Source: a virus (lineage: Duplodnaviria; Caudoviricetes). From it: 64,000 nt of DNA. The notes beneath the pieces are model-generated. The model was not told where the DNA came from. It was given only the letters and a program-made list of their open reading frames with translations, and did not search any database. Location of the stretch: IMG/VR virus record IMGVR_UViG_3300035505_000178; one strand, 5' to 3'. The position numbers and the translations under genes are program-made. Shown here piece after piece: positions 1-64,000 of the stretch; position 1 is the stretch's first letter, and each line of letters begins with the position of its first letter.

Positions 1-274
1 TAAATGCTTTTTTAAATTTATCTCCTTCTGTTCTTTTCATGTACATATAAGCTGTTTTAGTGCTTACTCCTGGAAATTTAAAATGTACATTATTATCTAT
101 AATATCATCTGTAACTTTCTAAAGTGCTTTAATAAAGATAGACTTAGCAAAATCTCTTTTGCTTCCGTCAGAAAAATATTTTTTACATTGTTGAGGAGTC
201 ATTTTCAATTTTTCAACTGGAAAATTATCAAATAAATCCTCTCCATTAAACGCGTGACTTACTGTATAGTTCAT
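1..274 (-). CDS. crAss-like conserved protein (possibly IHF/HU-like), runs off the window; TAG=Gln
   Basis: ATG at 274, MNYTVSHAFNGEDLFDNFP..., one in-frame TAG; lies after the ring-protein-like genes. Confidence 0.55.
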
Positions 275-277
275 ATT

Positions 278-306
278 AAAAAAGGGGACTATAATTAGCC
301 CCCTTA
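278..306 (-). terminator. intrinsic terminator
   Basis: minus strand AGGGGGCTA-ATTA-TAGTCCCCT followed by a T run. Confidence 0.7.
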
Positions 307-996
307 ATACATTGGTTTATAACTTCTACCAAATGACTTTTTGCCCATAGAGGACTAAGCATTAAGTATTCTGTCCATATCATTTTGTGATATTTCAGAA
401 GGAACTCTAGCCGCATCACAATGGAATAACCATTGTTGTTTGAGGTCAGTTGCCATCTTTAACACCATTTGATTATTAGTTTTGATTGCCTCTTTGTATT
501 TCTACGTATAGGCTATATATTCAGCTATTGCTATTGCTTCTTTGTCTGTTATGTAAGGTAAATTATTTTCATCTAGCTATTTAGAGTGATATAATATATT
601 TACATGATGAAGTCCTTTGTCTACATGAAGTAGATTACCAATTATAGTGTAGCGTTTTACAAATCCACCACTTAAATAATAAGGGTCTTCAAGAATTTTT
701 CGTCCTTCTATATAATTCTCAACATCACGAAGATATTGATCTCCATTTACATGTGTAGCACTAGACAGATTCCCATCCTCGCCGCAGTAAGTTACTGCTT
801 CAATTATATCAACATCACATGGAAGTTTAGCTATACCAGTTTTACAATCTACATCAAGTCTAGCCCTTTTTAAGATTGTATTGTGGTTACCTATAAAGTT
901 ATAAGCTATTAAGCCAATTTCTTCCAAATCTTCTGTATCTCCAGTTACATCATATAACTATTCAGCTAATGATAAGGCATAGTGAAAATCATTCAT
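304..996 (-). CDS. tail ring / tubular-like protein, 230 aa (TAG=Gln)
   Basis: ATG 996 to TAA 304, in frame with track ORF 577-927; size and position fit crAss-like ring proteins. Confidence 0.6.
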
Positions 997-997
997 A

Positions 998-1696
998 TCA
1001 ATCTCCTGTTAAATATTGTTGGTTATTTGGAAGTGCCTGAGGTTTAAGCTATCTATAATAATAGAGTTTCTCTTTGGTCAGTTTATCCTTTATCAACTAA
1101 TCAATAAAGCTCATATTAACATCTGGACCATTCAATTCGTCAATATTACAGCAACTATATTTATTTAATTGTCTTGGATCTTTAAATACAGCTACAATAG
1201 AAACTTGTTCAACGAATGGAGCATTAAAAAGATAACAATCCAACATACCATTTGAATTTGGAGCATAATCTATCCAAACATATGGTTTTGTCTAACCTCT
1301 TTTTCTATATTTTCTATTATTTAACTCAGACAGAGATGTTATAACAGTAAACTTATTTTGTCTATCAGTAGAACCTATATATTCGATTGCCTATTTCCCA
1401 TAATCGGAAATAATTTGTGGAATTTCAAAGTGAGCAACTAAAGTGTCATCTTCATTAATTTTACCACAAGAACATCTCTCTAAAGATTTACAATCAACAT
1501 CAACACAGTTAATTGCCATTAATAAATCTCTAAGTGGGAATATTCCCTTTAAAAAGTATTCTTTTAAAATAGAAAGACGACAAGCAACAATCTCATCTTC
1601 TAACTATTGCATATTCATAGATAAATTCTAATGATAGCCTCTTAATCCACTTACGACATCATTTCTGATCTGAGAAGCAAGTTTTTCAATATACAT
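998..1696 (-). CDS. tail ring-like structural protein, 232 aa (TAG=Gln)
   Basis: MYIEKLASQIRNDVVSGLRGYH(Q)NLSMNMQ(Q)LEDE...; open only if TAG is read; ends TGA next to the following ATG. Confidence 0.6.
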
Positions 1697-2121
1697 TATT
1701 CCTAAGTTTTTTCGGGGTGATGCTTAATTCGATTCTAGCATACAAAATTATAACATTTTATTCCATTAAGATACTCAACTTTAGATTTCAACGAAGCGAT
1801 TTCACTACACTTTGCCTGTATAGCCTAGGATTTTTCTAAAAGAATATTATCCATCTATTCTCTTAAATTATATACCTATTTTCTAAAATCTCCCTCAAGC
1901 TCGTGATAATCTTTTATATATTTATCGCAAGTTTTCTATAGATAGTCTAGCTAATCCTGTCTAAGATCAACACGTTTCTATTCTACTTCAACTTCGGCAG
2001 TTTCAGCTTCAGCTTCTGATTTCTTTTGTTTACTTTTAAAAGTGCAAATATAAGTTATAGCGGCTCCCAAACCACCGCTACCAAACACTGCTAAAAGCCA
2101 TTCTAAAATTGACTGTTCCAT
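1696..2121 (-). CDS. putative holin-like protein (N-terminal TM helix plus coiled coil), 141 aa, 8 in-frame TAG
   Basis: MEQSILEWLLAVFGSGGLGAAITYICTFKSK... then heptad-like region; TAATG overlap with next gene. Confidence 0.55.
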
Positions 2122-2125
2122 ATAT

Positions 2126-2150
2126 TAAAGGGAGGATTTCTCCTCCCTTA
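2126..2150 (-). terminator. hairpin / probable terminator
   Basis: AAGGGAGGA-GAAA-TCCTCCCTTT. Confidence 0.55.
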
Positions 2151-2161
2151 TATTAGTTTGA

Positions 2162-3133
2162 TTAGCCTAACATATCTTCTTCTGTATCTTCACTAGCATT
2201 GCTAGCAGTATCTTCTGCAACAGTTTTCTTGTCAGAATAATCAGTTATTTCTCCAATAGCACCGAGAGCTTCCTCCCACTCACTAATAAGAGAACCGTCA
2301 TGACGAACCCAGAATACATGCTGAGTGTGTGATTCCATACGCTGACCTACTGCGTGGAATCCTTCATTTACAGAAGGTGCGCAATAATCAATAATGTATT
2401 GGTCATAAATTGCATCAATAATAGGAGTCTCACTCTTACGCAAATGCAACCATTGAGTATTCATTGCAGTCGGCAAACGCAAATCCTTTACAATTTGAGT
2501 ATAAGTACCAAAACCATTCTTGCCACGCTCGTCAAGAGTAATACCCTCATCACCAATTTCTGCTACCTTCTCAGCATACTCGTCTACTGGACCATATACG
2601 CTAAGGTCAATAGTCTTAATACGTTGATACTCGCCAGCACCCTCAAGTATTAACTTAGCACCTTCAACAGTAAGAGTGATAAGCTCTTTATCAATTAAGA
2701 ATAAGTGATCCTTCTTAATTACCTTTGCTACTTTCTCTGCAATTGTAGTACCAGTATCAGTAGTAGTTACTGTAAACTGAACCCAGAAAGGAATACCCTT
2801 ATCCTTCCAAGGACGTGCATAAATGTAAGGATCTGCACCCTGAACACCCAAGAAAATGTCAAGAGTTGCATAATTCTTCTTGTGATCACCTGTTGGCTTG
2901 AGTAAGTCAAGCAAAGTGTCAAAGTCAATAGTAGCCTTAGTCAAAACAGGCTCATAACCCTCTTTCTTACGAATAGAGATTACTCGTCCTCTTTTCGCAT
3001 CATCTTTATAAAAATGAAAATCTCTCTTTACAAAAAGATGATCATCTGCAGCCTCGAAGAGCTTTACATTCTTACCTGAATCTTTGTCCAAGTTAGAATT
3101 GATAATTGTACAAGTCTAAAAATTAAGTCCCAT
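2162..3133 (-). CDS. conserved crAss-like virion protein (possibly auxiliary capsid protein), 323 aa
   Basis: MGLNF(Q)TCTIINSNLDKDSG...; single TAG at codon 6, rest matches track ORF 2162-3091. Confidence 0.65.
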
Positions 3134-3150
3134 AATTAAAATTTAAATGT

Positions 3151-4290
3151 TTAAGCCTATGCAGCTTGTTGCTATTGCTGAGCTGGTCTTGCAATAGACT
3201 GAGTTATCTGTAAATTATTTGCAAGTCTAGGATCACTTGAATGCTCCATGACTAAGTGTACCAACTCATTTATAATCTCTTGATTAACATAATCTGGGAA
3301 TTCCATTATCTGAGATGTATCCTCAGTAAGGTCAATTTGTTCTTGGGTTAAACGTATGTGTTGAGGACATTTAACATAGTCAATCTGAACTTCTACTAAT
3401 TGGAATAAAGAATCGTCTTTTCCATAGCGGATTTCGCATCTAACGTTGCTAGTATTACCTGCTCTTAATGCAATAGGCTTTTCTACAAGAGAAACTCTAG
3501 TATTTTCACTATCACCTAACTGGAACGTTCTCTAGAAATTAGAGTTTTGATCAGTAGTGTCAGAATCATTAGTATTAATATCCTTAACACCTTCTCCACC
3601 ATCTGCTTTAGTTACTTGATATATACCATTCATATCAGTTCCTATCTCTTCAAGACCTGTACCTGTAGTTACAGAAGTACGAGGATCAGTAGGAACAATC
3701 TATTGCTGATTAAGATTATGGATATAGTAATAAGGCTTAGTAGGAGAAGGACGATTGTAAATGTCTGTTACAATCTAACTCCAAGAATCAGCAGTTAAAC
3801 GAGTTGCAGGAATTTCAATATATGAACCTGCATCCCAACAGTCCTTTGTCTTTGCAACATAATAGATGCAAACACAATTTAACATGTGCAAATAATCAAT
3901 AGGCATAAATACCTCATACGTCGCACCATGTAAGCTCTGAATAGAGCGGTGAGATTTACTAAGATAAGAACTAGCTTGACCAGTGTAACCTCCTGATGGT
4001 TGATCTTGATTACCAGTAGTTATACTAGTATTCTGTGTAGCATTATCTTTCACAGAATTAGATCCTCTACCTGTCAATTCTACCTTATGTGGAGTAAGAT
4101 AGGTAGTTGATTTCAACACACGCAAGTCATCAGTGGTCTGCTAGTTAATATCGTAGTTGTTGTAAACTTTATTGATATATTGATTAATTGCCTTATTAAA
4201 CAAATAGTTAAATTCAAATAACTTTAAAGAAGGAGCTTGTATTTTGCTCAATTCAATTAAAGTTGCTTCGAATATCTAACGTGCTGTCAT
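3151..4290 (-). CDS. conserved crAss-like structural (ring-type) protein, 379 aa (TAG=Gln)
   Basis: MTAR(Q)IFEATLIELSKIQAPSL...; in frame with track ORF 3775-4125; ends TAA 3151. Confidence 0.65.
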
Positions 4291-4301
4291 TTAATGTAAT
4301 A

Positions 4302-5174
4302 TTAAGGTTTTTCTTCAATATCTTCAAACATTTCGGGATAAGTATCCTTACGAATCAAGGCTAAAGTTTTAGAATTTTTAGTTGCTTTCATCCACTCTAT
4401 TGCAGCATCATCAGTTGCTCCAAGAATTACTTTACCATCTTCACCATATAAGAATAAACCATTCTTCTTATAAATTACTCCTCTCTCACGAGCATCAATT
4501 AAGAACATTCTCAATTGCATATCGCCACCAGTATAACAATCTATAATCTTCTCTGGAGTCTTTTCTGCAACAGATAATAAGAAATCTTCAACATCAGCAT
4601 TAGGTTGATTCTTCATATCTCTACCAAGAACCTTAGCTACAAGAAGACGACCATCATATCCACGCTCGTCATTCATAATATAGTTAGAAGCATCAACTAT
4701 AAGTCGACGTTTAGTAACACGTACTTGAGCCTCGTACCCAGGTCGGTCGATATATAATTCTGCTTTACCATATTTAGGCATTCGAGTTTTTGAAGTAGTA
4801 ACACCGTCGATCAGAGAAATACCCCTTTCATCCTTTGCAAATCTATCAGGAGCAATCAAATCACAATTCTTAATAGCTTCCCATTCTGCTGCTTCTTCAA
4901 CTCGATCAAGATTATAAGTTTTTCCATCAGTAATTCTAAATACATAGTTTTCTGGAATGAAAAATGCTTCACCTTTAGATTCTAATTCTAATTCTTCAGG
5001 AGTTAAAATCGGATTACCTTGATCATCCGCACGCTTTACACAAGAAGGATAACGACCATTCTTGTCACGTTGAGGTTGAATAAAATAAGTTTGTCCAACT
5101 TTTCCATAAACACTTCTAAGAGTGATGATATTTGATTTTAAATCACCATTCTAAATATTTTTCTTTTTTGCCAT
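4302..5174 (-). CDS. conserved crAss-like protein downstream of MCP, 290 aa (TAG=Gln)
   Basis: MAKKKNI(Q)NGDLKSNIITLRSVYGKVG...; in frame with track ORF 4302-4859. Confidence 0.7.
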
Positions 5175-5198
5175 AATTCATTAACGTAATATTTGTTA

Positions 5199-5228
5199 TA
5201 GGGAGAGAAGCACCTCGTTCTCTCCCTC
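5199..5228 (-). terminator. hairpin after major capsid gene
   Basis: inverted repeat AGGGAGAGAA...TTCTCTCCCT. Confidence 0.5.
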
Positions 5229-5255
5229 ATCTTACCCCTATTTAATTATCTTTTA

Positions 5256-8200
5256 TTACTCTTTAGCGCGAAGAATAAATGAACGATATGGATTGAATAC
5301 TGCGATACCGCAAGTACCCCATATAGTCATCATACTTCCTGCAACTGGAGATGAAACAACTCCAGAAGACTTACCGTCACGACCACCTACACCAAGAACT
5401 TCATTGAATACATAGTCGCAACCCTTCAAACTAAACATCTGAATAGGTGGCTGTGCAGAAGTCTTACCAGTAGTTAAGTCAAGACAGAGAGCGAAAGGCT
5501 CTGGATATTCACGTGACAATGTTCTGTCAACCTTGAATACAATTGTATTAGAACCCCATGTATAAGCATCAAATGTAGCACCTACATTAATATACTTACC
5601 TTTACCACCCTTAGACCAGATGTAAGCCTCATCAGTCTTGCGATTAGACAAGTAATTACCAAGTACATTCTGTACAATACCCCACATTCTTTCATTTACC
5701 ATGAATGTGAATACGTTACCCTCAGGATTCTCAGCCTTCTCAACCATAGTACTGATGATTTGCTGGAATGTCTGAATAGTAATCTTATTTGCAGAATATT
5801 TAGATGCGAATCTCTCAACCTGAGGAATAACACCGTCACCAATCTCAATTGGACGACCTGTAGCACGATCAGCAAGTGTAGACTTACCATCAACACCCAT
5901 AGTACCACGTGCCATAAGCATCATATTCTCACGTTGATATAAGAAGTTCTCGATGAGGTTCTTCTTCATAGGCTCAAGACGATAAATAGTCTCAGTCAAG
6001 CAACCCTGATCCTTACCCTCACCAATTTTGATAAATGAATCTTCCATCAAAGCGTATTTTGCAGAGTATGAATCTTCAACACGAATAGTACTCATGTAGT
6101 TTCTCATACGCTCAATGTTAGATTGATATTTTACATAACCAGTCTCATGTAATTCTGGCTTAGCATTCATTTATGTTAGCTATATATTTCTATATAGATC
6201 AGACTATATCTTTTACGCATATTATTGCGAAAATAAACATTTCACTCAATGTATTTATAAACAAATCCTTTATAAGATTTACGAATATTTACCAAATTTT
6301 TATAAACGCCTTTTCCATTTTCTTTATAACATTCTGATGAATTTTTATAAACTTTAATTAAATTTCCATTTATATCGTATTTACCAATAGGTTGTTGAGA
6401 TACTTTTAAAGGTTTATTATAAACTTCATATTTTTGTAATCCCCAGAAATATCCAGATTTAGTAAGAGTTTTATGACGAATTGCTTGATTGATTCCATCA
6501 TTTTTAAACTCTTTTAATGCTTCTAGATAATTCCATTCTTTTAAAAAATTACCATTTGAATCGTATTGATAAATATTTCTATTTTTAACATATTCATCTC
6601 TTGCTTTAGAATATGAATCAGCTTTTACATAACAGAAATAATATTTTCCATCAACTAAATTTCCAAGTATTGCAGATTGAGATGCTTGTGAATATCCTGT
6701 TGCTCTATTCGAAGAAAATTCATTTAAATATTTTCCATCAACAGAGTATTGATAAATAACATTTTTAATTTGTTTTTTACTATATTCACTAAGATTAAGT
6801 TTTTTAACTTTGTCTTTACTCCAATAAAAATTAGCACAAGTCATATTAGACGAACAAGCGTCTGAAATACTTGATTGTTTTCTATCAACTGATAGAGCAG
6901 CTTCTTTAAAAGATTCGAAAGTTTTAATATAATTTCCTTCTAAATCATATTGATGTACTTCTTTAATTGGACAAGAACCTGGGGGAATTTGTCCTCCTAA
7001 AATCATATTATATACATCAGGACGTTTTAAAAAATCCTCATCTACTAATCTTTTTTCTTCTAAATAAGCTTCTTCTTCATTTTTATAAATTTGCAATACA
7101 CATCTATTAAAATTAGATGGACCATATTTTTTAACTGCACATTCAAATGCTGTTTTCCCGTACATATAAGTACTAGGACAATTATACATAATTCCACATC
7201 CTAAATAACCATCAAATTTAAAAGGGTCTTTTGTTTTGTGTACACCTATGTATATTTTGTTATTTATTAAATTTGTAGTTTGGTAAACTATCCAATACAT
7301 TTCGTTACGGCTTGCGCCTAGTCGTTGAACGTTATTATATTCTTCCATATAATCACTTAAATTATTTTAATGAATTTAAATATAATCTTCGCTGCTGATT
7401 AGCATGTCTTTCGATTTAGCTTTCCAGCAATTAATTTATTTTTACATCAGCAATACTATAATTATTTTACCGATGAAGTGGGTTAAAGCACCTTCATAGC
7501 AAGCATCCTTGTCAAGTACAGAAGAATAATCGTCATCAATCAAACGAACCATTACTGACCACATGTTATCAGCCAATCTAACAGGTCTAGATGTTACAAA
7601 ACATTGCTGACCTGACTCTTCAATCTTGAAGATCTCATGTTGCTGATACCAATTCTCTGTAAAGATCATTTCAATCTCTGAACCATTAGCTCCATCACCT
7701 TCTGGAACTGCTGCGAACGGAATACGTTTAATTTGGTTGGTTTCCAAAATTTAGACTATATCATTTATTTCTATGATATTTAAATATGTACTCACCAAAG
7801 TACCTATCTCCCATCTCTATATTTTTAATTTTAGCAGATGGAACATTATATTTCTATCTTACTTCTTTTACAGAATTTAATGTTTCTATAAAATTACCAT
7901 ACTTATCATATATATCAACCTTTATTCCAAAAGTTCTTTCTGGAACTTTATCAATTTCTTCAAATGACATATAAAAGTCTTTATACCATCCTTGTTTATA
8001 TCTAAAAGCATCTCTAATTATTTCCCAAGAATGTTCAGATATGATGGACATTATTTCTTTACCTATCCCTTTTCCAATTAAATTGGAATCCTTATCATAA
8101 ACATAAATAAGAGTCTTAGCATATTGTTTTCGTGCTTTAGGAATATATTCATCTACCATTGAATCAGACACATAGTAGCTATTTAAAACTAAACTATTTT

Positions 8201-9623
8201 GTTTAACTGCTTTTGCTACTACTTCTTCTTTAGTTCCTATATATTCAGCACATTTTTTTCTAGATATAAACTCACCTAACCATTTACCATCTTTATTATA
8301 AAGATGTGTAACTTTAGGTTCTCCCCAAGGTTTTGAACTACATTCTGATATATTTATAGTTTCAGTTGAAGCCCATAAAGAATCTAATAATGGATGTTTA
8401 TCATGAATTGCATATTCAAATTTCTCCATAGGTAAATTATAAAAGTCATAAGCCTCTTTAGAAAATTCCCATTTCTTTTTTAAATTTCCTTTTAAATCAA
8501 ACTGATATAGAGGTTTATACATATTATAACATTTTCCACCTAAACATGCATTATATACATGACTTAATTTTATAAAATTTATATCCACGATTTCTTTTTC
8601 TTTTAAATAAGCTTCATTTTCATTATCATAAATATATAAAATACTTCGTTCAAAAGAATTAGTTCCATACTTTTTTACAGCATACTAAAATGGGGTTTTA
8701 GGATACATATAAGTACTAGGTTGTTGAATATACACTCCACATCCAATATATCCATCAAATATTTCTGGATTTTTTGTTTTATGTACTCCAACATAAATTT
8801 TATTAATTCCGTTAATTTTAGATTTTAAATTTTTTGTAAGATAGACAATATATTTCATGAAATAATTCAATTTTTTAATTATATAAAATAATTTACGGGT
8901 CTCCCCTAGTCGTTGAACACTGCTGTCATCACAGCCATGCTGCTGATAATCATATAGACTTCCCAGCAATTTAAAGAATTTATATGGAGGTCAAAACCAA
9001 CAGAAATATCTAACCTCCCACTCGAAGTAGTTAGAGTCAATAGGCTGGTATGTATTAGCCTTCTTTGTCTCACCGTAATAAACGTTTCGAAGTGCTTCTG
9101 TAAAATATGTCAATGTTAATTGTGGGTACAAACGTGAAATTACACCAAGACGGTGAGGCTTGCTACCCATGAATTTATTAAAATCTTCGTAAGTACGAGT
9201 ATCCATTTGTTATCCGTAAGGCTCTTTATCCTTACGTTCTATTAATTTCTTAATAGTTCGGACTATATCATCATCATTTAAGATGTTGGGCGCTCGTGTC
9301 AGTATTATATTCTATAAGGAGGTTGTGGACCTCTTAAATCAAAATCCCAAATCATTGCAGCTATTGTCCAACCAGGGATGGGAATCATCATCAATAACCA
9401 AAATATAGGAATTTGAATTAAATACCATAAATATTTAAAATAGTATGTCATAGTTTCAACTGTTAGTCTCTGAGCCTTCACACTTTGTTAAAGGTGTGCT
9501 TGGCTGCTGATTACCATTTCAAGCTTCCAGCAATTCACCCAATTTGCATTTAATTATCACTAATTAAAGGGGCAATACTTTACCCATCGTACTTCTGTTA
9601 GTTACGAAATTTGCTACAAGCAT
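5256..9623 (-). CDS. major capsid protein, 473 aa, spliced: join(9623-9582, 9203-9012, 7744-7469, 6167-5256)
   Basis: exons give MLVANFVTNRSTMG|DTRTYEDF...FEWEV|ETNQIKRIPF...THFIG|NAKPELHETG...; every junction is in frame, follows an exon U and ends at an intron G; crAss-like MCP sequence and size. Confidence 0.9.
6168..7468 (-). mobile_element. group I intron 3 of MCP (1301 nt) with homing endonuclease
   Basis: P1 CATCGGT/GCTGATG with U-G at 5' splice site; TGCTGGAAA, AATCAGCAG, CAACGACTA and AAGATATAGTC core elements; P9 CTATATA-GAAA-TATATAG; terminal G at 6168. Confidence 0.9.
6242..7300 (-). CDS. GIY-YIG homing endonuclease with NUMOD1-like repeats, 352 aa
   Basis: MYWIVYQTTNLINNKIYIGVHKT...YLGCG...YNMILGG; repeated [VI]xQYDxxGN[FY][IL]K units. 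Confidence 0.85.
   Translation of the reverse strand: MYWIVYQTTNLINNKIYIGVHKTKDPFKFDGYLGCGIMYNCPSTYMYGKTAFECAVKKYGPSNFNRCVLQIYKNEEEAYLEEKRLVDEDFLKRPDVYNMILGGQIPPGSCPIKEVHQYDLEGNYIKTFESFKEAALSVDRKQSSISDACSSNMTCANFYWSKDKVKKLNLSEYSKKQIKNVIYQYSVDGKYLNEFSSNRATGYSQASQSAILGNLVDGKYYFCYVKADSYSKARDEYVKNRNIYQYDSNGNFLKEWNYLEALKEFKNDGINQAIRHKTLTKSGYFWGLQKYEVYNKPLKVSQQPIGKYDINGNLIKVYKNSSECYKENGKGVYKNLVNIRKSYKGFVYKYIE
7745..9011 (-). mobile_element. group I intron 2 of MCP (1267 nt) with homing endonuclease
   Basis: P1 GGAGGTT/GACCTCC; TGCTGGGAA, TATCAGCAG, CAACGACTA and TGATATAGTC core elements; terminal G at 7745. Confidence 0.85.
7761..8858 (-). CDS. GIY-YIG homing endonuclease, 365 aa, two in-frame TAG
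   Basis: MKYIVYLTKNLKSKINGINKIYVGVHKT...PKTPF(Q)YAVKKYG...; joins track ORFs 8685-8969 and 7854-8588; similar to intron 3 HEG. Confidence 0.85.
9204..9581 (-). mobile_element. group I intron 1 of MCP (378 nt)
   Basis: P1 GGGT/GCCC; TGCTGGAA, AATCAGCAG, CAGAGACTA and GATATAGTCC core elements; P9 hairpins; terminal G at 9204. Confidence 0.9.
9305..9451 (-). CDS. intron-encoded small hydrophobic protein, 48 aa
   Basis: MTYYFKYLWYLIQIPIFWLLMMIPIPGWTIAAMIWDFDLRGPQPPYRI; fills the peripheral insertion after P7. Confidence 0.55.
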   Translation of the reverse strand: MTYYFKYLWYLIQIPIFWLLMMIPIPGWTIAAMIWDFDLRGPQPPYRI

Positions 9624-9658
9624 ATTATAAAAATTTAATCTAAAAAGTTACATCTCAA

Positions 9659-10594
9659 TTACCAATCTTCATCATCTACAAAATCTTGGTTAGGTGTCGT
9701 AAGAACAGGTTTATTTCCCTTAGTTATAAGTGTAGAGGTTGGTTTCGCCTAAGGTTTCCCGATCATTCTGGAAAGCTCCTCCACAATCTTGTCTCCATTC
9801 AACAACCAAAAGGCTGCTTTAGTATATAAGACAGGATTAGACATTGCTTTACCAAAATTACTCTAACCATTCTAGTCAAGATCTAAAATAAAGTGTGCCA
9901 ACTCATCTTTATCATCGTTGGTCATCTCTATTTCCTAATCTCCAACAGTATTAAAATCTCTGATAACGCTTATAATATCATTAGAGAATCTATTATAGCT
10001 TTCTTGTTGGGCTTGTTGTTGCTAAATAGCCAAGTCTTGTTGTTCTTGTTCTTGCAGCTATTTGTAATGATCTCTAACACTCTTGACAGTTGCATCAAAT
10101 AAAGCAGGATTTTGTTTTGCACTTTCTAATGCTGCGTCAAGATCTTCATCAGAAACATCATCTCCCAATTTGTTAAGGACATCTAAGATATATATCTCGT
10201 CGTCAGAGAGATTATCTATTTCAGTAGGTTGAGGCTGGATGATTTCAGTAGACTGTGTAATAGCGTTCATAAAATCATTAACTGACATCTGAGATTGTCT
10301 GATTTGATTAATCAAACCAATTTCTTGCTCATCAAGTTCAGTTCCCTCTTCTGTTTGGTCAGTCAAGATATTAACTTGCTCTTCGGTAGTTAAATCGTTC
10401 CAATCACGAGTAATAAGTTGACCATTTTCATCTTCAAAATTAATTTTACTAGGATCTGAAATACCAAGTCTTTGTAAGACCTGTGTAGTTAGATCAGGTT
10501 CATCATTTTGTTGTTGTTGCTGTTGCTATTGTCCATTATCGACAATATCATCGTCTTCGTCGTCAAAATCGACGTCTAATACATCATCATTCAT
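9659..10594 (-). CDS. acidic scaffolding-like protein upstream of MCP, 311 aa (TAG=Gln)
   Basis: MNDDVLDVDFDDEDDD...; D/E/Q-rich; TAGs sit inside poly-Gln runs; in frame with track ORF 10058-10366. Confidence 0.7.
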
Positions 10595-13398
10595 AATTTC
10601 ATTATAAATATTAAAGCGTAATAACTAGGTTCTGGACTTTGTACTTCTTGTTCACTATAAGTAACAGCATGTGATAATTTTATCTCACTTGCCTCATCTA
10701 AAAGTACATATCCTATTTTATATTTCTCTTTTATTTCTTCTACTTCTTTTTCTGATAAATCCTTACTTAATACATTATCAAGATCAAATTTATATTTAAA
10801 TACATTTGATGTAACACTAATGTAATCATCAGGAAGATTGTATTTTCCTGCAGTTTCTGGATAAACTCCTATCTAATATTTATCCTCTTCATTTTTAACT
10901 GCGCCTTTAATGAAACTACCTTGTAAATCAGGAGTTCCATTTTTTCCATTACAAACAACCCAACCAGTAGGTATTTCCTGACTTGTCCACATTAATATAA
11001 CTCCAGAAGGTAATTCAATTACTGAATCTGATGTTATATAAATTTCCCAAGTCTCATCATCGTTTTCAATTACATATACCTGAGTTGGTTCAAAACTACT
11101 CAAACTAGCTTTATAAGAAGCTGTAGTATCTGTTACAACATTATTAATTTTTGTATTAAAATTACAATTATTATAATCGGATTGTTTTAATACACTAGTT
11201 CCATTAGTTACTTCCTTATTAAATGTACATCCATCAAGATTTTTTTCAACAGTAGTATTACTTAATATATTCTTAAATGTTGTATTCTCTATAGTAGATT
11301 TTATTACAACATCTGATATTTCTCCGTAGAATGTATCAAAACTTAAAATTCCACTTGTTAAAGTTAAAGAAGTTAATTTCTTATAGAAAGTACAATTTTC
11401 AATTGTTCCAGGACCTTTTAATTGATAAACATCCTAATTAAAAGTACTCATATTTACAATTATACTTTCAGAATCCTCTAAAAAAGTAAGAAAAGCACTA
11501 TCCTATATTTCTGTAGTTTTTATTAATCCTGTTAATTTTGTGAATGTTGTGTTGGCAATACTCGAACTTTCAATTGTTAATCCAGTTAGAGATCCAGTAA
11601 CATTATTAATAATTCCTTCTGTAATCTTTCCATCTAATTTAATAAATGTACTTTCTGATAAAGTACTATCTTTTAATTCAATGTTAGAATCAGTTGAATT
11701 ACAATTTATAATGCTACTATTTATTAGTGTCGTGTTAATTGTTTTGTCAAATATAGACTCTGATATTTTAGATGTCGCATCTAATATTAGAGTGCATTTT
11801 TCTTTGAACTCACTATTTATTATTTGTCCGAATACATCAAGTTTACTTATAGTATTAAAAGTACTTCCTTCTAATGTTCCTACAAATCCTACTGTTTCAT
11901 CTTCTTCATCTTTCTCAAATATTAAATTCTGTTTAAATGTACATCCGTCAATTTTACCAGTTGTTGATTTAGATAAATTAACAATCTGTTCATACAAAGT
12001 ATTATTTGAAAATGAATTTAAATATTGAAGAATAAGAGAACTATTCCAATTAAGAAATGTATTTCCAGAATAACTTTCAAGAAATATTAAATAATTACTT
12101 CCTCCATTTACATTACAAGTAATTGTACTAAGAGAAGGACTATTTAATGTTATACTATTATTCTAAACATTATTTGAAGCATCTAAATAGTAAGTATATG
12201 CTTTTCCGTTATAATATCGTGTTTCTGTTAAATTAATGTCTGAGAATGTATGATATATTTCACGAGTATCATTATCTTCTATTACAAAGACTAAATTCTT
12301 AAAATCGTAATTAGCTTCATTTCCATTCTCATCTTTTAAATATGAAATCCATCCTTTTGCAAAACCTTCTCTAGTAACAGTAGATTCAGCGTATTCATTA
12401 TTAAATTCCCAATCAGATCCATTCCATATATAATATTCTTTATTTTCTTCTGTAACAAAACAGGTGTAAGGACAATCAATTTGATAATGTAAAGTCCATT
12501 GAGGATTATCTTTATAATAAGCCTCTTCATATAAAGTATTAACTGATTTAGCAGTAACTACTATAGGTTTTACATTCGTTTTCTGTCCCTAATCAATGTT
12601 ATCTTCTGTATAAATGTTATAAGTTATTTCCCAGATATTCTAAAAATCTGTAATGATATATTGTTCTTTCGGAGATAAAGCATTTTCATTTATTTTAGAA
12701 ATTAACTAGTCATAAGTTAAACTAGTTCCTTTTAAATAATTGATTTTATCTCGAAGATTAATTACATCAATATCTAATACAGATTGTTCATTACTATCAA
12801 TGTAAAGTTTATATCCAGTATCACTTGAATATGTTTTATTTTTAAGATAATAATTATTCGGAAATACCAAATTAGCTGTTGGAATAAGATCATTCTATGC
12901 TTCTAATTTAACAATATTATTATATTTTAATGTTGAAACATCACCTTGAGAAGCATTAGAATTTACAACTAATTCTGAAATTGTTCCATTTAAACAGGTA
13001 TATATTTTACCTTCGTCAAGAACAAAAGCAATTCCATTTTGAATTGTAATATCATTTTTATTTTGACAAATTAATCCAATATTATTTAAAGCTTGTTCTT
13101 GCTGTTCTTGAGTTAATTCTTGCTAGTCAGTATAAGAAACATATCCTTCTACATTTGAAGATAATATATATTCTTGTCCATTATAATATAAATAGATTGT
13201 TTCTTCATCTACATAAATTCCATCTTTAGAAAATTCTTTTCCTTCAAAGATAAAATCAGAATTAACATTTATTTTTCCATTTTTTATTAAATCTATGAAT
13301 TTATTTCCATATTGAAATTTTATCCCACCTAAATTCTAAAGAAGTAAAGGTCTTGTAGATGCTCCGACTGCTTCGTAATTAACTCCTCCTACATTCAT
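10591..13398 (-). CDS. tail fibre/spike-like protein with beta-helix-like repeats and tail-collar domain, 935 aa (TAG=Gln)
   Basis: joins track ORFs 11503-11997 and 10873-11103; LPSGVILMWTSQEIPTGWVVCNGKNGTPDLQGSFIKG is a tail-collar motif. Confidence 0.7.
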
Positions 13399-13787
13399 AA
13401 ATTAAGAATTTGTTTACGATTTCTATCAGAATAACTTATATGAACCCAGCTATAATTACTTTCGTTAATTAACTAATCAAAAGGGAGACTTTTAGCAAGT
13501 TCAAAAAGTTTCTTATTTTCATCTTTACTTTTACCTGTAATATCAGCAGCTTCACCAGTTAAATGCTAACTGTTGCTAACTCCACCTACAGCTTTATTTA
13601 ATGCAGGACATCTATACCCACTATTAACTGTAATTGGTTTACCATATAATTCTCTTAGTGGGTCTAATACATTTTCAATAAGAGCTTCAAGTTTATTTTC
13701 AATCTCTTTTGTTGGAGTATTAGATATTTTTTTCTTAGTAGCAACACTACTCTTAGTCAATTCTTTAATTGTAAAATATTTTCCCAT
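13395..13787 (-). CDS. endolysin, peptidase M15 family, 130 aa (TAG=Gln)
   Basis: SGYRCPALNKAVGGVSNS(Q)HLTGEAADI...FD(Q)LINE...WVHIS Zn-peptidase motifs. Confidence 0.9.
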
Positions 13788-13848
13788 TTAAATATTGTTT
13801 TGTTTAATTATACAATTAATATTATCTAAGTAATTTTTCTAAAAATAA

Positions 13849-13888
13849 AAAAGGGAAAATTCCCAAAATCTCTGAGAACTTTCCCTTA
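13849..13888 (-). terminator. intrinsic terminator
   Basis: AAGGGAAAGTTCTCAGA...TTTGGGAATTTTCCCTT plus T run on minus strand. Confidence 0.6.
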
Positions 13889-13891
13889 TAA

Positions 13892-14302
13892 TTATACAAA
13901 CTCTGACCAATCAATGATGATACCATTGCCAACCATTGTTGCGTACCATCTTCTCATTGTAGTTCCTTCTGCTGCATCTTCATCATCAATAGTATCTTTT
14001 ATATAAAGAGCAAAATGATGTTCATCATCTATACTACTATGATAATAATCTGCTTTACACATGTTAGCAACAAACACATAATCCCAACCTACATTATGAG
14101 TTAATTCAATATCATATTTAGATAATAATTTATCAACAAATTCTTTAGTTATAGGTTCAATATGTTTATCACCTTTGATCATCCCTGAAACTGCAAATTC
14201 ACACAGTTCTTTATTAAAATGCCATCCGTAATGCTAGAGATATTTTCTCATACATTTTGGAAATTCATCATAAATATCTAGAGGCAAGTTTCTTGTAGTC
14301 AT
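13892..14302 (-). CDS. conserved hypothetical protein, 136 aa (TAG=Gln)
   Basis: MTTRNLPLDIYDEFPKCMRKYL(Q)HYGWHFNK...YVANMCKADY-like motif; extends track ORF 13892-14182. Confidence 0.7.
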
Positions 14303-14420
14303 CTTCTTTCGCGTCTTTTAATTCCTCTAAACATTGCATCAACTTACATCCGTGTTTTAATATTTCTTTAACATGTTCGGATATTTTGTCTACTTCTGTT
14401 ACTTCTACTATTGTTGACAT
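14268..14420 (-). CDS. small hypothetical protein, 50 aa
   Basis: MSTIVEVTEVDKISEHVKEILKHGCKLMQCLEEL...; overlaps both neighbours. Confidence 0.5.
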   Translation of the reverse strand: MSTIVEVTEVDKISEHVKEILKHGCKLMQCLEELKDAKEDDYKKLASRYL

Positions 14421-14851
14421 GCTATAAAATCTTTAAACATTTTCTTCAATTCATTTATCTCATTTCTCAATTCTTCTTCCTATCTCTATTTTTCAGCTAT
14501 TTCAGGATTTAAGGATTTAAGAATATCATCACATCCTTTCACTATATTTTTATGCTATTCAACACTATCAATTATATCTAAACTTCTTTGTCGCATAGAT
14601 CTAATTTCATTATTCATAGCTTCCTTAGATGATGCAATAACAGTATTATTCCCAAAATCTGCTATTTCGCTATTTGCAGGAATTTTCTAAAAAGTAGTAG
14701 GGGTTCCATTTACATCTGCCTAAATATCTACTGTGTTATTATACATATACTAAGGAATTGGAATATTAGTTACTTTACCTATTTCCAATGTAGGAGTAGT
14801 ATCCTTATGTAATATGTAAATTTGATGATTTACTCTTAAATTCTAAAACAT
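14399..14851 (-). CDS. conserved hypothetical protein, 150 aa (TAG=Gln)
   Basis: MF(Q)NLRVNHQIYILHKD...; open only with TAG read-through. Confidence 0.65.
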
Positions 14852-14852
14852 A

Positions 14853-15185
14853 TTAAATTCCTGTTAATATTTGTAATAAATTTGATTCTGAATCATAGAA
14901 TGCAAGGTAAATTCCTTCCTAAGTTAAATCTGCAGCAGTTACTGCGACTCCACCTAAATTAGTTAAAGCTTGACTTCTGGTACTAGAAGAAAATACAACT
15001 GGTAAAGTTCCAGTAGTTCCAGAAGGAATTGCTGACAATTTAAATGCTATTAAACCACTAAACGGAGTCTAGAACAAAGGATGTGATTTAAAATTAAATG
15101 TAACTTCAGTTGTACTTACACTAATTCCAATATCCTCTAATCTAGGAATACCTTGTCTATTTGCTAAATAGATCGGATTAATCAT
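14853..15185 (-). CDS. hypothetical protein, 110 aa (TAG=Gln)
   Basis: MINPIYLANRQGIPRLE...; ATGA overlap with upstream gene. Confidence 0.65.
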
Positions 15186-16132
15186 CCCCAAAGTCCATAA
15201 TTAGTACCATATAATTGGTAAGCAATATAATTAGGTACTGCTGTTACAGGACTATAAGGTACAGTTGTTGTAGAAGGCAATTTACTCTGTATGTTTTGAA
15301 CATCACTAGTTAAAGCTGATAAACTCTAAGCAAGAGGAGTTACTGCCTGACCTAACATCTAATTGAATAAAGCACTCTGTTGAGCATTGTTGATAACCAC
15401 AGCTTGTTGACTATTCTTTTCTTGAAGTGTAGCAATCTTATCAATAAGACTCTGATTCTACATTTCATTAAGTTTAGTAATAATTGCTTCTGTAGTTGCA
15501 ACAGAAGAATCTTTAATTGTATTCTATAATGAACAAGTCTATTGCTGAGTATTAAAATTAGTATTACAGAAACCAGTCTAAATCTGATTACCAACACTAT
15601 TAATGTTATTTGCAATCTGATAAGTCTGTCTTTCATTAGCTAATTGATTCTGATAACCTTGTTCAATTATAGCTTTTTGGGTCTAGCAGCAACAACTCTG
15701 TAAAGCTGATGTAAGTGCTGCATCACCTGAGTTTATAGCATTAATAATTCTTTCAGAACTGAATCCTAACTGTCCACCTAATTGTTGTATTCCAGATGAT
15801 ACAGATTGTACAGCTGAGTTAAGAGTATTAAAGTTACATCCCATTCTATCTGCAGCTTGTTGAATGGCTTGAGTATTGCCGTTAATACCTGCCATTATAA
15901 GATCTGAATTTTGATTATCTTGCATTTGTTCTTGGAGTGTCTGAAGCTGACGTGAAAAATCCTAACCTTGAGCATTGTCTCCACCAAAGAATCCACCTTG
16001 ACGGAAAATTGCTAACCAGATTAAGTACATGAAAGGATTATTCCACATACCGTTCATACCTCCATTTGCTGCCATCATAGAAAGAAGATTATTATTCTCT
16101 CCTGGCATTTCATAGATTTTAGTTTCACTCAT
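15182..16132 (-). CDS. Gly/Asn/Gln-rich membrane-anchored coiled-coil protein with CCC motif, 316 aa (TAG=Gln)
   Basis: MSETKIYEMPG...WNNPFMYLIWLAIF...LQSCCC(Q)TQKAI; in frame with track ORF 15683-15925. Confidence 0.7.
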
Positions 16133-16214
16133 AATTAAATACGTTTAAAAGTTATATTCCGGAACTAAACAATATTACTCTTGAAATATATAAATTATGA
16201 ATGTTACTAAAAAT

Positions 16215-16280
16215 AAAAACGGAAGTTTTAAATAGCTAATTTACGTTGAATAACATTAACTATCTAAAACTCCCGTTTTT
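16215..16280 (-). promoter_or_regulatory. 26-bp RNA hairpin (terminator or structured element)
   Basis: AAAAACGGGAGTTTTAGATAGTTAAT pairs with ATTAGCTATTTAAAACTTCCGTTTTT; all three imperfect pairs are G-U on the minus strand. Confidence 0.6.
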
Positions 16281-16288
16281 AGAATTTA

Positions 16289-16582
16289 TTACTTTGACAA
16301 TAAAAATAAATCTAAATCTGATTTATTCCAATGTTTTTCTTTGAATCCTTCTTGTTTTACTCCTTGAGGTATTAATCCCTATCTTACATAATTATCAAAA
16401 GTAGCTCTGCTAACTCCTAAATAATCACAAGATTGAACTTTACTCATATAATGATCTGGATCTGTGATGTCAGATAAAATTGAAAGTAATTTACGCTCAT
16501 TCTCATAAGTTACATTGCAATTACCTGAGTCAATGTTGTTAATACATTGCTAAAGCAACTGTTTTATTAAAGACTCTATCAT
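16289..16582 (-). CDS. helix-turn-helix (excisionase/AlpA-like) DNA-binding protein, 97 aa (TAG=Gln)
   Basis: MSKVQSCDYLGVSRATFDNYVR(Q)GLIPQG...W HTH pattern. Confidence 0.7.
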
Positions 16583-16841
16583 ACAGAAAGTAAATAAGTA
16601 CTATTAATAAAATTAAATAACTATAAGAAGGAAATATATTTGCTATAAATATGTAGTATATCGGTATTCTGTGCCAGTAACAGTAGTTAAAGGCGAAAGA
16701 GCAAATATATAAGAATAACATCATTAATACATCGGAAACACTATCCAAAATTCCGTGCGATGATGTTATCTCATATATTGCTAAAATATAAGGGAGATAT
16801 TTACAATACACTAAAAAGAGTTTGTAATTATCTCTTTTCAT
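16539..16841 (-). CDS. small membrane protein
   Basis: track ORF with several hydrophobic segments. Confidence 0.6.
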   Translation of the reverse strand: MKRDNYKLFLVYCKYLPYILAIYEITSSHGILDSVSDVLMMLFLYICSFAFNYCYWHRIPIYYIFIANIFPSYSYLILLIVLIYFLYDRVFNKTVALAMY

Positions 16842-16843
16842 TT

Positions 16844-17095
16844 TTAAATTTTAGTTAAAACCTCACTTGCAGAAGACTTTGCAATCTCTACAAACTTTTC
16901 TTCATTATCTTTATTAATACTGTAGTTAACATTAAGTCTATCATTAGAATCAACATTAATGTTATAATAGCCATCCATAAATGTAAGACTTACAGAAGTT
17001 GTATCGTTTCCCTTAGTTGCAGAACCGTTGATTACAGTTCCGTCTTCCAGTGTATCTGAAACATTAAATGTTTCGTTTTGCTTAGTTATTTCCAT
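16844..17095 (-). CDS. hypothetical protein, 83 aa
   Basis: track ORF, operon-coupled. Confidence 0.65.
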   Translation of the reverse strand: MEITKQNETFNVSDTLEDGTVINGSATKGNDTTSVSLTFMDGYYNINVDSNDRLNVNYSINKDNEEKFVEIAKSSASEVLTKI

Positions 17096-17549
17096 CGTTT
17101 ACAAATAAAGTATAAAATGCTTCCATGAAATCTGTTGCCTTAATGGTATTTCCATTAATTGTTACATCTTTCTCTGAATTAAGATCGAGAATATCAGCAT
17201 ACTCATCTTCTGTAAATGAATCGTCGCCTGAATAAGAAGTTACCTCCTCAGTACCACGTTGATTAGCATACTCATAAAAATCTTCATTCAGTTTATCTTG
17301 CATCTTAACGAGAAGTTCATTCTCTTCATTAGATCTATCTGCTTTATTGTATAACTCATCATAATTTGATGGTTTTACACCTGATATAAATTCCTGAACA
17401 TCTTTATCATAATCAGATCTAACTTTATTGAGAGCGATTCGCATTCGCATAATCTTTACTTTTAGTGCTTTGTTAAGCTCTTTCTCCCCATCTTTAAGAA
17501 CAAGAGATGTGACTAAATTACCTTTAGTCAAAAGTTCATTCAACGTCAT
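17082..17549 (-). CDS. hypothetical protein, 155 aa (possible fibre chaperone)
   Basis: track ORF following the tail fibre gene. Confidence 0.65.
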   Translation of the reverse strand: MTLNELLTKGNLVTSLVLKDGEKELNKALKVKIMRMRIALNKVRSDYDKDVQEFISGVKPSNYDELYNKADRSNEENELLVKMQDKLNEDFYEYANQRGTEEVTSYSGDDSFTEDEYADILDLNSEKDVTINGNTIKATDFMEAFYTLFVNDGNN

Positions 17550-17570
17550 TTGCCTTTAATTTTTTGTTAC

Positions 17571-17640
17571 ATACAATAGTATCATTAAATCCTGAATACT
17601 CCAAGTTAAAATTGTTTAAATTTTGTTAAAAAATGTTAAC
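17571..17640 (-). promoter_or_regulatory. Bacteroidota-type promoter with upstream TTAACA repeats
   Basis: CTTG-20 nt-TACTATTG, resembling TTTG-N19-21-TAnnTTTG; same architecture at 53249-53308. Confidence 0.55.
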
Positions 17641-20600
17641 TGGTAAAAGTACCCATTACTATAAATGAAGTCTAAAAATACCCGCTAATCATATTAGCAT
17701 TATTACAAAATGTACCATATGTCCAAACATATCCATTTGAAGTAAGTCCTATACTAGCTGAACGGTTATTAGAGTTACCTGAATCTTCTGAATCTACTAT
17801 GTTTACTGCTGGATAATAAATAGATATAGGTAAAGCTAAAGTACTCTAATATTTTGTAGTACGTGCAAATGCACTCTTACTAATCCGTAGAATAATTAAT
17901 AATATAGTATAAGAAATATCAATTGTTAAAAATGTCTTAGAGCTCTAAACACTTAATTCAATAATTCTATACGTACAACCTGTATTGTTAATTGTAACAA
18001 TTCCATCCACAGAACGACCTCCTGTTGCGTATTTATTAAAACCACTTAAATACGTAAAACCTGTCCAATTCCAATACGAATATGATTTATTCCAATAATA
18101 ACTAGATGATCCTAAATCATAAGAGCTTCCACTTGAAGGAATTATATCACGAGAGTTAATAGTGCCAAACATAGTACCTCCACCCAACGGTAAATAAGAT
18201 CCCGTTATAAATCCACTATCATTGGTTAAATGACTAGTTTTAGTAGGAATATAAATAGTTTTAGCAGCACTATTAGGAGTATAACTACCTGCACTAAATG
18301 ATCCTGCACTACATGTAAGGGTATATATTGTTTGGTGAGCAGTTAATACTTTAGAACCTCCTGAATATAAATAACCACCACTTGCGTAACAACTAGCATT
18401 ACTGTAAGTTTTTATTCCATCTGTTTGAGAAGTTGCTCCAACAAGATATATAGTAGAAGTTGTATTACTAGCACCAGCAGTGTTAAGAGTATTAGTATTT
18501 GGATTAGAAGGCATTGTAACTGTAAGGGCTACACCACCAACTGTTCCAATAGTACTTGTAGTACCCCAAGATAACGTAGAAGCATTGTTAGAAAATGAAT
18601 AAGTGGTATTAGTATAAGAACTATTAATTGTGACATTTCCACTTGAATCTCCACTTATAGTTACATTAGATCCAGCTTTAATATTTAAAGTTCTAGCAGT
18701 ACTTCCATCAAATGTCCAATAACTAGTTCCATTAACTTGAAGTGTCTAAGATTGAGAAGTATATCCTGAATATGTTGCATATGAAGCAGAACCTGCACTA
18801 CTTGCGTAATTAACACTAAAGTTAGAAGGATTCCAAACATAAATATTAGTTCCATCATTACTACCCCATAACCATGTTGGTTGTCCAGATTGTCCAGACC
18901 AGTTAAATGTCATTGGATAACTAAGATTTCCTCCTCTAGCTAATGTCTTAGCCTCACTAGCATATTGGAAATTACCATAAGCCCAACCATCAGCCATGTT
19001 AAAATACCAACCATAATCATATCCATTGGAAGTTCTAGATGTAGTAGAACCAATTATGTATAATGAACTACCTAATACACCTAAACTAAAATATTTACCA
19101 CTACTTGTATTAGCTCCTCTTAACCAAGGCCAATATGATCCTGTATCAGTAGCATCTGCAACATTATATGCTCCACTGCCCTATAAACCTGCTAACCAAC
19201 TACAAGCAGAAGAAGCAGATAATAATTTATTTGGAGTATATACAGTATGTCCAGAAATTTGAATGTAGGTTCCAGTAGAATAAACATAATCTCCGTAACT
19301 AGCATTATACCATCCAGTTGCTCCGTTACTTCTAAACCAATTGCTACAACTTATAGAATTAGTTTCACCACTGTCATATCCAGTCCATATACGTCCACCA
19401 GCCTAAATAACAGCACTACAATAAAAAGATTTACTGTTAAATGTTCTAACCCAAGTAGAATCTGTCATGTAAATACCTCCTCCATAGGTTTCACTATACC
19501 AGCCAGCAGAACCATAAGTTCTTACCCATGATGCACAATAGAAAGAGGCTGCATTAAGAGCATAGCTGCTTGCAGTAGTATTACCTACAGTCCAACCATT
19601 AGAATGTCCCCAAAGTCTTGGGCTTTGAGCTGTTGATGAAGCATTCTTATTAATATAGAAGTTTCCATCATTATTATGAATAGACCAAGATTTGGTAGAA
19701 GTACCAGTATCAGCTGATAAATCAGTACCGCCTAAAAGGATAGTAGTCCAACTATTATAAGGTTTAATTCTAATACCTTCACAATAATTGCCAGTGTTAG
19801 CCGTTATTTTAAGTAATCCATCTACGTTTGCACTACCATTGAAGCTTTGACCCCAGATAGTTCTGGCTGTAGCAAGAGTAGTAGCTGTTGTAGCTGTAGT
19901 AGCATTTCCGCTTAATGCTCCTGTAAATGTGGTAGCATAAACATTACTCCATACATAACTACTACTACCTAAAGTATAGGTGTTAGTAGTTTTAGGAATT
20001 ATATTCATTGAACTAATTCCACCTGTCATAGTACCTCCACTTAAAGGAAGATAACTCAAACTTGGAATATCACTTGCTGTAAGAGTTTTAGATGTTACAC
20101 CAGTAACGTGTCCTAGTGTATTAACTGTAATTCCTGATAATACTAAACCATTAGCATTAGTAACACTAATAGCACTTTGTGTAGGATGAGTATATACGGT
20201 ATTAGTAGAACTAATAGTAAGATTACCACTCGCATCCGATGTAACAGTAGTTGCTCCAGATCCTATAATCTTATGAGAATTTCTAACAGCTCCATTTTCT
20301 ACAAGATTTAAATAAACATTACCGTTAGTCAGAGCGGCAGAAGTATTTGCTGTACTTGTGGTTGCATTATTTACAATTAAATAACTAGACCAATGAGTAT
20401 CTGTATTAGGATTAGCAGGCATTGTTATATAGAATGTTGTTCCGCCTATTGTTCCTATAGTAGATTTAGTACTCCAATCTAATGTAGGATTATTTGCAGT
20501 AAAAGTGTAAGTAGTATTTGACCAAGGTACATTAACAAAACCTCGACCATTACTATCCATTTCTAAAGCGTAGTATCTACCAGCTGTAGTACTAATACCA

Positions 20601-22630
20601 TTAACTGCAACCGCTGTAGCATTACTACCTGCTGTTGGACCAGTAGATGCAGCTGTGTGGTTATACCAAGGCTTAATTAAACCTAAATAAGTATTAGTTG
20701 CTACGGAATATGTAGTGTTATTATCTGCTGGTAAAGTATAAGTGATATAACCTCCAGCTGTTATGTGTCCGTAAGAATCGACTTTATAATTAGGAACTAT
20801 AAATGTTCCGCTGTGAGATAATGTTGCATTAGCTGTTGGACCATACGTATTAGCAGTTACACCACTTGTATTATGATTAAATGTAGTACTTGATAAAGTT
20901 AAATAATTTCCTGCTGTGTAAGTAGTATTAGTATTCGTACTACTTATAGTGATTACTCCATTAGCATCACTTGTCACAGTAGTTGCACCTGTACCTTTTA
21001 TAAGATGAGCAGATTTTATAGATCCTGCTTCAATATGATTTAAATAAACAGCTCCATTACTTGCAGCTGCATTTGCAGTAGCTGTACTACTTGCTCCAAC
21101 TATTGTAGAACTTGCATAATGCGTATCTGTAAACACAGCATCAGAAGGAACAGATTTACTAAGAGTATAACTCATAGCTTTAGGAACTCCACCACTAAAG
21201 TATATACCTTGTGTTGAAGAACCTACACTTCCACTATATTGTTTAATAATTTTTCCTGATGTTCCATTAAACAAAGCAAAATATCCATCTGTAGAACTTG
21301 TTGGACCTACAACAGCTCCATCAATATTTGTCTAAGCTACAGTCCAATGAGCATTATTGATTGCTGTTTGTCCACTAGTTGCATCTGTAATACAAATGAT
21401 CAAATCTCCAACTTCACAAACAACTCCTGCATATGTACCTGCTGTAATTACTCTATAAGTCCAACCTGCAGAATATCCACTTGTAGGAAGTGATGTAATA
21501 GTACCACTTGTACCAATAGTTCCTTTAAATATCATTGCATCATTTGCTGCAAAACTAGCATCTACATAAGTTTTAATATCATAAGAAGTTGTGATACCTA
21601 AATTACTAGAAGATGCGTTAGATATTGAAACGATTTTAGGACTAATAGTTGCTGCCTAATTTGAAGTAGTTATTGTAAAATAGTTAGTATTTCCAGAAGC
21701 TATTGATTTTAAATAATCTGAATGACTATGACTAGCTGTTGCATAAGCTGAAGAATTTGTATAAGCAGCACTTCCTAAACCTTTAACCGAAACCTCAGCA
21801 GAAGTACCATTAGTATCTACAGAGATAGTACCATTTGTTGAACCTGTAGAGATACTACGTACTCCAGAATTATAAAAAGTTGTTCCAGATAATGTCAGAC
21901 CTGTTCCAGCAGAATACGTTGTATTAGTGGAAGTTATAACTAATTTACCTGATTCAGTACTAAATGAAACATTAGTTCCAGGAACTATGTTCAATGTTTT
22001 AGCTGTAGAACCGTCATATGTATATAAATTAGTTCCTTCTACAGTACCTGAATTTATTTTTAAAGTAAGAGCTGTAGGATTCTTTAAGCTTGTAGGTATT
22101 GTAGGATAAGCAGGTAAAGTAACTGTATTTCCACTTACTGGATATGAAGTTGAACCTACAACTACCGTACTAACATAATTATGTGTATGACTGGTGATTG
22201 TACCAGTTAATACAGCTTCAACCATTGCTTTAGTAATAGAAGTTAAAGCTGCAACCCAAGTAGCATCACCTCTCAAAAAATAAGTCTGTTCTCCAGCAGC
22301 AGGAGCAGGTACTAAGCCCGAAGTACCTGCTGCTGAAGATGATGCACCAGTAAAGGTGCTATATGTAGTGTTAGGAGGAGTAACCCAAGTTCCATCCTCC
22401 CTTAAGTATCTATTTGTGCTACCGCTATTATAATTAGGAATAGGTACTAATCCACTCAAGCCACTATCTGTAGAAGTTTGTTTTTGAAATATGCTATAAG
22501 TGGTATCTGTACCTTCTAATTTTACACCTTTAACATATAAACATTTTCCACTAAGATCAAAAATTAGATCTTCGGTGTTAGTAACACCTGTTAAAGGGCT
22601 TTTATCACGTGGATTATAACTTATTCTCAT
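17636..22630 (-). CDS. long tail fibre protein, 1664 aa (TAG=Gln)
   Basis: five track ORFs share one frame; Thr/Ser/Gly-rich, YLRxDxTW, YLPLxGGTM, ARTIWGQSFNGSANV and WxRxxGxxGWY repeats; TAA at 17636. Confidence 0.85.
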
Positions 22631-22634
22631 TTAA

Positions 22635-23807
22635 TTATTCATATTCATAAGCACTAGTACTTACATTGTACCAGCACAATTCAAAACTTAAGTCTTCTGT
22701 ATCTGTAGATAAAGTATGTTTAACACCAATACTGCCACTAGGAACAAAATTTAACTTAGCACTACCAATATCAGTACCATTAATACTAATAGGACGCCAA
22801 GTATTTTCTGCAGCAGGATCATACTTTAACGCATTAATAATGTTCTACGCAGTCAAATAAATATTTCCATCTGAATCAACAGAAATTGTTTTATTAGTAG
22901 AACTTTTATCTATAATTACTCCACCTAAAGTACTGTTAGTTGCTTTACCCAAACTTACTGTAACAGCCGTACTACCATTATAAGTAGTTGCTGTACCAAC
23001 TAATCCAGTTCCAATAGTTAAAGCGTTTGCAACACTAGAAGCTGTACCAACAGATACACTAGAAGAAGTAACCCAAGTAGGAGCAGAACTCTTACCATTA
23101 CTAACTAAAATCTATCCTTGTGTACCACCACTAGTAGGAGCATAAATATTAAAAGTAGTTGATAAATCTGTAGAATAAGTATTAATAGCTACATTATTTA
23201 CATAATGAGTAACATAACCATTAATGTTAGATTCTACAACAGTCCAATAAGTAGAATCATTAAGATCACTACCACTACCATCCTTTATACAAATTAACAA
23301 ATCTCCGTTAGAACATTTCTGTCCTGCAACTGTTTGTGTAGTAGATGATACAAATCTATAAGTATCACCAACCTCACAATTAGTTGGAAATCCAGAAACT
23401 GAACCTACTGAAGTATTAGTCTAAAAGGCACCACCTGTATATTCAATAGTACCCTTGTAACGCATAGCATCATTAGCTGAAAAACTTGCATTTACAAGAG
23501 AATGTACCTACGCAGAATTTAAAATTTTATCAGTAGCTGATACACTATAAGTATCTGCTATAGGAAGATCTGATGTTGTAATTGCTGCCCAAGTATTGTT
23601 ACCTCTTAAGAAATCAGTAGTTTTACCTGTTGACTAACTAACTAAGCCTCTACTAGAAGCAGAGAAAAGCGAGGTAAAATCAGTACCGTGTGTTAATATG
23701 TGTCCATCTTTTGTGAAATAGAGTTTCACATAGTCACTGTCAGACGAGGTTAAGCCAAGTTTACTTTTTATCTCGTCATACGTATTCGCAAAATTAAGTA
23801 TTGCCAT
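22635..23807 (-). CDS. tail fibre-related protein, 390 aa (TAG=Gln)
   Basis: shares the ANDAMx[YF]KGT...GDL[IL]ICI.D...WTV module with the downstream fibre. Confidence 0.7.
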
Positions 23808-24216
23808 TTTCTTCCCAATTTAAAGATATTTCTCCGTTTCTAATAACAAAATCATCACTCATTTGAATATTAACTTCTTCATTTCCATCATATTCAAATT
23901 GTGAATCTTTTAAATTTATATTTAATCTATTTACATCTTCTGCTGAAGTTATATGTCCGTTGTTATCAAAGGCAATTTTTACATTCTTACTTTCTATCTA
24001 AGGACTTACATTATTAGTGTGTCCTATATATACTGTATTTCCAGATCGACTAGCTGATAATCCAGATAATGGAAGTGTTTCGACTCCATCAACCTTCATA
24101 TTTAAAGCTTTATCAAGAGTAATAACAGAATCACCATTTTTAACTAAGACTGCTTCTTGAGATGTTATAGGAAAAAATATTTCTCCGTTTTGTTCTAATT
24201 TTTTAAATGCTATCAT
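23794..24216 (-). CDS. tail-associated protein, 140 aa (TAG=Gln)
   Basis: MIAFKKLEQNGEIFFPITSQEAV; N-terminus similar to the 24832 gene. Confidence 0.6.
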
Positions 24217-24832
24217 ACAGAGTATCAGGAATAACATAATCTACAGCAACTGAAACACCACTAGAAGTAGTGACATCCGATGCAGTTATCTATGTAGATA
24301 ATATTTGTCCTATAGCTGTATTGAAAGTATCTTTAGTTACATAATTTTCTAAGTTTACATCAGTTGATAGTTCTCCTAAAGTTTCCCAAAAATATGTACC
24401 ATCTTTATCAACACATAAGTACTCTATAAAAAGATTTCCAGCAACTCCGCTTTCAGAAGGTAATAAATAAATAATATTTGTGCAATCCTAAGAGGCAGCA
24501 GGTAAAGAAGTTACAATTTTATAAATTGTTGTACTAGCTGTTGTGCTAATAACTCCTGACTCAGAAATTTCAATTCCTGCTCCTGCTGTTAATTTATTCT
24601 ACTTAGAGTCAAGCATATTATTTATGCCTTCCACTATACTGTTCAGAGTTGCAATACTCTAAGCATTTGTACCAGTAAGACCTAAAGTTGCTTGAAGTAC
24701 TTTATCTAAAGTAGTAATACCTAAAGAAGATAATCCCACAATATTTGAAGTATTAACAACAACTGCCTCACTTAGTGTTATAGGAACAAATTCCTTATCT
24801 TGCTAATATAATCTTTTGATTAATGTGCTCAT
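24203..24832 (-). CDS. tail-associated protein, 209 aa (TAG=Gln)
   Basis: MSTLIKRLY(Q)QDKEFVPITLSEAV...IVTSLP...IIYLLP...EYLC...WETLG. Confidence 0.6.
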
Positions 24833-24834
24833 TA

Positions 24835-25284
24835 TTAAAATAAATTGTTAGGAATGTCATAATTAGCGTATGATTTTTCTGTAGAATTTACGAAATCTAG
24901 TTTTCCTACAATTTCTGTAGAATCTAAGAGTATATTCGCTAATAATTTATCTATTTCATCAATACTATAAACTTCTAAATTATTTCTAGCCATTTGTTTT
25001 TCAGATGAAGATTTAAATTCTCCTAAATAATTTTCTTTACATAAATGTGTATGAAATTTAGGAAAAGGTTTCTCAATTACTAATGTATTCTCACATCCGA
25101 AACCTGTGTCTAGTTTATCTATAACAGAATTTTCATTTCTATTATTGGTCTTTATAACCTTTGTCAATTCTATTTCTATAGGCTTAATACTAGAAGAATC
25201 TTCCTCTTTATGAATCTTTTTGATCTCGGAGGAAGATTCTTTATCATATCCTAAATTTATAGTATCATATAATGATTTACTCAT
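24835..25284 (-). CDS. hypothetical structural protein, 149 aa
   Basis: track ORF; YLGEF..EKQMARNNL motif also present in the 34785 gene. Confidence 0.6.
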   Translation of the reverse strand: MSKSLYDTINLGYDKESSSEIKKIHKEEDSSSIKPIEIELTKVIKTNNRNENSVIDKLDTGFGCENTLVIEKPFPKFHTHLCKENYLGEFKSSSEKQMARNNLEVYSIDEIDKLLANILLDSTEIVGKLDFVNSTEKSYANYDIPNNLF

Positions 25285-25774
25285 TTAGTGTTAGTTTCTC
25301 TGGGTACCCACAAGTATATTCATAATTTATAATATCTTCAACTGTGTGAAGCTATTTTACATTATTAATATGTTTATGTGTATTTATATAACTTTTAGCA
25401 GAATATAATTCTAATTGATTTAGAAAGTCTTTAGCTTTATCGTGGGATAATTCAATAATATTATCACCTAACGCGAGTTGAAGATTACCATCTGAACAAG
25501 TTAATAAATTCTATAATCCTACTCGTGTACTTTTATCTAACCAATACTAATTATCTTTATAGAAGAAGGAATTAACTTCATTTGATTCATCATATTGATT
25601 TATCTTATACAACAAAATATGTTGTAATAAACCAGCATCTACAATTCCATCTTTTGCAATTAATAATTCTTTCCATCCTTCTATAGGTAGTGACTCAAAG
25701 TCACTACGCTATAAAAGTTTATTAATGGAATCGTTATTATTAAAGAAATAGTTTATATTATTGTATGTTATCAT
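25277..25774 (-). CDS. DUF4376-like tail fibre assembly protein, 165 aa (TAG=Gln)
   Basis: YESNEVNSF...YWLDKSTRVGL...LELYSAKSY...GYPEKL. Confidence 0.6.
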
Positions 25775-28700
25775 GTTGTAGGTTTAGAATAATTATATTC
25801 AGTAAACGGAACACCTTGATGTTTCGTAAATCTCCAAACTGCTTTCTTTGCGTCAGTATTATAATACCAATTTCCAGTTCCAGAATATTCACCAATAACC
25901 CACTCGTAATTAGTCTTAGAATAATCAGTATAAGACTGATAACCTTTATTAACCTAATAGCTAGTTCCAGTTGCTACATCTGTTACAGGATTATAAATAC
26001 TAGCACTTCCACTAGTACTACCAACAAAGTTACCCCAAACAGCTTCAGGGAATTTACTTCCCATTCTAGACATAGCTAAAGAGAATATTGGAGTTCCTTT
26101 TACTGTTCCAGCATTTGTAACATCTGTTTTAATTGAAGAATATACTGTACTAGGTGTATTGAAACTTGTTCCTGATACACTATAACCACGATAGTAAACA
26201 ATTCTTTGATATTCTCCAGAAGAAGGAGCATACCAATTACCTTGTCTATATTGTTCGTCTAATACTTCCCCATCATTTACGGTAGGTTCATATAAATGAA
26301 CTCTATAGAAATATGGATATAATACACTTGACATTGCGTATTCATCACTAGATGAAGCTTCAATAGTATTCTTTAAATCCTAACCTAATTTATTATACAA
26401 ACCATCAAAGTTTGTAATTTCATTAGTATTAGAATCAATATAAGCACTATATTTACTTTTAATAGCAGGAATCAAATTATTGTTAACATGATCCACATAA
26501 GCCTATGTATCAGCTTTACCATTAAAGTAATCAAACGTCCAATCTAACTCAGAAGTTGCAATAATACTATCAATATATTTTCTACCTGAAACATCAATTG
26601 AAACATTATCATAACTAGATAATCCCCATGTATTTTCAACATATTGAGTAATCTTATAAGTAGTTATGATTTGTGTATCTGTACTAGTCATATCACTTGA
26701 TGCAGCAAAACCTGTATATTCAGATTTATTGTAGAAATACTCTTTACCAATTATATATACTTTACCAGAAGTATCATCTCCGTCCTTAGCATATACTAAT
26801 CCAACTAAAGTTTTACTACTATCGTAAGCACTACTAAATGATCCATCTGCATAAGCAAAATCTCCAAGATCAGGAGCAGCATATGCAAATTTAACAGTAG
26901 CAGTTCTAGAAATTGACTTACCAGAAGTAAGTTTCATTACAATAGTAACTGTAGCGTTAGTTGAAGATTCTTGTACAAGAGTAATATCACCAGTAGTACT
27001 ATTAATAGAGTTTTGACCTCCATTAGTCATACTATAAGTAATATCTAATCTACCATTTGTAACTGCAACGTTGTTACCAGAACTTACTGTGATTCCAAAC
27101 GGATTTGGTCTTACAACAGTACCTGATTCAGTTCCCATTCTAAAGACAGAAACTTCTTTAGCATAAGAGAAATCTGAAATAACAGATGATACATAATTAA
27201 ATGTAACTGATGTACCAAATGTTTCAATTAAATTTTTCTTAGTACTATAACTAATATCTTTGAGAGTAGTTCCTTCAGTAACAATATTAACTGTACCTGT
27301 AATTTCACAATATTCAGCTCTTGCAAGTCTGTTGATTGCATCTTCTGTAATGTAAAGATTGGCATTACGTAAAGTAACACTCTTTAATGTACTACAATCA
27401 ATAAGTTGTTCACAGATAGTATTAATATCAAGAGAAGTTGCTTTATCACACTCTATATATAAAGTTTCAAGATTTTCTAATGCATCATAATCTATTGTTG
27501 TAAGATTAGGATTATTATAAATCTCTAATGTAGTAAGAGTATTAGGAAGTATTAATGAAGTTAAATTAGATCCAGTAGGTAAGATTACTCTTTGTACTGT
27601 AGTACCTGTAAAATCTACACTCTTTAATTTAGTATAATCTGATAAGTCAATCTCATCAGGTAATGTCATATTATTAAGTGTAAGATTTTCTAATACTGGA
27701 GCAGTAGGAGTAAAACTACTAATGCTTAATGCAGCATAGTCTGAATCAAATCCATTCTCTGTTAATTTATTATTATCAATTTCTAACTTAGTTAATCTTG
27801 AGAATGGTGCTTTAATTTCAGTAGCCTAAAGACCTAAAATATTAAGTTTCTTATATAAGTTAATAGAGTATAAACCTTGGTTAATTGCCTTATCCGAAAT
27901 AGTAGCTTTATAGGTTTTACCTGTTTCAGCTAATTCATCAATTGAAGAATAACCTGTAGTTACATCTTTACTTAATGTAATACGTTTATCACCATCACAT
28001 TCATAAGAAGGATAAAAATCCTAGTAAGGTTCAAACTCCATTACTAAGTGCATATCTTTAACAGAGCCACCTGATGCAGATGTACTCCAGTGACCATCGC
28101 TTAACTAAGTTAAAGCATAAGTAGTCAAGAAGTTCAAACGTTTCTTCATAAATTGTTTTTCACAAGATAAGTTAGATCCGTGACTTTGTTCAATTGGTTC
28201 AATGTTATTAGCAAGATAATAACTTAATACTCCAGAATTTTTTATAAGTTGAGCATTCTCATAATATATTTTAGCAGTATGATTGAAAGCTATTGCAGGG
28301 AATGTTTCTTGAACATTAAAGAATACCTTGTTAAAATAGTTATTGGTATTATCAACATCAGTACTATTTGAGAAACTAACATCAATAATATTCTTTAAAT
28401 GATCCTTAATCTTATCTTCAAAACATCTATCAATCATTACAAAGAAGATGTTATTCAGGTCACCCCAATAATCTGCGTTCTCTTCTTTATAAGAAGTTTC
28501 AAGAAGATTATAAGGTTTAGATTGCAAACCATTGTTATCAGTAACTAAAATTGTATCAAGGTCATCACCTAGCATACGAATTTTATAATCCTTTTCTGTA
28601 ATTTGATAGTAAGTATTTTTAGCTCTGTTATCAGTACCAGATAAGAATTTTACTAAAGCTTGATGGAAACAAACATCATCAATATCCACATAATTCTGGA

Positions 28701-31700
28701 TTCCAGATAAGAATGTTTTCTTGATGTTTGCTAATGCAACAGCTATACCTTTACTACTAGTTGTACCAGCTAAAGTATATATATTTAATGCTGCCCAAGA
28801 ACCATTATCGTATTCTGTTCCTGCAGGAACCCATTTACTATTTACATGATCGTATCTATAAATATCACCAATCTTGTGACTAGACAAGTTGCCTGTACCA
28901 TCAGGATTAAATGTATTATTAGTTACAATATATTTAAATTCTTCCTTCCAATTATTTGGTGTATTATCAGAAGTTTGAATCATAGTAAAATCATACTTAT
29001 AAACGAAATCGTAGAACTCTCTAAATTTCTTTACTGTTTCGTAAACATCTTCTGTGAATGCTGTACCAGCATCGTTAATACCATAATCAATATCAAGAGA
29101 ACCTCTCAAATTGTAGTAGATAGATTCATCATTAATATAAAGATTATTATAAGGATATAACAACGAATCTGCAGAAGAAATAGTAGGAGCTGATGTAAGT
29201 TTATAATTATTAGGATCATCAGGAGAACCTTCTGCTCTTTGCAATGCTTGCCAAGGTACAATAAAGTTTGCAGCAGGATCGTTATTCTCACCACCCTCAA
29301 TTAATAAATAACCAGGAGTTTCAGAACTAGAATAACCGAATGTTGCATTATCACCTTTAGCTGCACCCCAAGTTTGGAATCCCATAAATTTAACATCCGA
29401 ATCATTAGCAAGAATATCAGCAAGTTCTACATCTTGTACATCTTCTAAATCAGTTTCCCAATAGAAATATAAAAATGGCTCTTCGTGTACAGCCTTACGA
29501 CCACCAGTTATCAAAGAGCTACTTACTTTATTCTTATAAGCATCATCGTATAATTTACAAGCACCAACCTTATGTGATTGCATTGAAGAAGCATAATTAA
29601 CTTTACCAACCAACTTAGTTATCTTTTCCTCAGACTGATCAACTTGACCGTCATATGGAGGCATAACATAATAACCAGTTGTAGCAGGTGCATCCTCAAC
29701 AAATTTGTTTGTAGTCTTATCAAGATATTCATAAGGAGTAAATAAACTCTTTTTATCACCATTCTTATTCTTAATCTTGTTAAGTTGATATGCTACGTTC
29801 CAAATCCAGTAACGCATCGCAGAAGAACCTTGTCCTTTAACTAAACCACATGTTAATCGTCCACCATAAGTCTTATTATAATTCTCATCACTGTAATTAA
29901 CAAAAAGAGTTACAGGTTTAGTTTTCTGATCAAAGTCTGGAGATCCATCTTTACCACCCCAAGTTCTTGAAGGGAATCTACCACCAGTTGGGAATACATA
30001 TACTAAGGTATTATATTTCTCAACAGCTTTTGTAAATGATATTTCTCCATTAGAACCTAATATATCATTATTGTCGTAGAATGTTTGTTTGTCTGCTTTC
30101 TTCAATAAGAAAGAAATATAATTTTGTTTAACTTGATCAAAAGTTAAAGCTATATTATTATATACTCTAAATAAATAAAAATCAATATCAGCAGTAGTAG
30201 GATTTACTTGAAGTGCTGCATTTGATAAAGCTGTTAATTCAGCATTAGTTAATGCAATCTCTCTATCAATAACACCATTGATGTAAACACGAACTAAGTT
30301 GATTGTAGTATTAGAACTCAAGAATTTAGATTCACTATCATACAAATAATAAGGATAATATATTTCTCCTTCTTGTATAGAATAGTTTCCTTGAATTGTA
30401 ATTAAAATATGAATCTCTTTATCCTCTTCAAACTAAGAATTTCTAGCTGTGAACGTATCATTAGTATCATCACCAGTATCCCAACAAATCTAAGTAGGAC
30501 GCAATTGGAACTTACCAAATGTTAAGACAGGTTTTGTTTCATCACTAATGTTGTAAGTTTTAAATGCCATCTCAATAGTGCTAAGATTAGTTAAACCTAA
30601 AGAGATAGGATTAATTAAAACTTCTTCAGAAGAAGCAGGAACTCTAAATATAGTTCTACCTGATTCCTCAGTCCATCCATCTAAATTTGTAGTTTTAGGA
30701 TTAGAATCAGAAGCATAATCTGCTGTAACGAATACATCATTTAAATATCCTGTATTCTAATCAAAGTTAAGAGAAGGACTCACATCTTGATAGTAAATAA
30801 AATTACGATTTACAGCTTCAACAGATAATTGTTTGTGATCGTATCCGTAAATCTCATCATCATCTACTTCATAAAACTCATAAAAATTATCATCAATCTT
30901 TATAAATAAATACTTAGTAGAATCATTACTATTAATTTCTATATACTTAGAATAAGATGTAGTATATGTATTTCTGTCATCATAAGATTGTGCAGAAACT
31001 ATTTCATACTTCATAATCTCAGTAGGATTATTAGTTTGATAATCCTCAAGATAAGTTGTAATAGCTACTGATTCCTTATTCGGACTATACACAGTTAATT
31101 CATATAATTGAGATACACCATTATTAGAAATCTCCGAATTAACATTATTAATTGCAACTACACTTTCTGTACAATCTACTGTATAAATAACATCTACAGC
31201 TAAATAATCAGTGTAGATAGAACTATCAGTATTACGTACAGCTTTAACAACTAACTTATTTAAACCTGAGCTTAATTTAGTATAAGATACTGTATCACTT
31301 TTAATTGCAACACCGTTATTGAAACCTTCAATATGATAGTCACTAGCAGTTGCTCCAACTAAAGAGAAAGTAATCTAGTTGTTATTTAAAATTGTAGTTC
31401 CGTTATATTGTATATCTATAATCTCTGTTGTAATAGGTAAATCTAACGAATAACTTACAGACTCATCTGCAACTAACTAAGCAGTAATAGTTTCTCCTAT
31501 CTGAGATTTTTTAAATAACTTAGTTATATCAATCCAAGCTAATTTATCTTTATCTAAGACTGAACTAATTTCTCCTGTAGAAGAATCAATTACACAGTCT
31601 TCATAATCAAGATTCTTAACCTTTAGAACTTCAGATTGAGTACCATAAGTAAATTTTACTTCGAAAGGTCCAATTCTATTAGATTGTGAAGTAGTTACAG

Positions 31701-32058
31701 AAATCGCATAAAGAGCAACTCCAATTTTAACTGTCTTATTAGCAGTATATTGAAATACTAAAGTATCCTTTGAAGCTTTATAAATCTTTTCTTCATCGTT
31801 AAATTTAATACCTTCAATATAAAGTCCATAAGAATAAGTAGCTGGAACTACTGAGATTTCTGTCTCTAACTTCTCACCGTTCTTTTTCAATATTGAGAAA
31901 GTATATGTACTTTTATCATATTCTATACTTTCTATGTCTTGATTTTGAGTCTTTTCGATCTATGTACATATAAAATCTTCGACAGCCTCACCAGTACGAC
32001 CATCCCATTCTTGTGAAAGATCGGTTATTTTATCAGCTACGTTCTCAAATTTTGCCAT
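25771..32058 (-). CDS. giant virion-associated protein, 2095 aa, with CotH-kinase-like and leucine-rich-repeat regions (TAG=Gln)
   Basis: five track ORFs in one frame; KGQGSSA, KVNYASSMQSH, TDNRAKN and DDLDT motifs; LxxLxLPxxL repeats at about 27300-27700. Confidence 0.7.
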
Positions 32059-32067
32059 TCTAAAAAA

Positions 32068-32268
32068 TTAATTATTTTTCCATGTATCATCTTTTAACCA
32101 AGGTCTATCTGGTAACCATGTTCCACTTCCGAAACAGCTTCTAATTGCATCATATACAGTAAGCCATACTAACTAAGTTCCTTTGTAGATAGCTCCTATA
32201 TTTTTCTCAACTTTATTAGCAATATTCTTATAAACAGATAATATTAACTTTCCGTCTTTATATATCAT
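32068..32268 (-). CDS. small Trp-rich protein, 66 aa (TAG=Gln)
   Basis: ...IYKGT(Q)LVW...SCFGSGTWLPDRPWLKDDTWKNN. Confidence 0.6.
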
Positions 32269-33368
32269 GACTACGAATTATTTTGTAAATACTATTCAAT
32301 AGCTTGTTGTATTAAATCTTCTACTTCAGATTTAGTGTAATAACGTTCAAGTAAATATTCGCTTCGTACATATCCAGTATCTTTGATGTCGTCTTGTCCA
32401 TAAGTACAATAATAAGTATCTTCATCTTTTTCCAAAAGATTCTCATATTCATCTTCTGTTAAAACAACAATATTTGGAATATCTGAAAGGAAAGCTACGT
32501 CTGCAGAATCAACTTCTAATCTATTATCTTTAACAACGATTTTAGATTCACCTAAGTTTAATTCTTTTGTGTTAACTGTTTCTGAATTTACATCAGTTAC
32601 TTCTAAGTTTGTAGATTTGACATTAGTAGCATTAAGAGTTTCTGTGTCAAGCTAAGTTTGTTGAGCTTCTTTATCCTTAGCATATTGATTCTATGTTACA
32701 AACATAAAATCATCATCGTCAGAGTCACCCTTTAAATCTTCTTTTGTCACATAATTATTAATAGTTTCTTGATCTACAAATTTTTCATCAACCTCAGATT
32801 TAGTATAATAGTTTTCTGCTTTCTCATTTAATTGAATTACACTAACATAATCTTGCTAAAGATCTTCTGTTGTTGTATAATTTGAAAACTTCTACTATAT
32901 ATCTGATACAGAACTAAGAGATGCTTTTTTATTTAACTATTCTTCTATACTTTTTCCCCAAGATGCTTTTAAGTATTCTTGTCCTACTTCTTCATCTGAG
33001 AGACTATCTTCATATATATAATAGTATGTATTAGCGTGAAGGAATGTTTGAGTTTCATCTATAGGTTCATAATCCTCAGTTGTATTAGCTTTCCAAGTTT
33101 TATACTCATCACTAGTACAAGCTATAATTTCTATAGATTCATATGAAGCTCTCCATCCTGTCTTCTAATTAATCTAAGACTTATCAATGAGCATATAAAT
33201 ATTACCATCTGCTACACAAGCAACGGTCATACCTTGATAAGCACTATCCGCAGAAATATTATATAAGTCCTCTACACTACTAACTACTGTTCTAATATCC
33301 AACGGTTTAGGAGCGTCTACTTTTAGAGATACTCCTAATACTGCATCACCACTATACTTATACGCCAT
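32265..33368 (-). CDS. structural protein, 367 aa (TAG=Gln)
   Basis: MAYKYSGDAV...PLDIRTVV...YQGMTV; extends track ORF 33174-33368. Confidence 0.65.
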
Positions 33369-34785
33369 TTAAGATAAAACTTATTTTATGAGGAAGAATT
33401 GCAGAATAAGAACTTTGTTTGGTCCATACTTTATAAGTAATACCATTTAATGTTTCAGTCGATTCTACCCAATCAGACATATTAACATTTAAATATCCTA
33501 ATCCGCCATCTACAGTAAATGAATTTATTTGAGCTTTAGTTCCAGGGAGTTTTATAACTGCAATACCTGTAAGATAAATATCTATATCTGATACTGATTT
33601 ATAGAATGGAACAAGTTCCTATTTAGTTTCAGATCCTTGAGTTCCTGCGTACCAAGGATAAGTAGCAGTAATATTTAATTCTGCTGTAATAGAACCTTCT
33701 TCAATTCTTTTATTAGTTGTTTCACCTTTGTTGTTTATTAAGTATTCTCCAGCAGCATAGTTAACAACACCTTGATGTAAATATGTTCCTATTTTATCGT
33801 AACTTGTTACAGGAGTACTATTAAGAGTTACACTTTCTTCTCTAGAAATTTCTTCACCTGCGTCATTCTAAGTGAATATTAAAGTAGGAGTTAATAATGC
33901 AGATCCGACCTCTACAACGGACTACAGAATTTCTTCATACTCTAATGTAGGTTCTACTAAATCTCTAACAGAAGTTGGAAAGATAATTGCATCAATAATT
34001 TCAGTAAATGATTTATTTTTTAACTGACTTACTGTTACATCTGATATTAAAGGAGATGTTGCATCATCTGGTAACTCTGTATTATAAACAGTATCAACAA
34101 GTTTTTCTTGCAATTCTTCAATCTCTGAACTAACATCTTTGACGTATAATCCTTCATTATTAGATAAAGCATTATTTTCTTTTTCAGAAATAACAACTTG
34201 TAACTTCTCATCTTCAATTGTTATAGTATCAGATAAGTGAGTTTGTATCCAATCAGAAATATTATTATTTACGTCAATGACTTTTAAATCTTCATTTAAT
34301 TTTGTAATCTGATTGTTGATAGACTAAATAGAAGTATTAATTCCTTCTATAGAAGTTGAATTAGAACTGGTATTCAGTAAAAGATCCTAAATCTATGTAT
34401 TAATAGAACTTACGGATTCTTTTAATTGTGCAATTGAATCAGAGTCTGACTCAAAAGTACTAACATAATGAAGAGCATATTGAAGAGCATCCTGAACATT
34501 AGTTAAATCTTTAAACTCATCACTTTTAAATTGTTGTAATGTTTTAACATAATTAACTAAGTCAGACTAGCTCTCAATTATACCTGTTATGTTTCCCCAT
34601 TCAAGAGTTTCATTATCTGCAATTCCTAAATTCTTTCTAACTTTAGCTTTCTCTAAAGCAGTTCTATATTCTCCTAGAAATTTATCCTTTAACAAAGGAA
34701 TAGGTTCACTCTTTACAGGTTTACCTTTCTTTCCACAAGAAATAATATCTGCGTTACTAACCTAAGTGTATGTAGTCTACATCAT
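33358..34785 (-). CDS. structural protein, about 475 aa (TAG=Gln)
   Basis: in frame with track ORF 33922-34113; WGNITG motif; TAA at 33358. Confidence 0.6.
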
Positions 34786-34954
34786 TCTAATTTAATAATT
34801 GCTATTTAATAAAATCGTGATTATCTAATTTAACTGGAAGATTAATAAAACAGATTAAATTTAATATTTCTTGATAATCTGGTCTATTACCCTTTTTAAC
34901 AGCTCTTAGAAAATCTTCATATCTTTTAATAGCTTTTCTTTTAAGAGCATCCAC
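34754..34954 (-). CDS. small hypothetical protein (GTG start, TAG=Gln)
   Basis: VDALKRKAIKRYEDFL...; start codon uncertain. Confidence 0.45.
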
Positions 34955-35663
34955 AACCAATATGTTTATTATGTCCATGACCAGAGCAGAATCCACCACA
35001 TCTATTAAACATAGATAATAACCTTTCAGCTTCCATGAACTATTTAAATCCAATTAAATAATCTATAACATTTAAAGTCATCCATATAAAATCTCTTATA
35101 TATAGTAAGTTATCTTGTGTGGAGTTCTTACACTTGTCAAGAAGTTGATCAAACAATTGTTTGCAATAATTGATATAACATTGCTACAAATGTCCAGTAT
35201 AGAATACATCAATTCTGCATTTCTATAAAGTAGTTCCTTCAATATTACGTTCAAGAATTTCTTTTACTGTACACTCTTCTAATTCTCCATCAACTTCTTT
35301 ATATATTTTATCGTCTTCGAAAATATAAATAGTTTCCCAATTATCTTTATTTGTTAAATTATCATACCATTGTCGAGTTGGAAGTATCATGTGTGTTACA
35401 ACATAATAACCATCTTCTTTTACTTTAAAAGTACAAGAATCAATATCTTCTGTGTGTTCATTTAACAAAACATCAATTAAAGTTGTGTGATCAGTTGATA
35501 CTTTAACAATACTGTTAAGAGTTGCACTTTCACTATATTTATATTTATCAAAAGTTGCTACAACTTCAACGTCTTCAGGAATATACTGGTTATATTCTTT
35601 AGAAAAATCTTCAATTAATATTTCCCCGTTTAACTTCGGGTGTATGTCAATACTAAATTCCAT
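34941..35663 (-). CDS. crAss-like structural protein ending CGCS, 240 aa (TAG=Gln)
   Basis: MEFSIDIHP...RDFIWMTLNVIDYL...CGGFC...GCGCS. Confidence 0.65.
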
Positions 35664-36466
35664 TATTTTACGTATCCTATTAAATAAGGTCCTTGCCATC
35701 TAATTTGATCATCATCTGAATTTATTATACCATTAACTGATGTTGCAGTAATCATCCAAAGTTTTCCAGTAAAATCAGTGATACTTTCTGTTGTCCAACC
35801 ATCACCAGGATTATCAGATTTATTATCTACATTAGGAACATCTGAATCAGTAACTTGATAACGTATTTCAAGTTTACTATCAAATGCCCATCTACCAAAT
35901 TGAGCAGGGTCAGAGAACTTAGTCCATTTACCTTCAACTCTTTTACGAGTAGACATAAAAGCATAAGGTCTTGCTGCACTAATACTTACAGGAGTTTCTG
36001 TCCAACCTTCTGGTAATTTCTCATCATACTAAGTTAAATCATCTTCATCATCATAAACAATTTCAGGTGCTTTCTAAGTAGATTGAGCAATATAGATATT
36101 CTAAATCTTTTCATAAAGATTAGTTGCAACAATTTCATATACAGTATTCAGATTCTGTGTATCTCCGTTATAAGTATATTTAGTTCGTTTCCAAACATAC
36201 GGATATTCATCGTTAGGCAATACAAATGTAGATGACCATGATCCTAATTCTTTTACATAACTTTCATCCTTAGAATCAGTTCTAACATACATTACATCAA
36301 CTATAATATTGTTAGCTGCATCTGCTTCACCACTTAATGTACTTACCTAAGTATATAAATCTGTTATAGCGGTCTACACAGAATCTTTCTCTGTACATGT
36401 AACAGATGAAGCTTCTGTTATAGGATAAATCTTTTGTTTACTGTTATTATATAACTATGTTCCCAT
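35663..36466 (-). CDS. structural protein, 267 aa (TAG=Gln)
   Basis: joins track ORFs 36101-36292 and 35663-35956; repeated PxGWT..P and YVW motifs. Confidence 0.65.
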
Positions 36467-36468
36467 AT

Positions 36469-38619
36469 TTATCTGAAATTAACTTTATCATTATAAGGAT
36501 TTCCATCTCTTAGTTGCATCAATTCAATCTCAGTTCTCTTTTGCTAAACTTCAATTTGTTTTTCTTTATACTCTTTATCAGTATTAGCATTGAACCATTG
36601 AACTCGATATTCTAACTGAATCTTTTGTTGCTCTAACTTCATCTTCTCTTCATTCAAAGATTTGAGTTCTTGTTGAGCCTGTTGCAATTGTTGCTACATT
36701 TGCTACAGTTGTTGATTTGCTTCTTCAAGTTTTTGAGATAATTGTTTCAACTAATCGTTTTCTTCCTTTTGTTTCTTTAAAGCCTTTTGAACTTTTAATT
36801 TAATATCAGTAAGACTCTTTGCAGTCATTACTTCAAATAAAATATCAGGAGGAAGGGCTTGAGCTTTAATTAATTCAGGAACTAATTGTTTTAATTGCTA
36901 AATATCCTACATTACTTCTGTACTAGATACAATATGTATATCATAACTAGTTAATGTAAAATGTTCAGGTAATGCAGTGAAAATTCTTTGTTGTTCCTCA
37001 CCAAGTATTAAGACTCCAGATATTCCGTTCTTATATACTTTCTTAGCAACATTCAAACAATCTAATAACATTTCATCAGTAACTAAATCCATCTACTGAT
37101 AATATTGTTTAGTTACAGTAAATGAATTTTGTACACCTTGTTTAATATTAGTTACTGCATCATTCTAACTAATTCCGTTTAATCTTTCTCTAAACACACC
37201 AGTAATAGATGATACTGTACTTTCAACAGATTGAATTGCAATTTCAATAGCTTGAATTGATTGAGCTTTTAAAGTTTCATCAAATCCATTAAAGATTGTA
37301 TTCAAAGGAGCATTACCATTATCGTTTCTTCCTTCTTGTGAACTATCAATTAATTGTAAACCACCTTTCTTATAAGCAATCCATTTTGCAACTCTTTCGG
37401 GCCATTTAACTCCTAAAGTTGTAGGAATTAATGACATATCAATAATACTACCTGATACACCACTATTTGCAACTAACCTATCTTTGTAATAATTTAATAA
37501 GTCATATCTATCTTGTAGTGGCATACATTTAAGCATCAAAGAATATGGTTCGTAAGATCTGTTAAAGAAATAAACTCCATTAATAGTAAGTCTACATTCA
37601 TTAGGATTATCTATAGAACGAACAACCTATTCATCTTTACCTCTTACAATATAAATGCTATCTCCAATTCTGACAACATTGTACCTCTACATAACAAAAT
37701 CATCATCAGTTTCAATCCATTCAACATCATAAACAGGCATTAATCTAAATCTGTGTTGTCCATCTGGATAACCTGGAACATTACTATATTCAGAAGATAT
37801 TATTTCTTTTTCTCCGTAAGTTCGTCTATAACTAACAGCACGTTCATCAGACCATTCATCCTTCAATCTTTTTCTATCTTCTTTTGATAACTCTTTACCA
37901 AATCTATTAAGTATTTCAGCTTTCGTTAACCATTCTCTTATTACTGCTCTTGATGCATCTCTAGCATAAGGAGTTTCATAATTATCATCAGTAAAAGTAT
38001 TCAATGGATTTAGAACTTGAATCTTAACATTACTTTGATTCTAAGAACTAAGTACTCTAAAATAAGAAAGTCCTGAAATTAATATATCTGTTAAAAGCTA
38101 TCTAAGTTTAGTTTTAAGATCCGTTTCTCTTGACTACATTATATACTAGATAATGTCTTGAGCTGCAGTTTCATATTTAGAAACAAACGAGTCATTAACA
38201 TTTTCAATAATTTTATCAAGCTACATTTTAATAGATTTATCGGTAGTATCTTTACCATCAATAAACTATAATAGAGAATTAGTTAAATGACTTTTCAAAA
38301 ACTCTACTAAAGCTTTCTCAATTTCTAACTATTTCTCTCGCTCAATGTTACTTATTGTTCTAGCATCTTTACAAGATATTTTTGGAAGTATTGGAGTATC
38401 CAAATATTCACCGACTAAAGCATCTATATGCTTCTTTAGTAATGGTGTAAATTCAACTGATGTTGGGCTTCCAATTCCATAATTATTCTCTAAGTATTCA
38501 AACTATTCAGGATCTCTTATACCGTTATAATAATTATAAGCTTTCTAAAGTTCTACTTTGTCGTAAACTAACTCAGAAATAACTTCATCTGCTTTGTCTA
38601 TTAATTCTTCGTCCTTCAT
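36469..38619 (-). CDS. portal protein, 716 aa (TAG=Gln)
   Basis: KAYNYYNG...FTPL.KHIDALVGEYL...SITGVFRERLNGI; joins three track ORFs; lies downstream of TerL. Confidence 0.85.
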
Positions 38620-38881
38620 TTGCTGGGAATTTACCAGTTACGTTATAATGTTTAATTTTAATCATTTTAGAAGCACGTATCTATTCTTTAATAAATTTAA
38701 GATACTCTTCATCTGGCAAATCTGCCATAAACACTATAGGATTTTCAGTATTATTTAAATTAAATGCTACCTTATATCCTTCGGGTTCTAAATCTTCTAT
38801 TTTTAATCTTCCGTTATATTCAGCTTTATAAATTTCTCTAATATAACCTAGGATCGCTTGTTTCAACTCTGTATGGGTCAT
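38585..38881 (-). CDS. small conserved protein between TerL and portal, 98 aa (TAG=Gln)
   Basis: MTHTELKQAILGYIREIYKAEYNG... Confidence 0.6.
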
Positions 38882-41153
38882 CTTCTTCGATTCTAATATT
38901 AAATGTAGGTTGATATCTCTATTTAGGAATTGCTCCAAAATGTCGATAACCTTTTTCATCTTTATACCATCCAATATCTTCAAATTCTTCAACATCTTTT
39001 TTAACTACAGAAGGCTACCTTCCAGATAATTCCTAATCTGCTAAGAATGTCATACCTAAGGCAGCAATAATATCGAACTTTGTTTTATTCTCATCGTTGT
39101 AAGAATTTAACTGTTCAAGTATTTCTTCAAACCAGATTGTATGACAATAATCTTCAACAAAATCAGCAGTTAAATCTGTATGTTGTTCAATGATAGCTTT
39201 AGTTGCTGGAGTTCCATATGATTTACTATTACCATTCTTTACATCAGCAAGAGTGGCTCTAGGTCTACGCATAAAATAACTTAAACAATTATTTTCTCTA
39301 GCCCAAGTTACCATTGCCATACGAGTTGCCTCAATATTTATTCTACAATTATAATATCTACATAAGCACATTGCAATTTTATATGCTTCTCTAATATTCT
39401 ATGGTCTATCTTTATACATACATACAATCATAGGTTCAGCTAAACCATATGCACGTTTTAAAATAGTAATACAGAAGTCAGAAGGAGATCTAGTTTGACT
39501 AGAAGTTTGTGCTGCACCAATATCAATACCATCAATACCAGCAACATATAAATCTCGTAATTCTGTATAGTTGCGAGCTTCAAATTCTTCTCCAGCAGCT
39601 TCAGCTTTTATTTGTTTAGCTTTCTAATCTTCTTTATAAAGATCTGACCATACTGGATGCTCAAGTATTTGAACTTTTCCATTTTTATCAGGAATCCATC
39701 TAAAACCATTTATATTGTCGAAAGTATGTTTGTTATTTTTAAAAGCATAAACTAACAATCCTTTCTCAGGTCTTGGACCACGCTTATGTAATTTTATTTC
39801 TGCTAACTAATTAGCAATATTTGTTTTATTAAATTTGTTTACACCTTCAAGACTAAATGCTTCTTCTGCAGTCCAGCATCGCTCAGCACATTTTTTAGGA
39901 TACTCATTAGGTAAAGCTAACAAGTGATTTCTCTCTTCCTATAATACTTCTTTATATTCTTTAGTGTTACATACTCCACGATTATCCATATATTTTGGAT
40001 TCAATGCTTGTATATAATAAGGAATAAAGAATCCTGTCTCTACTGAAGTACCATCAGCAGTATATGTGTGTCTATAAGGTAATATTTTAAAAGCTCTTGG
40101 ATGATAGTAAATCTCTTTTAGTCCTTCTAGAGCTGTACCAGAATCACCACCAGTACCACCAAACACCATAGTTCCACGAGGAACACCTTGTATTTCACAA
40201 AGCTCTTGTCCTTGTACTACAGCTGTTGTTAAATCAGGCCAAGAACCACTTTCATCATATATTAATAAGTCTACACGATCACCACGAATATTAGAAGCTT
40301 TACTTCCATTAATTCCAATGACTGTAGACTAAAAACCAGATGGTTCAAACTAACCATTCACTTTTGTATAAACACCAGAAGTTTTTTGTAAATCTTGATC
40401 GACAATACGAGGTTTAGCAAATCCTCCTTGTGTTTTAGTGTTTAAAAATGTAAGAGCATGAGTAAACTTGCTAAATGTTCCTTTTAAGAATTTATCGTTA
40501 TAGCAAGTAATCATGGTTCTACTTTTTCTAATAGTACTATACATTCTTGCAGACAAAGATGCCATAATTTCTGAAAATCCAATTGAACGAGCTTTCATCA
40601 TTGCCACATGTTTATGCAATATACGTGCCATCTAAAGATAGTGAAAGAATGTATAATGTGAAGCAAAGAAGATAGGAAAATCATCATTAGTACCATAACC
40701 TGATGCTTGAGACTAATTAACTGAAGGTAATTGATAAAAATTTAAAAAGAAATAATTATCTCCAGTAATAGTATATCCATTTACAGAATATCCATATTTA
40801 CAACGAAGATATTGCTCTTTCCAAAATTCATTATATCTTTTACTACCTTTTAAATGCTAAGTGTATTTACCAGTACGTTTATATTCTTCTCTAGCTTCGG
40901 TAAACCAATCTGGATTAAAGTCTAATCCTTTAGTTTCTGTTAAAGGTCTATAACCTGTAATCTCATAAGAAAGTTCTGGATCAAATACTTCTATAGGATC
41001 TTCTTTTCTAACATCCCAATAATCTTTATTATAAGATCTCTCAATTCTTATTTGTTCTACTAATTCTTTTGCTTCTTGTATATCTTGTTTTTCTAGATTA
41101 TCAGCTATCTCCTAAATAATTTCCTAAGCCTAGTCTACTATTCTTTTAGCCAT
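38826..41153 (-). CDS. terL: terminase large subunit, 775 aa (TAG=Gln)
   Basis: KARSIGFS Walker A, LLIYDESG Walker B, GGTGGD coupling motif, YVAGIDGID and KFDIIAA nuclease motifs; three track ORFs in one frame. Confidence 0.9.
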
Positions 41154-41155
41154 AA

Positions 41156-41716
41156 TTAAATATCTCCTGGATCAAATCCATCTTCAATTCCAGCACGATT
41201 AACAGATTGTTCAGTTAATTCTTTCTTAACCTAATCTTCTAGAATTATTAATTCTTCATGTACCTTATGTAAAGTGGACATTTCCTTCATTACTTTTTCT
41301 GCCTGAAATACAGGCTTACCATTTGCATCACGTTCATTTAAATCCACAATCGTATCAAAGTAATCTATAAACTAATCACAAGCACGTCTTGCAGCCTATA
41401 ATAATTTAATAGATTTATTTGAATCTTGTAGTTCCCTATACTTCCTACAAGCAGCTCGAAAATCAGGATTGTTAAATTCTTCTTCTGTTATTCCAGAATC
41501 TTCTATAGCTTCCTAATGTCGTTCCTATTCTGAATACTAACTATAAGGACTTTTCCAATCTATAGCAAGATAAATATAAGTTAATTCTCTAGTTGCTCTT
41601 TCTTTAAATTTACTTTTATCTCTTTTTATTAGATTGGAAAATTCCTTAGTTAATAATAGTTCAGGTTCATTTAATTCAAGTTGCTTGTCTACATTATCAT
41701 AAACAAAAACATTCAT
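41156..41716 (-). CDS. conserved protein upstream of TerL (possible small terminase), 186 aa (TAG=Gln)
   Basis: MNVFVYDN...YIYLAIDWKSPY...AACRKY; position directly before TerL. Confidence 0.55.
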
Positions 41717-41739
41717 TAATCATTAATTTTATATTTTAA

Positions 41740-43701
41740 TTATTTATCAGATCCTATAGGATACCTTTCACGTAAACGTTCGTTACGAAGACTATCAACC
41801 TATTCTTTAGTTGTTCCAAACATGTTATATACATTTTCATCAGATGCTAAAGTACCACGACCTGCAATTCCAAGAGTAGGTCGTGTAAAACTATATAAAA
41901 CAGGGTAAGTAATATCTTCCATTGTTTTAGCATGTGCTATCTTTCGTGCATTATTTGCATTTTTCATTACATATGCTGCCTTACTTGCTTTACTGAGTTT
42001 TGCTGCAACATTAGCAGCTTTTGCTGCAGTAGTTGCTGCTTTTATTTCAGGTCCAACTAATGGAAGTACCATAGATAAATCACCTAATAAAGATAACCCA
42101 GTCCACCCTGCTTGTTCCCATGAAGGATGATCGTATAACTATTTAGCTTCTTTATATGTACCAAAGATAGGAATTGCTCTTTGAACAAGTTCAAGTCCTT
42201 CCTATCCTTTAGGAATTAAATCTTTTTTTTTTACTTGAGTGCCACAAGCTGCTTTCTTAACATTACGATATTTGTTTTTAAATTCTTCAACCTCATCCAT
42301 TTGTTTTTCAACCATCTTGTTACCATCTTGGTTTTTCTTCATACAAGCTTTACAAATACGTCCACCTTTCTTATAATAACCCATTTCATATTCATCTGGA
42401 CATTTATTTTGTAAGAAATTAATATAATCAAGTTTTATTCCAAATTTAGCTTTACGTTGCTTAGCCTATTGAAATTGTTGATATATTTTTTGTAATCCTT
42501 GTTTACCTTTCTTTTGAGCATATGCTTGAAGTTCTTCTTCGCTAGTAATATTTTCATTATCTACTTGTTTAGCATAAGCTACTAAATATTGCATAAATTC
42601 TTTCTAATCGTCTTCGTTCATAGTTCCTCCTTGTTGATTTTTTTTAATATATTCATTGTGATTAAAAAATGACTTATTGTTATTTGTTTTATAATACTAA
42701 TTAAACCAAGTATTAAAAGCATTGTCTAAAGCAATATCTATTTCAGTATTACTTTTTCCTTGTTTTTTTAAGTAATCAATTATACGTTGTTTATAATTAT
42801 ATTCAAAATCACTTTTAGCTGCACTTTTATCATAATAACCTCTTGCTAATGCTAAATACGGAGAAGTTGTAGTTGTTTCAGTATTTCCATCAGTTCTATT
42901 TGTAGTCGAATGAGGAATAGCCCATTCTAAATAAGGAAAGAATTGATCTTTTAATTCTTGATTATCATAAGTTTCTATAGCTTCATCAGTTTTACTTGTA
43001 TTTGAAGGAGTAACAACCTATTCAGGTTTAGGTTTAGGTTTAATAACTGGTTTAACATAACTAGCTACAGCCTAATCAAAATCCATTAGATTTCCTGTTT
43101 TATTAATATAATCTTGATATGCTTTCTAAGTATTAGCTCCCCATTTACCGTCTTCTAATAATTTGTGACCATTTGTTCCTAAATAACCAAGTCTATTTAA
43201 CTATTGTTGAATAGCTATTACTTGCTCAGGACTTGCGCCCATATTCTAAGCATTCTGATTCCACTATCCGTTTACTATTTGATTCTTAGCTTCCCACTAA
43301 CCTTGATTATTAAAATTGAAATATTTTTCTTTTTCTAAAGAATTATCTTCCATTTGCTAAGCAAGAGTATCATCTTCATTAGTAAGAGGATAAAATTGAG
43401 TAACAGGTTTAGGAGTTCTTTGTTTTATATATTGTTCACGTCTAGCTCTTTCACCTGCAGCCCAATCGTCATCAAACTAAGAATCAAAATAAGAACGAGC
43501 TTTCTTTAAATTGACATTATTGTTAGAATTTGCAGTTAATTCTCCTAAATAATTTTTCCATCGTTCGTTATATGCTTTTTCTCGTCCAGCATTTGCATCA
43601 AATCCATCATCTAAATTTGTTGTTGTATTCTAATTTAGATTTAATATTCCAAATGGGTCTTTAACAGAATATTTTGAAAAATCATAATTACCTAATCCCA
43701 T
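41740..43701 (-). CDS. multidomain protein with peptidoglycan-binding domain, 653 aa (TAG=Gln)
   Basis: QVIAIQQ(Q)LNRLGYLG...EDGKWGANT(Q)KAYQDY; in frame with track ORFs 42202-42384 and 41800-42072; could be two genes with a second start at 42621. Confidence 0.6.
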
Positions 43702-43703
43702 AA

Positions 43704-43907
43704 TTAAGCTAACTTTAAATCCTTGGTACTAAATACAGCTTCTTGTAATAAACCAGAAGTTGTAAACCATCTGCAACGTATTCCTTTTAATCCAGAATTA
43801 TCTTTAAATAATGCTAGCTCTTTTCTCAGAACTAGCATTTTAGGAGATTCTATTTGTCTTAATACAACAACATCTCCTGGGTGAAAATATATTTTATCCT
43901 CTTCCAT
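43704..43907 (-). CDS. DUF2158/YodC-like small protein
   Basis: FHPGDVVVL...SPKMLV...CRWF...F pattern. Confidence 0.55.
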   Translation of the reverse strand: MEEDKIYFHPGDVVVLRQIESPKMLVLRKELALFKDNSGLKGIRCRWFTTSGLLQEAVFSTKDLKLA

Positions 43908-44469
43908 TTTTACGTTCTGTTAATCCACTGTTAACTACAGCCATGATACGAGTTTCATTAACTGTTACGAAACCTTGTTTAAAGAACGGTATTTGATTTT
44001 CACAAGCCACTGTAAAGAACACTAAGTCACCAGTTTTTAAGAACTTAACTTCTGGACCAGTTTCAATAACAGTACCTACTTTAATAAATGGACTATCTTC
44101 TTCCTCTTGACCAGTTTCCTGATTTTTGTGAGTTTGAACCGAACCTCCACCTAAATCTACAATAATACCAGATTTTGTAACCTCAACTCTTTGGAATGGA
44201 TTTTCATTAAAAGGTTTAATAAGTACATAACTTCCAAGAGGCATAATCTCAAGACCATTCATATCCTCAGATATTTCTTTAGCATAATTTTCAAGAGCTT
44301 GATTATGTTTCTCAAATTTGTCTATATATTCATCTACCTTAGTGTTGAACTTTTCTTGTTGCTCTCTAAGAAGTGTTTTGTGTGCTTCTTCGCCATTTAA
44401 AACAAAATGTTGTCCTGTACCTTCCATTCCAGTAACCATGTCTGCAATTTTTTGATTTTGATTTCTCAT
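43894..44469 (-). CDS. GroES-like co-chaperonin
   Basis: IMPLGSYVLIKP...TKSGII...GTVIETGPEVKFLKTGDLVFF. Confidence 0.75.
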   Translation of the reverse strand: MRNQNQKIADMVTGMEGTGQHFVLNGEEAHKTLLREQQEKFNTKVDEYIDKFEKHNQALENYAKEISEDMNGLEIMPLGSYVLIKPFNENPFQRVEVTKSGIIVDLGGGSVQTHKNQETGQEEEDSPFIKVGTVIETGPEVKFLKTGDLVFFTVACENQIPFFKQGFVTVNETRIMAVVNSGLTERKNGRG

Positions 44470-44473
44470 AAGT

Positions 44474-44710
44474 TTACCATTTATTCATTTCACATTTTTC
44501 ATTAAATAATCTAGTCTTATTGTCTAATATACATCCGCATATTCCACATACATCTCCAATAATTTTTATATTCTATTTTTCTCTACACTTGTCACATATT
44601 TTAAGTCTATCTTTAGACATCTCTTCTTCTTTATTTGTTAATTTATAATAAATACTTTTAAGTATTCTAAAAGGATGTTTAAAAATAGCAATAATCCATT
44701 TAATTACCAT
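44474..44710 (-). CDS. Cys-rich small protein, 78 aa (one TAG)
   Basis: RLKICDKC...CGICGC...K.R...C..NKW; paralog of 44704-44937. Confidence 0.65.
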
Positions 44711-44937
44711 TTGTCTATAATACAATGATTTTCTCGTCTTTGAACTTTAGTTGGAATATAACACCCACAACCTTTTACATATCCTTTTTTAGGTTTATCA
44801 CTAACATCATCATTGTCAGGATTTATATATAAATATTGATTACAAGTATCACTATCATAATTATAAATAGGACAGTGCATACAAATATTTAATCTATCAT
44901 CAATACTCAATTCTTTGGCGTTTTCTTTTGTTTTCAT
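44704..44937 (-). CDS. Cys-rich small protein
   Basis: RLNICMHC...GCGC...C..DKW. Confidence 0.65.
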   Translation of the reverse strand: MKTKENAKELSIDDRLNICMHCPIYNYDSDTCNQYLYINPDNDDVSDKPKKGYVKGCGCYIPTKVQRRENHCIIDKW

Positions 44938-45808
44938 TTAATATACTCTCCTTTTTATAAAAACGTAACATTTTAACAACTTCATCTTTTAAATAAGGTA
45001 AATGATATACAGTCATATTATCATTATGATCAAAGTGAATTAAAACTAAATCTTCAATTTCAAAACTAGGATTTAATTGTTGAATCATAACAGCATATGT
45101 ACTTAACTGCATTGTATAATGCCAATAATTAACATCATCTAAATTATTTAATGGGTATTTCATTTTAGTTGTAGACTTTGTTTTACTATTATAGAAACTC
45201 TTTTGTTCGATTTTCTTATTCGTTTTATAGTCTCCGATTACGATTTTATTACCTTTTTTGATTAATAAATCAATTTGTCCTGCTACGTTTAATTGACCAT
45301 CTTTAGAAGACCAAGAAATAAGATATTCTGGATATATTCCGTTCTCTAAGTCTAAATCAGTTTTACCTTTAACACATTCAAATTTTCCTCCAATTTGAAA
45401 TTTGCTAATGTCAATGTTATGTTTAGCTTTATAAAATGAATTTTCTAAATCTGCATGAATCTTTGTTCCTCTTTCACAAGAGTTTGTATTCTCTGCTTGC
45501 CATTCATCTAAAATTGCTTGTTGTTCTCTATTAAAATCATTTTCAGAAATATCATATAAATCAAGAATAGATTTATCAAATTTCTTAGAATTTAATAAAG
45601 ACTTTTTCTCAATATTCCAAGATTCTTTAGGTAAAAGTTTCTCTAATGCTTTATAAGCAGACCAGAAATCTTTATCAAAATCATTGGTAAAACTATGTAT
45701 CATAGTAGTAACTGATACAAAATTTTTTCTAGGATTAGTAACATCAAAGTATTTATGAGTTTCCTCAACAAATGCAATGTTACCGTTCTGTTTAGTAATT
45801 TCTTCCAT
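44900..45808 (-). CDS. PD-(D/E)XK nuclease
   Basis: SVTT...GTKIH...AGQIDLL...GDYKT...QLSTY motifs. Confidence 0.85.
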   Translation of the reverse strand: MEEITKQNGNIAFVEETHKYFDVTNPRKNFVSVTTMIHSFTNDFDKDFWSAYKALEKLLPKESWNIEKKSLLNSKKFDKSILDLYDISENDFNREQQAILDEWQAENTNSCERGTKIHADLENSFYKAKHNIDISKFQIGGKFECVKGKTDLDLENGIYPEYLISWSSKDGQLNVAGQIDLLIKKGNKIVIGDYKTNKKIEQKSFYNSKTKSTTKMKYPLNNLDDVNYWHYTMQLSTYAVMIQQLNPSFEIEDLVLIHFDHNDNMTVYHLPYLKDEVVKMLRFYKKESILNENKRKRQRIEY

Positions 45809-45935
45809 TTATTTTTCTCATTTTACATTAATCATATATCATTTTAATCTAAATAAATTTTGTATTTAACAATAATATAAATATATATGATATTGTACAA
45901 ATAATTAACCATATTATTACATATAATTTAAACAA
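45809..45935. promoter_or_regulatory. divergent AT-rich promoter region
   Basis: strand switch; minus-strand TTTG-20 nt-TATTATTG. Confidence 0.45.
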
Positions 45936-46568
45936 ATGAATTATTTTTAGGACTTTACCTTATCTTTTCTTAAAGATGGATCTAAAATTCACATTAAAGA
46001 AGAAAATAAAGGTAAATTTACAGAGTCAGCTAAAAGGGCAGGTGAATCTGTTTAGGAACATGCTCATAAAGTTCTAAATAATCCTCACGCAACTAAATTA
46101 CAAAAGAAAAGAGCGTAGTTTGCAGTTAATGCGAAGAAATGGAAAGCTTAGGACGGAATGAAAATTAATCCTTATGATGCTGGTAATCTAACTGAAACAA
46201 TGTATAAAAATTTTAGTTTTGAAGATTATGGAGAACCGTGGCACCATTATAAGTTTACTATTCCAGAATAGTTAGCAGACAAACTAGGATATTTACCAGA
46301 TGAAAGAGGTCATAGAGATGATAGAGTTAAACTTATTACACATCCAAGTTCTCCTTATAGAGGAAAATGGAAATCACTGTATTAGTTTGATTTAACAGAT
46401 TTTGGTATGAATAATCCTAATCATACAATATTTGGATTAGCAGATGGTGGACAAGACCCACAAGCTGTAGTTACATATAAAGGAGGAATAGTACTTCCAG
46501 AAATTACTGTAACACCTAAAAGTAAATATGTAATGAATCCATATGATAATAGAAAGTTTTATTTATGA
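45936..46568 (+). CDS. crAss-like virion/cargo-type protein, 210 aa (TAG=Gln)
   Basis: KIHIKEENKGKFT...SV(Q)EHA...KRA(Q)FAVNAKKWK...LPEITVTP; absent from the standard-code track. Confidence 0.7.
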
Positions 46569-46750
46569 CGTATCAACAATCTAAAGAAAAAGCAAAAGAA
46601 GGTAAGATAATAATGTTACCAAATTATGTAGGATATTTTAATTGGGATTATGGTATAGAAAATTTAGTATTCCACAATAATACATATATTTGTGTAGCTG
46701 ATGATTTAGATAATATTAAAAACAGAAACGATTTTTATTATATTATATGA
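46565..46750 (+). CDS. hypothetical protein, 61 aa
   Basis: track ORF with ATGA overlaps on both sides. Confidence 0.6.
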   Translation: MTYQQSKEKAKEGKIIMLPNYVGYFNWDYGIENLVFHNNTYICVADDLDNIKNRNDFYYII

Positions 46751-47382
46751 CAGACTGGATTAATGGATGGATTCCAGAAAGAAAACGACAAGATTATTAT
46801 GATAGAATAAATCCAGGTGCTGGATTTGGACCATTTGCATTTATAGGATAGGGATTTAAATATTATTTAGGAGATGGAAGTAGTAGACAAAAAGCAACTC
46901 CAGAATCAGAAGCTAGATGGGCAGCATATTTAGGGCTACCTTATGATAAGTCTAAAGCTCCTGACACTAAAATAAGATTTGAACACGATAAAGATTATCC
47001 TGACCGATAGTATCAAGGATTAAGTGAAGATGCTAAAAATGAAATAAGAGAAAGGATAATTCCAGTACTTGAAGATAATGAATTGAAAGAAGGATGGACT
47101 TAGGTAATAGGAGACAACAATCCTATAAAAAGAAAAGCTAAATTTACTAAAGATAAAACTGTAATATATCCTAGACAAGATCATACTGATGATCTTGAAA
47201 GTTTTGGAATTAGAGAAGTAGGAAATTCTGGAATTTATGAAGTAGGAGATAAATATGATTTTCCTTGGTATGTTCCAATTCCAGATAGACCAGAAGGAAG
47301 AGAACTAATGATTAGAGATACTATATGGAGCCCAAGAGCTAATCCAAAAGAATATAAAAAATTAGTTAAAAAAAGACAATGA
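46747..47382 (+). CDS. hypothetical protein, 211 aa (TAG=Gln)
   Basis: MTDWINGWIPE...D.YDF; open with TAG read-through; ATGA overlaps. Confidence 0.6.
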
Positions 47383-47693
47383 AAATAATCTACAATAAAA
47401 TAATTCCGTTTCCAGGTTATAAAGCAATAAACTTATTTGGAATATTATTTGCTAGAAAGAATGCAAAGATAGATTAGAAAACTATCAATCATGAATCTAT
47501 TCACACAACTTAGATGAAAGAGATGTTATATATTCCTTTTTATATTTGGTATTTAATTGAATATATAATTCTCCTTATAAAGAAAGATAAGAATCCTTAT
47601 AGAAATATCCGATTTGAAAAGGAAGCTTATTTATATCAAGATGATGATGAATATTTGAAACATAGAACACATTTTGTATGGGCAAGCTTGTAA
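47379..47693 (+). CDS. HExxH zinc-metallopeptidase-like protein, 104 aa (TAG=Gln)
   Basis: INHESIHTT(Q)MKEMLYIPFYIWY...FEKEAY. Confidence 0.7.
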
Positions 47694-48559
47694 AAAGATG
47701 TCAAACTGGTTCAGTACTTGATACTCCTTGGAGTAACTATATGGAAGAATTAAAAACTACTGATCCAGATAAGTATAATTAAATACAATATAATAAAGCT
47801 CGCAATAAAGCTCCACATAGCGAAATAGTAACCTATACTGACGCTTCTGGTAAAACTGTTAGAAGAGGAAATACTGGAGCTGGATATGTAAGTGGCAATG
47901 ATCCTGTAGGAGATTTTATTGTTACAGGTGCTGTGTTAGGTAAGCCTTTAAGTTGGGTTGGTGGTAAAGCAGTAGACTTAGGATTAGGAATTGCTGGTAA
48001 ATATGGAAGTGGAACTGTTCAATAGGCTGCTAGAAATAGACTTGTTGGTAGAGTAATGAGCAGACAAACTCCAGAAACTCCTCAAACTATATTCTTTAAT
48101 AATGTAGGTTGGGGTCCGAAAGAAACTATGAATGTAGTTCATAAATCTTTATCTGCTGAACCTCTTAAATTATATAATCCTAATAGATATGATGTTGTTA
48201 ATGAAGGAGCTAATCCTCATGGTATTTGGTACACTATAAATCAAGGAGTTGAAAGAACTGCTAAAAATTCTACTCCAGAAAAAGCTGTTAAAGCTGCAAA
48301 TACAAGAAAAATGTTTGCTAAACGTCCTTATACTCATGAAGGAGAATTAACTTTAGATAAACCTATGGTTACTGTAGGTGATGTTCCAGATAGATCATAT
48401 TTAAGTTATTATGCAGATAATGCTGGAGCTGATGGATTAATTTATAATGATATTTATGACAATGGATATAATCATGCTAGAGAAGTATTATCTTATAAAC
48501 TTCATGATAATTAGCCATTAAATATTCCGTCAAATAATAAAGAACTTATATATAAATAA
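47678..48559 (+). pseudogene. 293-codon gene interrupted by one in-frame TAA (47780-47782)
   Basis: MGKLVKRCQTG... continues in frame through the TAA into track ORF 48056-48514. Confidence 0.5.
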
Positions 48560-48568
48560 AAATAGAAA

Positions 48569-49396
48569 ATGATAAAAAATAAGCTTATAAAAAGATATTA
48601 TGAAGGTGGTAAAAGTATACTAAATAAAGAACCAGCTGCTGTAGATAATACTTATGTAAGAAAACCTGAAATATTTACTCCTATAAAAGTTAAAGATAAA
48701 GAAGCAGAAGCCATTAAAGAAAGAATACGTGTAGCAGAAGAATGGCAAAGACAAAATAGTGTAAATCCAGAGGTTTATGATATATTTGAAAATCCTAAAA
48801 AATCTGCTATAATAGAGGCAAAACTAAAATCACGTCGATTTAATAGTATTCCTTATATTAAGGATGATGAAATAATGCTTAGGACAGGTAAATACAATAC
48901 AGGTAAAATAAGTAAAAATGTATTGGATTCTATTTATGCTTCTTCACAAAGAACTGGAGTTCCTATTGAAATTCCTATGGGAATAGCTGGAGTTGAAAGT
49001 ACTTTAGGAATAGGATATGGATTTAAAGAAGGTCGTCCAATTTCAAGTACTGAATTAGTCTCTAATTGGCAGCAATTTGGACTGAATACAGAAAAAGTAT
49101 CTGAAGTAAATAAATATAATGATATTTATCATAAATATTTAAAAGGTGAAAGATTATCTGATTCTGAAATTGAATTTGTAAAAAAGCGGGAAGAAAAGAA
49201 TAATGTTAATCTAAAAAATGTGGAAGCCGTAAAAGAACTTAAAGAAAATCCCATTGATAATGCTGTTAGATATTTCTTAAAGGGGAAGTATAATCCAGAA
49301 GAACCTGGATACAATGATAAAGTAAGAACAGAGGGCAAACTTTTAATGACAGACCCAGCTATTAAGAAATGGTACAATAATAAAATTAAGAAGTAA
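48569..49396 (+). CDS. virion/cargo-type protein, possible lysozyme-like fold, 275 aa
   Basis: track ORF; GVPIEIPMGIAGVESTLG resembles the SLT catalytic ES motif. Confidence 0.55.
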   Translation: MIKNKLIKRYYEGGKSILNKEPAAVDNTYVRKPEIFTPIKVKDKEAEAIKERIRVAEEWQRQNSVNPEVYDIFENPKKSAIIEAKLKSRRFNSIPYIKDDEIMLRTGKYNTGKISKNVLDSIYASSQRTGVPIEIPMGIAGVESTLGIGYGFKEGRPISSTELVSNWQQFGLNTEKVSEVNKYNDIYHKYLKGERLSDSEIEFVKKREEKNNVNLKNVEAVKELKENPIDNAVRYFLKGKYNPEEPGYNDKVRTEGKLLMTDPAIKKWYNNKIKK

Positions 49397-49400
49397 ATAC

Positions 49401-51053
49401 ATGACAAAACTTATAAAGAGATACTAGCAAGGAGGGGTCAATGAATATACTATATAGCCTGGCGACAATTTAAGTATAATTGCAAAAAATAACAATGTTA
49501 AATTAAACGATTTAATAAGTCTTAATAATATATAGGATCGCAATTTTATAAGAGTTGGACAAAAATTAAAACTTCCTCAATCGGTAAAAAAGTTTAATGA
49601 TTAGACTACTACTGAATATATTATACAGCCAGGTGATAATTTAAGTACGATTGCTAAGAACAACAATGTTAATTTAGATGATTTAATACGTCTTAATGGT
49701 ATACAAAACACCAATCTTATTGGAGTTGGTTAGAAATTAAAAATTCCTCAATATAAACCTACTTATTAGGTAAGAAGTTTTAATGATATTTAGTAGATAG
49801 AATCTAATTTAAATTAGAAAAGTGATATTGATATTATTAATACTTATCATGCAACTAAATAGGATAATACTCCTTATATAATAGACGATAAGAAGAACAA
49901 TAAACTAAATGTATATATTAATGGAAAATTGATTAAATCGTTTAATGCTATACATGGAAAATATTCTAATTCTTTTGGAAATACTTATAATAAAAAAACA
50001 AAAACTGGATATTAGCAAACTGATATTGATCCAGATGAAATGACTATAACCTATGTTGATAGTAAAGGAAATATAAAGAATTTAGCTGGTAATCTTACAA
50101 CTCCTGCAGGAATATACTTCTCTAGTAGAAGTAATAACTATCATGGAGCACCTTCTTATATAAGAAGAACTCAACAACAGATAGATTCTAAAAATAATTT
50201 AGGTATTCCATCATCTATACATGCAAGAACTATAAGAGAAGGCGCTAATACTAATGGGTGTACTGGATTATCTAATGAAGACTTACATAAGTTATCTAAG
50301 CTATTAGATGGATATGATAATGTTCCAACTTATATTCTTCCTTCTAATCCACAGAATAGATTTATGATTAGAAATGGATAGCTTTAGTTTAATTCACATG
50401 ATGCTAGTAAAACACCAAATCATTTTACTATAGACTATTCTCCTATTAAGTCAATTAAGTATTCTGCTACAGGATTAGATTCACATTAGAGAGAAGTATA
50501 TAGTGGATTCTCTAAAGGATTAATGCAAAATAAGACTAATCTTTAGAAAGATTTAGGTATTAATAATGATACTTATATACAATTATCTTAGGCTGCGTTA
50601 GGTATATTAGGAGCTGAATCTTAGTATGGATAGAAACATAGTCCTCTTATGAATTTCGCAAGAGCTGCTCATAAATTTATCTCTCATAATAATAGTTCTC
50701 CAGATATTTATAGTAAATATACTACATACGGAGCTAATAAAGATAATAATTCTATAGGATTGACTTAGATACGTTTAAAACGAGAAGAAAATGGTAAATT
50801 AGTAGATAATTTATCTGAAAGATCTAAAGCTCTATTTAAAAAGTATAATATTACAAAAGATGATTTAGTGAATAGTCCAGAAAAAGCAGCTATTGCTACT
50901 ATGATAATATTGGGAGATAATTATTTAAATAGAGGTAGGACAGTTTAGAAAGCTGTTGCTTCTTGGAATCCAAGATAGAATTATTACGATAGAGTAATGA
51001 ATAATTCTAAAAGAGCAGTATTCAGTTAGAATTATCTTAATTTTAAAACATAA
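49401..51053 (+). CDS. LysM-LysM / L,D-transpeptidase (YkuD)-like / SLT-like peptidoglycan enzyme, 550 aa (TAG=Gln)
   Basis: two Y.I(Q)PGDNLS.IAK.N LysM repeats; TTPAGIY...IH...TNGC; GILGAES(Q)YG...GLT(Q)I...PEKAAIAT. Confidence 0.75.
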
Positions 51054-51754
51054 TGACTAAATATACAAAAAAACAATAGAAATTAATAAGAAGAGGAACT
51101 CCAGGAATACCTAAATATACATAGGAACAATTAGAAGAACGTAGGAAGCAATTAGATAGAGAAGCCGAAGAACAACGAAGACAAATAGCATTATTTCAAG
51201 GAGCTTTAGATCAAGCTGCTGAAGGTTATACTAATCTTGGTCCATCATATAAGGAAGCACAGAAAATAGAGGAGGAAGAAAGATTAAAGAATTGGAGAGA
51301 TTACAAATTAGGAGTAGACGCTACTATGAGAGCCGCTGAATTAGCTTCTGCTGGATATGGTGTTATAAGAGGTGCAGGACATTTATTTCCTAGCTTATCT
51401 AGTTTAAGTACTTCAAGGTATTTTGTACCAAGAGTAATTGGAAAAGCTTTTACTAATGTAGACTATCCACAGTTATTAATGAATACTGTAGGAGGAGTTG
51501 CGGATGGTTATCAATTAGTTACAGCCGATAATACTTTTGATAAAATTGATAATGGTGCAGAGTCTGTATTTGATACTGCTGGCATTGTTGGAGCAACTAA
51601 TGTTGTAAGAAGTACCCCTTTCTTTGGTAAATACAGAAATGCAATAGATACTACATTAGATGCAATGGGTTATACCGCTGCTGGATGGGATTTATTTAAA
51701 GTTACTCCTTGGGGAGAAAAAGTTACTAATTATTTAAAAACAAAACATGAGTAA
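51053..51754 (+). CDS. hypothetical virion/cargo-type protein, 233 aa (TAG=Gln)
   Basis: extends track ORF 51326-51754 upstream to a TAATG-coupled start. Confidence 0.6.
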
Positions 51755-51983
51755 GATAAAAGAATTTCTAGTTAAAATGGTAACATCACATTCTGGAATA
51801 TCTTCTAAAAGAGTATGTGGTGTTATAGGATTTATAGTAATAGTATTTGTACTTATATATTGCACTATTAATGTTGTACAAGCTCCAGTTATGATTGATA
51901 CATTTATATATGCAATATGTATTTTATTAGGTGTAGATAGTGTTACTGGAATATTTAAGAATTTTACAAATAATGAGAAATAA
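51747..51983 (+). CDS. holin-like two-TM membrane protein
   Basis: SSKRVCGVIGF... with two hydrophobic helices and a charged C-terminus. Confidence 0.6.
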   Translation: MSKIKEFLVKMVTSHSGISSKRVCGVIGFIVIVFVLIYCTINVVQAPVMIDTFIYAICILLGVDSVTGIFKNFTNNEK

Positions 51984-52025
51984 ATAAAAGGCGACTTCCA
52001 ATTAAGGGAGCCGCCTTTTATTTTT
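51982..52025. terminator. bidirectional terminator
   Basis: AATAAAAGGCGACTTCC...GGGAGCCGCCTTTTATTTTT between convergent genes. Confidence 0.7.
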
Positions 52026-52146
52026 ACCAAGATGTGCTTAATTTATTTAATTCATCTAAGAAATCTAAAGTTATTTGTTCATTTTCTAAATTATTTTCAA
52101 ATATTTTATTTATAAGAGTTTTAGTTTGCAATAAAACATCTGACAT
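52024..52146 (-). CDS. small hypothetical protein, 40 aa
   Basis: MSDVLLQTKTLINKIFENN...; ends at the terminator. Confidence 0.45.
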   Translation of the reverse strand: MSDVLLQTKTLINKIFENNLENEQITLDFLDELNKLSTSW

Positions 52147-52153
52147 TTCTTCT

Positions 52154-52456
52154 TTAATTTTGTCTAACGAATGATTCATAATCTTTTATTACATTTTTAA
52201 GTTTTTCTAAAGTAGGATAAATACTTATTATAGTTTCCCCTCGGTCATTCTTATAAAAGTACTTTTTAATTTCTTCTTCTGTTTCCTCTTTTTTTGTAAT
52301 CTGTTTCCAATAGATATAACACTCTTCTAATTTATCTTCTGAACATTCAGTTAAGATTTTTATATCTGGATTATTGATGATTTTGTTATATTTTCTTTTT
52401 AAATTAGAAACTTTAACTACATCGTTACCGTTTAATATTACTGCACATTTTTCCAT
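52154..52456 (-). CDS. hypothetical protein, 100 aa
   Basis: track ORF starting 2 nt after the tRNA 3' end. Confidence 0.6.
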   Translation of the reverse strand: MEKCAVILNGNDVVKVSNLKRKYNKIINNPDIKILTECSEDKLEECYIYWKQITKKEETEEEIKKYFYKNDRGETIISIYPTLEKLKNVIKDYESFVRQN

Positions 52457-52457
52457 G

Positions 52458-52758
52458 TTATCCCACTAGGATTCGAACCTAGACTAAAAGATTTCGTACT
52501 ACATTTACTTTCACATAAACTACCATATTATAAATAACTTAGGTATTGTAGTCTGGACTATTTCTTTACCATTTAAAAGGTATCCCCTGTATAGTCTCTA
52601 CGCCATTTATCCTTTAAAAGGAATTTAGTAAGCCATCGCCACATCTATTATTTCTAATAAAAAGGTTTCTGTTTATTAGGGGGAATTTTCAATATATATT
52701 TCTATATAAAGCTCCTGATTTTAAGAGTCTTCTGTGCTGACCATTACACCATAGGACA
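52458..52758 (-). tRNA. amber suppressor tRNA (Gln-type body, anticodon CUA), split by a group I intron: join(52758-52724, 52494-52458)
   Basis: spliced: TGTCCTA TG GTGTAATGGTCAGCAC A GAAGA CT CT^A AA TCTTT TAGT CTAGG TTCGAAT CCTAG TGGGATA A; full cloverleaf, U1-A72 pair, CCA not encoded. Confidence 0.9.
52495..52723 (-). mobile_element. ORF-less group I intron (229 nt) in the tRNA anticodon at position 35/36
   Basis: P1 CTCT/GGAG with U-G splice pair; P3 TCCCCCT/AGGGGA; P7 AGAGACTA and AAGAAATAGTCC; terminal G at 52495. Confidence 0.88.
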
Positions 52759-52764
52759 ATTATC

Positions 52765-52887
52765 TTATTTATTCTCTAACTTCTTTTTTAAATCTGCATT
52801 CTCTTTGGTAAGTTCTTCTATTTTATGTTGCATAGCTAACATCTCACTTCTGACATTAGCTAGCAACATTCTAATTTGCTCAAACAT
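52765..52887 (-). CDS. small coiled-coil protein, 40 aa
   Basis: MFEQIRMLLANVRSEMLAMQHKIEELTKENADLKKKLENK; stop 6 nt before the tRNA. Confidence 0.55.
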   Translation of the reverse strand: MFEQIRMLLANVRSEMLAMQHKIEELTKENADLKKKLENK

Positions 52888-53248
52888 ATTGAGTAAGTTG
52901 TTTAATCTTATTAGAAGCAACTACCTTCAAAGCCTCTTTAAATTTTAAAATTGAAAGTCGTTGTGATTCAATATCATCACTATCAAGACCTGTTTGAATA
53001 CGGTTAATTGTATCATTGCCTAACAAGTCACAAGTATCTACAAATAAATCATCATCTAACTGTTCTAAGAAATCCTGAAACTCTTCAGTTAAACTAGGAG
53101 CCTTTTCGATATGGATGCTTAGGGAGTTATCATCAGAATTAGCAGATATTACTAAATTACCAGCTTTAAGATTACACACTCCTTTTTGTTTTAATTCTTC
53201 GATGAGTCTATTACCAATATCCTCAGTCAATACACTTAAATTAATCAT
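52880..53248 (-). CDS. hypothetical protein, 122 aa
   Basis: track ORF, ATG at 53248 directly below the promoter motif. Confidence 0.65.
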   Translation of the reverse strand: MINLSVLTEDIGNRLIEELKQKGVCNLKAGNLVISANSDDNSLSIHIEKAPSLTEEFQDFLEQLDDDLFVDTCDLLGNDTINRIQTGLDSDDIESQRLSILKFKEALKVVASNKIKQLTQYV

Positions 53249-53308
53249 ATACAATAGTACACACGATTTTAGAAAAGTCCAAGTTAAAAATTGTTAAAAA
53301 TTGTTAAA
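53249..53308 (-). promoter_or_regulatory. Bacteroidota-type promoter with TTTAACAA repeats, driving the suppressor tRNA operon
   Basis: TTTAACAA TTTTTAACAA TTTTTAA CTTG-20 nt-TACTATTG. Confidence 0.55.
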
Positions 53309-53657
53309 TTAAGAAAAACTAAAAGTAATCTTTATTTTTCTCCCCCCTCTCTACCTAAATAAAATTTGTTACGATTTAACACTTTTTAACAATCTCAAAA
53401 TGAAATTCGAATTACGTGAGTTCGATTATCGAGTGTACAACTTCGAAGTGTGAATTTGGCAGTAACCGAGATTAAAAGTAAATTTAGGAAGATTATGATG
53501 ATGAAGTATTTTAGGGTTGGAGAGAGGTGTTGTATCTTTTCTGAAAAAATTGAGTGGTAGTGGAGAGGCGGTAGACAACCCCTTTAGTCCCCCCCTGTAC
53601 TTTGATATACAAAAAGAATGTATATTGAAATATTAATCACTAAAAATTTATACAATT

Positions 53658-54095
53658 ATGGCAGAAACAAAAAATGACAACAAAGTGCTTAAGGGCGCTG
53701 AGTTGGATGCAGCTATTACCGCTGCTGCAAATGAGTTGAATCTTGGTTCGATGTTGAATTATCGTACTGCGGGTATCAGTCTTAAGAGAGGTGACTCTTT
53801 CAAGATTGTTTCTATCGCAAAGGTAGGACAACCTCGTGAAGAGTTTCAACCGTTGGTATATCGTACTAATACGGGCGCAAGCATCTCAGTTAAGAATTTT
53901 AACAATTCTGATTGGGGTGAAGATGTTGCGGGCGTAACGGTACGAGATAACATCGCATTCTTGCTCACGCACAAAGACAAGACCTTTACAGTCACAAAGA
54001 TTGTGGAGGAGGAGGAGCGTACCCTCAAAGGTGCGGGCGAGAAAGGCGCGGACATTACGTACAAGCCGAAGACCATTACTCTGGAGATGGAGTAA
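53658..54095 (+). CDS. first gene of the rightward (early) arm, 145 aa, GC-richer codon use
   Basis: track ORF with A-rich leader and its own terminator. Confidence 0.75.
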   Translation: MAETKNDNKVLKGAELDAAITAAANELNLGSMLNYRTAGISLKRGDSFKIVSIAKVGQPREEFQPLVYRTNTGASISVKNFNNSDWGEDVAGVTVRDNIAFLLTHKDKTFTVTKIVEEEERTLKGAGEKGADITYKPKTITLEME

Positions 54096-54111
54096 TAGGG
54101 TCTGCATCTGG

Positions 54112-54144
54112 AAAGGGGAGTGTGCAATGCACTCCCCTTTTTTT
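54112..54144 (+). terminator. intrinsic terminator
   Basis: AAAGGGGAGTGT-GCAA-TGCACTCCCCTTTTTTT. Confidence 0.8.
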
Positions 54145-54188
54145 ACTACTGTACTACTGTTTGTAGCTATTTGTTATATAAGATTTGT

Positions 54189-54398
54189 ATGAACGTAAAA
54201 GTAAAAAAGCTTTTGTATTGGTATGGAGCATATTTCGATTTCTATACGAAAAAAAGATATGATTTTCATAGCGATGTTGCGTATTGCCGAGAAGGCGTGG
54301 TTTTAGCACAAATATATAATGATTTTGTAATCAGGCGTATGTTTGTAGATGAACCATATGATATAGATATTTATAATGAATTAATAAGATTGTATTAG
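54189..54398 (+). CDS. hypothetical protein, TAG stop
   Basis: MNVKVKKLLYWYGAYF..., part of track ORF 54120-54398. Confidence 0.4.
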   Translation: MNVKVKKLLYWYGAYFDFYTKKRYDFHSDVAYCREGVVLAQIYNDFVIRRMFVDEPYDIDIYNELIRLY

Positions 54399-54518
54399 TA
54401 TATGTTAGATTTTTGAGAGAGGGGTTGGAAAAGTGGTAGTGTCCCCATCACCCCCAAAATTCCCAATTCCTCTCTTTTCTAAAAATCCCAATTTCGGAGT
54501 CATTATAATTACAACTTT

Positions 54519-54577
54519 TTACTGTCGTGCCCACCAAAGCACCTGATGAGTCGCTGCAAATTGCGACGAAACAGTAA
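54519..54577 (+). ncRNA. type III hammerhead ribozyme
   Basis: TTACTGTC^ GTGC-loop-GCAC CTGATGA GTCGC-loop-GCGAC GAAA CAGTAA; intact core and three stems. Confidence 0.9.
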
Positions 54578-54610
54578 CCTATATATATAAATAAATAAAA
54601 ATTAACTATT

Positions 54611-55027
54611 ATGTTTGAGTTTAAAAATATTAAAAGTAACAAGACTTACACTCTCAATGAGATTGATAAGATTGCTGCTAACTTTTGGAAAGTTAAGGTA
54701 GATGAACACGATTATGCTCGTCCTAAATCTTATGGATTTGGTGCTATGAACTGGTTTGATGTTCTTGGTCACGCGATTGAAGACTTACAATATTTCCAAA
54801 CTAAGTGTTTAGATGGTAAACTACACTATCATAAAACTTGTGGAAGTGATGAGTCAGGCAATCCAATGTTCGACTTTGGTAGGATTGCAAAGCAGCTAAT
54901 CTTTAACTGTGCTTCATCTGATACTATCGACAGTCTTGAGTCTGGACTCAAGTGGTGCAAGCCTTATATTGAGTTATGCTATCACCTCAAGTCTATGGAC
55001 ATTGTTGGTGTAGCAATGGGTTGGTAA
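54611..55027 (+). CDS. early protein, KPYI paralog family member 1
   Basis: EIDKIAANFW...WFDVLG...LKWCKPYIEL. Confidence 0.75.
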   Translation: MFEFKNIKSNKTYTLNEIDKIAANFWKVKVDEHDYARPKSYGFGAMNWFDVLGHAIEDLQYFQTKCLDGKLHYHKTCGSDESGNPMFDFGRIAKQLIFNCASSDTIDSLESGLKWCKPYIELCYHLKSMDIVGVAMGW

Positions 55028-55036
55028 AAAATAAAA

Positions 55037-55064
55037 GGCTAATCTCACTTCGGTGGGGTTAGCC
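55037..55064 (+). promoter_or_regulatory. UUCG-tetraloop hairpin
   Basis: GGCTAATCTCAC-TTCG-GTGGGGTTAGCC. Confidence 0.55.
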
Positions 55065-55365
55065 AAACAATAATAAATAAATGTATATGAAAGAATTAGA
55101 AACTGCATGGGAAAACATTGTTCTATTTATTAACTTAGAGGTAATCTGGTATTACAAAAATCTCGCAGCCACTATGGTTGAGTGAGGAGAGATTTATCCT
55201 ACCGTGAGGAGGTTCCCTTTTGCGTGATGAGGGGTAATTCGACGCAACCACCGATAGTAATTATCTTATGGAGGCCTAAACCTGGAGATACAAACGAATA
55301 AAGATCCCAGAGTAAGTTTGACTTAAGCGGAGTTGGAATTTCCTTCTCCGCTTATTTAATAATAC

Positions 55366-55400
55366 TGTCACACCATAAGGTGTCTGATTAAGACGAAACA
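55366..55400 (+). ncRNA. degenerate or minimal hammerhead-like element
   Basis: TGTC ACACC-ATAA-GGTGT CTGATTAAGAC GAAACA; stem II absent. Confidence 0.45.
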
Positions 55401-55417
55401 TAAATAAATAAATAAAT

Positions 55418-55720
55418 ATGAGAAAAGAAATGTACAATGGTCATACCTACGAGGTAGAGTATAAACCAGAACTATCAAATCCTTTTATGTATACACGTAA
55501 ACATGTATATCATATTAAGAGTGACAACGAGAACTATCCATCAGCACATCGCGATATTATGAAAATAATGAACGATGGCTCTTGGACTGCTGGGCAGAGA
55601 GCATTAGAACTTAAAAAGTCTAACTCTATGCAAAATAATTTACATACTTATCATGAATTTGATTATGATGAGAAATTAGATGTATATGTTTACACATTAA
55701 TAATGCCTTATGACGATTAG
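55418..55720 (+). CDS. hypothetical early protein, TAG stop
   Basis: track ORF with (TAAA)n leader. Confidence 0.7.
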   Translation: MRKEMYNGHTYEVEYKPELSNPFMYTRKHVYHIKSDNENYPSAHRDIMKIMNDGSWTAGQRALELKKSNSMQNNLHTYHEFDYDEKLDVYVYTLIMPYDD

Positions 55721-55949
55721 ATTACTTGATTTTGCAGCAAACGAACATTTCGTAGAAATCCCAGATGATACGGAAGAGTTAGTAATAGACATAGTTTCAG
55801 GAGATATGATATTACAGTCTCCTGTATACTATGATACTTGTAAAGAAGATAGAGCTTTGGACTTTTATGACGGAACAGCAGTTCTTAATAAAGAGGATTT
55901 CTCTAAATTAAACGAGATTGAAGAAGCGTTTGAAATATTATATATATAA
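55710..55949 (+). CDS. hypothetical early protein
   Basis: track ORF, operon-coupled. Confidence 0.65.
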   Translation: MTIRLLDFAANEHFVEIPDDTEELVIDIVSGDMILQSPVYYDTCKEDRALDFYDGTAVLNKEDFSKLNEIEEAFEILYI

Positions 55950-55961
55950 ACGAATAAATAA

Positions 55962-56381
55962 ATGGAACAGAAAAAGTTTTTAAAAGGTCTCTGTGCTAAC
56001 ATTGCAGTAAGACCCGACAAGTTGTATGAGATGATTACAAATGCTACTAGTAGTACTGGTAGTATCTTGAGAGTGTATCAATTCTTATCTGGCGAATTGG
56101 ATGAGCCAGTAGAGTTTAACGATAAAGACAGAGTAAAAGTAAACTTCAAGTCTTACGATGTCTTAACTGATACTGTAAAATATTGGTACATCCGTAAACA
56201 GACTAGATACTTTAGATCTGTTGCAGATGCTGAGGAGTATAAAGTAGATGGTACAGTTTATGAGTATGCTCCTGGCAGCTACTCATGTACTGATAACTAT
56301 CAGATTGCGAGAGACATCATGTTTAAAGTTAACAACAGTTGCAGTCTTGAAGATTGGAACAACAACACATTTAAGCTGTGA
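55962..56381 (+). CDS. hypothetical early protein
   Basis: track ORF with A-rich leader. Confidence 0.7.
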   Translation: MEQKKFLKGLCANIAVRPDKLYEMITNATSSTGSILRVYQFLSGELDEPVEFNDKDRVKVNFKSYDVLTDTVKYWYIRKQTRYFRSVADAEEYKVDGTVYEYAPGSYSCTDNYQIARDIMFKVNNSCSLEDWNNNTFKL

Positions 56382-56725
56382 TGTTTGCAATTAAGAAAAA
56401 TAGCGAGTTTGTCTCATTTGATGAGATAGACTCGCTTGCATCTAAGTTTTGGGATACTCCAGGAACAGAGTATAAGTATGTATCACCTATTGGTTATTCA
56501 ATGCCTGGAAATGACTGGTATGAAGTAATAGGTTATCTAACTGCTAAACAAAAAGTAGGAGAGGTTTCACCATATAAGCTTATTGGTGCAATGGCATCAA
56601 TAGCTGCTATTAGTGAGCCTAACTATGAGTGTATAATTCAATCATTAAAGTGGTATAAACCTTATATTGATCTGGTTTTGGAACTGGATCGTTTAGGTTA
56701 TGTATTTGTAAGTATTGAAGGATGA
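56378..56725 (+). CDS. early protein, KPYI paralog family member 2
   Basis: EIDSLASKFW...WYEVIG...LKWYKPYIDL. Confidence 0.75.
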   Translation: MMFAIKKNSEFVSFDEIDSLASKFWDTPGTEYKYVSPIGYSMPGNDWYEVIGYLTAKQKVGEVSPYKLIGAMASIAAISEPNYECIIQSLKWYKPYIDLVLELDRLGYVFVSIEG

Positions 56726-56898
56726 AACTAGATAAAAAGATGCTAGAGACTATGAAGTCTATTAAAAGGGAGAATTTAATTAGAGAAATTACTCCCGAAA
56801 TGTTGAAAGCTGAAATCGAGAAGTGCATGGAACAAGGCATGACTTATGAGGAAGCTTGTGCTGAATGGGATGTTTCCGATGAGGAAAATACTATATAA
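56722..56898 (+). CDS. small hypothetical protein, 58 aa
   Basis: MKLDKKMLETMKSIKRENLIRE...; ATGA overlap. Confidence 0.55.
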   Translation: MKLDKKMLETMKSIKRENLIREITPEMLKAEIEKCMEQGMTYEEACAEWDVSDEENTI

Positions 56899-56969
56899 TT
56901 TAAAACTTAGGTTTTATTTAATCTGGCGGCTCGGAAAGACGAGCATCTAACTTTATAAATAGTTATAAT

Positions 56970-57071
56970 ATGAAAAGATCAACTAATCACGTTGCTCCTG
57001 CAACTGTGAAAGCTGGTAGTACTAAAACTGCTCCAGCTGCGTGTGGAACCGCATGTGGTTCAGGTGATTAA
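56970..57071 (+). CDS. ACGX-repeat-like peptide, 33 aa
   Basis: MKRSTNHVAPATVKAGSTKTAPAACGTACGSGD; A/T-rich leader, followed by a GAAA hairpin. Confidence 0.6.
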   Translation: MKRSTNHVAPATVKAGSTKTAPAACGTACGSGD

Positions 57072-57134
57072 CTCTCGAAAGAGTGGCTGCTAGGAATAGA
57101 CTAGCATTTTTAACAATTCAAAAAATTAAAGAAA

Positions 57135-57461
57135 ATGAAGAAATTTAGATTGGAAAGCCAGAAACAGACTCTGGCAAAGAACGTATATTACGTAAACAAG
57201 GAGTTTATCAAGTATGAGAAAGTGAGAACTTTAGATGCCATTATTGGAGCTATTAATGTTGATTTAGGCATTCTACTTAGCAGAGAAACTCTATTAGGTA
57301 TGATTCGAGACAGTGAGAAAGCTCCTGTTGACGGAACATTCATTGAGAATACTCGCATCTTGGTTGAAACAGAATGTCAATACTATAAGATTACAACTGG
57401 TGAAACTAATGTAGTCTTAGTTTGGTGCGAGTTTGATTCTGAAAAGAAGGATAAGCAATAG
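57135..57461 (+). CDS. hypothetical early protein, TAG stop
   Basis: track ORF. Confidence 0.7.
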   Translation: MKKFRLESQKQTLAKNVYYVNKEFIKYEKVRTLDAIIGAINVDLGILLSRETLLGMIRDSEKAPVDGTFIENTRILVETECQYYKITTGETNVVLVWCEFDSEKKDKQ

Positions 57462-57601
57462 GTATCAGCTGGGTTGAAATTCCCGTGCAGTGGCACGAAA
57501 TCCCTCAAGAAGTAGTAACCTTGACGTGGTTTGAGGGCATTAACTAATAACTACTCACCAAAATTCAACTAAAAACATAATTTATAGATTTTTGGTGATT
57601 A

Positions 57602-57628
57602 TAGAGAGACTCTTAGAGTCTCTCTTTT
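57602..57628 (+). terminator. palindromic hairpin / terminator
   Basis: AGAGAGACTCTTAGAGTCTCTCTTTT. Confidence 0.55.
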
Positions 57629-57654
57629 AAAAAGAAATTTAAATAAATAAATAT

Positions 57655-57996
57655 ATGCTTAGATTTAACATTTACAACAAGAACGGAGAGATTATTACTC
57701 TTCGTGACCTTGACAAAGAAATTTGTCAGATGTGGAATCAGCCGTTACTAGAAGGAGTTTCTGCTCCAACTGGTTTACATGATTCTTGGTACCAAATCCT
57801 AGTTTATTGTATCAATGCACATCAGTACGTTGGTTTAGTATGTTGGGAAGCAATGATCGGTGTCTTAGCGAGTGCAAGTGCTATTGAAGTTAAAGACGTT
57901 GAAGAATTTGATAAGGTTTTAAAATATTATAAACCTTATATCAAAGTATTTATTGAATTTAACAAAAAAGGTTATCAACTTGTAACAACTAAATAG
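57655..57996 (+). CDS. early protein, KPYI paralog family member 3, TAG stop
   Basis: DLDKEICQMW...WYQIL...LKYYKPYIKV. Confidence 0.75.
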   Translation: MLRFNIYNKNGEIITLRDLDKEICQMWNQPLLEGVSAPTGLHDSWYQILVYCINAHQYVGLVCWEAMIGVLASASAIEVKDVEEFDKVLKYYKPYIKVFIEFNKKGYQLVTTK

Positions 57997-58128
57997 TATG
58001 TACTCAGTTATAGACACGACAGGCGCAATCTTAAGAACGTTCATGACTTATAGACAAGCTTATACTTGGATAATAATAATGAATCGTTTTGATTGGGAAA
58101 TTAAATTAAATAAATAAATAAATTAATT

Positions 58129-59406
58129 ATGTTTGAAAATTTACAAAATGCTATTCAGACAACAATTTGTTTGATAGTGTATGCTTTTGAAGCAATCGTG
58201 AAGGTAATTCTCCTCATTATAGGAGTAGTGATAACACTTATTTGCAGTATCTTCGGAAAGAAGATTCCAGCAATATTTACAGAATATGCTGTAAATTTTG
58301 CACCTGCTTATAAGTATAATCTGTGCAAGCAGTTGTTTGACTATTATTTCAATCGTAGATAATGTATAGTCTTCGTATAATCTCTCCAAATGGTACTCAA
58401 ACAAACGAGTACCTTGGAGAGTCATACTCTAAGTATGTCGAGAACGGGAAAAAAGTCATTGAGACTTCTAATCACAAGTTCATTTTAAATCCCGAAAATA
58501 AGAACTTTATTGTAACCAAAGAGGGAACAACTTACGAAAAACTATAAAACATGTCAAAGAAAGAAAAAGAGTTCACAGCTGTTGTGAATATATTCAGACT
58601 GAGAAGGTCAGCTGATTACAAAGATTATCGCGAGTTCATAAGAAGATATTATTCTTATAGTAAACTTCCAATCTTGCTTTTACAGCATGGATTGGGAAAA
58701 GTGGTTGGTAATCAGGTAGAGTTTAGCAAAGAACCATTACACATAAGCAAGATAGAAAAATGTCTGTATATTTGCAGACAGCAAAATTACAAATTGACTG
58801 AGGAAGAGTGCATCAAGTATCTCAAGAACCTTGGTTACAAAATTTTTAAGGAGTTATGATATTTGTTATACTATCGCTGTTGTTCCTGTCTTCATGTATA
58901 GATGTTGACAGGAACATTTCTAACATCCTTAAGGTAGATAATAATATTGAACTTACAGAGAATGTTCCGTTTAACCTAGATCTTGTTACTAATGTAAATT
59001 GTAAACAAGGATTCTATTGGTGTACTTATGATAAAGATACAGTTGTATCAATGGATAGAGACACCTATGAATTTCTAATTAACGGATATGAGAGATTTAA
59101 ACTTTATGTTTATAATGGATCATACATTTTAACTTATTATTAAAATGGCTTTAATTTGGATAATTTTCATATTATTATTTATCTATTATGGATGCAGAAA
59201 TACTAAAAAAAGGAAATGAGCTACAAGGCAAAATAAAGTCCATTAAGTTTTTAATTAAACTCTTAGAACAAGAACATCCTACTGCTTTTAAGTTAGGTGA
59301 AGCTATCTATGAGTTTATGGATATGGATCCTGCTTATAAGGATTTAATATTGAAAACTGCTGAAAGTTGTCAAGCTCGATTAGAACGTGAATTTGAAAAT
59401 CTATAA
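58129..59406 (+). CDS. cluster of five small hypothetical genes (58129-58362, 58362-58547, 58551-58859, 58856-59143 lipoprotein-like, 59188-59406)
   Basis: tightly packed track ORFs; 58856 has a signal peptide-like LFLSSC. Confidence 0.6.
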
Positions 59407-59426
59407 ACACTTCTTCTGCTTAGTCA

Positions 59427-59469
59427 GGGATTCGTTGGACATTAAGTTGAAAAACGAATCCCTATTTTT
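59427..59469 (+). terminator. intrinsic terminator
   Basis: AGGGATTCGTT...AACGAATCCCT ATTTTTT. Confidence 0.6.
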
Positions 59470-59916
59470 TGATTATGGACAAAATAATTTTACCTAATAC
59501 ATTGCAAGTAGACAGAGTTGAAGGCAATGTAATTTATCTGAAACCAGGACCTTATCAAGTAGAGACATTACCAAAATTTAATATTGGTGATCATGTTATT
59601 TACAAAGGAAACACTGTAACAATTGTAGGAATATACTATAATGGTATTAAATTGTTATATACTCTTCGAGTTAATCAATTTGAAGATGACATACAATATG
59701 TAGAGGAGGAAGAATTACATGAAAAGATGGATCGTTAATAAGGAAGTACCTCAACTTACAGTTGGAGATTTAGTAACAATATTGTTACAATGTCCAGAAG
59801 ATGCTAAAGTCTTTGCCAGTTCAGGATTTGAATATGACAAAGCTTATTCTGTAGAACTTCAAACAGATAATACTTTATACATATGTGCGAAAAAACTGAA
59901 ATGTTCCGAGAAATAG
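59469..59916 (+). CDS. two small hypothetical genes (59469-59738; 59719-59916, TAG stop)
   Basis: track ORFs; PKFNIGDHV SH3-like motif in the first. Confidence 0.55.
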
Positions 59917-60170
59917 TGGACGAAATGGCAGATTTATATGCTGCTAAGAACTCAGATTATGATGATTCATTTGGTAAATCATTTGAAGAGTATGGTGCTT
60001 ATGCATCTACACAACGTTTAAATGATAAATTAAATAGAATCAAACAACTTCTAAAAACTAACGACGCAAAAGTTAAAACAGAATCGGTGGTCGATACTCT
60101 AACCGATTTGGCATGCTATGCGATAATGTTAAGAATTGAAATCGAAAAACATAATGGGAAACTTGAGTAA
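59883..60170 (+). CDS. DUF1599 / nucleotide-modification-associated domain protein
   Basis: KNSDYDDSF...RLNDKLNRI...ESVVDTLTDLACYAIM. Confidence 0.8.
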   Translation: MCEKTEMFREIVDEMADLYAAKNSDYDDSFGKSFEEYGAYASTQRLNDKLNRIKQLLKTNDAKVKTESVVDTLTDLACYAIMLRIEIEKHNGKLE

Positions 60171-60771
60171 TTGGGCAAGAAAAGAAATTGAACTTGCTTG
60201 TAAAAAAGAAGACGAATATGGAAGAGGATGTTATGAATCAGCACTAAAAGCATACGAAAGTTTGTTAGGTGATGGTCATAGCGGATTCTCTTTTAATTGT
60301 ACTAAGTGGATTCTTATTAGATTAATGAACTCACTTCCACTTTCACCTATTAAAGAAGAGGACTTTGAGGATGCTGTTGTTTCTCATATGGAAGATAAAG
60401 ATTCTTATCAATGTCCTAGAATGTCTTCTCTGTTTAAAGACATAGACCTTAAAGGTAATATTACTTATCATGATGTAAATCGTTCTTACTGTATAAATAT
60501 TGACAATGAAGATGACACGTTTGGTTGTTTTCTTGATAAAGTAGTAGACGATTTATATCCGATTAGTATGCCTTACAGTCCTGAGATTGAAAAGTTTAAA
60601 GTCTATGTAAGACAATTTGTAAAAGGAAATACTGAATATATGGGAGTTATTAAAGTGACTACACCTAAAGGTGATACTATCTATATTAATGGATGGTTGT
60701 TTAAATCAATTGATAATGGTCCTTGTTTCCGTATTACAAGAGAAGAATTTGAAGAAGCATGGAGGAAATAA
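60154..60771 (+). CDS. conserved phage protein
   Basis: WARKEIELAC...DGHSGFS...LSPI...YQCPRMSSLFK. Confidence 0.7.
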   Translation: MGNLSNWARKEIELACKKEDEYGRGCYESALKAYESLLGDGHSGFSFNCTKWILIRLMNSLPLSPIKEEDFEDAVVSHMEDKDSYQCPRMSSLFKDIDLKGNITYHDVNRSYCINIDNEDDTFGCFLDKVVDDLYPISMPYSPEIEKFKVYVRQFVKGNTEYMGVIKVTTPKGDTIYINGWLFKSIDNGPCFRITREEFEEAWRK

Positions 60772-61088
60772 TTGTCTGTATTATAGCATTAATTGTAGTA
60801 GGTATAGCAGCATATAAATCTAACAAGATTATATCTGACTGTACCGAAACAGTTAATGATGCTACCTTTAGAATTGCAGTACTTGAAACACAATTATCTA
60901 GATACGATTGGAATTATGGAATTATCTCACAAGATGATCGTAAAATCGTACTTGTAAAATATGAGGATGGTACTGTTAGTATAGCTAAAACATTTTGTGG
61001 TAAATTTATTGATCAATATCTGAAAAGAGAAGATCAACCAATAGCATACAATGAATATGTCACTAGAGATATTAAAAACTGTATTTAA
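60759..61088 (+). CDS. membrane-anchored hypothetical protein
   Basis: N-terminal TM segment. Confidence 0.6.
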   Translation: MEEIIVCIIALIVVGIAAYKSNKIISDCTETVNDATFRIAVLETQLSRYDWNYGIISQDDRKIVLVKYEDGTVSIAKTFCGKFIDQYLKREDQPIAYNEYVTRDIKNCI

Positions 61089-61387
61089 CTTTTTAAGTGG
61101 ATATTATATTTATGAGCAACATGTTAGGGGAACTAGGTGAAGTTATAGTCTTTATTGTTAAAGCTGCTTCAATACTGTTTTATGTAGTATGTTTTTTAAT
61201 TTTACTTTTAATAGGACTTTTGATATATGTCTTTTGGTAAAGTTAAGATTTGGTTAGAGAATAAATTTTATAAAGATAACCATAAAAAATATCACAAGTA
61301 TTGTAAAGAATGGTTAGATAATTTACTTCCTCACCAATTAAAAGGATTTGAAAAACAGATGTATAATGACGAAAATAATATTTTAAG

Positions 61388-61726
61388 ATGGGATTAGATG
61401 TTGGTATAGATAAAGTCAAAAAGACTGAAATCAGTTATATCCGAAAAGCCTATTTTTTACAAGAATGGCTTTATAAAAGAGGGTATGAAGTTGATAATAA
61501 CAATAGACTTGAGTTAAGAAAACCTCTTGTTGAAATGTTAATTGCCGATTGTAAAGCAGTTGTGGAAGATAATACTTTAGCTGCAAAACTTCTTGAGAAT
61601 CCAGATAGAGAATATGATACTTTCTATTTTAATACTGTTAAATGGGTTCTTGATGTGTTAGAAAAAGTACTTCCAGAATTTGATAATTTGGAAGATGATG
61701 AACAAATTACAATAAGATTTTATTAA
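61388..61726 (+). CDS. MGLD-starting conserved phage protein
   Basis: MGLD...EISYIRKAYFLQEW pattern. Confidence 0.65.
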   Translation: MGLDVGIDKVKKTEISYIRKAYFLQEWLYKRGYEVDNNNRLELRKPLVEMLIADCKAVVEDNTLAAKLLENPDREYDTFYFNTVKWVLDVLEKVLPEFDNLEDDEQITIRFY

Positions 61727-61727
61727 A

Positions 61728-62357
61728 ATGAAAGAAAAGCAAATTACAGTTTCTATTGAAACTGCAATGGATTGGTACAATAGTTCAATTCCTCAATTAA
61801 AAGAACTTGCTTTAAGTATATTTCCAGAAGAAGAATTAAATGAAATCTGGAAACAAGTTACTACATTTGAGGATGCACTTAGAATATGTAATCTTGATGC
61901 AAAAGGAGATGTAACTGATGATTTAGAAATTATTGAACACAATTTTCCTTTTAATCATAAGCAAATTCTTAATTTTTATAAACTTTTTATTGTACATAGA
62001 GCCCTTAATGGAGATACATGGGATCCTTTTGAAACAGAAATTTATGTTCCACTCGTTCATATTTTTAATGATATTGATTCATGTAATAGGTTTGTAAAAG
62101 GTGAAGACTCTTATAATGTTGTACCTATAGATGATGATGACACAATATTTTATTTGGTAGGAGGAGATTGTTATCAACAAAATGATATTTTCAAATCAGG
62201 AGATTGTATATTTTCAATGGCAAATATATGTTGTAAATCAGAAAAAATAGCAAGACATTTTAGTACATATTTCCCAGATCTTTTATACAATGTCTATTAT
62301 GGAAAAACTGTAAATACAATTTGGACTTTAAAAAAAGAGAACAATGATAAATGTTAA
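61728..62357 (+). CDS. hypothetical protein, paralog of 62766-63365
   Basis: WYNS...LKELAL...TFEDA...ALNG...IARHFS.YF. Confidence 0.7.
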   Translation: MKEKQITVSIETAMDWYNSSIPQLKELALSIFPEEELNEIWKQVTTFEDALRICNLDAKGDVTDDLEIIEHNFPFNHKQILNFYKLFIVHRALNGDTWDPFETEIYVPLVHIFNDIDSCNRFVKGEDSYNVVPIDDDDTIFYLVGGDCYQQNDIFKSGDCIFSMANICCKSEKIARHFSTYFPDLLYNVYYGKTVNTIWTLKKENNDKC

Positions 62358-62769
62358 GAAAATAGAAATTCCTGAAGGATATGAATTTGAATGCATTAAA
62401 GATCGTAAAATCATACTTTCTGATATGGCAGGATTTCCAACAACCTATGATGATTGTTTTAAATATTTAAATTTCATTACTGGTGTAGGAGGTTCAAATT
62501 TTGTTCCTGATAATTGTAAAGAACCTATAGAAGCTTTGTGTAAACTTCTTATATGTCGTAATGCTTGGTGGAAGATGGATGAACATTATCGTCCAGATTT
62601 CAACGATCATCTTATAATAAAGTACACAATTAAATGTTATAAAAATAATATTGTCAATTCTCAAACTACTATTGAAAGTTGTATATTAGCTTTCAGAACA
62701 GAAGAGATTAGAAATAGATTTTACAAAACGTTCAAGGATTTAATTGAACAAGCTAAAACATTAATATGA
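62344..62769 (+). CDS. hypothetical protein
   Basis: KIEIPEGYE...ALCKLL.CRNAWW...ILAF...F.DLIEQAK. Confidence 0.7.
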   Translation: MINVKKIEIPEGYEFECIKDRKIILSDMAGFPTTYDDCFKYLNFITGVGGSNFVPDNCKEPIEALCKLLICRNAWWKMDEHYRPDFNDHLIIKYTIKCYKNNIVNSQTTIESCILAFRTEEIRNRFYKTFKDLIEQAKTLI

Positions 62770-63365
62770 CAAAAATAATAGTTGATCTTAGTTTAGGTAA
62801 AGCCGTTAATTGGTATAATAGCGGTAATAAAATTCTTAAAGAATTGGCTCTTCAAGCTTATGATGAATCACAACTCTCAGGTGAAACATGGGTAAACATT
62901 AAAACCTTTGATGATGCTTGTAAATTTCTGAATATTTTTGGAATAGACGAAGTTACTAAAATAAATGTTCCTCATACTCTTATAAAAGAACATCTCAATG
63001 CAATATTTAAAATAGACATTATAAGAGAAGCGTTAAACGGAAATAAATACAATTCAGAAGTTTTTTATCCTTGGGTTAGATTTTACAAGGATGTTAAAGA
63101 AGCAGAAGAGGATTGTAAAGAATATGGATGGACTATACAATCAGATATTAACATTAATAATACTCTATATCATGTTGTTAGTGGAGATTCTTATAGTATG
63201 AGTGAAGGATTTATTAATCTTTATGATAATCTTGGAGCAACTTATGCTGATATGGGTTTATTTGGTTGTAGAACTAAAGAAATTGCTGAACATATGAGCA
63301 ATTATTTCTGGAAAGAGGTTATTGATGCTTGTTATTGTCATTTAGGTAATTATTCGTGGTGTTAG
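62766..63365 (+). CDS. hypothetical protein, paralog of 61728-62357, TAG stop
   Basis: WYNSG...LKELAL...TFDDA...ALNG...IAEHMS.YF. Confidence 0.7.
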   Translation: MTKIIVDLSLGKAVNWYNSGNKILKELALQAYDESQLSGETWVNIKTFDDACKFLNIFGIDEVTKINVPHTLIKEHLNAIFKIDIIREALNGNKYNSEVFYPWVRFYKDVKEAEEDCKEYGWTIQSDININNTLYHVVSGDSYSMSEGFINLYDNLGATYADMGLFGCRTKEIAEHMSNYFWKEVIDACYCHLGNYSWC

Positions 63366-63544
63366 CTTGGTTTGTTATAATTATATTTGTGTATTTCATT
63401 TATTTAGAAGATCACAATGACTGAAGTATTTCTTTGTTCTATAATTGCACTTTTGATATGTGGAGCTGCTACAGCATTTGTATGTTGTAAAGAAAACGAA
63501 TATCGAAAAGAATTAGAAGAACTGAAACGTAAACTTAAAGAAAA

Positions 63545-63793
63545 ATGATTGCAGCAATAATTATCATAGTTCTTATAGTTTTTATAATTTTTACATTTGA
63601 CGAATCTGATAATAAAGAAATTACTTGGTTAAATACCAAAGTTAAAGAGTTAGAAGAAGAAAATCTTAATTTAGAACGTCAGTTAAAAAATTATGATGTT
63701 GAAATTAAGCATCTTAGAAGAATGTTAAGTGTATATGAAGAATATGAAAGATTTAAATTGAAAAGAGATGAAAAATCAAATAAAAATTCCTGA
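63545..63793 (+). CDS. TM plus coiled-coil small protein
   Basis: track ORF. Confidence 0.55.
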   Translation: MIAAIIIIVLIVFIIFTFDESDNKEITWLNTKVKELEEENLNLERQLKNYDVEIKHLRRMLSVYEEYERFKLKRDEKSNKNS

Positions 63794-64000
63794 TAACTTT
63801 GAGATAGATAAAATAGAAAATGGAACTATCTACCTCAAAGAGAAAGATGTTATTCCTAAAAATTGGAATGAATGTGTAAATACATATGCCAGTGGAGAGT
63901 TTGAAGCTATAAACAATCTTTCGGTTGTTACAACTATAAAGAATCCAATAGTAGGTACCCGTAATTATAATATTCTTCCTAAAGGTTTAGGTGATCCAAT
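63768..64000 (+). CDS. partial gene, paralog of 62344-62769
   Basis: MKNQIKIPDNFEIDKIENGTIYLKEK...PKNWNEC; runs off the window. Confidence 0.55.
   Translation, partial: MKNQIKIPDNFEIDKIENGTIYLKEKDVIPKNWNECVNTYASGEFEAINNLSVVTTIKNPIVGTRNYNILPKGLGDP

Follow-up and report, generated by a model that had tools for sequence, protein, structure and literature searches.

We analysed a 64,000-nucleotide stretch of phage DNA (hereafter the window), whose minus strand carries a tRNA gene predicted to be interrupted within its anticodon by a group I intron. The original prediction had placed two tRNA halves around a 229-nt element at this locus, and its coordinates, exon and intron lengths, junction and U1-A72 pair all proved correct when set against the sequence and the cloverleaf drawn by ARAGORN for the spliced form (Table 1). 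The gene is located between late genes containing in-frame TAG codons (up to 51754) and small TAG-free genes on the early side (from 53658), and the ORF content thus bears out the predicted position at the boundary of the two. Its immediate neighbors are four small ORFs on the same strand, an arrangement that suggests a polycistronic transcript. The flanking ORFs have no family match in Pfam or PHROG, and no endonuclease was found among them near the intron. A sigma-70 promoter scan around the putative operon performed no better than on shuffled sequence, with Bacteroidetes-type promoters lying outside the coverage of the tool.

Table 1. Features of the split tRNA gene and of its surroundings, in positions of the window
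Feature	Position	Strand	Basis
5' exon, 35 nt (tRNA nt 1-35), ends ...GACUCU	52724..52758	-	sequence; ARAGORN cloverleaf of the spliced form; acceptor and D stems covary
Parts of the 5' exon: acceptor 5' strand UGUCCUA, D arm, anticodon stem 5' strand GAAGA, loop C32 U33 C34 U35	52724..52758	-	
Predicted group I intron, 229 nt, no ORF, starts UAAAAUCAGGAGC, ends ...GUAGUACG; tRNA-Leu(UAA)-type tRNA intron family	52495..52723	-	RF00028 and consensus fold
Internal guide sequence GGAG (intron nt 9-12), pairs with exon C32 U33 C34 U35 to form P1	52712..52715	-	sequence; guide varies with exon
P3 5' strand UCCCC (intron nt 40-44), partner 52583-52587	52680..52684	-	covariation
P7 5' strand GACUA, inside invariant J6/7-P7 block GUAGAGACUAUA	52592..52596	-	invariant in 16/16; complementary to 52556-52560
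P3 3' strand GGGGA (intron nt 137-141)	52583..52587	-	covariation
P7 3' strand UAGUC, inside invariant J8/7-P7 block AAGAAAUAGUCCAGACUACAA	52556..52560	-	invariant in alignment
Terminal G (omega G), 3' splice site	52495..52495	-	invariant G in 16-sequence alignment
3' exon, 37 nt, starts AAAUCUUUU	52458..52494	-	sequence; T and acceptor stems covary
Parts of the 3' exon: A36 A37 A38, anticodon stem 3' strand UCUUU, 4-nt variable loop, T arm with GGUUCGAAUCC	52458..52494	-	
End of the 3' exon: acceptor 3' strand UGGGAUA, discriminator A, CCA not encoded	52458..52494	-	
Four small TAG-free ORFs flanking the tRNA: 52880-53254, 52765-52920, 52154-52456, 52024-52179	52024..53254	-	code 11 ORF list

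The window can be assigned to a crAss-like phage through its TerL, which matches phrog_6681 (E=3e-67) and shares 25-28% identity with Crassvirales TerL. When 20 kb of the window was compared with the phage collection by megablast, no match was returned. Long ORFs add up to 3,478 aa with TAG as stop and to 11,435 aa with TAG read through, a TGA control remaining flat, and TerL and the portal gene (identified by PHROGs) contain 16 and 19 in-frame TAGs, respectively. To the right of 53.6 kb, small plus-strand genes tile under the standard code; here, 6 of the 25 listed ORFs end in TAG, three of the six being followed by a back-up stop 3-6 codons on. In relatives, Gln is found opposite TAG at 6 of 29 informative positions over a background of 4.9%, a weak excess from few positions. 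TAG=Gln has been demonstrated by metaproteomics in crAss-like phages (PMC9523058).

Joined in silico, the two exons are recognized by ARAGORN as a 73-nt tRNA in the form of an amber suppressor, with a cloverleaf, a 7-nt CUCUAAA loop containing U33 and a purine at position 37, and the anticodon CUA, which the intron would split as CU/A. The Gln-like character assigned earlier to the tRNA body, with its U1-A72 pair, is supported by matches of the exons to annotated phage tRNA-Gln genes and of the D-arm to the phage's own tRNA-Gln(UUG). The discriminator is A rather than the G73 of E. coli tRNA-Gln, however, and glutamine charging is therefore uncertain. In its unspliced form the gene escapes default annotation, as had been anticipated: ARAGORN in default mode reports 0 tRNAs in the whole 64-kb window, the Rfam tRNA model RF00005 gives a partial match of 18.7 bits against a threshold of 29, and a homologue in the crAss-like phage cr115_1 is absent from the RefSeq annotation. 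The intron mode of ARAGORN does detect the split gene but imposes the canonical intron position; the labels Arg-acg, His-atg and Ser-cga that it returned were discarded, because the forced position yields wrong anticodons.

The original prediction further named a group I P1 (CUCU paired with GGAG, with a U-G pair at the splice site), P3, P7 and a terminal G, all of which are confirmed by the sequence and by covariation among 16 homologues. In P1, U35.G9 is the sole possible U.G pair and forms the wobble at the 5' splice site. The helix is short, with four pairs followed by an A.C mismatch, and P10 is weak. P7 crosses P3, generating the pseudoknot typical of group I introns. We assigned the intron end to the terminal G because no other choice gives a 7-nt anticodon loop. 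Two distant variants, L007 and L016, have an A at the omega G position, and a CUA tRNA in L032 contains a 681-nt version of the intron. The group I model RF00028 aligned to the intron from end to end; its local-search score of 26.6 bits (E=9.7e-5) does not reach the gathering score of 50. None of 12 related loci, Leu-UAA copies included, reaches this threshold, which indicates that the model under-detects the whole subfamily.

Homologues were collected from GenBank phages and, by means of an invariant 19-nt J8/7-P7-P9 block, from IMG/VR, and 16 distinct pre-tRNAs were aligned. The RNAalifold consensus of these sequences contains P2, P3, P4, P5/P5a, P6, P8 and P9/P9a/P9b, the latter arranged as a P9 three-way junction; P7 was entered by hand as a pseudoknot partner before covariation was scored. 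Across the 16 sequences, 92.8% of the cells pair, compared with 34-42% when the partners are slid by 1-3 columns. Compensatory changes are found in 48 of 65 pairs, and none of 500 shuffles equals the observed values. The long-range helix P3 is 100% paired with four of its five pairs covarying, P5a, P6, P8, P9a and P9b covary as well, one of the two pairs resolved in P4 occurs as three pair types, and P7 is invariant and complementary. All four tRNA stems are preserved through compensatory changes among the homologues. The acceptor stem has its two strands separated by the intron; it is 100% paired and shows covariation at each of the six pairs scored (positions 2-7), which assigns both halves to one tRNA. 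Judged from this alignment, the split feature is far beyond chance.

The position of the splice sites can be read from the same comparison. The guide changes in step with the exon, being GGAG where the 5' exon ends in CUCU (CUA tRNAs) and GAGU where it ends in ACUU (Leu-UAA tRNAs), and this fixes the 5' splice site. Anticodon stems of the CUA type are wholly different from one another (GAAGA/UCUUU, GUAGA/UCUAU, GGACA/UGUUU, GAGGU/ACCUU and CCCGG/CCGGG), yet the loop is constant as CUCU^AA(A/C) in all CUA-type homologues, with ^ marking the junction. The Lak-B2 megaphage contains an intron-less tRNA, identified by ARAGORN as Sup-CUA. It shares 82-85% identity with the L018 and L021 tRNAs spliced in silico, and over the predicted junction its sequence is GGTCTCT^AAAACC. 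As far as sequence can tell, this tRNA is a natural confirmation of the splice sites for its sister tRNA. In the tRNA table of the Lak phage paper, 72-nt Sup CTA genes scoring ~63 bits have coordinates falling inside the Lak-B2 region (PMC6784885). The ligated junction of the window's own gene would read GACUCU^AAAUCU. These findings together support an intron of the tRNA-Leu(UAA)/IC3-like kind located between U35 and A36, the CUA anticodon forming, on this model, only after intron removal.

We searched recoded phages for further split suppressors, as the original prediction had proposed, and found homologous split tRNA(CUA) genes in cr115_1, in the Lak-B1/B3/B6/B9 megaphages and in ~17 IMG/VR contigs. 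In the complete genome of cr115_1 (RefSeq NC_055898.1), TerL contains 7 in-frame TAGs, the portal gene 12 and gp52 80, with 0 in the polymerase, primase and helicase genes. ARAGORN identifies two Leu-UAA tRNAs, one Arg-UCU tRNA and a tmRNA in this genome and no intact CUA tRNA. The split CUA gene is located at 30533-30834, directly upstream of TerL, and is unannotated in RefSeq. We scanned four IMG/VR contigs over their whole length (G001-G004, among them the 165 kb G001, syntenic with the window, and the 180 kb G004, rated 100% complete). All four are TAG-recoded and contain one split CUA gene each, and none has an intact CUA tRNA. In five TAG-recoded genomes or contigs (cr115_1 and G001-G004), the split gene is thus the sole CUA tRNA found. 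For Lak-B1, ARAGORN resolved 29 tRNAs around 33 RF00005 hits, none of them CUA; this check is weaker, since ARAGORN was run only around the hits and four stayed unresolved, three of them unusually long (94-127 nt). The 120 rows that the IMG/VR pattern CTCTTN{3,11}GGAGCTTTA returned were chance matches throughout and lacked a group I core, and no further CUA members came from patterns built on the J6/7 block or the 3' end.

Recoded crAss-like genomes with clear TAG or TGA reassignment and no detectable suppressor tRNA have been described, and host suppressors or very divergent tRNAs were offered as explanations (PMC7886860, PMC12386605). The group I intron splits the gene, such that tRNAscan-type tools and RefSeq annotation skip the suppressor. 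The suggestion that split genes could account for recoded phages seemingly without a suppressor therefore holds for cr115_1, G001-G004 and, by the weaker check, Lak-B1.

The intron family is also present in sense tRNAs. We found it in phage tRNA-Leu(UAA), Arg(UCU), Lys(UUU) and Ile(UAU), some copies containing HNH-type ORFs, and a spread of this kind over phage sense tRNAs is, on the evidence of the sequences, mobile-element behavior. The 19-nt core occurs in 83 bacterial contigs, nearly all from Bacteroidales, one being a complete 3.3-Mb chromosome. The intron splits tRNA-Leu(UAA) between U34 and A35 in at least 53 of the 83, and efficient constitutive splicing would be expected in these host genes. 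Among suppressors, it is found in at least five unrelated tRNA(CUA) bodies from crAss-like and Lak phages, two of them with long variable arms and most without a homing endonuclease. In Lak-B2/B4/B5/B7/B8, flanks 98.6-99.4% identical to those of Lak-B1 surround an intron-less Sup-CUA at the same locus, and the intron is thus dispensable there.

These distributions bear on the original view of the intron as a ribozyme-gated code switch, in which splicing, by being slow or by depending on GTP, Mg2+ or folding, would time the translation of TAG-containing virion and lysis genes. Splicing logically precedes any TAG reading by the split tRNA, and in the five recoded relatives no other CUA tRNA was found; in the window's own genome, however, there is a second candidate (see below), and the Lak-B genomes with intron-less alleles use these at a locus equivalent to that of Lak-B1. 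Several divergent lineages and at least five tRNA(CUA) bodies retain the intron even though it lacks a homing endonuclease ORF, but the same family resides in phage sense tRNAs and in Bacteroidales tRNA-Leu(UAA), where a slow ribozyme would probably be costly, and we found no sequence element beyond the standard group I core. The split gene of cr115_1 heads a TAG-rich block; the siting of the window's gene in a TAG-free operon would be a simpler timing device. A rate-limiting role of splicing is thus not supported, given the intron-less Lak-B alleles, the occurrence of the family in sense tRNAs and the second candidate tRNA(CUA), and we regard a regulatory gate as improbable. It is similarly doubtful that the recurrent pairing of intron and tRNA(CUA) is adaptive, with folding- or guanosine-dependent splicing delaying or tuning the suppressor and the stop-to-Gln switch residing at the level of RNA processing.

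Two cassettes alternate at the Lak-B locus, one with the split tRNA and the other with an intron-less tRNA(CUA) beside a free-standing gene of the GIY-YIG type (PF01541, E=2.8e-8, 8 in-frame TAGs). It is conceivable that genetic conflict, and not translation control, keeps the intron in place: the intron would interrupt the target of homing endonucleases cutting tRNA(CUA), and introns and endonuclease-linked intron-less cassettes would compete for the locus. This would match the established behavior of group I introns and free-standing endonucleases in T-even phages. The HNH-type ORFs in family members of other tRNAs and the long intron version of L032 point in the same direction. However, the Lak-B cassettes carry different tRNA bodies, such that simple homing into an empty site is not demonstrated, and the window's intron has no endonuclease nearby. 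We thus consider genetic conflict an unlikely, if plausible, reason for the retention of the intron.

The window corresponds to positions 24135-88134 of a 99,465-bp contig present in Logan run SRR11793880 (identical over a 10.4 kb overlap), and we inspected ~11 kb past its end. Here, ARAGORN identifies an intron-less tRNA(CUA) at L347:11494-11565, in a tRNA cluster 10.4 kb past the window. An intact second suppressor elsewhere in the genome, which the original prediction had listed as evidence against itself, may thus be present; the tRNA is intron-less but atypical. Three helix ends carry U.U mismatches, the acceptor stem is joined to the D stem by a single nucleotide, and the D loop measures 5 nt. 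RF00005 gives no match to it at E<=1, no counterpart exists in G001-G004, and a pattern derived from it found no matches in IMG/VR. The 250-nt spacer preceding this tRNA was considered as a related intron and rejected, as nhmmer with the family profile finds nothing in it. Given this candidate, an amber decoder besides the split gene is possible in this genome. One could go further and view the split gene as a decaying relic, with TAG decoded by the tRNA of the cluster, which is encoded on a contig 100% identical to the window in the overlap. In the split gene, however, every stem is intact, no invariant core block is missing, and both the U.G pair and the terminal G are present; it is the cluster tRNA that has the mismatches, the 1-nt connector and the 5-nt D loop, no RF00005 match at E<=1 and no homologue in G001-G004 or IMG/VR. 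A relic in the window's phage thus appears highly improbable.

We consider it likely that the locus encodes a Gln-like amber suppressor split by an ORF-less group I intron that is selfish or neutral, splices constitutively and hides the gene from annotation. In this scenario, the precursor would be co-transcribed with the flanking small TAG-free genes, and the guide would pair with the exon at C32-U35 to form P1 with its U35.G wobble. Guanosine would attack after U35, the terminal G would dock and the exons would be ligated, giving the loop CUCUAAA with the anticodon CUA. Once its ends are processed, CCA is added and an amino acid, most likely Gln, is attached, the tRNA would decode the in-frame TAGs of late genes such as TerL and the portal gene. 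We infer self-splicing, Gln identity and constitutive kinetics, the last of these from the occurrence of the family in host tRNA-Leu genes. The intron most likely represents a selfish or neutral element from a family common to Bacteroidales hosts and phages that was retargeted to CUCU^A loops. Its splicing is most likely constitutive, and its practical effect would be to conceal the suppressor from annotation.

We compared the split gene to other tRNA introns and suppressors. Cyanobacteria and plastids harbor a group I intron in tRNA-Leu(UAA), and the window's intron resembles it in being a small intron of the self-splicing type within the anticodon whose P1 involves the anticodon loop. The core blocks GUAGAGACUAUA and AAGAAAUAGUCCAGACUACAA are common to the window's intron and the Bacteroidales and phage Leu-UAA copies that were aligned with it, the comparison covering these copies. 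In contrast to the tRNA-Leu(UAA) intron, the insertion is 1 nt further 3' (between U35 and A36 instead of U34 and A35), the guide is GGAG rather than GAGU, and the interrupted gene encodes a nonsense suppressor in place of an essential sense tRNA. Group I introns are also known from Azoarcus tRNA-Ile(CAU) and Agrobacterium tRNA-Arg(CCU). Like these, the window's intron is a bacterial-type anticodon-loop group I intron of ~200-250 nt without an ORF and with a U before the splice site, and several of its relatives share with them a GAAA loop in L2 and a CCUAAG...UAUGG receptor in P8. It differs in the tRNA and in the insertion position, and its P8 is devoid of the canonical receptor. In yeast, the tyrosine suppressor tRNAs SUP4 and SUP6 have their intron after position 37, where it does not interrupt the anticodon, and depend on protein enzymes for its removal. 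These genes, too, encode nonsense suppressors that need splicing before they can function, whereas the window's intron divides the anticodon and would be removed as a predicted group I ribozyme.

The suppressors of TAG-recoded crAss-like and Lak phages (PMC7886860, bioRxiv 10.1101/2021.08.26.457843, PMC6784885, PMC9523058) resemble the window's gene in being Sup-CUA tRNAs with a tRNA-Gln-like body, accompanied by late genes with in-frame TAGs. They are continuous and were found with tRNAscan-SE, whereas the window's anticodon appears to be split by a ribozyme and escapes detection. The paper on Lak phages describes "enigmatic" introns in tRNAs for Tyr, Thr, Phe and Gly with predicted positions of the eukaryotic type; it does not name them group I introns, and its methods mention only an Rfam test (PMC6784885). 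Both cases concern introns in phage tRNA genes, and Lak-B1/B3/B6/B9 contain the homologue of the window's gene. The split CUA gene at ~412 kb in Lak-B1 was not found in the tRNA tables available from that source. The "tRNA-Tyr(GTA) with intron" listed there was considered as the same locus and rejected, as its coordinates and intron length differ. A full-text literature search, with most subscription journals outside its coverage, retrieved no account of a suppressor tRNA containing a group I intron. A group I intron dividing the anticodon of an amber suppressor in recoded phages thus appears to be undescribed.

In the TAG-recoded genomes examined here, cr115_1 among them, the suppressor is present but split by an intron, which answers the puzzle of their missing suppressors. 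A search for split tRNAs would be advisable in annotation pipelines for alternatively coded phages. An unannotated intron-containing tRNA of the Lak-B megaphages is identified as an amber suppressor split by a predicted group I intron, and Lak-B1 and Lak-B2, whose suppressor alleles have and lack the intron, respectively, form a natural pair for assessing the timing idea directly. Our findings link split suppressors to an intron family common to Bacteroidales hosts and their phages.

The genome that carries the split suppressor tRNA also has a second, intron-less candidate tRNA(CUA), called by ARAGORN on L347, a contig identical to the window where the two overlap and extending past its end. 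This gene lies in a cluster of tRNAs (Gln-UUG, Leu-UAA, CUA, Glu-UUC, Asn-GUU, Leu-AAG and others). Its predicted fold is atypical, with three U.U mismatches, a 1-nt connector and a D loop of 5 nt, and it gave no match to the Rfam tRNA model at E<=1. We did not find a counterpart in the TAG-recoded relatives G001-G004, each of which has one split CUA gene. Two of these, G003 and G004, contain tRNA-like genes of 81-122 nt, which ARAGORN resolves only by assuming short 'introns' of 8-38 nt.

In Lak-B megaphages, one locus has two alternative occupants: the split tRNA(CUA) cassette in Lak-B1 versus a GIY-YIG endonuclease gene and an intron-less tRNA(CUA) in Lak-B2. The tRNA body of the intron-less gene differs from that of the split one.

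Features of the window and related contigs
Feature	Location	Strand	Details
Intron-less tRNA(CUA), second in genome	L347:11494-11565		~10.4 kb past window end; ARAGORN call
tRNA-like gene, enlarged anticodon region	G003 100453-100533		RF00005 score above threshold
tRNA-like genes, enlarged anticodon region	G004 22268-22389, 22720-22803, 23234-23314		RF00005 score above threshold
Split tRNA(CUA) cassette	L001:1500-1818		Lak-B1
GIY-YIG endonuclease gene, free-standing	L045:531-1292		Lak-B2; 8 in-frame TAGs
Intron-less tRNA(CUA), after GIY-YIG gene	L045:1316-1388		Lak-B2
Gene for 550-aa protein	window 49401-51053	+	22 in-frame TAGs
Second group I intron	window 9239-9591	-	RF00028, 76.3 bits, exceeds Rfam threshold
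Homing endonuclease-family ORF	window 7764-8990	-	phrog_314, E=4.5e-15
RAGATH-1 hammerhead ribozyme	L018:1110-1213	-	RF03152, 73.3 bits, exceeds threshold

The heaviest TAG recoding near the split suppressor is found in the gene for the 550-aa protein, which contains a pair of LysM domains together with a YkuD L,D-transpeptidase domain. The second group I intron, the only ribozyme-family match at Rfam gathering score within the window, adjoins the homing endonuclease-family ORF, with TAG-containing late ORFs on either side. In L018, the closest syntenic relative, the hammerhead ribozyme is located 3.3 kb from the split suppressor.

The 19-nt core of the split suppressor's intron also occurs in 83 bacterial contigs (L260-L342, from metagenome-assembled genomes), nearly all from Bacteroidales and including a complete Bacteroidales chromosome (L317, OZ007033.1). 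There, a tRNA-Leu(UAA) is interrupted at U34|A35 in at least 53 of the 83, by introns of 210-756 nt, and no CUA-type split tRNA was seen among them.

In the split CUA-type tRNAs of the IMG/VR contigs L007 and L016, the final intron nucleotide is A rather than G and the guide reads GGACC in place of GGAGC; these genes may represent degenerate copies, or else copies with altered splicing. In two further IMG/VR contigs, L038 and L032, tRNAs of 91-92 nt with type II bodies (long variable arms) are likewise split at CUCU|AAAA, and the intervening intron, 681 nt long in L032, belongs to the family of the window's split-suppressor intron. If these type II tRNAs are functional, the amino acid assigned to TAG in the corresponding phages may differ from Gln.
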